Assembly: GCA_036985855.1 (NCBI GenBank)
Contig: BTQL01000003.1
Span: 18,967-82,966 of the forward strand
Source: Acidimicrobiia bacterium
GTDB lineage: Bacteria > Actinomycetota > Acidimicrobiia > Spongiisociales > UBA5794
Length of the DNA: 64,000 nt
Reading direction: 5' to 3'
Within the stretch, counting starts at the first letter, position 1. The number at the start of each line of letters is the position of its first letter. Positions 1-64,000 of this stretch are shown here, piece by piece. Both the position numbers and the translations under genes were made by a program. The notes under the pieces are model-generated. The model ran no database searches. It was not told the DNA's origin and saw only the letters and a list, made by a program, of their open reading frames with translations.

Positions 1-918
1 TTCGAGTCGTTGGTGACACCCCTGAGTATCTACGACCATGATCTCGTCACAGGCGAACGAACGTTGCTCAAGCAAACCCCCGTGCTCGGTGGTTTCAATC
101 CAACTGATTACGTTCAGGAGCGATATTGGGCTCGTGCCCGTGACGGAGCGATGGTCCCCATCAGCTATGTGAGGCATATCGACACGCCGCTGGACGGTTC
201 GGCTGCACTGGTGTTATACGCATACGGCGCATATGAGTTGTCCGTACCGCTGCGGTTCTCGATTGCTCGTCTCAGCCTGCTTGACCGTGGCATTGGGTAT
301 GCAATCGCTCATGTTCGCGGCGGCGGGGAGCTGGGGAAGGCATGGTACGAGACTGGCAAGCTCGCCGACAAGGCCAATACCTTTTGTGACTTTGTCGATG
401 CAGCCGAGTACCTGGCTGATGCGGGAGTGTGTTCGGCGTCCCGCATCGCAGCAAGGGGCGCCTCGGCTGGTGGTCTCACTGTGGGCGCAGCACTGAACCT
501 TGCCCCATCGACCTTTGCCGCGATCGTCGCGGAAGTCCCGTTCGTCGACGTCGTGAACACGATGCTCGATCCTGATCTGCCGCTGACGGTTGTTGAGTGG
601 GAAGAGTGGGGCAACCCACGAGTGGCGGAGGAGTATGCATGGATCCGTGCGTACGCACCGTATGAAAACGTTGGCCGTGTCGACCATCCACCGATCCTTG
701 TTACGGCCGGTCTCAACGATCCGAGAGTGTCGTATTGGGAACCAGCCAAGTGGGTGCAGCTCTTGCGTGAGCTTTCCACATCAGACACAGGCGTATTGTT
801 GAAGACCGAGATGACAGCCGGTCACTTCGCCCGGTCGGGCCGCTACGACCTGTGGCGCGACGAAGCAGTTGTCCTTGCATTTCTACTCACTCGGCTCGGT
901 GTCCCAGGCGCTGCCTAA
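1..918 (+). CDS. ptrB: Oligopeptidase B (S9A), C-terminal part; 5' end lies outside the window
   Basis: Frame open from base 1; motifs YAYGAY, HVRGGGELG, GASAGG (catalytic Ser), EWEEWGNP, DPRV, AGHF. Confidence 0.93.
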   Translation, partial: FESLVTPLSIYDHDLVTGERTLLKQTPVLGGFNPTDYVQERYWARARDGAMVPISYVRHIDTPLDGSAALVLYAYGAYELSVPLRFSIARLSLLDRGIGYAIAHVRGGGELGKAWYETGKLADKANTFCDFVDAAEYLADAGVCSASRIAARGASAGGLTVGAALNLAPSTFAAIVAEVPFVDVVNTMLDPDLPLTVVEWEEWGNPRVAEEYAWIRAYAPYENVGRVDHPPILVTAGLNDPRVSYWEPAKWVQLLRELSTSDTGVLLKTEMTAGHFARSGRYDLWRDEAVVLAFLLTRLGVPGAA

Positions 919-1271
919 TGCCCCGGGCACTCCAGCGTTACGTCTTCGTCGGTTGCGTCGGACGGTTTGATGCCTGCGGCAACCACGTAACGGAGGTGGT
1001 CGCGGTCGTGGCATGAATCGATCAAGTTCTGATTGTTGGACCAGGCCTTGAGAAGCACACCGTGCGGAAGGCCCTGTGCCCCCTCGATCGTCGTGAGCTC
1101 GAGCGTGCGGACTTCCGACTCGACGAGTTCGAAGATGTCGAACTCGCCCACGTTCTCCTTCTCAGTTTCCAGGTCCGCGATTGCCCGCTTCTTGGTCTTT
1201 GTCGTCTGGCGCGATAGCACTGCAGCGATAACCAGGAATGCAACGACCGCAAGCACGATTGCCGTGATCAT
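915..1271 (-). CDS. Hypothetical protein with N-terminal membrane anchor
   Basis: 118 aa; hydrophobic N-terminus followed by basic residues; ATGA overlap with the manC stop suggests translational coupling. Confidence 0.7.
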   Translation of the reverse strand: MITAIVLAVVAFLVIAAVLSRQTTKTKKRAIADLETEKENVGEFDIFELVESEVRTLELTTIEGAQGLPHGVLLKAWSNNQNLIDSCHDRDHLRYVVAAGIKPSDATDEDVTLECPGH

Positions 1272-2704
1272 CCTTTTCGCTCCGTTCGTCCGTAGGCATC
1301 CATGTGCCGCTTGATGTCATCTTCCCCCACGTAGGAACCGACGTCGACCTCGATCACTTCGAGCACGTCATCGCCGGGGTTTTCGAGGCGATGTATCTCA
1401 CCGGATGGAATGTACACCGACTCCTTGGTCGGAACGAGTCGGGAGGTCTCTCCTGTGGTGATTCGTGCGACACCCTTGATGACGAGCCAGTTCTCTGAAC
1501 GATGGCGGTGTGACTTGAGGGAAGTCTTACCCCCTGGGTCAAGCCAGAGGTGTAGGACGCGATATCCCTCACCGGAGTCGATTGTGACAAAGCGTCCCCA
1601 CGGGCGGAGTTCCGTTCCGTCTGTGTCGAGTTCCGACCTCTGCTCCCTCTTGAGGATCTCGACGACCTTCCGCACGTCCTGGGCTGCGTCCCTATTGGCA
1701 ACGAGAACTGCATCTGGCGTGTCGACAACGACCATGTTGTCGATGCCCACAGTGGCCACGAGTCTGTCTGAGGCTTTCACGTAACTACCAGACGTTTCGA
1801 CCGACAAGACGTCGCCCACGAGGACGTTTCCCTCTGCGTCCTTCTCCGCGATGTCCCACAGGGACTCCCACGTCCCAACATCATTCCATCCGGGATCTGT
1901 AGGTACTACCGCTGCCATCGAAGTTCGTTCCATGACTGCGTAGTCGACTGAGTCTGCACGGCATTCGGTGAAGGCGGCAGCATCGAGGCGCAGCCTGTTT
2001 CCCTCAGTTCGCGAGTTCTTGTGCGCAGCGGCACTCGAGGCGGCGATGTCTGGAGCGAGATTCTCGAGTTCCGTGAGGTAGATGGATGCCCTGATGAGGA
2101 ACATGCCTGAATTCCAGAGGTACTCGCCCGACTCGAAGTAGGCGTTCGCGGTTTCTTGATCCGGCTTCTCCTTGAACTCGTTCACGCGCTTGACTGTTGA
2201 TGTGATGGGCGAGCCAACCTTGATGTATCCGTACCCGGTCTCTGGTCGCGATGGTGTTATCCCGAATGTCACGAGATATCCGGAGCACGCAGCCTCTGTA
2301 GCTGAGCCAATGGCTTCCTGGAAGGCCCGCTCATCGGTGATCGTGTGGTCTGCTGGAAGTACCAGCAGAAGTGGATCTCCGTGGGTCATCGCTTCGTAGG
2401 CTGCCACGGCGACCGCGGGTGCGGTATTTCGGCCCACGGGCTCGAGGATCAAGAGGGCCTCCGGATATCCCGAGGCGACCATCTCGCGGGTTATGGCATC
2501 AGCATGGTCCTCGTTGGTGACGATGATCGGCGGTGCCGCGGCATCGAGGGCTGAAACCCTGTCGATGGTTGCGCGCATCATGGAGCGATCGTCGACCAGG
2601 GGCAGAAGCTGTTTCGGCTGCATCAAGCGCGACGCGGGCCACAACCTCGTTCCGCTACCGCCAGATAGCACCACAGGAACGATGGTGGGTTTTTTTTCAC
2701 TCAC
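1268..2704 (-). CDS. manC: Mannose-1-phosphate guanylyltransferase / mannose-6-phosphate isomerase (bifunctional)
   Basis: LSGGSGTRLWP, PKQ, EPVGRNTAPA, FKEKP, WNSGMF, DYAVME, GWNDVGTW, plus a C-terminal cupin (RPWG, HRHRSE). Confidence 0.95.
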   Translation of the reverse strand: MSEKKPTIVPVVLSGGSGTRLWPASRLMQPKQLLPLVDDRSMMRATIDRVSALDAAAPPIIVTNEDHADAITREMVASGYPEALLILEPVGRNTAPAVAVAAYEAMTHGDPLLLVLPADHTITDERAFQEAIGSATEAACSGYLVTFGITPSRPETGYGYIKVGSPITSTVKRVNEFKEKPDQETANAYFESGEYLWNSGMFLIRASIYLTELENLAPDIAASSAAAHKNSRTEGNRLRLDAAAFTECRADSVDYAVMERTSMAAVVPTDPGWNDVGTWESLWDIAEKDAEGNVLVGDVLSVETSGSYVKASDRLVATVGIDNMVVVDTPDAVLVANRDAAQDVRKVVEILKREQRSELDTDGTELRPWGRFVTIDSGEGYRVLHLWLDPGGKTSLKSHRHRSENWLVIKGVARITTGETSRLVPTKESVYIPSGEIHRLENPGDDVLEVIEVDVGSYVGEDDIKRHMDAYGRTERKG

Positions 2705-2752
2705 AACGCTGAAGAATGTATCGAATCGGCGACCTCACGCAAAGTACCATGT

Positions 2753-4744
2753 CTATGTATCGGCTGGTGGGATGCTGAGTACCTCGTCGCAGGCCTCGGG
2801 AGTACCGAACACCGTGAGGCGGTCCCCTGCTCGGATCATCGTGTCGCCGTGGGGCACGAGGACAGAAGTTCCACGCTGTACAGACACAAGAACGATGTCC
2901 GCCGGCCAAGGGATGTGCGCGACGTCTCGGTTCGCAAGCGTTGACGCTGTATTGATCGACATGTCGAAGAAGTCCGCGCCGGGCTGCGAACGGATTCTCG
3001 ATCGTTCCCTGTAGAGCTCTCTGCCCTTGGACATGGACAGGGCCTGTTCGTAAGCTCGTACGACCGAGATCCTCCTGAACATCCCCACGACATGTTTTGG
3101 ATCGTTCGGGTCGACAACAGGCACTCTTCCAATACCGAGTGAAGACATGCGGGCGAGGGCGCTCGAAACGGGCATATCGGGAGTGATCGTGATCACTTCC
3201 TTGGACATAGCGTCTGCAACCGTCGCGGTCATGGACGGTCCTCCTGCTTTGCGAATGTCAGACAGTGTGATCATGCCAACGAGACGGTCTTTGTCGTTGA
3301 ACACTGGGGCGCCATGGTGGGCAGTGGCATCGAAAAATTCTGCGGCTTCGGCGAGGGTGTTCCAACGATGAAGTCCGCCATCGTGGGGCAGCATCACAGA
3401 ATCGACCATGACCGTATCGAGGAGGTCGATATCCTCGGACTTCGGCAGTGTGATGCCCTTTCGAACCAAAGGGATCGTATAGACGGACTCGGGGTGGAGA
3501 CGGTCACCCAGATACGTGGCAAGCGCTGCCCCGAGCATCAGGGGAAGCACGAGCTCGTAGTTCCCTGTGAGTTCGAAGACGATGATCACGGACGTGAGTG
3601 GGGCCCGGGCGATCGTCGCGAAGGTCGCGGCCATTCCGACGACGGCGAACGCTCCCGTGTCGAGTCCATCAAACCCGAAACCTTGTTCCATCACGATCGC
3701 AAACGCGGCTCCGATGGAACCACCGATGACGAGGGCAGGCATAAAGGTTCCAGCCGAACCTCCCCCTGCTCTGGTGAGCGCTGAGGTCGCGATCTTCGCA
3801 ATCGCAACAAGGCCGAGGCCCCACCATACGTATGACCCTGCCCCCTCAAGTCGCAGCAGCTCTGACAGGAAGTTCTGACCGGTACCAAGGGACTCGGGCC
3901 ACACGACTCCGAGCAGGCCTACGGAAAGCCCGAAGATCACGGGACGGGACCACCTCGGCAATCTCGATGGCAGGGAGGACGCCTCCGTGATGTCGAGCGC
4001 GCGGAGATAGACGATGCCGATTATGACAGCAAGAACGGCGAGTGTTGCATAGAGAAACAACTCAGCGGGACTTCCGAGAGCATGGGCAGGAGACGTCAGG
4101 ATGCTTTCTTCGCCCACAATGAGTTCCATGGTTACCGCCGCAGCCACGGATGCGATGACGACGGCGTTGAGATGACGGATCGCAAAGGAACCGAGGATCA
4201 CCTCCATTGCGAACATCATCCCTGCGATCGGAGCGTTGAAGCTTGCGCCGATTCCGGCTCCTGCGCCTGCTGCGACAAGGCTCCGGATACGGTCATGGTC
4301 GAAGCCTGTGTACCTTGCAAGGGATGACCCGATAGAAGCGCCGATGTAGGCGATCGGACCCTCACGTCCTCCCGACCCGCCGGTACCGAGAGTTGCGGCC
4401 GATGCGAGGATCTTCGGGACGATCTTTCCCGTGGGGAGGTAACCGCCGTGGAGACCCAGGCCGATCATCGTCTCCGTGATACCCCCTCCCGAGATTGCCG
4501 GACCCCAACGTTTGTCGATCAGCCATGAGGCGGTCATACCTACAGGGACACTTATCGCCACGACCCAGACTCCCCAGCGAGACCACTCCGAGAATGCGAG
4601 GGTGCCCTGACTGACGAGGTGGACGAGGCTTACGAGAGCCGCAGCGGCGACGCCAACGAACAGACCGAGAACTACAGCCGCGAACAGGAACGAGGCCGGG
4701 CCGCGTTTGCTCAGGGTCGCCTTGAATCTCGATACGATGCGCAT
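2753..4744 (-). CDS. CLC-family chloride channel/transporter with CBS pair and C-terminal TrkA-C domain
   Basis: GREGP, FNAP, GTFMP, APLTS..IVFELT motifs; CBS repeats; C-terminal VQRG...VPHGDT..RAGDRL. Confidence 0.92.
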   Translation of the reverse strand: MRIVSRFKATLSKRGPASFLFAAVVLGLFVGVAAAALVSLVHLVSQGTLAFSEWSRWGVWVVAISVPVGMTASWLIDKRWGPAISGGGITETMIGLGLHGGYLPTGKIVPKILASAATLGTGGSGGREGPIAYIGASIGSSLARYTGFDHDRIRSLVAAGAGAGIGASFNAPIAGMMFAMEVILGSFAIRHLNAVVIASVAAAVTMELIVGEESILTSPAHALGSPAELFLYATLAVLAVIIGIVYLRALDITEASSLPSRLPRWSRPVIFGLSVGLLGVVWPESLGTGQNFLSELLRLEGAGSYVWWGLGLVAIAKIATSALTRAGGGSAGTFMPALVIGGSIGAAFAIVMEQGFGFDGLDTGAFAVVGMAATFATIARAPLTSVIIVFELTGNYELVLPLMLGAALATYLGDRLHPESVYTIPLVRKGITLPKSEDIDLLDTVMVDSVMLPHDGGLHRWNTLAEAAEFFDATAHHGAPVFNDKDRLVGMITLSDIRKAGGPSMTATVADAMSKEVITITPDMPVSSALARMSSLGIGRVPVVDPNDPKHVVGMFRRISVVRAYEQALSMSKGRELYRERSRIRSQPGADFFDMSINTASTLANRDVAHIPWPADIVLVSVQRGTSVLVPHGDTMIRAGDRLTVFGTPEACDEVLSIPPADT

Positions 4745-4823
4745 GCCAACCGGACGCTAACGACATGGCGGTGGCACTCGCAACATGCGGGAACAGTCCA
4801 TGTCTGCGCTACGTTGTTTTCGT

Positions 4824-5474
4824 ATGTTTCGTCGAAAACCTCACTCTGTGCCCGATGCCCTAGACGCTCTCCCCGGTCGACCCGCCGGTCCCGACTTGAG
4901 CGGCATCCACTTCCTCAATGGGAAGCCGATCATTCCTCCGTTCCCTGACGGTATCGCAGTTGTCTACGTTGGGATGGGATGCTTCTGGGGCGCGGAGAGC
5001 ATCTTTTGGAAGCTTCCGGGCGTTTACACGACGGCGGTTGGCTATATGGGTGGATTCACTGAGAATCCAACGTATGAGGACGTCTGCACCGGGCGGACGG
5101 GACACGCAGAGGTCGCGCTCGTGGCTTATGACCCTGAGGTCGTCACATTCGATCGGATTCTCAAGAGCTTCTGGGAAGAGCATGACCCCACCCAGAAGGA
5201 CCGCCAGGGAAATGACGTTGGTTCCCAGTATCGGTCGGTTATCTACTGGACCACAGAGGACCAACGTACCGCGGCACTCGAAGCGATGAAGGTATACGGA
5301 GTCGCCCTTCGGGACGCCGGGTACGAGGCGATCGCAACGGAGATCGCCGAAGCCGGCGCGTTCTACTACGCAGAGGAGTACCACCAGCAGTATCTGGCCA
5401 AGAACCCCGGCGGTTACTGCAACCACGGCTTCTGCCAGATCGAATTCACGTCTCCTGTCTCGCTCGGCGAGTAG
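4824..5474 (+). CDS. msrA: Peptide-methionine (S)-S-oxide reductase
   Basis: GCFWG active site, RQGNDVGSQYRS, AEEYHQQY, GYC; ATG 4824 chosen because it follows TACGTT (4810-4815). Confidence 0.95.
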   Translation: MFRRKPHSVPDALDALPGRPAGPDLSGIHFLNGKPIIPPFPDGIAVVYVGMGCFWGAESIFWKLPGVYTTAVGYMGGFTENPTYEDVCTGRTGHAEVALVAYDPEVVTFDRILKSFWEEHDPTQKDRQGNDVGSQYRSVIYWTTEDQRTAALEAMKVYGVALRDAGYEAIATEIAEAGAFYYAEEYHQQYLAKNPGGYCNHGFCQIEFTSPVSLGE

Positions 5475-5535
5475 CCTGATCCGGCACTGGGTACCAACTG
5501 CAAGGGAGCGCGAGATGGAGTGGGTTGCGAGGTTC

Positions 5536-5793
5536 ATGTGGACGGTCATCATTGCCCTGTTCGTGGGTGCGCTGATCGGCGGATTGGCGAGAATCCTTTT
5601 GCCGGGGAAGCAGAGGATGACGTTCACGGCCACCATCGGTGTCGGTTTCGTCGCAGCACTGATCGGTGGTCTGCTCGCTGATGCGCTTGGTCTTGCGGAC
5701 ACCGATGGAATCGACTGGATCAAGTTCGCCATACAACTCGGCCTTGCCGTTGTGGGGGTCGGCTTCTATTCAGGCTGGTTCTTCAAGAGATAG
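5536..5793 (+). CDS. GlsB/YeaQ/YmgE (transglycosylase-associated) small membrane protein
   Basis: GALIGGLARILLPG..., IGVGFVAALIGG, GIDWI; three TM segments. Confidence 0.85.
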   Translation: MWTVIIALFVGALIGGLARILLPGKQRMTFTATIGVGFVAALIGGLLADALGLADTDGIDWIKFAIQLGLAVVGVGFYSGWFFKR

Positions 5794-5892
5794 TCACCCA
5801 TCACCTTCCAACCAGTATCGGTGCATGCGATGGGTGCCCGTTTCGACGATGAACAGTGGTTGTTGCCGGCCACAGAGCTCGGAGATACCCGA
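5794..5892 (-). pseudogene. Possible remnant of a strictosidine-synthase-like / SMP-30 beta-propeller gene
   Basis: Minus frame reads SGISELCGRQQPLFIVETGTHRMHRYWLEGDG*, resembling the family motif V.ETG.YR..RYWL.G; no start codon or rest of the gene. Confidence 0.3.
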
Positions 5893-5938
5893 CTCGTCTT
5901 GTGTTTCGACCTACCGTTGACGGGCAAGAGGAGGAACA

Positions 5939-6661
5939 ATGGGCGGTGACGGTCGGTGGCGGCTTTTCAAGGATGAAGGAAAGTACCTGGATCGATTTGG
6001 TCTTGTCCTTGCCCTGACGACGATCTCGGTGTCCGTGCTTGCCCTTGTTGATCTGGACGATCCCGGTGAGAACCTGCGTTCTTCGGTCGGGCGGCTCGTC
6101 GTCACGTTCACGGTTGGGATCACGCTGCTGATCGCTTTGCGGGCTTCAGGAGTTACGAGGTCGTGGCAGAGATTTGCCGACATCGTCATAGGTCTCACAC
6201 TCGTGGCTGAGGTCATTTTCGAGTTGTTGACCCCATTTCTCGATCTCGCCCCCTCCCTCAACCCGGGTCGTCCGAGTGCGCTTTGGGTCGCCATCGCAGT
6301 TCTGTCACCCATCGTTGTCCTTCGTCGCGTCTTGTCCCACTCCGCGGTCACCTATGAGACGCTGGCAGGGGCGCTGTCGGTGTACCTTCTCGTAGCGATC
6401 GCATTCAGCTACCTGTTCCTAGAAGTGCAGCGATTCGGTTCTGTCCCGTTCTTTGGTGTTGAAGAGTCGACCTCGAGTTTCATGTACTTCTCCCTCGTGA
6501 CGGTGACCACCGTCGGGTATGGAGATCTTGCTGCTGTGTCGGATCTCGGGCGGTACCTCGCAACAGCAGAGGCGATCATTGGGCAGGTATTTCTCGTCAC
6601 GATCGTCGCACGCCTCGTGAGTTTGTACTCGCGTGCACCGACCCAGCCGGAATTAGACTGA
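5939..6661 (+). CDS. Potassium channel family protein
   Basis: Pore helix YFSLVTVT followed by the TVGYGD selectivity filter; several N-terminal TMs; SD GAGGAGG. Confidence 0.9.
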   Translation: MGGDGRWRLFKDEGKYLDRFGLVLALTTISVSVLALVDLDDPGENLRSSVGRLVVTFTVGITLLIALRASGVTRSWQRFADIVIGLTLVAEVIFELLTPFLDLAPSLNPGRPSALWVAIAVLSPIVVLRRVLSHSAVTYETLAGALSVYLLVAIAFSYLFLEVQRFGSVPFFGVEESTSSFMYFSLVTVTTVGYGDLAAVSDLGRYLATAEAIIGQVFLVTIVARLVSLYSRAPTQPELD

Positions 6662-6685
6662 TCGAGTCCGCGACCCGGAGAATCG

Positions 6686-7402
6686 ATGTCGACGCCCCAT
6701 ATTGCAGCAGCCGAAGGCGAAATTGCTGAAGCCGTATTGCTTCCTGGTGATCCCTTGCGAGCTAAGTTCATCGCCGAGACCTTCTTCGAGGATGCCAGAG
6801 AAGTGACCGGCGTGCGCGGCATGCTCGGATTCACCGGCGCGTACAAGGGAATGTCGGTGTCGGTGATGGGTACCGGAATGGGGATTCCATCCGCTTCGAT
6901 ATACATCACCGAGCTGATCCGTTTCTATGGAGTCAAGCGTCTTGTTCGTGTTGGCTCATGTGGCGGTTTGTCCGTAGATGTCCCACTGCGAGGAATCATT
7001 CTCGCTTCGGGGGCGTGCACAGATTCCGGTGTCAACCGTGCACGGTACGGGGGTTGGGACTTCGCCGCCACAGCGGACTTCAGACTTCTCTCGGCAACCG
7101 CTGAGGCTGCGGAGGCTGCCGACCAGGTTGTCCACGTCGGAAACGTCCATTCATCCGACAGCTTCTACAACCCGGTTCCGAATGCGCTCGAGATCTGGCA
7201 GGGGATGAACGTCCTTGCCGTGGAGATGGAAGCAGCAGGCTTGTACGGCATCGCGGCTTCAGAGGGTGTCCGATCCCTGTGTGTTCTGACGGTGTCGGAC
7301 CACCTCGTCACTCAGGAAGAGACGACCTCGGAGGAACGTGAGCGCACGTTCGGAGACATGGTCACGCTCGCACTCGAGGGTTTGCTCGCTGACGCTTCTT
7401 AG
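6686..7402 (+). CDS. deoD: Purine-nucleoside phosphorylase (DeoD type)
   Basis: TPHI, LLPGDPLRA, GMGIPS, RVGSCG, VEME, TVSDH. Confidence 0.96.
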   Translation: MSTPHIAAAEGEIAEAVLLPGDPLRAKFIAETFFEDAREVTGVRGMLGFTGAYKGMSVSVMGTGMGIPSASIYITELIRFYGVKRLVRVGSCGGLSVDVPLRGIILASGACTDSGVNRARYGGWDFAATADFRLLSATAEAAEAADQVVHVGNVHSSDSFYNPVPNALEIWQGMNVLAVEMEAAGLYGIAASEGVRSLCVLTVSDHLVTQEETTSEERERTFGDMVTLALEGLLADAS

Positions 7403-7446
7403 AAACTCAGTTCAACATCGTCTTGTTTCGGTCTACGCTTCGGACC

Positions 7447-8034
7447 ATGACCCGCACCTTCTCTCTCACATACGACTATCTCTGTCCGTTCGCACGTAAC
7501 GCCAACGAGACCGTCGTCGGCATGCTTCAGAATGGTGCACGGTACGAGGTGACATTCATCCCTTTCTCCCTCGAGGAGAACCACGCACAGGACGGAGATG
7601 TCCCCGAGTGGGAGCTACCGATCGGTGAGGTTGGCAGTGGTGTACTCGCGCTGCTGTGGTCGATAGCGGTCAGGGACAGTGTCCCCGAATCCTTCCTGGA
7701 TTTTCACGTCGCACTCTTCGCTTCCCGTCATGATGACGGTGCCGACATCAACGACGAAGCTGTGCTGCGATCCGTCGCGCAGTCGGTCGGCCTCGACTCG
7801 GACGTCATCCGTGCCGAGGTGGCTTCGGGAATCCCGGCCAAGACGCTCGCAGGTGAACACATGGGAGTTGTGAAGGACTATCACGTGTTCGGCGTGCCGA
7901 CGTTCATCCAGGATGATGACGCCGTGTTCGTTCGAATCATGAACAGGCACGAGCCAGCCGACGTCGAGAAAGTTCTCGAGATGCTGAGTTGGACGAACCT
8001 CAACGAGTTCAAGCGAACCACGATCGATCGTTAG
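7447..8034 (+). CDS. DsbA/FrnE-like thioredoxin-fold protein (Rv2466c-like)
   Basis: YDYLCPFA, FGVPT cis-Pro loop, C-terminal EFKRT; leaderless-type start after TACGCT. Confidence 0.8.
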   Translation: MTRTFSLTYDYLCPFARNANETVVGMLQNGARYEVTFIPFSLEENHAQDGDVPEWELPIGEVGSGVLALLWSIAVRDSVPESFLDFHVALFASRHDDGADINDEAVLRSVAQSVGLDSDVIRAEVASGIPAKTLAGEHMGVVKDYHVFGVPTFIQDDDAVFVRIMNRHEPADVEKVLEMLSWTNLNEFKRTTIDR

Positions 8035-8071
8035 CGCCGTGACCTGTCACGTGTCGTCCATTGCCTGACTC

Positions 8072-8848
8072 ATGGCCCATCCGACTGCCGCCACCCCCGA
8101 AGAGATGCGAGCCCTGATCGCGGGGAGACGCACGGATGACCCCTCGTGGTTCACCTATGGCGACATGACGCTGAATCCCGAGTCGATCGTCGACAAACTC
8201 ACAGAACACATCACCGAGCGGCGCAGAGACGAGATAGAGGCTGTACTCGACAGACGGACGCTCAACGTAACTGCCGTCATCGATGGCATGGTGGACCTCG
8301 GCAACGTTTCTGCGATCATGCGTTCCGCCGAGGCGTTCGGTGTTCAAACGGTGCATGCAATCGATACATCCGACGCGTTCAAGAGGTCCCGTAGAACCAC
8401 GAGAGGCGCCGACAAATGGCTCGATCGCTATCGATGGCAGGAAGCAACCTCCTGCTTCGACCATCTAGAAAGAGCCGGTTACAGGGTTCTACTTGCAGCC
8501 GCGACGGCCGCGGCGACACCGATCAGCGAGACCGATCTGACCATGAAGGTGGCTGTCGTGTTCGGCAACGAACGTGAGGGTGTTTCTGCAGACACACAGC
8601 GTTTCGTCGACGAGTCGATTCAGATTCCCATGGAGGGTTTCGTCGAGAGCCTCAACGTGTCCGTCGCGGCATCGATAGTGCTCCATGAGGTCCACCGCCA
8701 GAGGATGAAGCGATACGGCCGCAACGGCGATCTATCTCCAGAGGACAAGGATCGCATTCGTGCTGTGTGGTATCTCAAGTCGGTGCGGGAAGCAGAGGCA
8801 ATCGTGCAGAGAGCCGTAGACGGTAAACCGAAGAACGGACGCACCTAA
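8072..8848 (+). CDS. trmH: SpoU/TrmH RNA 2'-O-methyltransferase
   Basis: GNVSAIMRSAEAFG, GADKW, VFGNEREG, IPMEGFVESLNVSVA. Confidence 0.9.
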   Translation: MAHPTAATPEEMRALIAGRRTDDPSWFTYGDMTLNPESIVDKLTEHITERRRDEIEAVLDRRTLNVTAVIDGMVDLGNVSAIMRSAEAFGVQTVHAIDTSDAFKRSRRTTRGADKWLDRYRWQEATSCFDHLERAGYRVLLAAATAAATPISETDLTMKVAVVFGNEREGVSADTQRFVDESIQIPMEGFVESLNVSVAASIVLHEVHRQRMKRYGRNGDLSPEDKDRIRAVWYLKSVREAEAIVQRAVDGKPKNGRT

Positions 8849-9840
8849 TCGTTGGTCGTCTGTCGTTCCACGACCTGAATCTCCGAGTGGGCTCCCTCGC
8901 TGACCGTCCAGTATGCGAGGTCCATGTCGAAGGTGATCGCCTCGCCCTGATGCTCGTCCGGTGATGGCGAGATGCACGGCGTGTCGGCGAGCATCTCAGT
9001 CACGGAGATACCGACCTCTCTACGCCACATCCACACTGATCGATAGCCGCGCAGCGCGAGCGTGGTCCCGTCGGCGCTCATGTCGGCGCCCGAGACTTCC
9101 CCACCGAGGAACAAGGTGGCAACCAGAGTGAGGTCGATAGGGCCATCTGATGGCGACAGCGATCCTTTGAACACGAGCGCTTCGTCGAGGGCCTTTGTGA
9201 CGAGGTACAGAGCGGGTTCGACCGGATCGATGAAGAGGGCCTCTGCGTTGTGGCTTGCGTCAGGATACCGATAGATAAGCGGTGTGGACTCACCGAACGT
9301 ACCGTCGAGATCGGCAGGGTCGGCGTCGAGCACGCGATAGATGGTCACAAGCCCACCTCGGATGTTGAAGTTGTCTCCGATGTCTCCTACGTACAGGTAG
9401 GCGCCACCACCCCCAGGCCCTGGTCCAGCAGCCATGTCCTCCCAATCGAGTGCGAAGGCATCCGGTATCTCGTACCCGCCAAGATCCTCTCCGGACTCGG
9501 TAAATGCGTGCAGCATTGCTCTGCCTCGCGAGTCGTTGTGCGACCAGAGAATGTCGGGAGTGGTTCGGCTCGCGGCGAGTCCGGATGCTTCGACGAGTTC
9601 CGTCGTTGCAACCGTCCCGGTGGTGATGATTCCTGAATAGAGATCGCAGACAGCAGTATCGGAAGAGAGGGTCGTGGTCGATGTCGTTGTTCGTGGGATG
9701 GAGGTCGTTGGCACAGGAGGGTCCGGTGCCAGCGAGGTTGTGGGTGCAGCTTCTCCCGCCGAGTCGCCTGCGCGCAGGGCTATCGAGATGACAACGACCG
9801 CGGCGGCGATCAGGATCAGAGCCAGAGTCGACCTGCGCAT
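8845..9840 (-). CDS. Secreted/anchored beta-propeller-like protein with Thr/Pro-rich linker
   Basis: Signal-like N-terminus, T-rich linker, EASGLAAS..W.HNDS, DWEDMA, VGDIGDN, NAEAL, QGEAI repeats. Confidence 0.75.
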   Translation of the reverse strand: MRRSTLALILIAAAVVVISIALRAGDSAGEAAPTTSLAPDPPVPTTSIPRTTTSTTTLSSDTAVCDLYSGIITTGTVATTELVEASGLAASRTTPDILWSHNDSRGRAMLHAFTESGEDLGGYEIPDAFALDWEDMAAGPGPGGGGAYLYVGDIGDNFNIRGGLVTIYRVLDADPADLDGTFGESTPLIYRYPDASHNAEALFIDPVEPALYLVTKALDEALVFKGSLSPSDGPIDLTLVATLFLGGEVSGADMSADGTTLALRGYRSVWMWRREVGISVTEMLADTPCISPSPDEHQGEAITFDMDLAYWTVSEGAHSEIQVVERQTTND

Positions 9841-9860
9841 CGGACAAGGGTATCGGTCGT

Positions 9861-11204
9861 TTAGTGGTCTGTCTCCGCGAGTACGCGTAACGCGACTGCC
9901 TGGGCGATGCTCGCAGACGCGACATCTGCCAGTTCAACACTCTCGTTCGGTCCGTGATACCTACTCATCGGATCGGCAACACCGATGAGAAGCACCGCTG
10001 CATCCGGGTAGACACGCGAGAACGCAGCTACGAACGGTATGGACCCACCCATTCCTGTCTCAACCGGCGTAGCGTCGTAGCCTGCGCGCATGCCTTCGCG
10101 GTATGCGTCGTACATGTCACCGACGGTGTCGAGATCGACAGCGGAACCCAGCGCACCCGGTTCGATGATGATCTCCGCGCCCCATGGCACTGCGGCCTCG
10201 AGGTGGGAGATGAGCGCATCACGGGCTGTTTCAGGATCCTGGCCTGGTGCGATACGCATCGAGACCTTTGCGCTCGCCTCTGGGACGATCTGGTTGATGG
10301 CTTGTCCGATCGGCACCGAATCCATAGCGAGCACCGAGATGGATGGCTGTGTCCAAAGGCGCGACGTGAGTGAGCCGTGCCCGACAAGCTCGAGGCCGTC
10401 GACCGGAAGAGTCTGATCGGCCAGCTCCTCTGGCGTGAGCTCGAGTGCATCTGCGTCATGTTCGACGAGGCCCTTCACGGCTACGGAGCCGTCGTTTCGG
10501 TGCAGAGAGCTGAGGACACGAGCGAGGACGATGTTGGCGTCCGGGTAGGCGCCTCCGAACGAACCAGAGTGAACGGCGTACGTGAGCGTGCGAACGGTCA
10601 CTGTGCAGTCAACGAGTCCGCGCAATGAAGTTGTGAGTGTCGGTGTTCCCACTCGCCAGTTTCCTGCGTCCCCAATGATGATCGCATCGGAGGCGATCAG
10701 ATCGGTGTACTCATCGAGAAATTCGACCAGGTGTGCAGAACCGATCTCTTCCTCTCCTTCGATGAACACCTTGATAGTCACGGGAATATCGGTGCCCAGT
10801 GCCCGAATAGATGCGAGATGCATCGCTATTCCTGCCTTGTCGTCCGCAGCGCCGCGTCCAAAGAGTCGACCTTCGCGTACAAAGGGGTCGAACGGTGAAT
10901 CATCCCATTCATCTACCGGGCCGGGGGGCTGCACGTCGTGATGGGCGTAGAGGAGTACGGTTGGCGCGTTCTCTGGGCCGCGTATATGGCCGTAAACGGC
11001 CGGGTGAGCACCCTCTATCTCGAGAAGGCGCACATCCTGGAGGCCCGCAGCTTCCAGGAGCGATGCGACGAAGTCGGCAGATCTCCGAACTTCGCCGGCC
11101 GGGTATCCAGGCGCACTCACTGAAGGGATTCTCACCATCGCCTCGAGCTCGTCGCGGATACGCGACAGGTCGGAGTGAACTGCCTGTCTCAGGTCGTCAT
11201 ACAT
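9861..11204 (-). CDS. M20 family dipeptidase
   Basis: YAHHDVQP, GRGAADDKAG, GEEE, HSG.FGG, GGSIP, HGPNES; ATG 11204 lies 6 nt after TACGAT. Confidence 0.93.
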   Translation of the reverse strand: MYDDLRQAVHSDLSRIRDELEAMVRIPSVSAPGYPAGEVRRSADFVASLLEAAGLQDVRLLEIEGAHPAVYGHIRGPENAPTVLLYAHHDVQPPGPVDEWDDSPFDPFVREGRLFGRGAADDKAGIAMHLASIRALGTDIPVTIKVFIEGEEEIGSAHLVEFLDEYTDLIASDAIIIGDAGNWRVGTPTLTTSLRGLVDCTVTVRTLTYAVHSGSFGGAYPDANIVLARVLSSLHRNDGSVAVKGLVEHDADALELTPEELADQTLPVDGLELVGHGSLTSRLWTQPSISVLAMDSVPIGQAINQIVPEASAKVSMRIAPGQDPETARDALISHLEAAVPWGAEIIIEPGALGSAVDLDTVGDMYDAYREGMRAGYDATPVETGMGGSIPFVAAFSRVYPDAAVLLIGVADPMSRYHGPNESVELADVASASIAQAVALRVLAETDH

Positions 11205-11239
11205 CAACCCATCGTATCCATGAGACGTGTATGTTGCTA

Positions 11240-12223
11240 TCAGGCGAACCGTATCGAGCTCGTAGGACGTTCCGGTCGAAGATCGACGGCCGCCGCGAAG
11301 GAGAGCTCGAAGGGCTGTGTTGGCTTGAGACGATGGCTCGTGATGCCGAGGTCGGTGGGTGCGGCGGGAAGGTCGAGCACAATGTGTGAAATCCCGAATG
11401 CTTGGGCATAACCAATGGCGCCGTCCATCGAAGCGGCGATCTCATAGGCAGTGCGAAGGGCACGGTAACCGTCGCTGGCCAGGTCCTCGGCGACCGTGTT
11501 TCCGGTGAGTGCTGCGATCGCTTCGGTCGAGAGGAGGTCGTCTCTGCCTGATATCGACACCGTGGCCCGTCCTGATCGTTCTGTGGTTTGCAGGGTGATG
11601 TACCCGCATCCTGAATCCGTGGCCGCGTGGAGCACGGTCCGAAGGATTTGCCGCACTTTTGCGCTGTCACCCCACGCGCGACTTTTGGTGAGGTCTGATT
11701 CGAAGATCGCTTCGGTTCTCATGGTTGAAGCAACGGATGCGATCTCCTCATCGAGTATGACCACACCCCCGATCGCCGTGTCGTCGATGGTGTTCGGATT
11801 CATGTCTGCTAGGTCAGACAGAGCCATCTCCACTTCTCGGGCATCTGTTCGGATTGCCAGCAGCATTTCTCGCTGTTCGTCGAATGCGAGGCCCGGAGAG
11901 TCAACCATGTGGTCGGCGAAACCGACGATCGATGTGAGAGGATCTCTCAGTGTGTATGCCATCCGTGTCCGCAACGAGGCGTCTGCCGTGCGCATGGACG
12001 CGATCTCGTCGACCATGCGGTCGCGTTCCTCGGTGAGAGTTTCGTTGCGTCGAACCGCAGACGCGGTGTAGATGCCAAGGGCAACGAAAGCGACTGCACT
12101 ACCGACCATCACGAGGCGTGGAGTGGTTGACATCGTTGTAGCGATTCCTCCCAGAACGAAAAGGACGCCACCAGTTACCGCTGTCACGATCCAAGCGGTC
12201 GGAGCTGTTCGGTCGATGTGCAT
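11240..12223 (-). CDS. Membrane-bound histidine-kinase-like protein with degenerate H, N and G boxes (pseudokinase)
   Basis: Two TMs, coiled coil, HisKA-like AYTLRDPLTSIVGFA, HATPase-like DSAKVRQILRTVLHAA; SD GAGGT before ATG 12223. Confidence 0.8.
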   Translation of the reverse strand: MHIDRTAPTAWIVTAVTGGVLFVLGGIATTMSTTPRLVMVGSAVAFVALGIYTASAVRRNETLTEERDRMVDEIASMRTADASLRTRMAYTLRDPLTSIVGFADHMVDSPGLAFDEQREMLLAIRTDAREVEMALSDLADMNPNTIDDTAIGGVVILDEEIASVASTMRTEAIFESDLTKSRAWGDSAKVRQILRTVLHAATDSGCGYITLQTTERSGRATVSISGRDDLLSTEAIAALTGNTVAEDLASDGYRALRTAYEIAASMDGAIGYAQAFGISHIVLDLPAAPTDLGITSHRLKPTQPFELSFAAAVDLRPERPTSSIRFA

Positions 12224-12401
12224 GTGGTACCTCACGGCATACATCGACAGCAGGGAGATATCGGTGGAGGATGTTTGTACCTTGCTCGGACGCACTAGTC
12301 CTCCCAGTCGTCGGCTGTCGCGTGTCAGCAGGAACCGAAGCGATGCGGCTTCGTGGATTCTCGCTCCGCTCTGGAGGTGACGGTACCTGTAGCCTGACGA
12401 C

Positions 12402-12830
12402 ATGGAAACGCCGATCATGGTGCCGATCGAGGTGCCGCTCGTGGGTGATGAGCGCCGGAAGAACTGGGCGAAAGTCATCACCAATGTTGACGAAACACTG
12501 ACGTCCGGATGGGCATTTGAGGGGGACTTTGTCGCTACCGGTGGCATACAGGACGTGCCCATTGGATCGGTGCTGATGGTCTACGGCGAGCGCGGATCCC
12601 GCAGCAATCCTCAGATCGAGGCTCGGCTGTTCAAGGTCAACAATGACGGGACGGTGAGTCACATCTCGAGTGCGAAGGGCCGCGCCTGGGCGCGAACGCT
12701 GCGCGACGAGGTAGTACTGCTCCTGACGGACAAGGACGAGGCTCCTGCCACAGGGCAACCTTGGGATACCGGGCTGCTCCAGTATTCGATCGAGGCGCTT
12801 GCCGAGGAGCTACGCCGAAGAGGTCGATGA
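12402..12830 (+). CDS. Hypothetical protein (142 aa)
   Basis: Protein-like composition; TAGCCT -10 lies 6 nt before the ATG; ends in helical LLQYSIEALAEELRRRG. Confidence 0.75.
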   Translation: METPIMVPIEVPLVGDERRKNWAKVITNVDETLTSGWAFEGDFVATGGIQDVPIGSVLMVYGERGSRSNPQIEARLFKVNNDGTVSHISSAKGRAWARTLRDEVVLLLTDKDEAPATGQPWDTGLLQYSIEALAEELRRRGR

Positions 12831-13808
12831 CCTCCTGGCGAGAGTCAGGGCGAACCTGTTCTCGCTGTCTGTCCACCAGTTCGTTGTGCTGAGACCCGCC
12901 GCATCGAGTTCGGACTGGATCTGGTGTCGTGTGAACTTGCATGACCATTCTGTGTGGATCGACTCGTCGGACTTGAGGTGAACATCGAAATCGATCGCTG
13001 CCAGATGTGCGTGCACCTCCCGATTCGCCTTCAGGCTCTGTTTCATACAGCCGTGTTCGGTGTCAAGCCTCGTCTCGTGATCGAACGCATCCAGATCGAA
13101 GTTGCCATCGAGCTCGCGGTTCAGGACCGCCAGAATATTCTTGTTGAAGGTTGCAGATAGGCCGGCCTTGTCGTCGTAGGCGGCGTAGAGCGTGGTCGCG
13201 TCCTTGATGAGATCGACCCCGAGCAGGAAGCCATCGTCACCGTCGATCATCGAGGCGATCGCTCTGAAAAAGCCCGGTCGCTCGTGAGGGGGCAGGTTAC
13301 CAACCGTTGATCCGAGGAATGCAACGAGCCTCCGGCCGTGTCTCGGCACCGCATCGAGATCTGAAGCAAAGTCTCCCTGGTAACCACGAACGTGCAGCCA
13401 TGGATAGGTCTCGGTGAGATTGTTCCCGGCATGTCGGAGAGCTGCTTCCGACACGTCGATCGGCACATACACGTCGCCGGCTTCTCGCTCGTGGATCGCT
13501 GTCAACAGCAAGCGCGTCTTGCGCGCATACCCTGCACCGATCTCCACGAGCTCATCGGGGTGAATAGCGGCAATTATCTCGTCTGCGTAGGTCTCCAGGA
13601 TCTCGGTCTCAGCCCTTGTCAGGTAGTACTCGGGCAGCAGGGTGATCTCCTCGAACAACGCAGACCCGCGGTCATCGTAGAAGTAGATCGATGGCAGGCT
13701 TTTGTGTTCTGAAGCGAGTCCGTTTCGAACATCCTTGATCATCTGTTCGCGAAAGTCGTGCGGATGACCGATTCGGGTCAGTGTGAATCGTGGCTCGTTC
13801 TGGGTCAT
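12810..13808 (-). CDS. egtD: L-histidine N-alpha-methyltransferase
   Basis: KSLPS.YFYDDRGS.LFEEIT.LPEYYLTR.E, FLGST.GN, LLGVDL, AYDD.G, IHTE.S.KF; ATGA overlap with egtB. Confidence 0.95.
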   Translation of the reverse strand: MTQNEPRFTLTRIGHPHDFREQMIKDVRNGLASEHKSLPSIYFYDDRGSALFEEITLLPEYYLTRAETEILETYADEIIAAIHPDELVEIGAGYARKTRLLLTAIHEREAGDVYVPIDVSEAALRHAGNNLTETYPWLHVRGYQGDFASDLDAVPRHGRRLVAFLGSTVGNLPPHERPGFFRAIASMIDGDDGFLLGVDLIKDATTLYAAYDDKAGLSATFNKNILAVLNRELDGNFDLDAFDHETRLDTEHGCMKQSLKANREVHAHLAAIDFDVHLKSDESIHTEWSCKFTRHQIQSELDAAGLSTTNWWTDSENRFALTLARRSSTSSA

Positions 13809-15130
13809 GTGACATCCCATGCGAGCCTGATACCGGCCAAGATTTGTCGACGTTGTCGATAGTCCCAATTGCGAAAGGTGTTTCGAGCCACTGCAGGTGC
13901 TGTAGCCCACGATGCACCTCTGAGAACTCGAAAGTTCTCATCGGAGAAGAAGACCTCGGAATACTCGGCGTATGGGAAGGTCGAGTATCCCGGATAGGGG
14001 AGGAAGCGTGATGATGTCCATTCATATACATCGCCAAGGAGTTGTTCAACGCCGTAGGCAGATGCGCCAAGGGGATACGACCCGATCGGAGCGGGGCCCC
14101 ATCCGAGCTGCCCGAGGTTTGCGTGCTCTGTCGTCGGAGCGTCGTTGCCCCATGGATACTTCCGTACGTTCCCCGTGTCGCTGTCGAAACTCGCGGCTTT
14201 CTCCCACTCAGCTTCGGTCGGAAGACGTCCTCCTTCGAAGTTGGCGAGGGCCTCTGCCTCCCAGAAGCTGACATGAATCACCGGTTCAGCGGGGTCGAGC
14301 GTTCGTAAAGTACCAAACATGAGCTGGGTCCACCCGCCTTCTCCATCGGCGTGCCACCCCTGAGGGGCTTCGTGATCGACTTCCTCTCTCCAGGACCATC
14401 CCGCTGAACTCCACAGCTCAGAGCGTTGGTAGCCGCCCTCCTTGATGAACGTGGCGTATCTGTGGTTGGTCACGGGGAACCTGTCGATTTCGAACGTATC
14501 GACGTGCACGTCGTGGGATGGTCGTTCGTTGTCATAGGCCGATATGCGGTCGTCCGTTCCCATGGCGAAGGACCCACCCTCGATTCGTACTCGTTCGGTT
14601 TCTTCGACCGCTCGCTGACGAGGTATCCGTCGTGTTGTCATGAGCTCGTATGGGGTGAGATCTGATCGCAGGTTCAGCGCCTGCAAGATCGTTTCCTGAT
14701 GTTGCGCTTCGTGTTGGATGGTCATCGCAAAGACGAATCCATCCTTCGCGAGTTCGGGGCCATCAACTGTGTCGGTCGTCCCGAGCACCGTGTCGACGTC
14801 GTGCCGCACCTCGTTGAGGTATTCGGTTGCCTCTTGGCGATCGAGCAGGGGGAGGTCGCCCCGCACCCAGCGTGGGTTGTCGAAGGGGTTGTACATGGCG
14901 TCGCGCGCAGCGTCATGTGCCTCCCGGCCGCCGAGCTCGCGTAACAGCCAGAACTCCTCGAAGTTCGCAATGTGTCCCATGTCCCACACGAGCGGACTCA
15001 TGAGCGGATCGAACTGTTCAACCAGATCTTCGTCCGAGACAGTATTCGTCATGACAAAGGTGCGATCACGCACGGTGTGGAGACTGGAGCGGAGTTTGCG
15101 CTTGATATCAGCCTGAGGTGAATCTGACAT
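13805..15130 (-). CDS. egtB: Ergothioneine sulfoxide synthase (type I, mycobacterial-like)
   Basis: PLMSPLVWD..HI, QHEAQHQETILQ iron-binding His motif, FGE-like domain, RNWD..RRQI. Confidence 0.93.
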   Translation of the reverse strand: MSDSPQADIKRKLRSSLHTVRDRTFVMTNTVSDEDLVEQFDPLMSPLVWDMGHIANFEEFWLLRELGGREAHDAARDAMYNPFDNPRWVRGDLPLLDRQEATEYLNEVRHDVDTVLGTTDTVDGPELAKDGFVFAMTIQHEAQHQETILQALNLRSDLTPYELMTTRRIPRQRAVEETERVRIEGGSFAMGTDDRISAYDNERPSHDVHVDTFEIDRFPVTNHRYATFIKEGGYQRSELWSSAGWSWREEVDHEAPQGWHADGEGGWTQLMFGTLRTLDPAEPVIHVSFWEAEALANFEGGRLPTEAEWEKAASFDSDTGNVRKYPWGNDAPTTEHANLGQLGWGPAPIGSYPLGASAYGVEQLLGDVYEWTSSRFLPYPGYSTFPYAEYSEVFFSDENFRVLRGASWATAPAVARNTFRNWDYRQRRQILAGIRLAWDVT

Positions 15131-15188
15131 GGGCAAATCCTAGGAGGGTGTTGGTTGATGCCGGTTCTCAGATCGGTGATCAGGTCGA

Positions 15189-15204
15189 CGTTAATTGATC
15201 AACG
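15189..15204. promoter_or_regulatory. AT-rich imperfect dyad upstream of egtB
   Basis: CGTTAATTGATCAACG, 12/16 positions symmetric, about 60 nt upstream of egtB. Confidence 0.3.
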
Positions 15205-15250
15205 CTCTCCTGTGAGAGTGTCAGTGGGCTTTTCCCGTGTTGTCGCGAGA

Positions 15251-16039
15251 TCAACGCGGTGGTTGATGATCAACTTGTGCCGCCTGAATGATCCCGAATG
15301 TCGCTCCCGATGGGTCGCTCACGACCGCAGAGACGCCGATGCTGCTCCGTTCCGGTGCGCGCTGCACCGAACCTCCAAGCGCGACGATTTTCTCCGTCGA
15401 ATTGGCGCAGTCCTCCACGGTGAACCAGGTCAACCAGTGAGCAGGAATCTCATCTGGCAGGGAACCGGACATTTCGTAGGCGCCGCCGTTCATGCGGTCG
15501 CCAACCTTGAGGATCGTGTATGGGAACCCATCGAACTCCCTCTTCTCCGCCGTCCAACCGAGAAGCTCTGTATAGAACGACACGGCTCCCTCGACGTCGC
15601 GGGATGCGATCTCGTTCCATGACATCGTGCCGGGCTCGTTGAAGAGCTCGGCACCATCGTGCTTTCCGGACTGCCAGAATCCGATTGCTGCACCGACCGG
15701 ATCGATGATGAAGAACATTCGCCCTGCATCCATCACGTCCATGGGTTCCATGATCGGTGTTGCGCCGAGTTCAACTGCTCTGGAAAACACCGCGTCGGCA
15801 TCATCGACGATCACGTACGAAGACCAGACAGGTGGCTGTCCTGCATCGATTTGCTCAGCGCTCAAGTGCCCCATTCCCGCGACGACTTTGCCATCCTTGG
15901 TGAACATCGAGTAGGGGAACTCATCGGATTCTCCTGCTTGTGCCTCCCAGCCGAATAGGTCCGAATAGAACTCCGCCCCTGCAACGGTATCCGGTACCGC
16001 GACGTCGGCCCAGCCGATTGTTCCGTGTGCAAGCCCCAT
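15251..16039 (-). CDS. VOC/glyoxalase family protein (two-domain, Rv0577-like)
   Basis: FYSDLFGW, W.SY..VDD, GRM....DP.GA, WNE, FY.ELLGW; SD AAGGAG before ATG 16039. Confidence 0.9.
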   Translation of the reverse strand: MGLAHGTIGWADVAVPDTVAGAEFYSDLFGWEAQAGESDEFPYSMFTKDGKVVAGMGHLSAEQIDAGQPPVWSSYVIVDDADAVFSRAVELGATPIMEPMDVMDAGRMFFIIDPVGAAIGFWQSGKHDGAELFNEPGTMSWNEIASRDVEGAVSFYTELLGWTAEKREFDGFPYTILKVGDRMNGGAYEMSGSLPDEIPAHWLTWFTVEDCANSTEKIVALGGSVQRAPERSSIGVSAVVSDPSGATFGIIQAAQVDHQPPR

Positions 16040-16110
16040 CTGCTCTCCTTCCCCTGCTGGTCTCAGCCAGTCGTTGGCGAAAACATTACCGCGTGGGTGT
16101 GACACGAAAA

Positions 16111-16152
16111 TCGGATGCCGGATGTCCGATGTCGGACACGTGATGAGCGATC
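16111..16152 (+). repeat. Degenerate 7-bp tandem repeat
   Basis: TCGGATG CCGGATG TCCGATG TCGGACA CGTGATG AGCGATC. Confidence 0.7.
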
Positions 16153-16309
16153 AGTGGTGTTCGTTCTTTGGGGTGACGATCCATGTCGTGATCGCGGCGA
16201 TGAGCATTACGACTCCGAGAATGACCAATGCAAAGGTCATGAACTCGTCACCAGCGGGCTCTGCAGATACCTGTTCGGCCGTTTCGGCGGCGAGGATGAT
16301 TGGGTTCAT
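16151..16309 (-). CDS. Small single-pass membrane protein (52 aa), absent from the ORF track
   Basis: MNPIILAAETAEQVSAEPAGDEFMTFALVILGVVMLIAAITTWIVTPKNEHH*; TAAACT -10 lies 6 nt upstream of the ATG. Confidence 0.75.
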   Translation of the reverse strand: MNPIILAAETAEQVSAEPAGDEFMTFALVILGVVMLIAAITTWIVTPKNEHH

Positions 16310-16451
16310 GCAACCAGTTTACCGGCATCTGATGGCAGGCGTCAGCTGCGAGGTCCGGGACCTCCGCTGATTGCTTGGGCGTGAGGCATGGGAGTGAGCA
16401 GTGCTCGCGCCCTCGTTGAGCAGCTAGCTGCATCGGCCCTACCCTCCCATG

Positions 16452-18275
16452 ATGTCCGAGACAACGTCTATCGCCGCTGCCGGCCCCCCGCCGCTCAAAG
16501 ACGTGCTCGGCGGAGGGCTGAAACTCACATGGAGTTTCGTGAAGCGACGGCCGTGGTCTTTCACTGTCGCCGTTTTCGGAGCACTCCTATTCGTATCGGC
16601 GATCGTCGCGTCTGCGGTCGTCGCAGGCAGGATCACCGATTCGCTGATCATCCCCGTTCTCGAGGAAGGCAAATCCACGACAGAGCGGCTGTGGCCGGCG
16701 ATCGCGATGGTCGTTGCCGTCGCAGTCTGGAAGTCGGTGGGTATAGCGCTTCGAAGATCTGCGGCAGGTTGGCTCCAGTTCGGATCGAGAGCGGATGCTC
16801 GAAAACGCCTCATTGAACATCAGATGCACCTTGATCTCAGGTGGCACGATCGCCGGTCTACGGGTGACCTGCTTTCGGTGAGCGACGCCGATACGAACCA
16901 GGGAACATTCGTGCTTGCGCCTTTCCCGTATGCGACGGGCTCGTTCTTCCTCCTGATCGGAACCGTCGTGTTGGTGGCTTCCAGCGATCTGTTGCTCGGC
17001 GGTGTCGTACTCGCCGGTCTTGTTGCAATGCTCGCCGTCGACATCAACGGTGCATTTCGCACATACCAACCGTTCGTCAACGTGCACGTGAAGCGTGGGC
17101 ATGTATCTCGCATCGCTCATGAGTCGATCGATGGTGCACTCACGATCAAAGCTCTCGGTCGTAGAGCCGAGGAGACCGAGAGATTCAGCGACGCTTCGAA
17201 TGATCTCAGAGACGAACTCATTCACGTCAACTCGATGTGGGTCGGTTACCGATCAGTCGTTGAGTCGCTACCCACGATCATCATGGTTTCCGTACTGGTG
17301 ATCGGTGCTTTTCGACTGGTGGAGGGCGCTCTGTCGGCAGGCGACCTCGTCGCTGTTGCTTACCTGCTCTCGCTCCTGACAATGCCCGTTTCGCTGCTTG
17401 GATTCGTCATCTGGGAGATGGCGCACTCGATGGCCGCCTGGCAACGCGTGCAAGTGATCCTCGATTCACGCGATGTTGTCGACCATGGCGGAGAGTCCGC
17501 GAGTCCTGAGCCGACGGGCGGAGCGGTCGACAGTTCCGATGTTGCGTTCGGATATACAGCCGATGTTCTCGTGCTCGAAGGAGTCGATCTGAATATCGCA
17601 GCAGGAACAACCGTTGCTGTGGTCGGGCCAACCGGTTCGGGCAAATCGACTCTCGCCCTGTTGCTCGCCAGACTCTGGGATCCAACGACCGGACGAATCT
17701 CTGTCGACGGTCGTGACGTCAGAGACTTCGCACGATCCGAACTTGCAGGTGAGGTTGCCTATGTCGCCCAGGAATCGTTCCTCTTTGACGACACCGTTGA
17801 GGGGAATATCACCCTCGGCGCCGAAATCTCGAGAGAGGACGTGCGCGACGCTGCCGCTCTTGCAGGTGCGGCACGGTTCATCGATGAACTCGAAGATGGG
17901 TTCGACACACCAATAGGCGAGCGCGGAGCGACCCTCTCTGGGGGCCAGCGGCAACGTCTGGCTCTTGCGCGGGCACTCGTCCGCAAACCGAGGGTGCTCA
18001 TTCTCGACGATGCAACATCCGCCGTGGACCCGTCCGTGGAGATTCAGATCCTCAAGGGTCTTCGGCGGTCAGAGTTGCCATCCACCGTTGTGATCGTCGG
18101 GTATCGGAAGGCATCTATCGAACTTGCCGACGAGGTTGTGTTCATCGACGGTGGATGTGTCGTTGCTCGGGGCACGCACGAGACCCTCATCGCATCGACA
18201 CCCGGATATAGCCGGCTGTTGACAGCTTACGAAGAGGACTCCGCGGCCAGAGCAGAAATCCGGGGTAGATCGTGA
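16452..18275 (+). CDS. ABC exporter permease/ATPase, heterodimer subunit with degenerate catalytic site
   Basis: 6 TMs, GPTGSGKS, LSGGQRQ, Walker B LILDD (E to D), switch VGYR (H to Y). Confidence 0.93.
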   Translation: MSETTSIAAAGPPPLKDVLGGGLKLTWSFVKRRPWSFTVAVFGALLFVSAIVASAVVAGRITDSLIIPVLEEGKSTTERLWPAIAMVVAVAVWKSVGIALRRSAAGWLQFGSRADARKRLIEHQMHLDLRWHDRRSTGDLLSVSDADTNQGTFVLAPFPYATGSFFLLIGTVVLVASSDLLLGGVVLAGLVAMLAVDINGAFRTYQPFVNVHVKRGHVSRIAHESIDGALTIKALGRRAEETERFSDASNDLRDELIHVNSMWVGYRSVVESLPTIIMVSVLVIGAFRLVEGALSAGDLVAVAYLLSLLTMPVSLLGFVIWEMAHSMAAWQRVQVILDSRDVVDHGGESASPEPTGGAVDSSDVAFGYTADVLVLEGVDLNIAAGTTVAVVGPTGSGKSTLALLLARLWDPTTGRISVDGRDVRDFARSELAGEVAYVAQESFLFDDTVEGNITLGAEISREDVRDAAALAGAARFIDELEDGFDTPIGERGATLSGGQRQRLALARALVRKPRVLILDDATSAVDPSVEIQILKGLRRSELPSTVVIVGYRKASIELADEVVFIDGGCVVARGTHETLIASTPGYSRLLTAYEEDSAARAEIRGRS

Positions 18276-20038
18276 GCGAGCAAGGCATGATGAGGACCTC
18301 ATCGGCGCTGGCTCGCTCCTTCAAGATCGCTCCGACTCTGAGGCGTGGGCTCGTCCTCACACTCGGCCTTGCTGTTGCTGGAACTGCGCTTCAGGTCATC
18401 GTGCCTGTTGTGCTGCAGCAGATCATTGACAACGAGATCCTCGGTTCTGGTGATGTCGATACCGCAGCCGTGCTGCGCCGCGGTGGTTTTGCGTTGATCG
18501 CAGTGCTCCTTGCGATGGTTGCTCGCTTCTTCTCGTTACGGAGACTGGTCAGATCGGCGTCTTCTGGTCTCGCAGAGTTGCGCATCAAGACATTCGATCA
18601 TCTCCACGAACTATCGATACTCGATCTTCAGGCAGAGAAGCGGGGTGTTCTCGTCGCCCGCGTCACGGCAGATATCGAGACGATCCAGAGCTGGATGGAG
18701 TGGGGTGGTGTTGGCATGGTTCTGGGGTTTGCCCAGGTGTTCCTCGCCCTGCTCGCAATGGCTGTTTACCGCTGGCAGCTCGCCCTTGCCGTCGCGGCAG
18801 GCGTCGTGGTTTACACCGCGATGGTTGTTGTGTTCCAGAGGGTGTTGTCGAGAGCATATGACAACGTGCGTGAACGGGTCGCAGAATCACTTGCGGTCAC
18901 GGAGGAGGCAATTTCCGGTATGTCCACCGTACGTGCGTACGGCGTGGAGGACGTCATCATGGACCGGGTCGATGAGAAGCTGGACGACCAGTTCACAGCG
19001 GAAGTAAACGCGGCCGTCTTCGCTTCCACATTGTTCTCGAGCTCCGAACTGTTCGCTGGATTGCTCACCGCCGTGGTCGTCGGGATTGGCGTCATCTACG
19101 GAGCAAGCTGGGGAATGTCCGCAGGCACTCTCGTAGCGTTCCTCTTCCTCGTGAACCTGTTGGTCGAACCCATCCAGCGACTCGTTGAAACGATCGACGA
19201 AGCTCAGTCAGCCGGTGCAGGTTTGCGCAAGATCCTCCACATCCTCGACACACCGATTGCGATTTCGGACCCGACTGACGGCACACCGCTGCCGGACCGG
19301 AGCCTCAGGGTCGAGTTCGATGGTGTCACATTCCGGTATCCACAGGGACCCGAAATCCTCAAGAACATCTCGGTATACATCCCTGCCGGTCAGCGTGTTG
19401 CCGTGGTTGGCGAGACTGGATCCGGGAAGACCACGTTCGCCAAGATGGCGACCCGACTCCTTGTCCCCCAGGCTGGAGCAGTCGCAGTCGGGGGCGTCCC
19501 AATCGACAATGTTCCATTCGTTTCGCTTCGATCACACATCGCGTACGTGCCACAGGAAGGCTTCCTCTTCAACGCCTCGATCGCAGACAATGTTCGTTAT
19601 GGGAAGCCGGGCGTGTCCGATGACGCTGTGCGAGCGGCGTTCAACGATCTCGGTCTACTCGGTTGGGTGGAGTCCTTGTCGAAGGGAATCCATACCGACG
19701 TTGGGGAGCTTGGTGGCAGCCTGTCGGCTGGGGAACGTCAGCTCGTTGCACTGGTACGCGCATGGATCTCCGACCCGTCTGTACTCGTGCTGGACGAAGC
19801 AACATCTGCGGTGGATCCTGCGCTCGAGGTACAGATACGGGATGCAATCGAATTTGTCACTCAGGGAAGAACCTCGATCACCGTTGCGCATCGACTTTCA
19901 ACGGCTGAAGCATCCGACCGTGTACTCGTGTTCGATGACGGGAGAATCGTCGAAGACGGAACTCACGCAGAACTCAACAAACGCTCTGGTGTCTATGCGT
20001 CTATGCATGAGGATTGGGAAGGCGCAGTCAAGAGCTAG
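18272..20038 (+). CDS. ABC exporter permease/ATPase, partner subunit
   Basis: GETGSGKT, LSAGERQ, LVLDEATS, VAHRL; GTGA overlap with the upstream gene. Confidence 0.93.
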   Translation: MSEQGMMRTSSALARSFKIAPTLRRGLVLTLGLAVAGTALQVIVPVVLQQIIDNEILGSGDVDTAAVLRRGGFALIAVLLAMVARFFSLRRLVRSASSGLAELRIKTFDHLHELSILDLQAEKRGVLVARVTADIETIQSWMEWGGVGMVLGFAQVFLALLAMAVYRWQLALAVAAGVVVYTAMVVVFQRVLSRAYDNVRERVAESLAVTEEAISGMSTVRAYGVEDVIMDRVDEKLDDQFTAEVNAAVFASTLFSSSELFAGLLTAVVVGIGVIYGASWGMSAGTLVAFLFLVNLLVEPIQRLVETIDEAQSAGAGLRKILHILDTPIAISDPTDGTPLPDRSLRVEFDGVTFRYPQGPEILKNISVYIPAGQRVAVVGETGSGKTTFAKMATRLLVPQAGAVAVGGVPIDNVPFVSLRSHIAYVPQEGFLFNASIADNVRYGKPGVSDDAVRAAFNDLGLLGWVESLSKGIHTDVGELGGSLSAGERQLVALVRAWISDPSVLVLDEATSAVDPALEVQIRDAIEFVTQGRTSITVAHRLSTAEASDRVLVFDDGRIVEDGTHAELNKRSGVYASMHEDWEGAVKS

Positions 20039-20087
20039 TGCCGGTCCACAGTTGTCGGGATCAGAAAAGACCTGATGGCCGGGGCTG

Positions 20088-21464
20088 TCAATCCACCACG
20101 ACGGTCTTGACATTGAGAAACTCGCGCATGCCGACGTGGGAGAGCTCCCTGCCGTACCCTGAGGCCTTGATGCCGCCGAACGGTAAACGCGGGTCTGAGG
20201 CGACGAAGGTGTTGACGAAACACGACCCTGCCTCAATACGGTCTCTTGCGATTCGCTCACCTCGTTCGAGGTCGCGGGTGAAGACGGCTCCGCCGAGTCC
20301 GAAGATCGAATCGTTCGCAATCCTGATCGCTTCCTCCTCCTCGTCGAAGGCGATGATGCTCGCCACAGGACCGAAGGTCTCCTCGTGATACACGGGCATG
20401 CCCGCAGTGACGTCGGTGAGGATCGTTGGCGGGTAGAAGGCCCCTGGTCCATCGGGCACGACACCTCCCGTAACGAGGCGCGCCCCTACCCCGATCGATG
20501 TGAGAACTTGATCGTGGAGCTCGTCGCGCAGATCAACCCTTGCCATCGGCCCGAGTTCGGTGTCGTCGTCGAGGGGGTTCCCGATCGTGTAGGCACCCAT
20601 GGCTTCGGTCAGCTTGACGGTGAACGCATCGGCGACCGAACGATGAACGATGAACCGTTTCGCTGCGATACACGACTGTCCGCCATTGAGGAGACGCCCA
20701 AAGGCGCATGCCCGCACAGCAAGATCGAGGTCGGCGTCCTCGAGGATGAGATAGGGGTCTGCTCCCCCAAGCTCGAGCACCGTCTTCTTGAGCTCCTGAC
20801 CTGCCTTGGAGGCAACCGAGCGACCGGCTGCGCCTGAGCCTGTCAACGTTACTGCAACGATCCGCGGGTTCTCGATCATCTCGGCGACCCGACTTGAGGG
20901 AACAACCACGGTGCGGAAGAGACCATCGGGAAATCCGGCTTCCACGACCATCTCGTCGATAGCGATGGCGCATCCGGTTACGTTCGATGCATGTTTGAGA
21001 ATTCCAGCGTTCCCTGCCATGAGAGCGGGCGCAGCGAAGCGCATGACTTGCCACAACGGAAAGTTCCACGGCATTACAGCGAGAACCACCCCGAGGGGTC
21101 GGTATGTCATGTAGCTCTTGTTTCGGTCTGCGTCGACCTGGTGGTCTTGAAGGATCGTTTCGGTTTCCTCCGCGTAGTACCGACATACCCAGGCGCACTT
21201 GCCTACCTCAGCCCTTCCCTGCGTAACCGGTTTTCCCATCTCCCTTGCCATCAGGACAGCGAGTTCCTCCCTACGACCCTCGAGCACCGATGCAAGACGA
21301 AACATGTAGCCCTTGCGTTCGTTGAGCGGCGTCTTCATCCATTCGGTGTGCAGCTGATGTGCTGTCTCGATGTGGGAGACGACCTCTTCGGCTGCTGTCT
21401 CTGGGTACGTTGCAAAGAGCTCTTCGGTGGTTGGATCTACGGATCGCAAGCGTGGTCCTTCCAT
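20088..21464 (-). CDS. gabD: NAD(P)-dependent succinate-semialdehyde dehydrogenase family aldehyde dehydrogenase
   Basis: MPWNFP, LKHA, LTGS, LELGG, GQSCIA catalytic Cys, EETFGP, FGGIK.SG.GRE. Confidence 0.88.
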   Translation of the reverse strand: MEGPRLRSVDPTTEELFATYPETAAEEVVSHIETAHQLHTEWMKTPLNERKGYMFRLASVLEGRREELAVLMAREMGKPVTQGRAEVGKCAWVCRYYAEETETILQDHQVDADRNKSYMTYRPLGVVLAVMPWNFPLWQVMRFAAPALMAGNAGILKHASNVTGCAIAIDEMVVEAGFPDGLFRTVVVPSSRVAEMIENPRIVAVTLTGSGAAGRSVASKAGQELKKTVLELGGADPYLILEDADLDLAVRACAFGRLLNGGQSCIAAKRFIVHRSVADAFTVKLTEAMGAYTIGNPLDDDTELGPMARVDLRDELHDQVLTSIGVGARLVTGGVVPDGPGAFYPPTILTDVTAGMPVYHEETFGPVASIIAFDEEEEAIRIANDSIFGLGGAVFTRDLERGERIARDRIEAGSCFVNTFVASDPRLPFGGIKASGYGRELSHVGMREFLNVKTVVVD

Positions 21465-21559
21465 GGGCGTGAGATGACCTGCGACTCGGAATTGTGTGGC
21501 TCGACACACGAATTGCACAAAACGCGCAGAGTCTGTGCGCCTGATAGGTGTGGACTGGC

Positions 21560-21681
21560 CACTGTAGACACAAGCAGGCCCTGGTCGGGGCCTGCTTGTG
21601 TGAAGGGGTCGGTGGGTGACTGGCTTGGTGTTTCGGATCGCCCTGTTCGAGAACAAGTAGCCTCGCCGGCCTCCCACCTGT
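21560..21681 (-). ncRNA. Candidate small RNA (~120 nt)
   Basis: Sigma28-like promoter just upstream, GGTGGG/CCCACC closing stem, C-rich single-stranded segment, strong terminal hairpin; boundaries inferred. Confidence 0.45.
21568..21601. terminator. Intrinsic terminator-like hairpin
   Basis: ACACAAGCAGGCCC-TGGTCG-GGGCCTGCTTGTGT, perfect 14-bp stem. Confidence 0.8.
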
Positions 21682-21687
21682 GCCTAA

Positions 21688-21714
21688 GTATCGGCGTGTT
21701 GTCGCTTTTCTTGA
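21688..21714 (-). promoter_or_regulatory. Sigma28 (FliA/WhiG)-type promoter
   Basis: Minus strand TCAA-N15-GCCGATAC compared with consensus TAAA-N15-GCCGATAA. Confidence 0.6.
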
Positions 21715-21763
21715 GCGTTCGGTGATAGGTCGTACGACCCCTTTTGTTCCCATGTCTCTCCTT

Positions 21764-22645
21764 CTACGTCGTGGTGCGCCGCCCTCTTCCGACGAGAGAC
21801 ACCCCCAGAAGCGTGACTGCGCCTCCGGCGAGAATCGCAGGAGTTATCTGCTCTTCAAGGAGTACTGCACCACCCACGATTGCAACGAGAGGCGCGAGAT
21901 ATGCCGTGACAGCGACAAGTGTCGCGGAGGCTTGTTTCGACGCGTACAAAGTTGCGCCGAAAGGCAGCAAGGTCGACCCGAGCCCAAGCACCGTGAGCAG
22001 TATCCACAGGTCGGCATCGTAGGTACTGAGATCGTCGAACCCAACGAATGCCCCTACCGCGATCGAAACGATCGTGCCGGTGACGAACATCGGGAAAGCA
22101 AGGGGGACCGTGTCGTGAAGCGGTGCGTATTTGCGTTGTAGGACGCCGGAGAACGATCCGAGCAGCACACCGACGCCTGCCAGAAGGAATCCTGAGACGA
22201 TGTCGCCCTCTACCCCCAGTCCTGTGTCACCCACGATCAGGATCATCGTCGTGCCAACGAGTCCGATGATGAGGCCTGCAATCTGACGGCCGGTGATCCG
22301 CTCGCGAATGAACAACGCAGCCATGACAGCCGTCGTTGCGGGTACCAGCGTGATCACAAGCCCTTCGACGCCAGCAGAAATGAAGTTGAGTGACGCCATG
22401 AAAAACATCGGTGTAAGACCCGTTCGAAGGGCTCCTATGAGTGCGCCATGCCTCCATGCGAGGCTCGTAGACCTCGATCTGGTTCCGAGCACATAGATGA
22501 GCAGAACAAGGCTGGCGATGGCCGTGCGCACGACGAGCACAGTGAGTGTGGTGGCGCCGAGACTGTATGCAGCCCTTGTCCCAACGCCGGCAAGACCCCA
22601 TCCTGTTGAGGCAGCGAGGATGGCGATGAGGATCTTGTTGCGCAC
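21764..22645 (-). CDS. DMT/EamA family transporter
   Basis: About 10 TMs in two EamA repeats (LFIRERI, YLAPL...LLEEQI); GTG start 6 nt after TAGCGT. Confidence 0.9.
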   Translation of the reverse strand: MRNKILIAILAASTGWGLAGVGTRAAYSLGATTLTVLVVRTAIASLVLLIYVLGTRSRSTSLAWRHGALIGALRTGLTPMFFMASLNFISAGVEGLVITLVPATTAVMAALFIRERITGRQIAGLIIGLVGTTMILIVGDTGLGVEGDIVSGFLLAGVGVLLGSFSGVLQRKYAPLHDTVPLAFPMFVTGTIVSIAVGAFVGFDDLSTYDADLWILLTVLGLGSTLLPFGATLYASKQASATLVAVTAYLAPLVAIVGGAVLLEEQITPAILAGGAVTLLGVSLVGRGRRTTT

Positions 22646-22791
22646 CTTGGAACGCTACCGACCGCTGGGATTCTGGAATCAGCTATGGGCCGATAACTGC
22701 CAACAGCGTGTTCTCGACGGTACGATGAGGTGGTTCGTGACGGCCCGATCAGGTTGAGACCGACGTATGGGCCGATTGATTGGAGATTCTC

Positions 22792-23016
22792 ATCGCAGGC
22801 AAGGACGACTATTTCAGGGCGAAGGGTGTTGTTGTAGAGACACTGCCCAATGCCACCTTCCGCGTGAAGCTGGAAACCGGCCACGAGGTCACAGCGCGAG
22901 CATCCGGCAAGATGCGTAAGGGTCGGATGATCCGGATCATTCCCGGCGACTCGGTTGAGGTCGATGTTTCTGCGTACGATCCAACGATGGGTCGAATCGT
23001 CTGGCGATACCGGTAA
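22792..23016 (+). CDS. infA: Translation initiation factor IF-1 (stand-alone copy; probable ATC start, alternative TTG 22780)
   Basis: G.VVETLPNATFRVKL..GHEV.A..SGKMR..IRIIPGD.V.V..S.YD...GRI.WR; GGAG lies 6 nt before ATC. Confidence 0.9.
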   Translation: MAGKDDYFRAKGVVVETLPNATFRVKLETGHEVTARASGKMRKGRMIRIIPGDSVEVDVSAYDPTMGRIVWRYR

Positions 23017-23027
23017 CCGTAGACCGG

Positions 23028-23483
23028 CTACCGATCACAATTCGGGCACACGCCCTCTACCTCGAGGACGTGGTCGATCACTCTGTAGCCTGCTTGGGAC
23101 CCGAGAGACAAAGCGATCGAGTGCAACTCATGCTCCGCTTTGTCCGACACATCGATGTCTTCGATCGACCCACAGGCGACACATACCACGTGATGATGGT
23201 GGCCGGTGAGCCACTCCGCCAGCTCGTAGCGGGCAATGCCATCCGGTCCGTGGTTCCGTTTGAGAATCCCTGTTTCCTCGAAGATCGAAAGTGTTCTGTA
23301 TAGCGATGACACGGGTAGACCACCGGTTGCGTCACTAGCGAGTTCGGCGGCACTGCGGGGTCCTGAGGCCATCTGTACCGCAGTCACGACGGTTCGTCTC
23401 CCTGCGGTGTACCTGATGCTGTTCTCAGCGAGCTTCCGTCTGACGAGCTCGTGGATCTCGGTGGACGGGTGTGTGTCTGCCAT
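23028..23483 (-). CDS. zur: Fur-family regulator, probably Zur
   Basis: SSLYRTL HTH, HHHH..CVAC, GVCPNC; adjacent to a metal ABC ATPase. Confidence 0.85.
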   Translation of the reverse strand: MADTHPSTEIHELVRRKLAENSIRYTAGRRTVVTAVQMASGPRSAAELASDATGGLPVSSLYRTLSIFEETGILKRNHGPDGIARYELAEWLTGHHHHVVCVACGSIEDIDVSDKAEHELHSIALSLGSQAGYRVIDHVLEVEGVCPNCDR

Positions 23484-23533
23484 GTGTTCGAGGCTAGAGG
23501 TACATTCTCACTATCTGGGAGTTCTGAGAATGA

Positions 23534-24361
23534 CTACGCGTTGTCGTCGTCGTGAAGCGCTTCCACGTGAATCGTGCGATTCTGGTGCACGTGGAGCTCG
23601 TCGGTCGGACGGTGAGCAGGATCATCGAGGAAGATCCGCTCGCCCTCAAGGTGGAGAAGCGCGGATCCGTACGCGCTTTTCAGATTCGAGGCTGTGAGAA
23701 CTTCGGTCGGTGAACCCGAAGCGATCACACGACCGGCCATGAGGACAACGTGATCGGCGATCCGAGCCTCCGCAAGGTCGTGCGTGCTCATCACGATCGT
23801 GCCGCCGCGTTCCTGTTCATCATGGATAACCGAGTCAATGGCTTGCGCAGATGGAAGGTCGAGTCCGGTGAGAGGTTCATCGAGAAGGAGCAGATCTCGA
23901 TCTTGGGCGAGACCCTGGGCAACGAAGACGCGTTGGCGTTGTCCACCCGAGAGCTCGCTCAGGTGCCTCTGGGCGAGATCAGAGATCGACATCCGGTCCA
24001 TTGCCTCGGCAACGATCGCCCTGTCGATATCTGTGAGACGGTGGAATTCACCGATTGCGGGATACCTTCCCATTGAGACCACCTCAGCGACGGTGATCGG
24101 CAGCGCTTCGTTCACTTTTGTCGTCTGCAGCACGAATGCGATGCGACTCGGAGATTCCGCCCGGTGGACCGTCAGGTTCCCAGACGTCGGAGAGACGAGA
24201 CCCGCGATGCCACTGAGAATCGTCGACTTTCCGGACCCGTTCGGTCCGATGAGGGCCGTGACGGCGCCTTCGGGAATGGTGAACGAGGAGGATGCGACCG
24301 CGACCTGGTTTCCGTACCGGAATTCAATCTCGATGGCTGTTACGGCGGCCCTGGGTGTCAT
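23534..24361 (-). CDS. Metal (Zn/Mn) ABC transporter ATP-binding protein
   Basis: GPNGSGKST, PITV.EVV.MG, LSGGQRQR, LLDEP, THDL, His-rich tail. Confidence 0.9.
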   Translation of the reverse strand: MTPRAAVTAIEIEFRYGNQVAVASSSFTIPEGAVTALIGPNGSGKSTILSGIAGLVSPTSGNLTVHRAESPSRIAFVLQTTKVNEALPITVAEVVSMGRYPAIGEFHRLTDIDRAIVAEAMDRMSISDLAQRHLSELSGGQRQRVFVAQGLAQDRDLLLLDEPLTGLDLPSAQAIDSVIHDEQERGGTIVMSTHDLAEARIADHVVLMAGRVIASGSPTEVLTASNLKSAYGSALLHLEGERIFLDDPAHRPTDELHVHQNRTIHVEALHDDDNA

Positions 24362-24366
24362 GTGAA

Positions 24367-24457
24367 CAGACGGTAGACGGTAGACGGCAGACGTTGGACG
24401 CAATCGGAAGACCCTGTTCCGTGTTCTGCGTTCTGACCTCTGCGCTCAGACTTCTGA
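24367..24457. repeat. Two oppositely oriented degenerate 7-bp repeat arrays
   Basis: CAGACGG TAGACGG TAGACGG CAGACGT TGGACGC (24367-24401), then GTTCCGT GTTCTGC GTTCTGA CCTCTGC GCTCAGA CTTCTGA (24416-24457). Confidence 0.75.
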
Positions 24458-24469
24458 TATCTTGTCCCC

Positions 24470-25339
24470 ATGGAGCTATACGCAAGGGTCAATATTCTCG
24501 ATGGAAGGGCCGTTCGGCTTCCGCACGGCGACGTTCACGATGCCATCGCTCTCGATGATGATCCGGTCAACCGGGCCAGAGGCTGGATAACAAAGGGCGC
24601 CGACCGGTTACACATCGTAGATCTCGATGCAGCCGCGTACGGTGACTACAAGAACCGCGGATTGATCGCCGACATCATCAAGGCAGTCGATGTTCCCGTG
24701 CAGGTAGGTGGCGGGGTCAGATCTCAAGCAGAGATAGAACGCGTACTCGGCATGGGCGCATGGCGCGTCGCCATTGGAACACTTGCCATCATCGATCAGG
24801 TGTTGTTTTGGGAACTGAACCGTCGACATCCCCATCGGATAGTCGTGTCGTTGGATGTCGGGACCGATCTCGAGATTTCGATAAAGGGATGGACGGAACC
24901 GACGGGTGAATACCTCGAAGAGACACTCATAAAGCTGTCATCGGGGGGTGCAGCGGGATTCATGATCTCAGAGGTTGGCAGAGATGCCCTCGAGGAGCCC
25001 CCGAACTTCGATGCCCTCGAGTTGGCCATCTCGCTTGTGGACGAGCCGGTTGTTGCCGCGGGCGGAGTGCGCGATCTTGACGACATAGCGACTCTGGTCG
25101 AACTCACCGCGGGCGGGAACAAGCTCGCAGGTCTGGTTGTGGGTCGCGAAGTAACTGCCGGTCGGTTCACCGTTGAGCAGGCCGTGACCGAACTCGCAAG
25201 TGCGGGAATCACCCGCGGTCCATGGTCCCGTGCCGAGCTCGACGTAGAGCTGGCGAAGTACCGTGACGTGACCACGGATCCTGCAGAGGCCGACGCCGCA
25301 ACGGCGTTCGTCGAATGGATTGGCTCCGGGGGCGCATAG
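24470..25339 (+). CDS. HisA/PriA-fold protein with catalytic Asp replaced by Asn
   Basis: G.AVRL..G, HIVDLDAA, QVGGGVR, VSLD, KGW, AAGGVR; residue 8 is Asn; ~45-aa C-terminal extension. Confidence 0.85.
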   Translation: MELYARVNILDGRAVRLPHGDVHDAIALDDDPVNRARGWITKGADRLHIVDLDAAAYGDYKNRGLIADIIKAVDVPVQVGGGVRSQAEIERVLGMGAWRVAIGTLAIIDQVLFWELNRRHPHRIVVSLDVGTDLEISIKGWTEPTGEYLEETLIKLSSGGAAGFMISEVGRDALEEPPNFDALELAISLVDEPVVAAGGVRDLDDIATLVELTAGGNKLAGLVVGREVTAGRFTVEQAVTELASAGITRGPWSRAELDVELAKYRDVTTDPAEADAATAFVEWIGSGGA

Positions 25340-25428
25340 GCGTTCAGCGATGAAGCAGTGCTTCGGCATCGTTGAACCCGGTTTTGCCTAACCTCGACCT
25401 CACTGGATCGTGACATGAGGTGATGGTT

Positions 25429-25752
25429 ATGAAGTCGTTCTTTAGGTTCCTGTTTGTGCTCCTGATCGTTGGCGCCGTGGCGGCCGTGGTCGCATCGATC
25501 GTTTCGAAGAAGAAACTTGAATCGATGTCCGATGACGAGATACGTGAGTATCTGAGTATCAAGCTCTCCGGCAAAGTCGGCGATGAGCAGCTCGGGACGA
25601 TCCAGGATGCCGTCCTTACCGGCGTGCGGGGAAAGAAACCGGCGGCCGATCACTACACCGATGATGTCGATGACACCATGGATGATGCTGGTGACGAAGC
25701 GGAAGAGGCAGATGAAGAAGCTGCCAAGGCGGGCGAATCAGCTGCGGAGTGA
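25429..25752 (+). CDS. Hypothetical membrane-anchored protein with acidic tail
   Basis: SD GAGGTG, N-terminal TM, D/E-rich C-terminus. Confidence 0.75.
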   Translation: MKSFFRFLFVLLIVGAVAAVVASIVSKKKLESMSDDEIREYLSIKLSGKVGDEQLGTIQDAVLTGVRGKKPAADHYTDDVDDTMDDAGDEAEEADEEAAKAGESAAE

Positions 25753-25772
25753 CAACTGTCGGTCTTCGGCTC

Positions 25773-26669
25773 TCAGCGCGCAGCCGCAGCTTTCTGACGT
25801 TTCGAATCTGACACCTGACGTCTGTCGACAGTGAACATTGCTAGAGCTATCCAGACGGTCGTGAAACCTGCCAACTCGGTAGTTGTCATCGACTCGCGAA
25901 ACACGAAGACACCGACAAGCAGCTGGATCGATGGCGCGATGTACTGGAGGAATCCAAGCGTCGACAAGGGGATTTGTTTCGCGGCCGATCCGAAGAGGAG
26001 CAGCGGGATCACTGTGACGATCCCGGCTCCAATGAAGAACAGTGTCACCGCAGGTGGCGATCCGAGTGTCGCGCCTGTCGGTTGGGCCAACAGCAGCATC
26101 GCTGCGAGCGCCGGGACGAACATCACAGATGTTTCTCCGAATAGCGAGACCAGCGGTGGGGGCGTTACATCGCGTTTCTTCAACAAACCATAGATTCCGA
26201 AGGAGAACGCAAGAGTGAGCGAGATCCATGGAGGGACACCTGTAAGCACTCCCATTGCTGTGACTCCGAACGCAGCGATACCAACGGCGATCCACTGAAG
26301 CGGTCGCAACTGCTCTTTGAGAATCACAACTCCGAGCGCAACAGAAACCAGTGGGTTGATGAAGTAGCCGAGCGAAGCCTCAACGATATGCCCGTTCGTG
26401 ACCGCCCACAGGAACACGCCCCAATTGATCGAAAGCAGTACAGCGGCGATACCGGTGGCGATCCTCGGCCTCCAGGTGGCGTACCCGCCCTTGAACGCCG
26501 GCCACTGTCTTCGCGTCGTGATCGCGAGGGCAAGGATCGGAACCGACCATACGATCCGATGCAGCAGCAATGTTGCAGCGTCGGTTGACAGGAGGTTCCA
26601 GTACACCGGCGTGAGACCCCAGAACACGTACGCCGCGAGTCCGAACCAGATTCCTCTGCGATACTCCAA
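25773..26669 (-). CDS. rarD: RarD (EamA-family) transporter
   Basis: AYVFWGL.P.YW, HRIVWS, NWG.F.WAV, EASLGYFINPL, GFLQYIAP; TTG start with GGAG SD. Confidence 0.93.
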   Translation of the reverse strand: MEYRRGIWFGLAAYVFWGLTPVYWNLLSTDAATLLLHRIVWSVPILALAITTRRQWPAFKGGYATWRPRIATGIAAVLLSINWGVFLWAVTNGHIVEASLGYFINPLVSVALGVVILKEQLRPLQWIAVGIAAFGVTAMGVLTGVPPWISLTLAFSFGIYGLLKKRDVTPPPLVSLFGETSVMFVPALAAMLLLAQPTGATLGSPPAVTLFFIGAGIVTVIPLLLFGSAAKQIPLSTLGFLQYIAPSIQLLVGVFVFRESMTTTELAGFTTVWIALAMFTVDRRQVSDSKRQKAAAAR

Positions 26670-26780
26670 GTCTGCTCCGTAGACGGTAGATCGCAAACCG
26701 TAGGCATCCTGCAGATACTGTCTACTGTAAATGAGCGTTCCGTCCACCTTCTTGTCACTCCCTCGCGATACGGTGCGCCC

Positions 26781-27260
26781 ATGACAACCAAGCTCACCCC
26801 GAAACGTATCGACCCTGGTCCGAGACGCCGGCATGAATCCAGAGTTCAGAGGTTCTCGGTGAATCCGGATCTGCTCGGGTATCTCGACGGCCTGTCCATC
26901 GTTGACGTCGAAGCAGAGCGCCTCGTGGATGCCGTCTGTTGGGAGCTGGGGGTTGAGCCACCCGCGCTCCGTTTTCATGCACGGCGGTCGCCATACACCG
27001 GTGCGACCGAGCAACCGCGATGGTTTCTGATCGAAACCTTTGGTGAAGACAGGGTCGCTCAGATCGAGGCGAACCGTTCTGCACGGCTTCCCGAGCACGG
27101 AGTGATCAGGCTTGGGCGTACAACCACGCTCATGACGGTTGCACACGAGCTTGCTCATCATCTTGTGTTCGTTCTGGACCCGTTGGTCACGCCCGGGCAT
27201 GGGAAACTCTGGGTACGCAGGTTTGACCAGGTTGCGGATCTGATCTCGAGGTTGATCTAG
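26781..27260 (+). CDS. HExxH metalloprotease-like protein (Rv0185/SprT-like)
   Basis: TVAHELAHHL...GHG..W; TACGGT -10 lies 6 nt before the ATG. Confidence 0.75.
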   Translation: MTTKLTPKRIDPGPRRRHESRVQRFSVNPDLLGYLDGLSIVDVEAERLVDAVCWELGVEPPALRFHARRSPYTGATEQPRWFLIETFGEDRVAQIEANRSARLPEHGVIRLGRTTTLMTVAHELAHHLVFVLDPLVTPGHGKLWVRRFDQVADLISRLI

Positions 27261-27387
27261 CGAGCAGGCACCGGTCTGAGGTCCCGACGATCACCACTGG
27301 ACCCGTTTCCTCCGGCCGCTCTGTCGATAGAGCTTGTATTGAGGGTGGTCCTTTCCCTACGCTGGGTATGCGAGGAAAGGAAGACCT

Positions 27388-27903
27388 ATGCACTATGGAA
27401 GGATCACTACGGTCGTCGGTTCGGTTCTGGCGATCATCGGACTGGGCCTGAAGTCCGCGAGCTCGGGGGGAGAAGACATCCTGCCCGCACTGAGTCAGCA
27501 GAACCCGGCGTTCCCGGACGGGTTCGATCGTATCTTTACGGCGATCTGGAACGACAACCTGGCTGGAACACTGATTTTCTTGATTGCACTCGTGGCCGTG
27601 CTTGGCCTGTCACTCATTCCGGACATCAAGGTCGCACTTTCGAGGATGAACGCACTCGTAATCACAGTGCTCGGCGTGCTCATGATGGTCATCGGCGGAA
27701 TCGCTGCGAGTGGCGCACTCGACGATGCAGACACGCTTCAAGCTGGTTTCGCCCAGGCATTTGCCGGTGCGTTGATCCCTGAGGCATACACCGTGTCGAT
27801 CAGCGTTGGCTGGTACTTGCTTGCGCTCAGTGGCGTACTTGCTGCCATCGGTGGTGTTCTGCAGCTAATCGTGAGGCCCGACGAGGACGCACTCACGGCG
27901 TAG
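27388..27903 (+). CDS. Hypothetical 4-TM membrane protein
   Basis: SD AAGGA; four hydrophobic segments; C-terminal VGWYL. Confidence 0.75.
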   Translation: MHYGRITTVVGSVLAIIGLGLKSASSGGEDILPALSQQNPAFPDGFDRIFTAIWNDNLAGTLIFLIALVAVLGLSLIPDIKVALSRMNALVITVLGVLMMVIGGIAASGALDDADTLQAGFAQAFAGALIPEAYTVSISVGWYLLALSGVLAAIGGVLQLIVRPDEDALTA

Positions 27904-27977
27904 AGGACGTCAGAATTCGGACTTAGGCGCTCTGAGGAGTTGGCCTCTTCGTCGACACCGGCTATCTGAAACCGGTT

Positions 27978-28412
27978 CTACATTGGATGTTCGACACGGA
28001 AGACGGGGTGCTGATCGGTGACCCTGGTGAAGTCGACGATGGTTGGGTGCGCGGCCAGTTCGAAGTAGTCGGCTACGTACTTGGTGTTCTCGTTGTAGTA
28101 CCTGGCGAGTGCCTTGCCGGCTTCTTCGCCATCGACCTCGATTGCCCTGACTCGACTGGTCGCGGCTCCTCGCGCAAGAGTCGCCCGGTCGGATGCTCGC
28201 AGATTGAGCACCCAGCTCACCGATCCATAGGGTGCAACCAGGTATTCGATGCCGTCGACGGTCACCGGGGTGACCATCACGTGGCGGCGCTCTCCCGACT
28301 TTCGACCGGTTGTCGTGAGCTGCCACGCGGGCCCTTTGCCGCGTTTGGCCATGAACGCGACGAATCGGTTGGTCATCCTTCGTGATCTTGTGAGTTCATA
28401 CTGCTTGGACAT
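27978..28412 (-). CDS. Deazaflavin (F420)-dependent nitroreductase family protein
   Basis: LTTTGRKSG, YLVAPYG...WV.NLRA, HPVFR. Confidence 0.88.
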   Translation of the reverse strand: MSKQYELTRSRRMTNRFVAFMAKRGKGPAWQLTTTGRKSGERRHVMVTPVTVDGIEYLVAPYGSVSWVLNLRASDRATLARGAATSRVRAIEVDGEEAGKALARYYNENTKYVADYFELAAHPTIVDFTRVTDQHPVFRVEHPM

Positions 28413-28443
28413 GGAAACGACCCTACACCGACAACAGGCCCAG

Positions 28444-30411
28444 TTACCAGATGTCTGCGCGCTCGATGATCGGCCGCATTGCCGGTGAGCTCTCTGTGAT
28501 GTCGAAGGCATCAGCGAATGACGCCAGGTTGCTGAGCGGCCCGTTGCATCGAAAGTGGTTCGGACTGTGCGGATCCGAGTTCACGAGCAGCCGGAGATAT
28601 TCGTCCGTGTAGTTCTGACGCCAGGTACGCGCATAGGCGAGGTAGAAGCGTTGTTCCGGAGTCAGTCCGGCCACGGGAGGGGCTTCGTCGCCGTCCTGGG
28701 CGGCCACCATGGCCGCGAGGGCTATCTTGAGTCCTCCGAGGTCGGCAATATTCTCTCCGAGCGTCAATTCCCCATTGACATTGAGGCCCTGCTCGACTTC
28801 GTATGCGTCGAACTGTTCGACGACGACCTTGGCGCGTTTCTCGAACTCGGTAGCGTCCGCTTCGGCCCACCAGTCGCGCATCTGGCCGGTTGCGTCGAAT
28901 TTGCTTCCCTGGTCATCGAAACCATGAGTGATCTCGTGCCCGATCACGGATCCGATCGCCCCGTAGTTCACAGCAGCATCGGCATCAGGATCGAAGAACG
29001 GGGGTTGGAGCATCCCGGCGGGGAAGACGATCTCGTTTCGAAGCGGGTGGTAGTAGGCGTTCACGATATGTGGAGCCATGATCCACTCATGGGTGTCCAC
29101 GGGTCGGCCAAGTTTGTCGATCTGGCGGTTGAACTCGAAACGTGACGCTGCGATGCGATTCCCCATCCAGTCCTTCGGAGCAATCTCGAGCCCTGTGTAG
29201 TCGCGCCATACGTCCGGGTACCCGATCTTGTATCCGAATCCTTCGAGTTTCAGCAGAGCCTCTTCCCGTGTTTCTTCGCTCATCCATGAAATCGCCCTGA
29301 GCCGTTCAGCCATCGCCACGATGAGGTAGTCGACGAGCTCCTCCATCGAGCGTTTCGACTCCGGAGTGAAGTTGTCGGCCACGTACAGCTGTGAGATCAG
29401 CTGGCCGATGTCGCCAGATCCAGCAGCGAGCACGCGTTTCCAACGATCCTTCTGCTGCTGCTGCCCTCCCAGCGTTTTTCCGTAGAACTCGAATGCTTCC
29501 TTCTCGAGCGCATCGGGTAGCGAGGACGCAGTTGCACGGAGCAGATGCCAGGTGAAGTACGCTTTCCACTCGGTGAGCGACATGGTCTCGAGCAGCGCGT
29601 CGAGCGTTGGATAGAGAGCAACATTGTCGATGTTGACCGCTGACTCCTTCCCTGCGCCTATGCCGCTGATATAGGCAGCCAGATCGAACTGTGGCATCGA
29701 CTCCTTGGCAGCGTCGATGCGCTGCTTGTTGGTGATCAAGTCCACGTCGCGCATCTGAACGTTGGTGTATGAGGCTTCTGCGATCGCGGTTTCGATCGTG
29801 AGGATCGAGTTCACGAAGCCGGTGTCCCCACCCAGTTCGGCAAGCGAGAACATACGACCGATGTGGTCCCGGTAGGCGGTTACGAGAGCCTTGGACTGGT
29901 CATCGTCCCTGAGGTAGTAGTCGCGGTCTGGAAGACCAAGACCGCCCTGATCCAGGTAAAGGAGGTTCGCCATTGGTTCTTCGAAATCGGGGAGGACGCT
30001 CACGCTGAAGAGGACTCCGATGCCGATCTGATGGAACTCGACAACGAGCTCCCTGATGTCATCGATGGTTGAGATGCTGTCGACGCGGTCGAGCCATGGC
30101 TGGATGGGAGAGAGTGCCAGACCTTCGATGGTGTCGGTATCCATACCGGAGCGGTAGTAGTCGCCAACCATCTGGTCGACCGAGCCCGATTCCGCAACCA
30201 CCCCTGCAGCGTTCTTCAGGAGGTCATGGAGTATTGCTTCGTTGCGAACGTGTACCTCATGCGCCGAGCCCCAGGCCCCGTATTCGGGCGGTACAGGATT
30301 TGTGTCGAGCCAGCCACCGTTGGCGAACCGATAGAAATCGTCGGCAGGCGAGACGGACGGGTCGGAGTCCGCAGCATCGAATACAGGATCATCGGATGAG
30401 ATCTGGATCAC
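28444..30411 (-). CDS. M13 zinc metallopeptidase (PepO/Zmp1-like)
   Basis: DDFYRFANG.W, LGLPDRDYY, KIGYP, VNAYY, GHEITHGFD, GENIAD, DPHSP. Confidence 0.95.
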   Translation of the reverse strand: MIQISSDDPVFDAADSDPSVSPADDFYRFANGGWLDTNPVPPEYGAWGSAHEVHVRNEAILHDLLKNAAGVVAESGSVDQMVGDYYRSGMDTDTIEGLALSPIQPWLDRVDSISTIDDIRELVVEFHQIGIGVLFSVSVLPDFEEPMANLLYLDQGGLGLPDRDYYLRDDDQSKALVTAYRDHIGRMFSLAELGGDTGFVNSILTIETAIAEASYTNVQMRDVDLITNKQRIDAAKESMPQFDLAAYISGIGAGKESAVNIDNVALYPTLDALLETMSLTEWKAYFTWHLLRATASSLPDALEKEAFEFYGKTLGGQQQQKDRWKRVLAAGSGDIGQLISQLYVADNFTPESKRSMEELVDYLIVAMAERLRAISWMSEETREEALLKLEGFGYKIGYPDVWRDYTGLEIAPKDWMGNRIAASRFEFNRQIDKLGRPVDTHEWIMAPHIVNAYYHPLRNEIVFPAGMLQPPFFDPDADAAVNYGAIGSVIGHEITHGFDDQGSKFDATGQMRDWWAEADATEFEKRAKVVVEQFDAYEVEQGLNVNGELTLGENIADLGGLKIALAAMVAAQDGDEAPPVAGLTPEQRFYLAYARTWRQNYTDEYLRLLVNSDPHSPNHFRCNGPLSNLASFADAFDITESSPAMRPIIERADIW

Positions 30412-30506
30412 TGGTTGCTCCCGGTGTTCGTCTTCCTTGGAAGCAATGAGGGTACAGACGAGCCGCGCTCCTACCTGACGCTCCTACCCGAAACCTGACA
30501 CCTGTT

Positions 30507-32360
30507 TCACCAGGCGCCGCCACCGCCACCGCCGCCACCGCCACCGCCACCTCCGGAGAACCCGCCACCGCCACCGCTCGATGAAGGGGGGCTAAAGGCG
30601 CCCGAAAGCGCTGACTCGAGACCTGCGAAGGCGTTCTCTGTGTGTCCACCCGAGTAGCCATAATTCCCGAACCAGTAGATCGACGAGGTGTCGGCGAGCT
30701 CGGGGGGTGCGTGGAGTCTCGCCTGTTCGAGGACCTCCTGTGCAACACCGAATGTGATCGCATAGATGAGAAAGCGATCCCAGAGTTCAAGGCTGATCAC
30801 CGGTGCGTCCGCGAGACGTGAGAAGTCGGAGAGGTAACGCTTGAAAGCTCCCCAACGCGCAGCCTCCAATGCGCCTTCCCTGGTTCGTTTGACTCGCACC
30901 CGTCGGAAGCTCACAACTACAACCAGGATGACCGCGCCGATCAGCATTCCCACGGCGATCAGGATTGCCATGGCGGCACCTCCAGGTCGGCCGCCGAGTA
31001 ATCCCGGCAATACAAAAAACGACCCGCCCACGAGGACAAAGGCCAAGACCACGGTCAATCCGGACGCGAGGTTTCCGCGGGTGTCGAGCAGGTTTCCTCG
31101 TTTGATCGAATCAAGCACACGATCACGGAAACTCTGATAGGTCTTGGCGTTTGAAGCCGCATCATCTCGGATGTCTGAACGGAATTGGTGGAGGGGACGA
31201 GGACCGTCGTCAAGGACGCGTTTCACCACCGTCAGCACGGATTGCTCATAGTCCCTGAATCCGGTTGTCTTGTTCGTGAGGTCCAGCTCGAGGTCCGATA
31301 TCGTCTCCTGCCGCAGCCCGCCCCAGGTGGAGCGTTCCGTTTGGATCGGGGTGGCGGTTATCGCACCTTGCCTGATCAGGTCGAACAACGTGGCGGTGAA
31401 TTCCTTCTCAGACACCTTGCCCTGGGAGAGCAGCGCTCCAACTTCAGCCGGGGGAAGGTCTGTAGGCGGGGCATGCTCGTAGTCGAGGTCGTAGTTGGCC
31501 TTTGGTTCTTTGCCGTACCGAATGTATGTGATGAGGCCGAGGCCAACCGCAAGCGCGATCGCAGCGAGAATTCCGATGATGAAACCCGTGCGAGCAGCTT
31601 CATTGGCTGCTTCGTTCTGGACTGCGAAAAGTGTCTCCTCATCGAGAATCCTTTGCAGGCCTTTGCCGTTGACCAACCGTGCGCCAGAGGTGGACTCGAC
31701 CATTGTTGTTGGAAACGCTGTTCTCAGCTCTACCCAGCTTTCGGAAGGGATATCCGTTGCAACGAGCGCTGGCGATACCCCGTCGTCGCCAAGGGATGTA
31801 GATCCCTCGATGCCATAGGGATGCCCCCAGACGTATACGTCGCCGGCTTGTGGCTCACCCGGTATGTGGATTCTTGCCGATACCTTGTCTGCGCCTACCG
31901 GCCATTGATCTCCCCAGACCTGGAGGTTCACATCGATCACGTCGTCATATGCCGTCGCGACCCCATCCATCGTGTAGCGGATGGTGAACTCGCGGTTTTC
32001 GTCGGTAGCGTCATAGTGCCAGACAATTCGCGTGTATCCGGGAATCGATGTGACACCGAAGGAACCTGCCGGGGAGAAGCAGCCGAGATCGACACAACCG
32101 CCCGGCTGGTATGTTCCGCTCGAATCTGTGACGGTGATACTGGAGATCGACTCCCCCGGTCGGAGCCGGATGTCTCGATAGGCACCTGAGAACGGTCCCG
32201 AAAAGGCATAGTTCAGTCGTTCGGTCACCGACAGAGAGGCGTCGTCGTTTACGACGACGTCAACGTCGGCTGAGTCGATCCAGAAGGACTTCGCATCCGC
32301 CGGATTCGCAAGGACTCCAACAAGAAGTAGTCCAAGAAGGGGAAGAGCTGCCCGTCGCAT
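30507..32360 (-). CDS. DUF2207 family membrane protein
   Basis: Signal peptide, L.VTE...Y.F, three TMs, W.AFKRYL, LIYAITFGV, Gly-rich tail ending GGGAW. Confidence 0.9.
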   Translation of the reverse strand: MRRAALPLLGLLLVGVLANPADAKSFWIDSADVDVVVNDDASLSVTERLNYAFSGPFSGAYRDIRLRPGESISSITVTDSSGTYQPGGCVDLGCFSPAGSFGVTSIPGYTRIVWHYDATDENREFTIRYTMDGVATAYDDVIDVNLQVWGDQWPVGADKVSARIHIPGEPQAGDVYVWGHPYGIEGSTSLGDDGVSPALVATDIPSESWVELRTAFPTTMVESTSGARLVNGKGLQRILDEETLFAVQNEAANEAARTGFIIGILAAIALAVGLGLITYIRYGKEPKANYDLDYEHAPPTDLPPAEVGALLSQGKVSEKEFTATLFDLIRQGAITATPIQTERSTWGGLRQETISDLELDLTNKTTGFRDYEQSVLTVVKRVLDDGPRPLHQFRSDIRDDAASNAKTYQSFRDRVLDSIKRGNLLDTRGNLASGLTVVLAFVLVGGSFFVLPGLLGGRPGGAAMAILIAVGMLIGAVILVVVVSFRRVRVKRTREGALEAARWGAFKRYLSDFSRLADAPVISLELWDRFLIYAITFGVAQEVLEQARLHAPPELADTSSIYWFGNYGYSGGHTENAFAGLESALSGAFSPPSSSGGGGGFSGGGGGGGGGGGGGAW

Positions 32361-32363
32361 TGG

Positions 32364-32912
32364 TCAGAACTCGACCGTCGGTGCCTCTTGTGCATCTGGG
32401 TTTGCGTCGTAGAACTCGCGAGCATCGAACCCTGCAATTGCAGCGACCATGTTTGTCGGAATCTGTTGCACGGTGTTGTTGTAGCTCAGGACCGTGTCGT
32501 TGTAGATCTGACGAGAAATGGCGATCTTGTCTTCGGTGTCCGAGAGTTCGCCCTGGAGGTTCTGGAAGTTCTCCGATGCCCGGAGTTCGGGGTAGTCCTC
32601 GGCAACGGCGAAGAGCTGTCGCAACGCTGAGGTCAGGAAGTTGTCTGCCTGGGCCTGCTCCGCCGGGGTGCTCGCGGAGTTGCTGGCCCCACGCGCCTCG
32701 GTTACGCGTTCGAAGGTCTCGCGCTCATGGCTCGCGTACCCCTTGACCGTTTCCACGAGATTCGGGATCAGGTCCAAACGTCGTTGGAGCTGAACGTCAA
32801 CGTGGCTCCACGCCGTGTCGACCCGGTTCCTCCGCTTGATCAGTTTGTTGTAGGCCTGAACGAGCAACAACCCGACGACGAAGACGACGATGATCGCGAT
32901 TATCCATCCCAT
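32364..32912 (-). CDS. lemA: LemA family protein
   Basis: YN.L..RN.V..AWS.VDVQLQRR.DLIPNLVETVKGY, YPELRA.ENF, RQ.YND.V. Confidence 0.96.
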   Translation of the reverse strand: MGWIIAIIVVFVVGLLLVQAYNKLIKRRNRVDTAWSHVDVQLQRRLDLIPNLVETVKGYASHERETFERVTEARGASNSASTPAEQAQADNFLTSALRQLFAVAEDYPELRASENFQNLQGELSDTEDKIAISRQIYNDTVLSYNNTVQQIPTNMVAAIAGFDAREFYDANPDAQEAPTVEF

Positions 32913-33240
32913 GGGGGGAGTGTAGACCAAGCGCCAAGCCCCCAACGGATTGTCGCGAGCATCGTTGGTCGTGTCGGCCAGAGGGATCCGCTATGGCATT
33001 GCGGGGTAGAAATGCAAGTAGCACGATGAGTGTTGTGACCGCTGCGGCGATCATCGCGACCCACATGTTCTGGAATACCTGAAGGCGGATCTCGAGTCCG
33101 GCTCGACCGATACGTAAGTCTGTAGTCGTCTCGGTTGTTCGGGACGCTCCATAGTGGTCTGGTCCCACACCGTCGGTGTCGCGCTGGAGACATTCGAGCG
33201 CGCGATGTACTGTCCATCACGGTGTCGATAGGCTGAGGGT

Positions 33241-34998
33241 ATGAACGTAGCTCAGACGCGCGGTAACAGCAGGAACCTCACGAGTTTCAGCCCCGTCACG
33301 GATCACAACACCGGAGTGCGATATCTGCCCGTCGCGAAACGAGGTGATGCCCTCCTGAGCGACGGATTCCTGAACAAGGGAGACGCGTTCTCCCGTGACG
33401 AGCGATCGATGTTCGGCCTGTCGGGGATGCTGCCCGATCACGTTGCCTCGATCGAGGAGCAATTGCTTCGGGTCCGCGTGCAGTACGACTCAAAGGTCAG
33501 AGATATCGACAAGAACGTGTATCTGAACGCGCTCATGGACCGAAACGAGACGCTGTTCTGTCGATTCGTCCTCGAGAATCTCGAAGAAGTCGTGCCGGTG
33601 ATCTACACACCTGTCGTGGCGCGGACGTGCTCACACTGGAGCAGGATCTATCGGACCGCCCGTGGTCTCTACATCACGCCGCGAGACCGAGGTCGAATCG
33701 CCGACCTTCTCCAGGCGCGCCCTGTCGAGCAGCCACCTGTGATCGTTGCCACGGACAACGAGCGCATACTTGGAATCGGCGATCAGGGTGCTGGAGGAAT
33801 GGGAATCCCGATCGGGAAGCTCGCCCTCTACACCGCCGCGGCCGGCATCCATCCAGCGAGGTGCATTCCCATTTCGATCGATGTCGGCACGAATAACAGC
33901 GAGTTACTCGACGACCCCCTCTATGTCGGCTACCGCCAGCCTCGATTGAGAGGCGAGGAGTACGACGAATTGATCGACGAGTTCGTTGACGCTGTCCGCA
34001 TGGTGTTCCCTGGTGCCCTGCTTCAGTGGGAGGACTTTGCGAACCGCACGAGCTTCAAGAACCTCGATCGTCATCGGAAACGGATCACGTCGTTCAACGA
34101 CGACATCCAGGGCACCGCGGCCATGGTCGTCGGCGGCCTCATCGCTGCGACGAACTCGATCGAAACGCCTTTCAACGACCACAAGGTTGTCATCGCCGGT
34201 GCTGGCTCCGCCGGCCACGGGATCCGTGGACAGATCGCCAGGGCGATGGAGGCGGCCGGCGCCGACATCGAAAAGGCGACTCACCAGATTTTCGTGCTTG
34301 ACAGTCGGGGATTGGTCACATCGGATCGGCGCATACTGTCCGCTATCAAGGCGGACCTTGCGACCTCAGCAGATGTAGTGGCGGAGTGGGATGGAACCGA
34401 GAACCCACGCTCACTGCTTGATGTGGTGTCCCATGTTCAACCGAGTGTGCTCATCGGCGTGAGCGGTACCGCAGGACTGTTCACCGAAGAAGTGATCACC
34501 ACGATGGGCAAGCATTGCGAACGCCCGATCATTCTGCCTCTCTCCAACCCGACGAGTCATACCGAGGTGACGCCATCCCACGCGATTCAATGGACGGAAG
34601 GCCGTGCGATCGTCGCGACCGGTTCGCCGTTTGCGCCCGTCGATTACCACGGAGAGGTCCACCGTGTTGGCCAAGGAAACAACGTCTTCATTTTCCCCGG
34701 CATGGGTCTCGGTGTGATAACAGTCAGGGCTCGAGAGGTCACCGACGGAATGTTCCTTGCGGCGGCCCATGCCCTTGCAGACAAGACCGGACCCGAGTTG
34801 GTTGCTCAGGGTCAGATCTATCCGAATATCGCAGATGTTCGCGACGTGTCGCGTGCCGTGGCGATCGCTGTTGGCGCAAAGGCCATTGAAGAAGGCGTGG
34901 CCGACCCTGTGGACGATCTCGAGTCGATGATCGACGCTGAGATGTGGACAGCCGAGTACCTGCCGTATCGCCAGATCGGGAAGGGACTGATGACATAG
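33241..34998 (+). CDS. maeA: NAD-dependent malic enzyme
   Basis: LNKG.AF, IYTP.V, ILGIGDQG, QWEDF, FNDDIQGT, GAGSAG, LSNPT, QGNN..IFPG. Confidence 0.95.
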   Translation: MNVAQTRGNSRNLTSFSPVTDHNTGVRYLPVAKRGDALLSDGFLNKGDAFSRDERSMFGLSGMLPDHVASIEEQLLRVRVQYDSKVRDIDKNVYLNALMDRNETLFCRFVLENLEEVVPVIYTPVVARTCSHWSRIYRTARGLYITPRDRGRIADLLQARPVEQPPVIVATDNERILGIGDQGAGGMGIPIGKLALYTAAAGIHPARCIPISIDVGTNNSELLDDPLYVGYRQPRLRGEEYDELIDEFVDAVRMVFPGALLQWEDFANRTSFKNLDRHRKRITSFNDDIQGTAAMVVGGLIAATNSIETPFNDHKVVIAGAGSAGHGIRGQIARAMEAAGADIEKATHQIFVLDSRGLVTSDRRILSAIKADLATSADVVAEWDGTENPRSLLDVVSHVQPSVLIGVSGTAGLFTEEVITTMGKHCERPIILPLSNPTSHTEVTPSHAIQWTEGRAIVATGSPFAPVDYHGEVHRVGQGNNVFIFPGMGLGVITVRAREVTDGMFLAAAHALADKTGPELVAQGQIYPNIADVRDVSRAVAIAVGAKAIEEGVADPVDDLESMIDAEMWTAEYLPYRQIGKGLMT

Positions 34999-35026
34999 TC
35001 AGACCCTCGCTGGGGCTGGTGCACCA

Positions 35027-36172
35027 CTAGATTCCCATCCCTCTTCCGATGATCTCTTTCATGATTTCGGTTGTACCGCCATAGATCGTTTGGACTCTGG
35101 CATCGACATAGGCCCTGGCGATCGGATATTCCATCATGTAGCCGTAGCCGCCGTGCATCTGGACGCCCATGTCGACAACTCTGCAGAGCATCTCGGTCGT
35201 CCACCACTTTGCTTCGGCCGCCTGCTCGATCGAAAGGTTGCCTTCGATGTGCTCCTGGAGAAGTCGGTCGACGAAAACGCGACCGATGTCAACCTCGGTC
35301 TTTGCCTCTGCCAGCCGGAATCGGTTGTGTTGGAAGCGCCCGATGGGGCGACCGAACGCCTCGCGCTCCTTTGCGTAGTCCAAGGTCAGACGGAGAGCTG
35401 CCTCTGCGCCTGCGACTGCGCCTATCGCGATCGACAGCCTTTCTTGGGGGAGGTTGGCCACGAGCTGGGAGAACCCCATGCCCTCCTCGCCCAGCCGATT
35501 GGCAACCGGAACCGCTACGTCGTTGAAGAACAGTTCTGCGGTGTCCTGGGCGTGGAGGCCCATCTTTTCGAGGTTTCGGCCGCGCTCGAACCCATTCATA
35601 CCGTCTTGAACCACGAGCAACGTCAAGCCGGCGTGTGGATCATCGGAGGTGCGAGCGACGATGATCACGAGGTCAGCGTTGATGCCGCTCGATATGAATG
35701 TCTTCGAGCCATTGAGGACGTATGTGTCACCCTCGAGTCTCGCGGTCGTCGCGATGCCTGACAGATCCGACCCTGTTCCTGGTTCTGTCATCGCGATCGC
35801 GGTCATCAGGTCGCCGTTGGCGAGTCCCGGCAACCATCTGTCCTTCTGCTCCTCATCGCAGTAGGTCAGGAAGTAGGGCACACAGATGTCGTTGTGGAGC
35901 GTTATGCACATGCTCGACGATCCCGCTCCGCCGCCTGTGAACACTTCGGTGATCACCGCGTTGTATCGGAAGTCGTCAACCCCTCCGCCGCCGTGCTCTT
36001 CGGGGATGGCCATGCCTAGCAATCCTGCCCGGCCTGCTTTGCGGAACATCTCTTTGTCGACCTTGCCGTCGTGTTCCCACTGGTCGACGTTCGGCAGGAT
36101 CTCCTTCTCCATGAATCGCTTAACCGACTGGCGGAACAGCTCGTGGTCTGGTTCAAAGACTGTGCGTCGCAT
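35027..36172 (-). CDS. Acyl-CoA dehydrogenase (long-chain type)
   Basis: AMTEPGTGSD, GSKTFIS, QDTAELFF, LPQERL, R.AFG..IG.FQ, HGGYGYM.EY, IYGGT.EI. Confidence 0.95.
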   Translation of the reverse strand: MRRTVFEPDHELFRQSVKRFMEKEILPNVDQWEHDGKVDKEMFRKAGRAGLLGMAIPEEHGGGGVDDFRYNAVITEVFTGGGAGSSSMCITLHNDICVPYFLTYCDEEQKDRWLPGLANGDLMTAIAMTEPGTGSDLSGIATTARLEGDTYVLNGSKTFISSGINADLVIIVARTSDDPHAGLTLLVVQDGMNGFERGRNLEKMGLHAQDTAELFFNDVAVPVANRLGEEGMGFSQLVANLPQERLSIAIGAVAGAEAALRLTLDYAKEREAFGRPIGRFQHNRFRLAEAKTEVDIGRVFVDRLLQEHIEGNLSIEQAAEAKWWTTEMLCRVVDMGVQMHGGYGYMMEYPIARAYVDARVQTIYGGTTEIMKEIIGRGMGI

Positions 36173-36229
36173 GGGGCCACGCTAACGCGTGACGGAGCAC
36201 AGAGAAGAGACCGCTCGGTTGAATGGCCA

Positions 36230-36258
36230 TTGACAGGAGGCGACGACGGCGCGAGATT
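36230..36258 (+). promoter_or_regulatory. Sigma70-like promoter with no downstream + strand CDS
   Basis: TTGACA-N17-GAGATT (perfect -35, imperfect -10). Confidence 0.5.
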
Positions 36259-36264
36259 GGAGAT

Positions 36265-36426
36265 ACACAACAGATTTGAGACCGGCCGCCGTGTCGACAG
36301 AGGATCAACACGAAGGCAGATGCCGGAAGCATCTGAAACCCACGTCGGTTAACGGCAGCGATCAGAACGCCGTCACGGTGGGTCGGTTTGCATGAGAGGG
36401 ACCTCGGTGAGGTCCCTCTCTCTCGT
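36265..36426 (+). ncRNA. Candidate structured non-coding RNA (~160 nt)
   Basis: Closing stem AGACCGGCCGCCGTG/CACGGTGGGTCGGTTT, apical CAGATGC-CGGAA-GCATCTG, promoter upstream, terminator downstream. Confidence 0.55.
36394..36426 (+). terminator. Intrinsic terminator
   Basis: GAGAGGGACCTC-GGT-GAGGTCCCTCTC, 12-bp stem followed by TCTCGT. Confidence 0.8.
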
Positions 36427-36482
36427 CCATACCCAGACACGACGACTTTGACCGCAGGAGTGTCCGTGGCCAACCGTCCGAT

Positions 36483-37862
36483 CTAGATCGGTTCGAACCT
36501 CGCCGTGAAGTGGCGCAACCACGCTGCCTGCTCGACAATGCGATAACCGCCCAACTCGCCGGCGCGGTTTGCGACGTCGATGACGACCTCGGCGACGTAG
36601 TCGATGTGGCTCTGGGTGTATGTCCTTCGTGGAATCGCCAAGCGCACAAGTTCCATTGCGGCACGTTCGTCCGGCCCACCGTTGGGATCGCGGCGTCCGA
36701 ACATCACGGATCCGATCTCGACCCCGCGAACACCGCCGGCTCGATACAGCTCGATTGCCAGGGATTGGGCCGGGTATTCGTGTGGCGGAACGTGCGGAAG
36801 GAGGGCAGCAGCGTCGAGATATACCGCATGACCTCCTGAAGGCTGGACGATGGGCATTCCACCATCGCTCACGGTTTTCGCGAGGTATGCCGTTGAACGA
36901 ATCCGGTACCGCAGGTAGTTCTCGTCGAGCACCTCGTTGAGTCCGACCGCCAACGCTTCGAGGTCGTAGCCGGCGAGCCCGCCGTAGGTGGGGAATCCCT
37001 CGGTCAAGATGAGGAGGTTGCGAGCGTTCTGCGCCCATTCGGCATCGTTGAGGGCAAGGAATCCGCCGATGTTGCTGAGGCCGTCCTTCTTCGCCGACAT
37101 TGTTGCGCCGTCCACATAGGAGAACATCTCTCGAGCGATCTCGCGAGGGGTCTTGTTCTCGTATCCATCCTCTCGCATCTTGATGAACCAGGCATTCTCG
37201 GCAAAACGGCAGGCATCGAGGAAGAGCGGGATCCCGAATTCGTCGCAGACCTTCCGTGCGGCACGAACGTTCGCCATAGACACCGGTTGGCCGCCACCGG
37301 AGTTGTTCGTCACCGTGATCATCACGAGGGGAACACGATCTGTGCCAACCTCCTCGATCGTGGACCGAAGCCGGTCGATGTCCATGTTTCCCTTGAACGG
37401 GAGGATCGTTGCCGGGTCCGTGCCACCGGGGATGACGATGTCCCTGGCCTCGCCGCCCTGAAACTCCACATTGGCACGGGTAGTGTCGAAGTGCGTGTTG
37501 TTCGGTACGACATCGCCTTCTTCCACGGCCACGCTGAAGAGGATCCTCTCTGCCGCACGGCCCTGGTGGGTTGGAATGACATGGTCGAAACCGGTGATGG
37601 CCTTGACCGTCTCCTCGAAACGGAAGAACGACCGGCTTCCGGCGTATGTTTCGTCGCCTCGCATCATTCCAGCCCATTGATCAGAAGACATTGCTCCGGT
37701 CCCCGAGTCAGTGAGAAGATCGATGATGACCTCGTCGGCGTGGAGTCCGAACAGGTTGTATCCCGCTCTGTCGAGAGCGGCTTCCCTCGTCGCGACATCG
37801 GGCAGGTCGATAGCTTGGACGGTGTGAATCCGGAACGGTTCGATGATGGTCTTGTAGTCCAT
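36483..37862 (-). CDS. tnaA: Tryptophanase
   Basis: IDLLTDSGT, THQGR.AE, HFDTTR, MSAKKD PLP Lys, LRHFTARF (His here, whereas tyrosine phenol-lyase has FF). Confidence 0.92.
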   Translation of the reverse strand: MDYKTIIEPFRIHTVQAIDLPDVATREAALDRAGYNLFGLHADEVIIDLLTDSGTGAMSSDQWAGMMRGDETYAGSRSFFRFEETVKAITGFDHVIPTHQGRAAERILFSVAVEEGDVVPNNTHFDTTRANVEFQGGEARDIVIPGGTDPATILPFKGNMDIDRLRSTIEEVGTDRVPLVMITVTNNSGGGQPVSMANVRAARKVCDEFGIPLFLDACRFAENAWFIKMREDGYENKTPREIAREMFSYVDGATMSAKKDGLSNIGGFLALNDAEWAQNARNLLILTEGFPTYGGLAGYDLEALAVGLNEVLDENYLRYRIRSTAYLAKTVSDGGMPIVQPSGGHAVYLDAAALLPHVPPHEYPAQSLAIELYRAGGVRGVEIGSVMFGRRDPNGGPDERAAMELVRLAIPRRTYTQSHIDYVAEVVIDVANRAGELGGYRIVEQAAWLRHFTARFEPI

Positions 37863-37931
37863 GAGGTGAGAATACAGAGCACAATGGCGTCTGGCTGCGC
37901 CTTGCTCGTTGGAGACCGTATGCCCGGCCGT

Positions 37932-38813
37932 CTACCGTCGATTGGCTAGAGCTGATCGATGTTCGGCCACGCGTAATGCCAGGTCTGGGTAGCTGGGGTC
38001 GATCTCGTAGCGGTAGTCATCCCACCAGCCATCGCGGTTGGGATCGAAGTGGCGTGGTCCGGGAATCGCCTGCAATGCTTTCTCCTTCATCTCCACTTCT
38101 ATCTCGCGGGCACAGTGGAGCACCTCTGTTGCAAAAACCGGATCGAGGATCTCGAGACGAATCGTCTGTCCGAAGTTGAGATTCGACGAATATGGGTGCT
38201 CCCACACCGTTGAGCCGCCGGTCAACACGACGGGGAGGAGCGGGCGTCCGGAGCGTGCCGAGAGGTGGAACACGCCTTGGTGGAAGGCAGTCTCGATCCC
38301 GAGAATCGATCCCTGGGGAAAGACGACGTAGCTCTCGCCTCTGGCGAACGTTTGTTCCGCTGCACGGATCATCGACCGATATGCAGTAGCCCCGTCGTTG
38401 ATCGATACAGGACTGTGCCCCGACGCCGTCAGGTAGCGGCCGAGCAGACGCCACTCGAACAGTTCCTCAGCTGCTGAGAACGATAGATCGAGCGGAAGCC
38501 GACCGAGAGCCAGAACGTCTGCGAATCCTTCATGCAACGGTGCAACCACGTACTGTTCTGATGGATCGATCCGATGCATGCCGTGGGTCTCGATCGTCAG
38601 ATCGGCCGCCCGAGCGGCACGCGTGGTCCATTCCCTCTCGGCTTCGTGGAGTCGCGCCCGGTCGCCAGAATTCGCTGCTCGTATCAGGCGTTCGTACCCT
38701 GGGCCAAAAAGCAATGCCCCGCGGAGCAGTGAACGAAGCTGAAGTCTCCGAGAGACAACGGTCGCCTTGCCGCCGGGAAGGCGATAGCGGTTGATCGCTG
38801 AGTCTCTTGGCAT
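37932..38813 (-). CDS. PlsC-family lysophospholipid acyltransferase
   Basis: PLHEGFAD (HX4D), VFPQG, F..G.F.L...PLLPVVL.G. Confidence 0.8.
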   Translation of the reverse strand: MPRDSAINRYRLPGGKATVVSRRLQLRSLLRGALLFGPGYERLIRAANSGDRARLHEAEREWTTRAARAADLTIETHGMHRIDPSEQYVVAPLHEGFADVLALGRLPLDLSFSAAEELFEWRLLGRYLTASGHSPVSINDGATAYRSMIRAAEQTFARGESYVVFPQGSILGIETAFHQGVFHLSARSGRPLLPVVLTGGSTVWEHPYSSNLNFGQTIRLEILDPVFATEVLHCAREIEVEMKEKALQAIPGPRHFDPNRDGWWDDYRYEIDPSYPDLALRVAEHRSALANRR

Positions 38814-38852
38814 CACCAATGCAACCCACTTCGAGCGTGTTCCGTTCCCTGG

Positions 38853-40643
38853 TTAGGGAGAGGTCGTTGTCGTTGTCGTTGATGTTGTAGTCGATGTCGA
38901 TGTTGTCGTTGTTGATGTGGAGGTGGTCGAGGTCGAGGTGGTCGAGGTCGACGTGGAACTGGACGTTGACGTCGTGGGCTCTGGAGCATGTGTGGTCGTG
39001 GTGGTGTCCGGATCAGGTTTCGGTTTCTTGTAGTTCCAGGTCCACTGCTGAGTTGTCACCGAACCGTCCGGATGGGCCATCACTCGCGTGACCGTGTTGC
39101 CGACACGTTCAGCGGTACACGTGCGACCGCCGTTGTTTCCGAAGAAGGTGACTGTTATCGACGTTGGTGTGTACGTCGTATCGATGTAGACGATCGCATC
39201 TGAGTCGTTCCGAAATATGACGTCGGGAAGCGGGAAACCGAGAGTGGCTTCGCGCACAAACGGGTAGCGACTGAAGTAGAGGCTGTGAGGCTGGTGCAAG
39301 ACATCTTCGTAACATCCAAAGAACACGGCGTTGTAGAACGTTGTTGCGAACTGGCTCGTTCCGCCGCCGATATTGATCTTGCTGTCGCAGCATTGGATCC
39401 GGCCATTGATGATCGCACCGGCGCGTACATATCCACCGGCCGAGGTCCGCTCGCCGGCAGTGTCGTTGATCGAGAAGGTCTCTCCGGGCATGACGATCGA
39501 ACCGCCGACCGCGTCTGCGAGGAGTTGGATGTTCGTGACTCTGCTCCGGCAGCATGGGTGATTGGTGGTGAAGCTCGAAACTTCACCAAGTGGGCCCATG
39601 GCCTCTGCCATCTCCGTTGTGAACACTGCCTGTTCCCCGTCTGTCATCGGAATGGTTCCTTGGCCACTCCCCTCAGCCGCGGCGGATACGATCTCCGGGA
39701 TGCGTGCCAGGTCCACCTTCTGGCCGATGACAGACGGAACGACGGACAGCTCGCGGGTCTCTTCATCGAAAGTGAAGGTCGCGTCGATGGGTGGAACAGT
39801 GAAGCTCTCAGCGGATCGCGCGGCTATTTCGCGCAACGTATCGTCATCGAGGGTGATCTGAAGGACCGCGGGCGAATGATTCACGATCTCACTCCTGAGG
39901 GCGTTCGCCAGGCCGGTCGGTGTGAACACGATGGTTCCTGGTTGGTTCGGTGCAGCGAGAATGACGGCCGAATCGATGAGTCTGGATGCTTTGGCGACAG
40001 CCGCGTTCACGTCGGCGTTGGTGATCTCAGGGTCGAGCGGTACCAGGGGCAATACTATCGGCACACGGTCGATCCTCGAGAGCTGCTCACGAAGGAGAGG
40101 GATCGACGCTTCTACGTCGATGCGAAGGCCAGCTTGGGGATACTCCGGTACCACGGTTCCATTGGAGATTCTCACTGTGCCTTCGAATGCGGGCGTGTCG
40201 AGCACGCTTCTGGTCCAGTTGTCGAGGATACCGGCGATTGCCTGCTCGTCGATCGTGGTGGGAACGTCAACTTCGATGGTTGAGGTGAACGTCCCTGCCC
40301 AGAGCCTGAGGTTCGAGAAGAAACCAGTGGATCTCCTGGTTGTCATGGCATCGGTTGCAACCGCTTCCTCGTCGATTTCGAATCCGACATCTTCGGGGTT
40401 GAGAGTCAGCTCGTTACCTTCTACGACCACAGTGAGCGGTCTTGAGACAAGGCTCGCCTCATAGGAGGCGAGCAACCCGGTGGCGTCGCTGTACGTGAGG
40501 CGGGAGAGATTCATCTCCGCGGCGGTCACGCCCCGGCTGACTCGCTCAGCACCGATCATCTCGTCGCTGGCATACCCGGTTGCGACGAACGCGACCGCAA
40601 GCAGCGGGATCGTGACTGCTGTCGCGATGATGTAGCGGCGCAT
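38853..40643 (-). CDS. VanW-family protein with peptidoglycan-binding (PG_binding_4-like) region and Thr/Ser-rich tail
   Basis: N-terminal anchor, R.TNI.L, PGETFSIN, GGG.SQFATT.YNA, HSLYFSRYP..REAT, D..F.N; poly-Thr C-terminus. Confidence 0.88.
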   Translation of the reverse strand: MRRYIIATAVTIPLLAVAFVATGYASDEMIGAERVSRGVTAAEMNLSRLTYSDATGLLASYEASLVSRPLTVVVEGNELTLNPEDVGFEIDEEAVATDAMTTRRSTGFFSNLRLWAGTFTSTIEVDVPTTIDEQAIAGILDNWTRSVLDTPAFEGTVRISNGTVVPEYPQAGLRIDVEASIPLLREQLSRIDRVPIVLPLVPLDPEITNADVNAAVAKASRLIDSAVILAAPNQPGTIVFTPTGLANALRSEIVNHSPAVLQITLDDDTLREIAARSAESFTVPPIDATFTFDEETRELSVVPSVIGQKVDLARIPEIVSAAAEGSGQGTIPMTDGEQAVFTTEMAEAMGPLGEVSSFTTNHPCCRSRVTNIQLLADAVGGSIVMPGETFSINDTAGERTSAGGYVRAGAIINGRIQCCDSKINIGGGTSQFATTFYNAVFFGCYEDVLHQPHSLYFSRYPFVREATLGFPLPDVIFRNDSDAIVYIDTTYTPTSITVTFFGNNGGRTCTAERVGNTVTRVMAHPDGSVTTQQWTWNYKKPKPDPDTTTTTHAPEPTTSTSSSTSTSTTSTSTTSTSTTTTSTSTTTSTTTTTTSP

Positions 40644-40721
40644 GATCCTCCCTGGCACCGGTAGGACAGGGATTGTATGCCATGTGCGCCGAAAGTAGGG
40701 CTTTCGGCGCTTGTCGGTTCC

Positions 40722-41039
40722 CTACAGGCGTTTTTCCGTTGTCATCAGTTCCCAGAATTCGATTTCTGATTCGATCGCGACCTCTCTCAGCTGGCTGGTT
40801 ATGTCGCCGAGACCGTCGACGGTTGTTCGGTCGTCGCGATATGGAGTCCGTAAGGTGTCATCGGTCCACTCCATGACAACCTGGTTGCGTTGTCCTGGTG
40901 TGGTCCCGCTGTTGAAGTAGACCCTGCTTTCTGAACGGACCCCAGCTTCCTGGTAGGCGTGGCCGATGGCATCGATCAACGAAGCAGCTTTGCGGGCTTC
41001 TCCTGGCTTTACGGTGTAGATACGGCGGATGAGATACAC
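40722..41039 (-). CDS. NIPSNAP-like dimeric alpha+beta barrel protein
   Basis: YLIRRIYTVKPG, N.VVMEW, EFWE; SD GAAGGA. Confidence 0.7.
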   Translation of the reverse strand: MYLIRRIYTVKPGEARKAASLIDAIGHAYQEAGVRSESRVYFNSGTTPGQRNQVVMEWTDDTLRTPYRDDRTTVDGLGDITSQLREVAIESEIEFWELMTTEKRL

Positions 41040-41099
41040 GGTGTTCCTTCGTGGTTGGAGACGGCTCGACGGTAGCCGCGTTCGCGGAACTGGTTGACG

Positions 41100-42362
41100 T
41101 CAGACAACTGGACGCATCCCTCGCGACTTCACAGCCCTGGTTCTGCTCGCGAGTGCTTCGATCATCGACAACACTCGATCGACTTCAGCCATGGTGTTGT
41201 AGTGGGCGAATCCGATCCGAACGAGGCCCCGGTCGGCGCGATTGAGTCGATGCATGACTTCATAGGCGTAGTAGTCCCCAGACCAAACGAAACAACCCTG
41301 ATCTCCGAGGCGCCTGGCGGTGTCCTCTGGTGAGATCCCATCAATGTCGATCGCGAAGGTTGGCGTTCGACTCATCGCTGTCTTGCGACCGAAGAGGGCC
41401 ACGCCCGGCATCGCCTCGATTCCGAAGAGAAAGCGCTCGGCGAGCATCTCCTCGTGAACACGGATCGCTCCGTACGCCGAGATGATCTGGTCTCTGCGGG
41501 TTGCCCCGTTGCCCAGTGACGCGATGTAGTCGACTGCGGCCGTCACACCGGCGAGAGACTCGAACGATTGGGTGCCGGTCTCCCATCGGTCCGGCGATTG
41601 ATCCGGTGCCGGTCGGAGTTTGTACGGATCGATTTCGGAGAGGAGATCTCCCGTGCCGAACAGGCATCCCGTGTGAGGGCCGAACCACTTGTACGCCGAG
41701 GCAACGAGGAAGTCGGTGTTCGTGGATGTGACATCGATGGGGCGATGGGGTGCATAGTGCACGGCGTCGAGATAGGTCCTCGCTCCGACCTGGTGCGCCC
41801 GCTCCACGATGTCGGCGGCGGGCGTGATCGTGCCGACGGCATTTGAGGCGTTGGTGAACGCAACGAGCCGAGTCCGCTCATCGAGCGCTTCGTCCAAGGA
41901 CGCAAGGTCGAGGTCACATCCGCTCTGTGGATCGAAGTCCACGAATCGCACCGCTGCACCCACGCCGTCGGCCGCTTGCATCCACGGGGAGACGTTCGCG
42001 TCGTGATCGAGTCGCGTGAGCACGATGTTGTCACCGGCATTCCATGTCCGGGACAACGCTCTTGAGAGCGAATAGGTCAGCGACGTCATGTTCTGTCCGA
42101 AAACGATCTCATCGCTCCGCGAGCCGAATAGGTCGGCTACTGCTTCCCTGGCTCCTCGGACGACTGCGTCCGTCTCGCGCGACGTCGCGAATGGACCGTG
42201 TAGGTTGCTTCCGCCTCGAGTCATGAATCCCGCCATGGCTTCGATCACCGACTTGTGGGCCTGGGTCCCGCCTGGTCCGTCGAGATAGGCGACCTGTTCG
42301 CCGCCCAGTGTGCGACTGAGCGCAGGGAATCCGGCGCGTACACTTTCTGTATCGATCGTCAT
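41100..42362 (-). CDS. Cysteine desulfurase-like protein (class V aminotransferase, VC1184-type)
   Basis: YLDGPGGTQ, LDHDAN, ASNAVGT, DAVHYAPH, SAYKWFGPH, WETGT, VWSGDYYA. Confidence 0.9.
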   Translation of the reverse strand: MTIDTESVRAGFPALSRTLGGEQVAYLDGPGGTQAHKSVIEAMAGFMTRGGSNLHGPFATSRETDAVVRGAREAVADLFGSRSDEIVFGQNMTSLTYSLSRALSRTWNAGDNIVLTRLDHDANVSPWMQAADGVGAAVRFVDFDPQSGCDLDLASLDEALDERTRLVAFTNASNAVGTITPAADIVERAHQVGARTYLDAVHYAPHRPIDVTSTNTDFLVASAYKWFGPHTGCLFGTGDLLSEIDPYKLRPAPDQSPDRWETGTQSFESLAGVTAAVDYIASLGNGATRRDQIISAYGAIRVHEEMLAERFLFGIEAMPGVALFGRKTAMSRTPTFAIDIDGISPEDTARRLGDQGCFVWSGDYYAYEVMHRLNRADRGLVRIGFAHYNTMAEVDRVLSMIEALASRTRAVKSRGMRPVV

Positions 42363-42520
42363 GGGGAAGACGGTAGACGGCGAATGGGCCGCGAGCATCG
42401 ATGAAGAGCCTGTGATTGCTTCAGTCAGCCCCTGACTCGTGGTGTATGCCCGTGATCTCACAGTCGGTTGCGCAACTAGGCTTCGGACAAGAAACGCAAA
42501 AGTTATCCTGGAGGCGAATT

Positions 42521-45500
42521 GTGTCGAGGGAGCATCCCAAGTATCCGGGCATCCGCATCACGACGAACGGCAATCAGCTCGTGTCGTATCACACGGAAGC
42601 CCGGATAACCCAAGGTGGAGTCTTCTACCCGATAACCCCCTCAACCGAGATGGGTGAGAACTACCAACTCTCCTACGCCGAAGGGGTGCTCGACGTATTC
42701 GGCAACTCGAAGATCGCGATCGAAACCGAAGGAGAGCACGCAGCCCAAGGTGGGGCAATCGCTCTCTCGCTCACAGGGCATCGTGTCGTCAACTTCACGT
42801 CCGGCCAGGGTGTTGTTTACGGGCTCGAGCAGTACTACCACGCCCCTGGGAAACTCTCGACCATGGTGCTCGAGGTTGCCGCCCGTGCGCTGACAAAACA
42901 CGCTCTCAACGTTCACTGCGGACACGACGACGTGTACGCCGCACTCGACGCCGGTTGGATCGTATTGTTCGCCAAGGACAGCCAGCAGGCAGCGGATCAG
43001 GCGCTCATCGCCCGCAAGGTCGCCGAGCTTGCACTCAACCCCGCGATCAACGTGCAGGATGGTTTCCTGACCTCGCATCTCGAGCGAACGTTCCTCAAGC
43101 ATGAGTCGGGACTGCTGAGGGAGTTTCTCGGTGCTCACGACGAGATGATCGATACACCGACAGCCGCCCAGCGCGAACTCTTCGGTCCCACTCGGCGACG
43201 CGTTCCCGCGATGATGGACCTCAAGAATCCAATGCTGCTTGGTCCCGTTGAGAACCAAGAGCACTATATGAACGGCGTCATTGCACGCCGAAACAACTTC
43301 ACAGAAGAGATACTGCCGATGCTCGAGGCGGCGTACGAGGAGTTTGCCAATCTCACCGGTCGGTCTTACGGACTTGTCAGCGAATACAAGAACGACGACG
43401 CGGAGATCACGTTTGTCTCACTCGGGTCAGCCGCCGAGAACATCGAGGCTGGTGTCGATTTCCTGCGCGAGCACGACGACGCCAAGGTCGGTTCTGTCCA
43501 CGTGAATGTCCTCAGACCATTCCCGGAAGCTGCCCTCGTCAAGGCCCTCGCAGGCAAGAAGAAGATCATCGTCCTCGAACGCGTGGATGAGGGGCTCTCT
43601 GGAGACAATCAGATGACGCGTGAGATCAGGGCAGTCATGGCGAAGGCATATGAGATCCACAGTCTCGGGTATCCCTCCGACATCGATGGTGTCAGCTACG
43701 AGGACATACCTGAGGTGCTCTCAGGTTCGTACGGTCTTGGTTCGAGGGATTTCCGCCCCGAGGCGATCATTGGAGCCTACGAGTACGCAATGGGAGAGAT
43801 CGCACGCCAGGATGGCAAGACCATTGATGATGGTGCGACCTACTTCACCCTTGGGATTGATCACCCGTATGCCGTGATCGCAGAGCGTACGCCGTCGCTC
43901 CTCCCCGAAGGATCGATCGCCGTTCGTTTCCACTCGATCGGTGGCTGGGGAATGATCACGACGGGTAAAAACCTCTCCGAGGTGATCGGGGCGATAGGTG
44001 ACGATCTTTCGAAAGCCCAGCACGAGGTAGACGAGCTCGGCTTGCCGAAGGAGATCATTCACGTATCCGCGAACCCGAAGTACGGCTCTGAGAAGAAGGG
44101 TGCCCCCACCCAATACTTCCTGGTCGCGGCGCCCGACCGGATCCGTGTCAACTGTGATTTGCACCACGTCGATGTGGTGCTGTGTCCGGACCCGAAGATC
44201 TTTACCCATGCCAACCCGTTGCTGGGCATCAACCCAGGAGGAACGTTCGTGTGGGAGTCAGAGGAAGACCCCGAAACTGTCTGGCAGCGAATTCCCCGCG
44301 AGCACCGCCAGGAAGTCATTGACAAGGGCATCCGCATCGTCACGGTGCCCGGCTTCAAGATCGCCCGTGAAGCCACCGAAAGGCCGGATCTCCAGCTCCG
44401 AATGCAGGGCAACGCTTTCCTCGGTGCCTTCTTCGGGGTATCGGGCATGCTCGATGAATACGATGTCACCAAAGAGCGATATAGCGAGATCGTCGAAGCT
44501 CAGTACGACAAGAAGTTCGGCCGGTTCGGCGAGGCAGTTGTGGCTTCGAACATGCGTGTCATGCAGCAGGGACATGATCTCATTACTGAGATCCCCCATG
44601 GCGAAGTTGATGCACCTGATCGTTCGAGTATGCGACTCCCCGCGCTCGAGACATGCGGCACATGTTCGGTAGATATTCCCCTTGCCGAACCTTCGGTACA
44701 ACAGGAGATTCGGATTCCGCTCACCAAGCTCTCGACCTTCAATCTGGAATTCAAGGCAGGACTCGGATATGACCAGCCTGCAACGCCGCTCGCATCAGTA
44801 TCTATGATGGCGGCTGGATCGGGTCGCGGCTCGTCCAAGTACGTGTCGAGACGTGAAACGCCGGTCTGGATCGCAGAGAACTGCACCGGCTGTATGGACT
44901 GCATCATTGCATGCCCCGACACGGCGCTCCCCAACGTGGCTCAAGACATCGATGTCGTGCTTGCTACTGCTGCGAGGGGCTACATCCTCGATGAGGTTCA
45001 GCGTGCAGCGATGCTCGCTGAGCTCCCCGCGCTCGAAGAGCGTCTTCGGGCGAGAATGCTCACCACGGTGGGTGCGAAGGAGAAGCTGCCGTTCAACGAC
45101 ATCATGCGCACCGAGCTCGATGAGATAGGTTCGGTATCTGAGACGGCCAAGGCGGAGTTCATGGAACTCTTCGACCGGGTTCCGTTTGCGTACACAAAGA
45201 CATCACATCTCTTCCGATCCATAGAGCGTACCGAACCTGGTGCAGGTGGTCTGTTCGCGATCATGGTTGCCGACACCTGCAAGGGGTGTGCAGAGTGTGT
45301 GCTCGAATGCCCGTATGAGGCCCTCGAGATGGAGGCCGAGACTCCAGCGATCAACGCCGACCACGTTTCAGGCACGAACTTTCTCGACCTCCTACCGGAC
45401 ACGCCCAGCAAGTACCTCGGCAGGTTCGATCCGGATGACCCGATCGAGTCGTCGGCAGCACATCTCAAGAACCATCTCATGGTGAGGACGAATTACGAGG

Positions 45501-47167
45501 CGCTCGTCAGCGGTGATGGGGCGTGTGCCGGCTGCGGTGAAAAGAGCGTGCTGAGAGCCGTTGCATCGCTGACGGAGGCGTACATGCGCCCTCTGTACCA
45601 CGCCAAGGCCGACCGACTCGACGCCAAGGCTCTCGATATCGAGGAGCATGGCCTCAAGATGCTTGGTGAAGTCAAGGCCCTGGACGAGGTGGGGTACGAG
45701 CGGCTTCGCTTGCTGGTTTCTCACTCCTTGCTTGGACTCGGCGGCGAGACACTTGAGGACACCGAGGCGCGTATCGACGCATACGGTTACGTGACCGACC
45801 AGGACATCGTCGATGCGCTTGTAGTGACGATGCGCCAGGATGCATTCAACCACCGGGATCTCCAGGCACTCGATGGCACGGTACCCAACGGCATGTCTGT
45901 CATGGCCATGGGTGCCCACACGGGCTGCAACACGGTGTACGGCTCAACACCTCCCAACAACCCCCATCCTTATCCGTGGATGAACTCGCTGTTCCAGGAC
46001 GGCGCAACGGTGACCTGGTTGCTCGGAGAGAGTTTCATCCAAGATCATGCTCGTCGCTCTGTTATCCCCGAGCGGATCGCAGATATGATGATGCTCGGTG
46101 TCGGTATCTCCGATGAAGACTATTTCGAGATGACCCACATGACCGACTCCCAGATGACCCCCTCCGAGATCAGGGAACTCCCGAAGGCATGGGCGATCGG
46201 TGGTGACGGCGGCATGGGCGATATCGGATATCAGAACGTATCGAAGGTCGTGCTCCAGAACCGTCCGAACGTGAAGCTCCTGATGCTTGATACCCAGGTG
46301 TACTCGAACACGGGGGGACAGAACTCCGATTCGACCCCGATGCCGGGGGGCGGCGACATGAACCAGTTCGGCGCAGCTTCCGAAGGGAAGTTGACGGAGA
46401 AGAAGGGTGTCGCGGAGACGTTCATCTCAGGGCACGGTTCGCCATTCGTTGCCCAGGTTTCGCTCGCGAATGCGGCACAGTTCTACAAGGCGATCGTAGA
46501 CGCCCTTGACTATCGCGGCACAGCGTTCATTCAGAGCTATACGTCGTGTCAACCGGAGCACGGCATTGCGGACGACGTGTCATCCCAACAGGCTGGACTT
46601 GTTCGCGACGCTCGCTCGATACCGCAGTTCGTGTTCAACCCGCAGAGAGGAGAGACGTATCAGGAAGCTCTTGATATCTCGGGAAACCCGAACCGTGACA
46701 GGGACTGGGCCCAGATCACATCGAAGCTGACGGATCGAACGTTCCAGTACACGGTTGCGCATTTCGCAAACACCGAGGCGAGGTTCCGTCGCCACCTGAG
46801 ACCTGCGAAGGACACGTCCTCGATGGTCCATCTCGATGACATGCTGTTGCTCATCACCCAGGACGACGTGGTGCAGCGCTACGTGCTCGACCCGACGCAC
46901 CGTTCATACGTCGAGGACTTCAGCATTTTTATCGAGGTCGAGGACACGTCGGGAAACGTCAAGCCGCTGGCGATTTCTCGCCAACTTGTGCTGTTTGCGG
47001 TCGAACGCCGCAAGTCCTGGCGCATGTTGCAGTCCAAGGCAGGTGTCGAGAACCTCGACTACCTCGCGCAGAAGGAAGCTCTTACGTCCTTCGACGAGGA
47101 CGGTGTTGCGATGGTGGACAGATTTGTAGAGATCCGGAAGCGTTTCGACGAGGCCCAGTCGGTATAG
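42521..47167 (+). CDS. Single-chain pyruvate:ferredoxin (2-oxoacid:acceptor) oxidoreductase, NifJ-like
   Basis: YPITPS, FTSGQG, CTGCMDC..CP and CKGCAEC..CP [4Fe-4S] motifs, ACAGCGE, GGDG TPP site, DTQVYSNTGGQ; SD GGAGG before GTG 42521. Confidence 0.93.
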   Translation: MSREHPKYPGIRITTNGNQLVSYHTEARITQGGVFYPITPSTEMGENYQLSYAEGVLDVFGNSKIAIETEGEHAAQGGAIALSLTGHRVVNFTSGQGVVYGLEQYYHAPGKLSTMVLEVAARALTKHALNVHCGHDDVYAALDAGWIVLFAKDSQQAADQALIARKVAELALNPAINVQDGFLTSHLERTFLKHESGLLREFLGAHDEMIDTPTAAQRELFGPTRRRVPAMMDLKNPMLLGPVENQEHYMNGVIARRNNFTEEILPMLEAAYEEFANLTGRSYGLVSEYKNDDAEITFVSLGSAAENIEAGVDFLREHDDAKVGSVHVNVLRPFPEAALVKALAGKKKIIVLERVDEGLSGDNQMTREIRAVMAKAYEIHSLGYPSDIDGVSYEDIPEVLSGSYGLGSRDFRPEAIIGAYEYAMGEIARQDGKTIDDGATYFTLGIDHPYAVIAERTPSLLPEGSIAVRFHSIGGWGMITTGKNLSEVIGAIGDDLSKAQHEVDELGLPKEIIHVSANPKYGSEKKGAPTQYFLVAAPDRIRVNCDLHHVDVVLCPDPKIFTHANPLLGINPGGTFVWESEEDPETVWQRIPREHRQEVIDKGIRIVTVPGFKIAREATERPDLQLRMQGNAFLGAFFGVSGMLDEYDVTKERYSEIVEAQYDKKFGRFGEAVVASNMRVMQQGHDLITEIPHGEVDAPDRSSMRLPALETCGTCSVDIPLAEPSVQQEIRIPLTKLSTFNLEFKAGLGYDQPATPLASVSMMAAGSGRGSSKYVSRRETPVWIAENCTGCMDCIIACPDTALPNVAQDIDVVLATAARGYILDEVQRAAMLAELPALEERLRARMLTTVGAKEKLPFNDIMRTELDEIGSVSETAKAEFMELFDRVPFAYTKTSHLFRSIERTEPGAGGLFAIMVADTCKGCAECVLECPYEALEMEAETPAINADHVSGTNFLDLLPDTPSKYLGRFDPDDPIESSAAHLKNHLMVRTNYEALVSGDGACAGCGEKSVLRAVASLTEAYMRPLYHAKADRLDAKALDIEEHGLKMLGEVKALDEVGYERLRLLVSHSLLGLGGETLEDTEARIDAYGYVTDQDIVDALVVTMRQDAFNHRDLQALDGTVPNGMSVMAMGAHTGCNTVYGSTPPNNPHPYPWMNSLFQDGATVTWLLGESFIQDHARRSVIPERIADMMMLGVGISDEDYFEMTHMTDSQMTPSEIRELPKAWAIGGDGGMGDIGYQNVSKVVLQNRPNVKLLMLDTQVYSNTGGQNSDSTPMPGGGDMNQFGAASEGKLTEKKGVAETFISGHGSPFVAQVSLANAAQFYKAIVDALDYRGTAFIQSYTSCQPEHGIADDVSSQQAGLVRDARSIPQFVFNPQRGETYQEALDISGNPNRDRDWAQITSKLTDRTFQYTVAHFANTEARFRRHLRPAKDTSSMVHLDDMLLLITQDDVVQRYVLDPTHRSYVEDFSIFIEVEDTSGNVKPLAISRQLVLFAVERRKSWRMLQSKAGVENLDYLAQKEALTSFDEDGVAMVDRFVEIRKRFDEAQSV

Positions 47168-47240
47168 ATACAAGCCCGTAATAGTTGAGACGCAGGGCTG
47201 AGCAGTCCCGTTCGCCGACGCCCGCGTGGTGGTCGTGGCG

Positions 47241-48335
47241 CTAGACCTCCTGGAGCGCTGCTGTTGCCGTGTCCGCCAGACTGGTCAGCGCATCGATGTT
47301 TCCTTGAATCACATCATGCCAGCCAGCGAGGTAATCGGGCGACTTGAGCTCCGGGATCGGGACGCCTTCGATCGTCGCAGGTGCTGAGGCATGCACGAAG
47401 ATGCGTGTGCCGGACCCGGTGGGCATCAGGTAGTAGGTGTAGGTCACGAAGGAGCCCTCGACGAAGTCGACCATCACTGTTGCGTAGTCGAACGGCCGCA
47501 TGTCGAGAACCGTGAAAAGTGCGGTTGAACCGTCACCGTGGGCGCAATGGAACTCGGTGCCGGGACCGATGCGTCCGTCACGCGTGGCCTCGAGACCCAT
47601 CTTCACCGACACGGTGATCCATTCGACCCTCTTGCGAGGATCGATGAGGTGATCCCAGATCACCGCGGGAGGTGCCACGGACTGTCCTCTCACCGTATCC
47701 CACGCATCGGCTGGCGCGATCTTGATCTCCTTCTGCTTCTGCAGGAACGTCCAGACGTCGTGCAGGGAGGAGACGTATCCGTCGACGACGCCGATGTGCT
47801 CATACTCCTCCGAGTGCGGAGTCCATGCGGCGACCATGTGTGATACATCGAGGGTGTCGACGCACTGTTGCGTTATGAGCAGATAGTCGGTGACACCGGT
47901 CGCCTCCACGACGTGGTTCTTGAGGAGACGATGAACGGCGATGACATCCGGACCCGAAAGGGTTGTGATATCTCCAACAGACGCTTTCATGAACTCGCCG
48001 CAGTGCAGAACGATCTTCAAACCGAGTGACCCGATGTTGACACACGCGTTGCAGGTACACGTCGTGTTGATCACCATGTTCTCGAGGGCGGACGCAAATG
48101 CGCAGTACAGCAGCTCGACCGATTCGAGGACCGTCTGGCCATACATGCCCTTTGTCATCTCGCCGTACATGAAGATGGCGTCTCCCTCGATGCTCGACAC
48201 CGTGAGTGGGGCCTCGATGGCACCGATGATCGAGTTCAGGAGGTCCGCGACCACACCATTGCCGTGGTCGAGCTCACTGTCGGTCAAGAACTGCGTGTAA
48301 CCAGAAATGTCCGCGATGACGAGATAACCGTGCAA
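47241..48335 (-). CDS. DUF2652 (class III nucleotide cyclase-like) domain fused to SRPBCC domain
   Basis: IADISGYT, IEGDA, CTCNAC, K...H.GEF, G.DVI.VHRLLKN; C-terminal PPAVIWD.L, FHCAHG. Confidence 0.8.
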   Translation of the reverse strand: MHGYLVIADISGYTQFLTDSELDHGNGVVADLLNSIIGAIEAPLTVSSIEGDAIFMYGEMTKGMYGQTVLESVELLYCAFASALENMVINTTCTCNACVNIGSLGLKIVLHCGEFMKASVGDITTLSGPDVIAVHRLLKNHVVEATGVTDYLLITQQCVDTLDVSHMVAAWTPHSEEYEHIGVVDGYVSSLHDVWTFLQKQKEIKIAPADAWDTVRGQSVAPPAVIWDHLIDPRKRVEWITVSVKMGLEATRDGRIGPGTEFHCAHGDGSTALFTVLDMRPFDYATVMVDFVEGSFVTYTYYLMPTGSGTRIFVHASAPATIEGVPIPELKSPDYLAGWHDVIQGNIDALTSLADTATAALQEV

Positions 48336-48416
48336 GGAGAAACCTTCCCTATCCGCTCACTTTACCTGTTCGAATGTTCGGGTTACGCGGCCGGCAGGAT
48401 CACGCGCTCGCAATGG

Positions 48417-48442
48417 AAGTGGGGGCCCTTTGGCCCTCACTT
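48417..48442. terminator. Terminator-like hairpin downstream of the PASTA gene
   Basis: AAGTGGGGGCC-CTTT-GGCCCTCACTT. Confidence 0.55.
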
Positions 48443-48464
48443 CGTGTTGATCGCCTGTGCGGCA

Positions 48465-50174
48465 CTAGGAATTGTCACTGCTTTCCGCGTCCGTGCTGTC
48501 TGGGCTGTCGCCACTGCTGCCCGTGACCATGCGGACGACGAGCAGTACGATCGCGATGATGGCGAGACCGAGAAGAATCCAGGCCCAGAGAGGGAATCCA
48601 CTGTCGGCTTCGACGACCTCGTCGGTCGGCTCGTCCGTTGAGCTACCGGCGGCCGGGATCTCGAAGGTCGCCTCGTAGGCGCTCGTATCGGAAGCAGTGC
48701 CCTCAACGAGCAAGAATTCGGTGTCATTGTCGACATCTGAGAGATCGAACTTGACGCTCCACGCACCATCGTCCTGGACTGCTACGGACTCTGTGAGATC
48801 TGTCCCGACGACACTGAGCTGCACCGTCGATCCGGGAAGCAGGCCGATACCCGTGACGGTCATCAGGCGATTCTGATCGAGGATCACGATGACCCATGGC
48901 ACACCGAGATCTGGACTGAGCTGTGCCACGACCTCCGAGCCACCTTCGACGGTGGTCCCCGGAACCGGGTCCTGACCGATGACGACGCCTTCAGGATCTG
49001 GATTGTCCGAATCCTCCAAGAAAGTGATCGTCAGGCCAGCGGTCCCGACAGCCGTGGTTGCTTCGTCGACGGTCATGCCAGACAGATCGGGCACGACCAC
49101 GTCGCTTGGACCGCTCGAAACGGTCATCTCGACGGACGTCCCCTGCACAACTTCGGTGCCGGCAGCAGGGTTGGTCGAAACGACAAGCCCAGCCTCGACA
49201 TCCACGCTCGGCTGCTCAGATGCGGTTACAACGAAGCCCTCACCTTCGAGGATTGCCTGCGCGTCGGCTTTCGGTTCTCCGGTTACGTCCGGAACGAGTA
49301 CCGTCGTGGGAGCGTCGGGGCCGGTTGACACGACGATGTTCACCTTCGTACCCGCCGCGACCATCGTCCCCTCGTCCGGATCCTGGGAGACGACATCACC
49401 CGAAGGAACGACGTCGTCCGGTGCCTCAGTGATCTCAGGGGCGAGGCCTGCATCCTTGATCGCTGAGTCTGCATCAGCTTGTCGGAGTCCAACAACATCC
49501 GGTACGGCTACATCACCGGGCGGGCCCGGTGCGATCTGCGCGATCAGCTCGGTCATTGATTTGACAACCGAGGCCGCGATCATTGCTTCCTGGGTGTCGC
49601 TGACCGCGAACACGTCGGTGTATGAATCCGGGGGCGTTGCGATTTCTCTCGCAATGCCGTCGACGTCGATCGTCATAGGAGTATTCGCGGGAACGATCGC
49701 TGTTGGAAGGCCTTCTCCCGGCTGCACCTCTACAGGAGCCTCCGTGCCGAACGCCACCAGAACGGTGGCGCCTGTCGCATTCCAGAACGTGACCTTGGCC
49801 ATGCCGTCGTCTATTGCGACGACGTCTATCGGATATGCCAATGCGGTGTCGGGATCCACGCCGAATCCCGAAACCACGGTCTGAGCAGATCCCACGGCTG
49901 CTTCGATGGACACCGCAGAGTCGATCGTGCCGCCGGTGAACGCAACGTCGTACGTTCCAGCGGGCAGGGTCTTCCCAACGCCGTCGGTTCCGTATTCGAG
50001 ACCGTCGGCGATCTTCTCTGTACCAGCAGCGACCGTGACCGGTCCGGTACTGGCGCCGTTGACGGCAGCCAGATATCCGAGGTCGACCTGTTGCGCACCA
50101 GCCGTCGCGATGACGGTTGCGAACAGGGCGCCGACCATTGCCAGGACGAGCGCGAACCGAGTGAGTGATTTCAT
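48465..50174 (-). CDS. Secreted PASTA-repeat protein with C-terminal membrane anchor
   Basis: Signal peptide, beta-rich N-terminal domains, three VPD..G...A...L/V..Q.P..G..V PASTA repeats, C-terminal TM; SD GGGAGG. Confidence 0.85.
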   Translation of the reverse strand: MKSLTRFALVLAMVGALFATVIATAGAQQVDLGYLAAVNGASTGPVTVAAGTEKIADGLEYGTDGVGKTLPAGTYDVAFTGGTIDSAVSIEAAVGSAQTVVSGFGVDPDTALAYPIDVVAIDDGMAKVTFWNATGATVLVAFGTEAPVEVQPGEGLPTAIVPANTPMTIDVDGIAREIATPPDSYTDVFAVSDTQEAMIAASVVKSMTELIAQIAPGPPGDVAVPDVVGLRQADADSAIKDAGLAPEITEAPDDVVPSGDVVSQDPDEGTMVAAGTKVNIVVSTGPDAPTTVLVPDVTGEPKADAQAILEGEGFVVTASEQPSVDVEAGLVVSTNPAAGTEVVQGTSVEMTVSSGPSDVVVPDLSGMTVDEATTAVGTAGLTITFLEDSDNPDPEGVVIGQDPVPGTTVEGGSEVVAQLSPDLGVPWVIVILDQNRLMTVTGIGLLPGSTVQLSVVGTDLTESVAVQDDGAWSVKFDLSDVDNDTEFLLVEGTASDTSAYEATFEIPAAGSSTDEPTDEVVEADSGFPLWAWILLGLAIIAIVLLVVRMVTGSSGDSPDSTDAESSDNS

Positions 50175-50386
50175 GTTGTTCCTCCCTTGTGAATCCAGTC
50201 GTGCTCTGGATTGAGCTTGGTCATACGACCCTGCTCGCCCACGAGCGTATGTCGGTGCCGACTCAAACGTACGGATTTCTTCTGACCACTGAGGACCGAC
50301 CGGTCGCCTTCTGAGATCTCCGTCGAACGAATCGGGGAGCGCGAGAACGCTCAGCCGTTTCCTTTTCAGCTTCATCGGTACTACTA

Positions 50387-50402
50387 TCGAACGTATGTTC
50401 GA
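50387..50402. promoter_or_regulatory. LexA (SOS/Cheo) box overlapping the helicase start codon
   Basis: TCGAAC-GTAT-GTTCGA matches the actinobacterial TCGAAC-N4-GTTCGA; -10 TACTAT at 50382-50387. Confidence 0.85.
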
Positions 50403-52449
50403 TATCGACTCCGACACGTCGTCGTATCTCAGTGAACTCAACGACCGACAGCGGCAGGCCGTTCTTCATGGCGATGGCCCGTTGCTCGTCATCGCCGGCG
50501 CAGGGTCGGGGAAGACGAGGACGCTTGCCTCGCGGGTAGCTCACCTCATCGACCGTGGCGTGCCGGCCGAACGAATACTTTTGCTCACGTTCACGCGACG
50601 AGCATCGGCAGAGATGCTCAAACGGGCAAGCGCATCGATCGAGGACCGGAACTCTGGACGCGTGTGGGGCGGGACGTTCCACTCCATTGCCAACCGACTC
50701 TTGCGCCAATACGGGAGAGCGGTTGGTTTGGACGATGGGTTCACGGTGATCGACCGCGCAGACACCGAGTCTCTGTTCGGCATTCTCAGAACCGAGAATG
50801 GGTTCGGCAAGGCGAAGGCGCGGTTCCCTCGCAAAGAGACGATCGCTTCGATCTACTCACGAATCGTGAACGCTCAGACATCGCTGTCGGAAACACTCGA
50901 AGAGCGCTTCCCGTGGTGTCGGGACCACCCCGAAGAACTCAAGACGCTGTTCATCGGATACACCGAACGGAAGCGAGATCACAACGTCATCGACTATGAC
51001 GATCTGCTGCTCTACTGGCAGGCGTTGCTCGCTTCCGATGCGGGCGATGTCGTGCGCGAGCTGTTCGACCATGTCCTTGTCGATGAATACCAGGACACAA
51101 ATCTCGTCCAGGCAGACATCCTTCGCTCACTGTGTGGGTCGGCCGGCAATCTGACGGTTGTTGGTGATGATGCCCAGTCCATCTATTCGTTCCGGGCGGC
51201 GCGGGTGGAGAACATTCTCGGCTTCCCAGACGAATACGACGATGTGACCGTCGTCACGCTCGAACAGAACTATCGCTCGACACCGCAGATCCTCTCGTCA
51301 TCGAACGCGGTGATCGGCGCATCCGACACCGCCTTCGTCAAACAGCTGTGGACCAGCCGACCATCTGGACCGATCCCCGATCTCGTGACCTGCTACGACG
51401 AGGCGGCACAAGCTGATTGGGTGTGTGATCGAGTGCTTGAACTCAGAGAGCAGGGTGTCGACCTGCGCGACCAGGCGGTGCTCTTTCGCACAGGCCACCA
51501 CTCCGGTGGTCTGGAGATCGAGCTTTCCAGGCGAAACATCCCGTTCGTGAAATTTGGTGGCCTCAAGTTCCTCGAGGCGGCGCACGTCAAGGACCTCCTG
51601 TCGCTGCTACGGATACTCGATAATCCCAGGGACGTACTCGCATGGAACCGAGTGCTTCTGATGCTTCCGGGTGTCGGACCAGCGACTGCGGCAAAGATCC
51701 TTGCTCATATCGAACAAGTGGGTACATCAGCCGGAACCGATGTCCTCGAAGCGTTCCTGACCTATGACTTACCCGTCACAAACGAGACGCGAGAAGTGCT
51801 CGGCCTCCTGCGTGATGTACTCACGGACTGTCGTGGGGATGGTGTGGCGCAACCTGGTCCATCGAGCCAGATCGATCGGCTCGCCGATTTCTGCCGGGCA
51901 GTGTTCGACCGTTCATACGACGATGCCGAGGCTCGCCTTGCCGATATCGAGCATCTCGCGGCGCTCGCTGCCGACTACCCGGATCGGAGCTGCTTTCTCA
52001 CTGAGATCACGCTTGACCCTCCGAATAGCACGACCGATCTCGCCGACGTCCCTCACCTGGATGATGACTATCTCATCCTCTCGACGATCCACTCCGCAAA
52101 GGGGGGTGAGTGGAAGTCAGTCACCGTGATCCATGCAGCCGACGGGAACATCCCATCGGACATGGCACTGAGCGAGCCGGGTGGACTCGAGGAAGAACGC
52201 AGGCTGCTCTATGTGGCGCTGACAAGGGCCAAGGATCGCTTGGCGGTGACGGTACCCCAGCGTTACTACCACCACCGATATTCGACGAATGGCAACCATT
52301 CCTACGCACTCGCGAGCCGGTTTCTCGAACCGGCCATGGAGTGGTTCATGCCGTCAGCCACGGGAGTTTCCCAAGCTGTCGCCGACGCAGTATCCGTGGG
52401 TTCGGGCCGAGACACCGTCGCCGAGGCATTGACAACTTTGTGGGACTGA
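50395..52449 (+). CDS. uvrD: UvrD/PcrA/Rep-family ATP-dependent helicase
   Basis: AGAGSGKT, LTFT, TFHS, VDEYQDTN, VGDDAQSIY.FR, QNYRS, TIHSAKG.EW, EERRLLYVALTRA. Confidence 0.93.
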   Translation: MFDIDSDTSSYLSELNDRQRQAVLHGDGPLLVIAGAGSGKTRTLASRVAHLIDRGVPAERILLLTFTRRASAEMLKRASASIEDRNSGRVWGGTFHSIANRLLRQYGRAVGLDDGFTVIDRADTESLFGILRTENGFGKAKARFPRKETIASIYSRIVNAQTSLSETLEERFPWCRDHPEELKTLFIGYTERKRDHNVIDYDDLLLYWQALLASDAGDVVRELFDHVLVDEYQDTNLVQADILRSLCGSAGNLTVVGDDAQSIYSFRAARVENILGFPDEYDDVTVVTLEQNYRSTPQILSSSNAVIGASDTAFVKQLWTSRPSGPIPDLVTCYDEAAQADWVCDRVLELREQGVDLRDQAVLFRTGHHSGGLEIELSRRNIPFVKFGGLKFLEAAHVKDLLSLLRILDNPRDVLAWNRVLLMLPGVGPATAAKILAHIEQVGTSAGTDVLEAFLTYDLPVTNETREVLGLLRDVLTDCRGDGVAQPGPSSQIDRLADFCRAVFDRSYDDAEARLADIEHLAALAADYPDRSCFLTEITLDPPNSTTDLADVPHLDDDYLILSTIHSAKGGEWKSVTVIHAADGNIPSDMALSEPGGLEEERRLLYVALTRAKDRLAVTVPQRYYHHRYSTNGNHSYALASRFLEPAMEWFMPSATGVSQAVADAVSVGSGRDTVAEALTTLWD

Positions 52450-52475
52450 CCCCCATCACCAATCGTGGATACCCA

Positions 52476-52510
52476 GGGTTCCAGACCGGACTGAGTCCGG
52501 TCAGGAGCCC
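52476..52510. terminator. Hairpin between convergent genes (probable bidirectional terminator)
   Basis: GGGTTCC-A-GACCGGAC-TGA-GTCCGGTC-A-GGAGCCC. Confidence 0.7.
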
Positions 52511-52531
52511 ACAGAAACGAGCATCGGCGAT

Positions 52532-53542
52532 CTACGATCGACCGTTGACCGCCTTCGGTATCCACGCTGCACATTTTGCGAGTGTGCGTTTCGAAGCTGG
52601 CTCCCACGGGATGAGAACAGGCCACACATGGGGCATCTCTGGTTCGATGACGAGTTGACAATCAACACCGTCTCTTTCGGCGTTCTCAGCGAGTCGTAGG
52701 GAATCAGCGAGCAGCATTTCGGCACCTCCCGCGAACACCAGCATCGGTGGGAATCCTGTGAGGTCGGCCTGTATCGGTGAGGCCTCCGGATCGGCGTGCT
52801 GATCCTGCGGTGCGTACCAGTCGTTCGGTGAGGACAGTTCTCGCACGGGTAGAAAATCGGTCGGGGCGTTCGTCCTGATCGTGTAACCGGTGTGGTCGAT
52901 GTCGACGTAGGGCGAGAAGAGGATCATGCCTGCAGGAAGCGGAAGTCCCTCGGCTCGCGCTCTGTGCACCATCGCAACCGCGAGGCCCGCGCCGGCAGAG
53001 TCTCCGGCAACGATCACTTCGCGTGGTGAGCTGCAGCGGGCGAGCAGTGCCCGGTATGAGTCGATGGCGTCATCGACCGCAGCAGGAAATGGATGCGCAG
53101 GGGCGAGTCGATACGTCGGCGCGGTTGCGGTGGCGCCCGTGCGAGCGACAATCCGGGCGATGTGTTCGCGGTGCGTGCCCGGGTTGCCGAAGATGTAGCC
53201 GCCGCCGTGGAAGTAGAGAATCGTCGCGGCATTCCGTGTCGCGTCAACACGCTCGAAGTGGTCAGCGACGTTTCGACCCATCTGGCGGGATGTCACCCGC
53301 ACCGCTCCGACGAGCGACGCGGGCAGAGGCATCTTGATACGGAGCCCGATGCTGTTGATCCACGGATCTTCCTTGTGGTCTGCTGCAACGGTGATGACTC
53401 TTCGTGCGAAAGCAACCGCCCATTCGGTGCGCCACGACCATGTTGGCAGCGTCGGCCCCAGCAGCAGCCTCGTGAAAGTCGCCTTCGCGATCGCAGAGGT
53501 GGCAGCAATCCAGATGCGGATGAGCAGGATGATCGAGCGCAT
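52532..53542 (-). CDS. Alpha/beta hydrolase (HSL-family esterase)
   Basis: YFHGGGY, YRLAP.HPFPAA.DD, GDSAG, G.E.L, HVW. Confidence 0.92.
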   Translation of the reverse strand: MRSIILLIRIWIAATSAIAKATFTRLLLGPTLPTWSWRTEWAVAFARRVITVAADHKEDPWINSIGLRIKMPLPASLVGAVRVTSRQMGRNVADHFERVDATRNAATILYFHGGGYIFGNPGTHREHIARIVARTGATATAPTYRLAPAHPFPAAVDDAIDSYRALLARCSSPREVIVAGDSAGAGLAVAMVHRARAEGLPLPAGMILFSPYVDIDHTGYTIRTNAPTDFLPVRELSSPNDWYAPQDQHADPEASPIQADLTGFPPMLVFAGGAEMLLADSLRLAENAERDGVDCQLVIEPEMPHVWPVLIPWEPASKRTLAKCAAWIPKAVNGRS

Positions 53543-53659
53543 GCTCCCACGCTATCGGACAACTGGAGTCTCGAAGTGGTACACGAGAACCGGACCTACC
53601 CTGCCTGAGTTCTCGGCGGGTCCGTGCCAGGTTGATCCGTCACTTCCAAGGAGAGTTCC

Positions 53660-53935
53660 ATGTTGCTGCGATTTGTGGTCGCGCTCGGAGGCATCACCTT
53701 TATCGCGACCGGTGTCGGCGTATTCCTTACAGATTCTTGCAATTCGGTCACATGGGGTACTCGGGGTTCAAACCGTGCTGGCAACTTCACCGCGACTTGC
53801 CAGGACGTTTTGGTAGATGGCGCAATGAGTCAGGGCACCGCAGGTATTCTTGCCATCGCGGTAGGGCTGCTGCTGATTCTGACGGTGTCTGTGCCACTTC
53901 TTCGGAGTCGCGGAGTCGATCTCATCAGGCGCTAG
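53660..53935 (+). CDS. Small 2-TM hypothetical membrane protein
   Basis: SD AAGGAG; two TMs flanking a loop with two Cys. Confidence 0.7.
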
Positions 53936-55973
53936 CGCGCGTCCCAGTCTCCAGCAGCAGCTTCGCCCTGAGCCCTTCCACCGAATCGACGGGCAACTCG
54001 CACACAAGCTGTCTACAGACGTACGCCAAGCTGGCGGTCTCTTCGGACCTGCTTGCGAGCAGTGGGATCGCCGAGTCAGCGCCACCACTCGAAGCCATGA
54101 CGACGTCCGGTCTGAAACGCTCCCATACCACACGTTCCATCGAGCTACGGTCTCCGTCTCCTCCTACGATCGCAACTTCGTAGATGCCAACGAGGTTCGT
54201 GAGCCAGATCGCCAGCCCGTAACCCCCGAACGTCGGATGGTCGACGGCGTCGCGCGCAAGCAGCTGCATCGTACGACCGGACTCGGTGATCGCTTCGGTG
54301 TCCGCCGTATACGCAGCGTGCAGGAGGAGCGCTTCCATGGCGAGCGCATTGTCAGAAGGTGTCGGGTTGTCCTGCGTGTTCTTCGGGCGTGCGATCAGCG
54401 GATCTACGCTTTGGGACGTGCCAAAGAACCCGCCCTTGGGATCCGCAAACCCTGCTCGCAGGTGCTCGACGTGGGTTTCGGCCGCTTCATACCACGCCTC
54501 ATGCCCTGTCACCTGGTACAGCGTGTACAGCCCGATCGCGAGAGAGGCGTGGTCGTCTGCGAATGCAACGTGCCCCGGGCGGTTTCGCCATGAGCGCACG
54601 AGATCTCCGTCCGGGGATGCTTCACCCAGGAGGAACCTGGCGATCGCTTCCGCCCGGCTGACGTATCGTGGTTCCTGGAGAATGATGCCTGCTTCTGCAA
54701 AGGCGCGCATTGCGAGACCGTTCCATGCGGTGACGATCTTGTCGTCGCGTCCTGGTGGAGTGCGTTGCGCTCTCACCAATCTGAGGCGATCGTCGATCGA
54801 TCGCTTCCGTTCCTCGATCGTGCTGACGTCCAGTCCAGTTGCTGCTGAGATGTCGGCGAGGCCAACGAATCGGTGCAGGATATTCATACCCTCGAAGTTT
54901 CCTTCAGGGGTTGCCCCGTAAATCGCTGCGGCGAGGTTCCGGTCTTCCCCGAGCACCGAGCCGAGTTCATCCCAGGACCAGACGGCGAATCTGCCTTCCA
55001 CACCCTCAGAGTCTGCGTCTTCTGCTGAATGCAGCCCTCCGTGGTCGTCGGCCATGGCGATATCGAGATAGTCGAGCACTTCGATCGCGACATCTCGGAA
55101 CAGGTGGACCTCTGTCAGCTGCCACGCACGGAGGTAGACCCTTGCCAGCTGGGCGTTGTCGTAGAGCATCTTCTCGAAGTGGGGAACGATCCATTGTGCA
55201 TCAACGGAGTATCTGGCGAACCCTCCGAGCAGGTGGTCGTAGATGCCGCCCTGTGCCATTGCGGTGAGCTGGAGGGTGAGCATGTCGAGACTCTGTTTGG
55301 CAGCTGCGGTTCCGGGAAGGAGCGCTGCTGTGCGCAATAGGAGCTCGAGCGCGGGCGCCTGAGGGAACTTTGGTGCGGTCCCGAAGCCGCCGTTGACACG
55401 GTCGAACGATGCGGACATTCGTTCAACTGCCTGCTCAATGTCCCGAATGCCGGGAAGCGGTGCCTGGTCGTTTCCCGCTGAAGCGATTGTCGCGGCGATG
55501 TCGTCTGCCTGTTGTAGCACACCCTGCCTGTTCGAGTTCCAGGCATCCAGTACAGCGGTCATGACGTTCGTGAATGACGGGTGCTGGCCCATCGTCTCTC
55601 TCGGGAAGTAGGTTCCGGCGAAGATCGGTTTCTGTTTCGGTGTGAGGAAAACGGTCATCGGCCATCCTCCCCTGCCGGTCGTCGCCGTGACGACGTCCAT
55701 ATAGATACGATCCACATCGGGTCGTTCCTCACGATCGACCTTGATGCTGACAAAGTGCTCGTTCATGAATGATGCGGTGTCGTCGTCTTCGAACGACTCG
55801 TGGGCCATCACATGGCACCAGTGACAAGTTGCGTATCCGATGGACAGAATCACTGGGACGTCTCGGCGTTCGGCTTCGGCGAATGCTTCGTCGCACCACT
55901 CGTACCAGTCAACGGGGTTGTCTTGATGCTGGAGCAGATACGGCGAGGTTGCGTCGGAAAGTCGGTTGGGCAT
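53925..55973 (-). CDS. Thioredoxin-domain protein, YyaL/SPATA20 family
   Basis: NRL...[45 protein letters not shown]. Confidence 0.95.
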
Positions 55974-56073
55974 GGTCGGAGGGTACGAGATTCCCGACGG
56001 TCGTCCGACGCGTTCTCTGGGCTGTGGACCGGACTCAGTGCGGTGCAGAACCCTGGGTACGCGAATCAGGGGG

Positions 56074-56859
56074 TTAGTTGCGGGTGAGGGCGATGAGCCG
56101 CAGTATCTCGATGTACATCCACACGATGGTGACCATGAGACCGAACGCGCCGTACCACTCGAAGTATCTGGGTGCTCTCGCATTGGTTCCGCGGACGATC
56201 ATGTCGAAGTCGAGCATCAGATTGAGTGCAGCGATGCCGACGATGATCACGGAGAACACGATGCCCAGACCTCCGGAGAAGAACGGCAGCGACACGCCGA
56301 ACAGGACCAGCACGAAACTGAGGAGATAGAACAGCGCGATGCCGAGTGTTGCGCCGATGACGATCCCACGGAATCTCTCCGTCACCTTGATGGCGCCGGT
56401 CACGAACAGCACGAGCATGCCGACGAAGACTGCAGATGTTGCAAGGAGCGCCTGAAGGACGATCCCCTCGAAAGCGACGTTGTAAATGTGGCTGATTGCT
56501 CCGATCGCAACGCCCTGTGTCAGGGCATACAGCGGGCCGGTGAACACGGCGAGTTTCGGCTTGAAAGCTGTGACGATGGCGAGGACGACTGCACCGATCA
56601 ATACGAAGAACCACCAGCCTGGGATAGCGCTACTACCCGTCTCCGGCTGAACGAGTGACCAGCCCCACATTCCTGCGCCGACCATGAGGGCCAGCAGGAA
56701 CGCAGTCTTTGCAACCGTCCCGCTGATCGTCATCGAGTCTTCGTTTCCGACGGCAAACGGGATCTTCGCGCTCTGAAGCGCGGCATCGGCCTTGCCGGAA
56801 CCGGACGTGCCTGACTCCGGCAACGCCCCGAACTGCTTTGAAAGTGTCGGGTTGGCCAA
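56074..56859 (-). CDS. Bax inhibitor-1/YccA family membrane protein
   Basis: MT..G.V.KT, LYA...G, GIV.QA...T, L.LDFD, EWY.AFGL.VT.VW.Y.EILRL; SD AAGGAGG before TTG. Confidence 0.92.
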
Positions 56860-56960
56860 TCGTGCCTCCTTGCGGCAGGGATGGTAGACAAGCGATCGGG
56901 TCGTGAACTCGGCGCCAAGAATCGCCACCTCAGAGCCCTGAGGTGCCTAGCCTCGCGTCT

Positions 56961-59900
56961 ATGACCGACACAACGGGCGACAAGACGCCTGCATCATCCG
57001 TCGTTGATCGGGTCGTTGCCTCTATTCCAGCTGATATGCCGGACGAGCAGCGTGCGCTCATGGAGCCATTCGCCCGCATGTATCTACGCCGTCTCCCCGA
57101 GGTTGACCTTCCCGACGTCACGCCGGACCAACTCCTTGCCGAGATCTGCGACCTGCTCGAGTTCGTGAGTATCAGGCCGTCGGGCGACAGCAAGATCAGA
57201 GTGTTCAAACCACAGGGTGAACATTGTGGTTACACGACGCCCGGATCTGTCGTGCAGATCGTCTCAGACGACCGCACGTTCCTCGTCGACTCTGTCACTG
57301 CTGCTGTGTCGACCGCTGACGCAAATGTCGTACGGCATCTTCACCCCCTCATCGGCACCGTGCGCGATGACCAGGGGAAGTTGACGAGCATCACCAAGGC
57401 GCGCGGAGCGAGCAGACGCGAGTCTGTGCAGCATTTCGAACTCGACCGGGGACTCACCGACGAGGCCTCGGCAACGCTCGAGGCGACGATTTGTAATACG
57501 CTCGAGGACATCTCCAAGGTCGTGACCGACTTCGACCCTATGCGCGGGATCGTTGAAACGATGATCAAAACCGCCAAATCGAGCGTTCACCACTACTCGT
57601 TCGAGGAGATCTCAGAGACAGTTGCGTTCCTCGAGTGGCTGCTCGAGGACAACTTCGTATTCCTCGGATATCGCCAGTACAACATTGAAGACCAAGGCAA
57701 GGGCCCCTCCATTCTGGCCGACGTCTCAACAGGGCTCGGGATACTGCGAGATCCGAAGTCCGAACCGAAGGCAGTCCCCCTTGCAGATCTTCCGCCCCAT
57801 CTTCAGGAGCGGTACGTCGCTGGTGACCTGATGGTCATCTCGAAGACGAACCGGCACTCTTCCGTTCATCGTGATGCACGTATGGACTACGTCGGAGTTC
57901 GGCGCATCGGTGCCGATGGATCGATGGTCGCTGAGCTGCGTCTGCTCGGGCTGTATACCTCAAAGGCGTACCTCGGCACCGCGAGCGATATTCCCGTGCT
58001 TCGCCGAAAACTCAGCGACATTCTCGCCGCCCAGGACGTCATCGAAGGCTCCCACGACTACAAGGCCATCGTTGCGCTGTTCGAGACGTTCCCGAAGGAC
58101 GAACTGTTCGCGATGGATGTCGAGGTGATCGGGGAGACCATCAGCGAGCTCCTCGAAACCGAGGAAGGTCAGACGACCCGGCTCATCGTCCAAAGAGACA
58201 CTCTGAACCGATCGGTCAGCGTTCTCGTGTCCGTGGCAAGGGACCGCTTCAACGCGAATCTTCGTATGCAGCTCCAGGAGATGTTTCTTGATGTTTTCGG
58301 CGGAGATGCGATCGACTACAGGCTGGCCCTCGGTGAGTCCGGTGACGCCCGGATGCACTTCACGGTATGGACGGATGAGGGTGCTCGTGTCGATGTTGAT
58401 CTGTCCGAGCTCGAGCAGCGGGTTGTCGCGCTGTCTCGCAACTGGCACGACCGTGTCATCGAGGAGCTCCTCGGTCGCGTGAGCGACTCGGAGGCCCGCC
58501 GGCTTGCCGACTTCTGGTCGGATAAGTTCCCTGATTACTACAAGGACGCAACCGGAGTCGATATCGCAGCGGGCGACGTCATCAACGTCGATCGCTTGTC
58601 CCGGCTGGACACCGATGTCATCGTACGACTGCAGAACGAACAGCAGGACAGCAACCCTCCGGGCGTTCTCGATCCGCTCACTCGAGTTACCGTTTACCGG
58701 TCTGCCGGGAAGTTCAACCTGTCAGAGATGATGCCCCACATCGAAAACCTCGGCCTGACTGTGGTCGAAGAGGTACCGACCAGACTCAGCGACGAGGCTG
58801 GAACGTTCATCCATGACTTCGGAGTGCTCACGGTGGGCGGCGAGGAACTGGACATCGAATTGACCGGGGACAGAATCGGTCGAGCGATTGAAGCTGCACT
58901 TGTCGGAGACATCGAGTCTGACTCGTTGCACCGACTGCTTGTCTCGACAGATCTCGATCATGAGGAACTCATGATCCTGCGGGCATACCGCAGCTATTGG
59001 CAGCTCGTCACGCCGTCGTTCTCGATCGGGTACGTAGACAACGCCCTGGCGACCCAGCCTCGAATCGCCGAGGACCTCGTGCGGCTCTTTTTCGTAAGGC
59101 TGGGTTCTGAAAGCGACGCTGCCACTGAAGAGGTGATACGCGACCGGATCCTCTCTGCGCTTGACGACGTGGACTCACTTGACGAGGACCGCATTCTCCG
59201 GGGATTCCTCGGACTCATCCTCGCAACAGAGCGGTCGAACATATGTGTTGAGGGCCGACAGTCCCTCGCACTGAAGTTTCGGTCTGACAGCGTTCCCGAG
59301 ATGCCGGATCCGAAGCCTCTCTACGAGATCTTCGTATACGCGAGGGGTGTGGAGGGTGTTCATCTGCGTGGCGGCATGGTCGCTCGCGGCGGTATTCGGT
59401 GGTCGGATCGCATGGAGGACTATCGCACCGAGGTGCTCGGCCTCATGAAGGCACAGATGACCAAGAACGCCGTCATCGTGCCGACGGGGGCAAAGGGCGG
59501 ATTCGTGATCAAAATGTCTGCGGAGGGGGGTCGTCCAACCTACGAAGAGGTCAAGAAAGGATATCAAGTATTCATTCGCGGACTCCTCGACGTGACAGAC
59601 AACTTCATAGATGGGGCAGCTGTTCCTCCGACTGACGTTGTCCGCCACGACGGTGACGATCCGTACTTCGTTGTCGCCGCAGACAAAGGAACCGCTTCCT
59701 TCTCGGATACGGCGAACGATATCGCCCGCGGCTACGGGTTCTGGCTCGACGATGCGTTCGCCTCAGGCGGTTCTGCCGGGTACGACCACAAGGCCCTCGG
59801 TATCACAGCCCGAGGTGCTTGGGAATCCGTGCGTAGACACTTCCTCGATCTCGGCGTGAACGTTGACGAAGACGAGATCACTGCTGTCGGTATCGGGGAT

Positions 59901-61757
59901 ATGTCAGGCGACGTGTTCGGGAACGGAATGCTGATGTCGAAGCATCTGAAACTCGTCGCAGCCTTCGACCACCGGCACATCTTCATCGACCCGAATCCTG
60001 AACCTGAAGCTTCGTGGATAGAGCGTGATCGTCTTGCTGGTCTGAGTCGTTCGAGCTGGCTCAACTACAACACCGACGTGATGAGCCGCGGCGGCGGGAT
60101 TTTCGACAGAGCTTCCAAGAGTGTCACCCTGACTCCCCAGATCCGGTTGCTGCTCGACACCGACATCGAGGAGCTCACCCCGAACGCGCTCATTCGTCTG
60201 GTCCTCAAGGCTTCGGTGGATCTGCTTTGGAACGGTGGGATAGGGACGTACGTCAAGGCAAGAAGCGAGTCTGATGATGTCGTCCAGGACCGCTCCAACG
60301 ATGCTGTGAGGGTAAACGGCCGCGACCTTCGTTGCAGGGTCATCGGTGAAGGTGGCAACCTGGGCTGCACCCAACGTGGACGTGTCGAATACGAGCGACG
60401 CGGTGGCCGTGTTTTCGCCGACTTCATCGATAACTCTGGTGGTGTGCATGCCTCCGACCGTGAAGTCAATCTCAAGATCCTCTTGGGCATCTCTGAAGCG
60501 AAGGGTCAGATCAGCCGTTCACAGCGTGACGAGATTATCGGTTCTGTTGCTGAGGACGTTGTCGAGTTCATTCTGTATGACAACTTCCTCCAGGCCCAGA
60601 TCATCTCCCAGGAGGCGATGTCCTCACACCGCAGGATTGAGGCGTACATGGACCTCATGGATCGGCTCGAGCGCGAGGGGATTCTCGACCGAGAACTCGA
60701 GTTCCTGCCGGGTAACGAGGAGATGGCTCAGCGATCTCGTGAGGGCAAGTCGATGGCCAGTCCAGAGATCGCCGTTCTGCTCGCCTACGCGAAGCGGAGC
60801 CTGACCGAGCACATCTTGCAGTCGAGCCTTCCGGACGATCCTCACTTCGAGTCGGATTTACTCGAGTATTTCCCTTCTGCGATCGCGGAGCGGTTCGCGG
60901 ACGATATCGCGGTACACCCTCTCCGACGTGAGCTCATCTCGACGATTGTTGCGAATCAGGTCCTCAATTCACAGGGAAGCACGTTCTACTCCCGGATGCG
61001 AACCGTAACTGGCGCATCCGCCGCGATGATCGTGCGAGCGTACAGAGTTGCCCGTGCCGTTACCGGCGCCCAGCTGCGGTGGACCGACATCGAAGCGCTA
61101 GCCGGTCAGATCGGTTCTGTCGTAGCGAACCGTATGATGCAGGACGTCGACGACCTTGTCTCGTTTGTTGCCCGTTGGTATCTCATCCATCCGAACGGAC
61201 GTTCTATCGACGAAGAGATCGATGCGGCCGCAGACGACTTCGCGGCGCTCTCCGATGGATTCCCCGACATGCCTTCGGTTGCCTGGCATGAGCCATATCA
61301 GGCTGTCGTATCAGAGTTCGAAGCGGCAGGCGTCCCCCACGAACTCGCCGTGCGGCATGCATATCAGCGTGCACTCAGAAGGGGGCCCGACATCGTCGAT
61401 ATCGCTCACCGGTTCGAGTTCGACATACTCGAGATCGCTTCCCTGTCTACCGAGGCAAGTCAGGTATTCCGAATCGGTTGGCTCGAGCGGCAGGTCAGGA
61501 GGCTGCCGGGCACGACGGCATTCGACCGTTTGGCGATCGAGGCGGTGAGGGATGACCTTCAGAGTCTGCGTCGGGATGTTGTCTCGAGGGTGCTCGAAGA
61601 AACCGGCGGCTCGATAGACGACTTCATTGCATCCCATGAGCGGCTCATGCCGAGGCTCGCCCGCTGGCACTTGTGGCTCACGCGGGATGGCATCCAGGAC
61701 GTGTCTGCCGCGATGATCGCGACGCGTAGGTTGCACCAGTTGCTCGTCGGAAGATGA
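56961..61757 (+). CDS. gdhB: Large NAD-specific glutamate dehydrogenase (GDH2 type)
   Basis: [76 protein letters not shown]. Confidence 0.95.
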
Positions 61758-61783
61758 TCGCGTTTCGCTGACAGCTCCTGCCC

Positions 61784-61812
61784 TAGACAAACGAACGTTC
61801 GTTTGTTACGCT
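61784..61812 (+). promoter_or_regulatory. paa operon promoter with palindromic operator (PaaR-type)
   Basis: TAGACA-N17-TACGCT; perfect 20-bp palindrome ACAAACGAAC|GTTCGTTTGT at 61787-61806. Confidence 0.75.
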
Positions 61813-61848
61813 GACGATCCCAACGATCGAAGACCGGAGAGGTGCCGC

Positions 61849-62805
61849 GTGGACGGGCGCAACGAACACAAGAGGCGACAAGAGACCTTCGACGCCATCA
61901 TCGCGGCAGATCAGAAGATCGAACCAAGAGACTGGATGCCGGACGGATACCGCAGGATGGTGATCCGCCAGATGGCACAGCATGCACATTCAGAGGTCAT
62001 AGGGATGCAACCAGAGGCCAACTGGATCACACGGGCACCAACACTCCTGCGGAAGGCGATCCTGATAGCAAAGGTGCAAGACGAGGCAGGGCATGGACTC
62101 TACCTCTACTCGGCGACCGAAACACTTGGCGTATCGAGGGACGAGCTCCAGGTACTTCTCCACACAGGCAAGCAGAAATACTCATCCATATTCAACTACC
62201 CGACGCTGAGCTGGGCCGATATCGGTGCGATCGGTTGGCTCGTCGATGGAGCCGCAATCGTCAACCAGATCGTGCTCCAGGGCACTTCGTATGGTCCGTA
62301 CAGCCGTGCAATGGTCAAGATTTGCAAGGAAGAGAGCTTCCACGCGCGCCAGGGCTACAGCATCATGATGACCCTCGCCGCTGGATCGGAAACACAGAAG
62401 TCGATGTGTCAGGACGCCCTCGATCGCTGGTGGTGGCCTTCGCTCATGATGTTCGGACCGCATGACTCCGAGTCCGCCAACACGGCGGAGTCGATGGCAT
62501 GGAGGATCAAACGCAAGTCCAATGACGAAATGCGCCAGATGTTCATCGACCAAACGGTGCCCCAAGCGCGGTATCTCGGCATGACGATCCCGGATCCAGA
62601 GCTCGTGTTCGACGAAGAGACGAACCACTGGAGCATCGGCGAGATCAACTGGGATGAGTTCTGGGCGACGATCAATGGAGATGGCCGCCTCAATCGTGAG
62701 CGTATTGATCACAAGGTCAAGGCGTGGGATGACGGTGCATGGGTTCGCGCCGGCGCGACCGCATATGCAGCCAAACAAGGCAAGTCAGTCGACAAGAGTG
62801 CCTGA
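61849..62805 (+). CDS. paaA: Phenylacetyl-CoA epoxidase subunit A
   Basis: [39 protein letters not shown]. Confidence 0.97.
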
Positions 62806-62816
62806 GGAGCAGTCTC

Positions 62817-63158
62817 ATGAGTTATGAAGTACCCGTTGCCCCAGGCGACGAGTCCCAGGACATCCAATTCGGCGGAGGTACCGACCACGGTTCTCCGTTG
62901 TGGGAAGTGTTCGTCCGAGCCAGGAGGGGTTTGAACCACACGCATGTCGGTTCGCTGCATGCGCCGGATGCGGAGACCGCGATTCAGAACGCCCGTGATG
63001 GTTATACGCGTCGCGCAGAAGGGGTAAGTCTCTGGGTTGTACCTTCGATTGAGATCGTGGCATCCGACGATGCCGATTCCATGTTCGAACCCTTTGAGCA
63101 CGTGCCGTACCGGCATCCAACCTTCTACGACATTCCCGATGAGGTCGGACGGCTGTGA
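62817..63158 (+). CDS. paaB: Phenylacetyl-CoA epoxidase subunit B
   Basis: LWEVFVR...GL.H.HVGSLHAPD, ARD.YTRR.EG.S.WVV, YRHPTFY. Confidence 0.96.
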   Translation: MSYEVPVAPGDESQDIQFGGGTDHGSPLWEVFVRARRGLNHTHVGSLHAPDAETAIQNARDGYTRRAEGVSLWVVPSIEIVASDDADSMFEPFEHVPYRHPTFYDIPDEVGRL

Positions 63159-63922
63159 ACATGGTCACGACGCAGAATCCCCTGGCCACCTACATCGTCC
63201 GTCATGCTGATGACAACGTGGTGCTTGGCCAGCGTCTCGCTGAATACGTTTCGCGGGCCCCCGAGCTCGAAGAAGATCTCGCCGTGTCCAACCTTGCGCT
63301 CGATCACATAGGCGTCGCAGACCACATGTTCACCTATGCCGCAAAGGTGGAAGGCGGAGATGCCAGTGGGGATGTACTTGTCATGTTCCGATCGGAGCGG
63401 GAGTACACGAACGTGCTTCTCGTTGAACAACCGCAGCACGGTTTCGACGATGTGATGGCACGCCAGTTCCTGTTCGACGCCTATCAGCTCCCACTCTGGG
63501 AGGCACTCTCGAATTCTACCGACGACACTATCGCCGGCATCGCACAACGGGCTGCCAAGGAAGCAACGTACCACCTGAGGCACTCATCCGGCTGGGTGAT
63601 TCGCCTCGGTGACGGGACAGACGAGAGTCACGAGCGTATGCAGAATGCGATCGATCGTATGTGGCGATTCACATCCGAGATGTTCGAAGCCGACGACCTC
63701 GACCGGCGTACAACGTCTGAGGGAGTCGGTGCCGATCCTTCGACGCTGAGGGAATCATGGGCGTCGAAGGTCGATGCCGTGCTCGAGCAAGCAACGCTCA
63801 CTCGCCCGGAGGATTCGTTCCAGACATCCGGCGGGAGAACAGGCATACACACCGAGCATCTCGGTCCGATGCTTGCTGAGATGCAATGGCTACAAAGGGC
63901 CAACCCCGGACTGGCATGGTGA
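63155..63922 (+). CDS. paaC: Phenylacetyl-CoA epoxidase subunit C
   Basis: ADD...LGQRL, AP.LEED.A..N..LD, KE..YH, RLGDGT.ES, HTEHLG..L.EMQ. Confidence 0.96.
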   Translation: MNMVTTQNPLATYIVRHADDNVVLGQRLAEYVSRAPELEEDLAVSNLALDHIGVADHMFTYAAKVEGGDASGDVLVMFRSEREYTNVLLVEQPQHGFDDVMARQFLFDAYQLPLWEALSNSTDDTIAGIAQRAAKEATYHLRHSSGWVIRLGDGTDESHERMQNAIDRMWRFTSEMFEADDLDRRTTSEGVGADPSTLRESWASKVDAVLEQATLTRPEDSFQTSGGRTGIHTEHLGPMLAEMQWLQRANPGLAW

Positions 63923-64000
63923 TCACAGGGGCGACGCGCATCGAGCGGGTGCGGTCGTTACTCGACCACGTTGTCGACCCAGACATGCCATTCTTGACGA
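63916..64000 (+). CDS. paaD: Phenylacetyl-CoA epoxidase subunit D, partial (runs off the window)
   Basis: MVITGATRIERVRSLLDHVVDPDMPFLT resembles V.DPE.P.LT; overlaps the paaC stop; expected gene order. Confidence 0.8.
   Translation, partial: MVITGATRIERVRSLLDHVVDPDMPFLT

Follow-up and report, generated by a model that had tools for sequence, protein, structure and literature searches.

A lineage-restricted, free-standing structured small RNA gene of Acidimicrobiia predicted by comparative sequence analysis

6S RNA is built as a rod in which a large bubble lies in the middle, between the closing stem and a long distal stem-loop, and this architecture mimics open promoter DNA. The mycobacterial Ms1 RNA is about twice as long as the small RNA (sRNA) analyzed here, and the raiA RNA measures ~200 nt. 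SreA and SreB of Listeria, EutX of Enterococcus and Rli55 of Listeria are trans-acting sRNAs that bear a riboswitch, with known aptamers (SAM, AdoCbl). Large surveys of RNA motifs feed Rfam, and marine Acidimicrobiia are common in the ocean. Motif surveys in the literature include PMC1950547, PMC2864571, PMC5737381 and PMC6429828. The raiA motif is presented as an orphan structured ncRNA that came from comparative genomics (PMC10861870), a SAM-I riboswitch/sRNA is reported for Desulfovibrio (bioRxiv 10.1101/803072), and the Streptomyces sRNA scr5239 is given as a 159-nt RNA that acts by base pairing to mRNAs (PMC4365011). No sRNA or RNA motif of Acidimicrobiia was found in a full-text search of the literature evaluated at the level of abstracts, and within the scope of that search no regulatory RNA was found described for the marine, uncultured members of this class.

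The locus that we compare with these systems lies at positions 36230-36429 of the plus strand of the window (the whole 64,000-nt stretch of DNA that was analyzed), in a 310-bp gap (36173-36482) flanked by two minus-strand genes. Pfam searches assigned one of them, divergent from the element, to the acyl-CoA dehydrogenases (35027-36172), and the other, convergent with it, to the beta-eliminating lyases (36483-37862, tnaA/tpl-like); both genes lie outside the element. The parts of the locus are arranged in the order promoter, folded domain and, last, a terminator hairpin of 12 pairs. Judged by these signals, it is a structured small RNA gene of ~160 nt, predicted to be transcribed independently from its own promoter to its own terminator. 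At the sequence level we found what marks a generic free-standing bacterial sRNA gene, i.e., a promoter, a terminator, a non-coding character and a conservation that is separate from that of the neighbours. The homologs differ by indels of 1-2 nt and by pairwise compensatory substitutions, and therefore no coding potential is attributed to the sRNA gene. The sRNA and its hairpin occur once each, in the window as well as genome-wide. An earlier note on this DNA had proposed a free-standing structured ncRNA on the plus strand between fadE and tnaA. The promoter, the terminator, the conservation and the covariation described below bear out this proposal, and the coordinates and elements that it listed were accurate within a base or two, so that small corrections sufficed. 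With a probability of about 0.75, we consider that 36230-36429 (+) is an independent sRNA gene, the product of which would act in trans and would most likely be recognized in its folded form, by a protein or a small ligand.

When the whole window was scanned with cmscan against Rfam 15 (4227 families), no match reached a gathering score. A scan of the segment 36100-36550 at E <=10 gave three chance matches on the element (HOTTIP_1, with 17.5 bits vs a gathering score of 50, mir-3957 and Plastid-ycf3), each below half the gathering score of its family, and eight diverse homologous loci scanned at E <=1 gave one unrelated match, located outside the element. Hence there was no match to 6S, SRP, raiA, tRNA or a riboswitch, nor to Ms1 or Y RNA, for whichever of these Rfam 15 holds a model. 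That the element is undescribed had already been suspected, and the cmscan check, which returned no family, agrees with this. The 6S model RF00013 (gathering score 46.4 bits) detected nothing in the source genome of the window or in the 133 genomes of its family, which has to be read knowing that the same model detects 6S in 4-5 of 14 control genomes; it also gave no match on 36100-36550 at E <=10 and none in the eight homologous loci at E <=1. A Y RNA (YrlA) is argued against, because no TROVE gene (PF05731, Ro60/Rsr) was found in the source genome, which is 89% complete, and no Rfam family was matched.

The comparison with the other described systems gave likenesses of general design. As in the raiA motif, the sRNA is intergenic, multi-stemmed and supported by covariation, its junction nucleotides are conserved, and it is not tied to one downstream gene; however, it matches raiA neither in sequence nor in structure, it is smaller, and it was detected in three genera of one family, whereas raiA is spread over phyla. 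With the riboswitch-bearing sRNAs it would share an aptamer-like folded domain that is followed by a terminator, in a small RNA acting in trans, but it matches no known aptamer, nothing points to a ligand, and its terminator shows no alternative pairing. The sRNA and scr5239 are both ~160 nt long, have their own promoter and terminator and are conserved within a limited actinobacterial lineage, but they are not homologous, and the conserved nucleotides of the sRNA described here lie inside a closed junction. The putative family falls among the free-standing structured sRNAs of bacteria, and is a previously undescribed one.

We then analyzed the distribution of the element. The core was detected by blastn of the gap, at 78-89% identity, in 8 of the 10 other genomes of genus g1, to which the source genome belongs, and in 0 of 30 outside this genus. 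The conserved block extends over ~36270-36425, and the sequence between this block and either flanking gene does not align. A covariance model (CM) built on nine sequences (R1) gave full-length matches in two further genera, and a model built on 21 sequences (R2) gave full-length matches of >=52 bits in 22 of the 133 family genomes, with one strong match in each, so that the homolog search in related genomes suggested by the earlier note was successful. These carriers are the source genome plus 8/10 in g1, 6/10 in g41 and 7/10 in g7; the sRNA was detected, then, in 3 of the 30 genera of the family. The remaining 16 family genomes that had an R2 match at E <=0.01 reached at most 35.3 bits, and R2 gave no match above 38 bits outside the family when it was run on 151 genomes sampled from the order and 151 from the class. 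Among the weak R2 alignments shown, seven of eight were essentially a GC-rich terminator-like hairpin, and the eighth (G016) was a true homolog. A match in G070 (97 nt, 32 bits) was left out of all the alignments. In metagenome contigs, a DNA pattern scan, which by design excludes sequences of the g41 type, detected 92 stretches; 80 loci were fetched, and five of them hold the full sRNA (68.5-165 bits). The 22 homologs from family genomes and the five metagenome loci constitute the set of 27 sequences, 26 of them distinct. Detection was patchy, also within the three genera and beside orthologous lyase genes: around the orthologous lyase gene of 12 hit-less genomes nothing above 11.6 bits was observed with the CM filters off (0/12 syntenic loci). 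Divergence beyond the reach of the CM is a possible cause of this narrow detection. G004 (L008/L010/L019/L034) also has, ~100 nt past the full copy and on the other side of a run of N, a second, partial 3′ copy of 59 nt (the 3′ strand of the closing stem plus the hairpin), probably an artefact of scaffolding.

The consensus fold, obtained with RNAalifold on nine sequences of genus g1, consists of a stalk, P1, that leads to a three-way junction in which P2 encloses the hairpins P3 and P4. All the coordinates of these helices refer to the plus strand. The closing stem P1 is formed by 19 pairs between its 5′ strand (36277-36296) and its 3′ strand (36371-36392). It is rich in G-U pairs (36280/36388, 36285/36383 and 36288/36379), and G-U pairs are kept in the homologs; over the 27 sequences, 13 of its 19 pairs changed on both sides and 89.6% of the cells paired. 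A plus-strand stem with G-U pairs had been proposed here before, and this part stood, but its extent, given as ~15 bp (36279-36293 with 36374-36389), had to be enlarged. P2 pairs a GAUC (36303-36306), which is part of a near-invariant GGAUC, with a second GAUC (36360-36363), as had been anticipated when two GATC segments were noted that could pair. In P2, 96.2% of the cells paired, and both-side changes were observed in three of the four pairs, albeit in few sequences, the helix being mostly conserved in sequence. P3 (36317-36335) corresponds to the apical CAGATGC/GCATCTG hairpin recognized earlier; it reads CAGATGC(C)/(A)GCATCTG, has 8 pairs and a variable loop of 3-4 nt, and showed compensatory changes in 7 of its 8 pairs in the model alignment of the 27 sequences. 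Between P3 and P4 lies the single-stranded J3/4 (36336-36343), with GA(A/G)ACCC conserved by column over the 26 distinct sequences. P4 (36344-36356) is a hairpin of the form GUCG-GUYAN-CGRC with a near-invariant GUCGGU and four pairs (36344-36347 with 36353-36356), of which one alternates between U-A, U-G and C-G; 96.2% of its cells paired. This fourth helix was absent from the list of the earlier note. The near-invariant nucleotides (GGAUC, GA(A/G)ACCC, GUCGGUYA and GAU) are located in and around the junction. A scan of 26 sequences for a pseudoknot or an extra helix returned merely promiscuous pairings of the invariant GUCGGU, none of them convincing. An alternative ACGGC/GCCGT arm, which had also been listed, is present in the source genome (36352-36356 with 36369-36373), but with 68 of 109 cells paired in 22 homologs it was rejected as a conserved feature.

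The plus-strand transcript (36266-36428) of the source genome folded at z = -2.95, and 1 of 200 shuffles was as good. In the alignment of the 27 sequences (26 distinct) 94.3% of 1196 cells paired, and compensatory change, i.e., change on both sides, was found in 33 of 47 pairs; as this alignment was fitted to model R2 and its sequences come from few lineages, fewer independent events lie behind these numbers than the cell counts suggest. None of 500 shuffles of this alignment reached any of five measures, and when the 3′ partners were slid by 1-3 columns as a control, 32.7-48.6% of the cells paired and 9-12 pairs were compensatory. Furthermore, P3, with 6 of its 8 pairs compensatory, was recovered from a structure-blind MAFFT alignment of 22 sequences, as were P4, part of P1 and the terminator.

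Upstream of the fold, a -35 hexamer TTGACA (36230-36235, +) is followed, after a 17-nt spacer, by a -10 hexamer GAGATT (36253-36258, +), which is of the GAnnnT type and lacks the usual first T. This TTGACA-N17-GAGATT had been read on the plus strand before, and it was confirmed at 36230-36258: T[TC]GACA, a spacer of exactly 17 nt and nAnnnT were present upstream of the sRNA in 27/27 homologs. In the -10 hexamer, the second position was A and the sixth T in 27/27, GAnnnT was found in 25/27, and the distance from its end to model position 1 varied between 1 and 20 nt. Transcription usually starts ~7 nt past the -10 hexamer, and a transcription start with a short, poorly conserved 5′ leader is predicted accordingly at 36264-36276 (+); the sigma-70-type promoter (TTGACA, 17 nt, GAGATT) would start transcription near 36265. 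The consensus promoter scan of the tool used, which requires >=9/12 matches, lists no site here. The motif TTGACA-N17-nAnnnT occurs 43 times genome-wide, where a rough estimate, not tool-derived, gave ~48 by chance; because the count is near chance, the motif alone is weak evidence, and it is its conservation that counts. Between g41 and g7 the spacer of the promoter is near-identical, TTGACAAACTmAGGAT...GCGCGACGGT (L021, L023 and relatives, 30-40 nt upstream of the sRNA), and a GCGC ahead of the -10 hexamer is common to g1, g41 and g7. The shared spacer and the GCGC could represent an operator or a special class of promoter.

At the other end, a hairpin of 12 pairs with a GGU loop (36394-36405 with 36409-36420, +) is followed by CTCTCGTCC, and a pyrimidine-rich tail extends to ~36429; there is no U run behind the hairpin. 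A 12-bp terminator with its pyrimidine tail on the plus side had been predicted, and it was found as such at 36394-36420. In the hairpin 99.7% of the cells paired, compensatory change was observed in 9 of 12 pairs, and it is on the plus strand that G-U pairs form. The hairpin starts 2-4 nt after P1 in all 27 homologs. In silico, it was present in the MFE fold of 27/27 homologs with 97% of its pairs kept, both with the 5′ strand of P1 free to pair and with it blocked. This constitutive, GC-rich hairpin (36394-36420) would end transcription. Hairpins built as GAGGGGCCCC-loop-GGGGCCCCTC are a recurrent feature of many genomes in the order (e.g., L039, L040, L049 and L052); they draw weak CM matches on both strands and look like a common terminator shape of the group.

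The sRNA was found in five different neighbourhoods. In g1, seven of nine loci have the arrangement of the window, i.e., a divergent dehydrogenase gene, the sRNA and a convergent lyase gene. In G006 and G008 an ORF of ~480-510 aa on the same strand as the sRNA lies between it and the lyase gene, which is ~2.5 kb away. These two ORFs (L012:1625-3160 (+) and L017:3-1457 (-)) are homologous and have no Pfam family, a weak hit to Yip1 (E = 9e-4) falling short of the cut-off. In g41 the sRNA is followed by a convergent lyase gene in four loci, by a convergent zf-UBP gene in one and by the contig end in one. In g7 the upstream gene, on the strand of the sRNA, encodes a cutinase. Downstream, a convergent gene for a cNMP-binding HATPase is found in five loci; one locus has a VanW gene instead, and in G016 the sRNA is followed by a convergent ORF that is unannotated. 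Orthologs of the lyase are present in 106 of the 133 family genomes, far more widely than the sRNA. The dehydrogenase gene has a TAnnnT (TAGCGT, 36179-36184, -) 6-7 nt before its ATG in 9/9 loci of the genus, which suggests a leaderless mRNA and a promoter belonging to this gene, back-to-back and divergent with that of the sRNA. In G129 the gene convergent with the sRNA is of the VanW/PG_binding_4 type (L025:1-1446 (+)), and a gene of this type is also found in the window (38853-40658, -), two genes beyond the lyase gene. This placement suggests that the loci go back to one old neighbourhood, altered later by insertions and deletions.

The position of the element between two minus-strand genes raises the alternative that the minus strand is the functional one, as a tRNA-like gene, as a 5′ leader of the acyl-CoA dehydrogenase gene or merely as the terminator of the lyase gene, whose stop codon is 62 nt from the hairpin. 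ARAGORN called a tRNA-Gly(tcc) at 36284-36359 (-), inside the sRNA element, and in the source genome alone the minus strand folded better (z = -4.34 vs -2.95 for the plus strand), so that the assignment of the strand rests on comparative evidence. RNAalifold gave the same architecture from both strands, but the same pairs were canonical in 94.7% of the cells on the plus strand vs 86.7% on the other strand. There were 95 G-U cells vs 14 A-C cells, an A-C cell being G-U on the other strand, and the G-U argument with which the earlier note had favoured the plus strand was borne out in this way. With RIBOSUM scoring, the RNAalifold energies were -89.8 (plus) vs -80.5 kcal/mol (minus) on the MAFFT alignment, and -118.1 (plus) vs -98.9 kcal/mol (minus) on the model alignment. 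These counts and energies, together with the promoter in 27/27 homologs, support the plus strand as the functional one. Those helices that only the minus-strand MFE fold contains were poorly kept across the homologs, and were rejected. The tRNA-Gly was called in 1 of 22 homologous loci, its supposed anticodon loop is the variable loop of P3 (GGA, ACU, ACG, UUC and others, in plus-strand letters), and there was no match to the tRNA model of Rfam; we consider it a false positive. The sRNA is not the leader of the dehydrogenase gene, because this gene has its own TAnnnT before the ATG, and the sRNA persists where neither flanking gene is adjacent. A function on the minus strand is thus extremely unlikely. 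On the plus strand, the element could act in cis, as a riboswitch or leader of a same-strand gene, or as a switch that lets antisense transcription read into the convergent gene. Its aptamer-like junction with invariant nucleotides, the terminator hairpin 2-4 nt behind P1, the same-strand ORFs of G006 and G008, and a convergent gene next to it in at least 18 of 22 loci would fit this alternative. However, a same-strand gene follows in just 2 of 22 loci, and there as an insertion, in keeping with the earlier argument that a riboswitch is unlikely where no plus-strand gene follows; the convergent genes come from four unrelated families; and the terminator formed equally in silico with or without P1 in 27/27 homologs, with no antiterminator alternative evident. 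Because the neighbours differ and the next gene converges in most loci, we do not take the sRNA for a leader or a riboswitch, and an action in cis appears highly improbable.

As to how a free-standing RNA of this size might work, the first proposal had been that of a compact 6S/Ms1-like rod with bubbles, which would bind RNA polymerase by mimicry of an open promoter. The sRNA resembles 6S RNA (RF00013; 150-200 nt) and Ms1 in that it is free-standing, in that a long closing stem pairs its 5′ end with its 3′ end, and in the unpaired, purine-rich strands beyond this stem; moreover, the role may be vacant, given that a model able to detect 6S in 4-5 of 14 controls found none in the 133 family genomes. 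The test for a rod failed, however: P1 opens into a three-way junction, and the distal helix past the supposed bubble, P3, has 8 pairs, too short for mimicking upstream promoter DNA. No Rfam family, 6S included, was matched. In addition, an intrinsic terminator directly after P1 forms part of the transcript, and the narrow and patchy distribution (3/30 genera and none in the other families sampled) is unlike that of a housekeeping regulator of RNA polymerase. This proposal was not sustained, and on the predicted fold it is very unlikely to be right. In another alternative the sRNA would base pair in trans with mRNAs through an exposed segment (GARACCC in J3/4 or the loop of P4), with the rest serving as scaffold and terminator. 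The promoter and terminator of its own, the length of ~160 nt, the single copy and the restriction to a lineage are typical of regulatory sRNAs, and conserved unpaired nucleotides do exist. But the conserved unpaired stretch is ~7 nt long and lies inside the junction that P1 and P2 enclose, conservation does not extend to the 5′ leader, and covariation over the full length is more typical of RNAs that are recognized by their shape; we regard such pairing as rather unlikely. Recognition as a folded object is more likely than seed pairing because the invariant nucleotides are in the junction closed by P1 and P2 and not in the 5′ leader, and a base-pairing sRNA or a cis regulator would, from the sequences, be less likely than such recognition. 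Hence, our preferred reading is that the folded junction would be recognized by a protein or a small ligand, as an RNP or a sensor RNA. This part of the reading is drawn solely from the location of the invariant nucleotides, and we hold it loosely. In these terms the sRNA would represent a lineage-restricted structured family outside Rfam 15 that is probably recognized via its invariant junction. It is a tentative and somewhat doubtful further step to see in the junction a binding pocket and in the sRNA a free-standing RNA of a new sensor or RNP class, i.e., a metabolite- or protein-binding aptamer-sRNA or even a new ribozyme, which would then be particular to the abundant, uncultured Acidimicrobiia of the sea.

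If the junction does bind a ligand or a protein, a new class of structured RNA would be at hand; if not, the sRNA would be another lineage-specific one. With its predicted promoter, fold and terminator, the gene is a defined object for mapping in metatranscriptomes, a bait for pull-down and a candidate Rfam family. The automatic annotation of the source genome may carry the false tRNA-Gly, as well as spurious ORFs over the intergenic region. ARAGORN also called a tRNA-SeC (tca) on the same contig, outside the window (G000:C3:2045-2139); if real, it would point to the use of selenocysteine.
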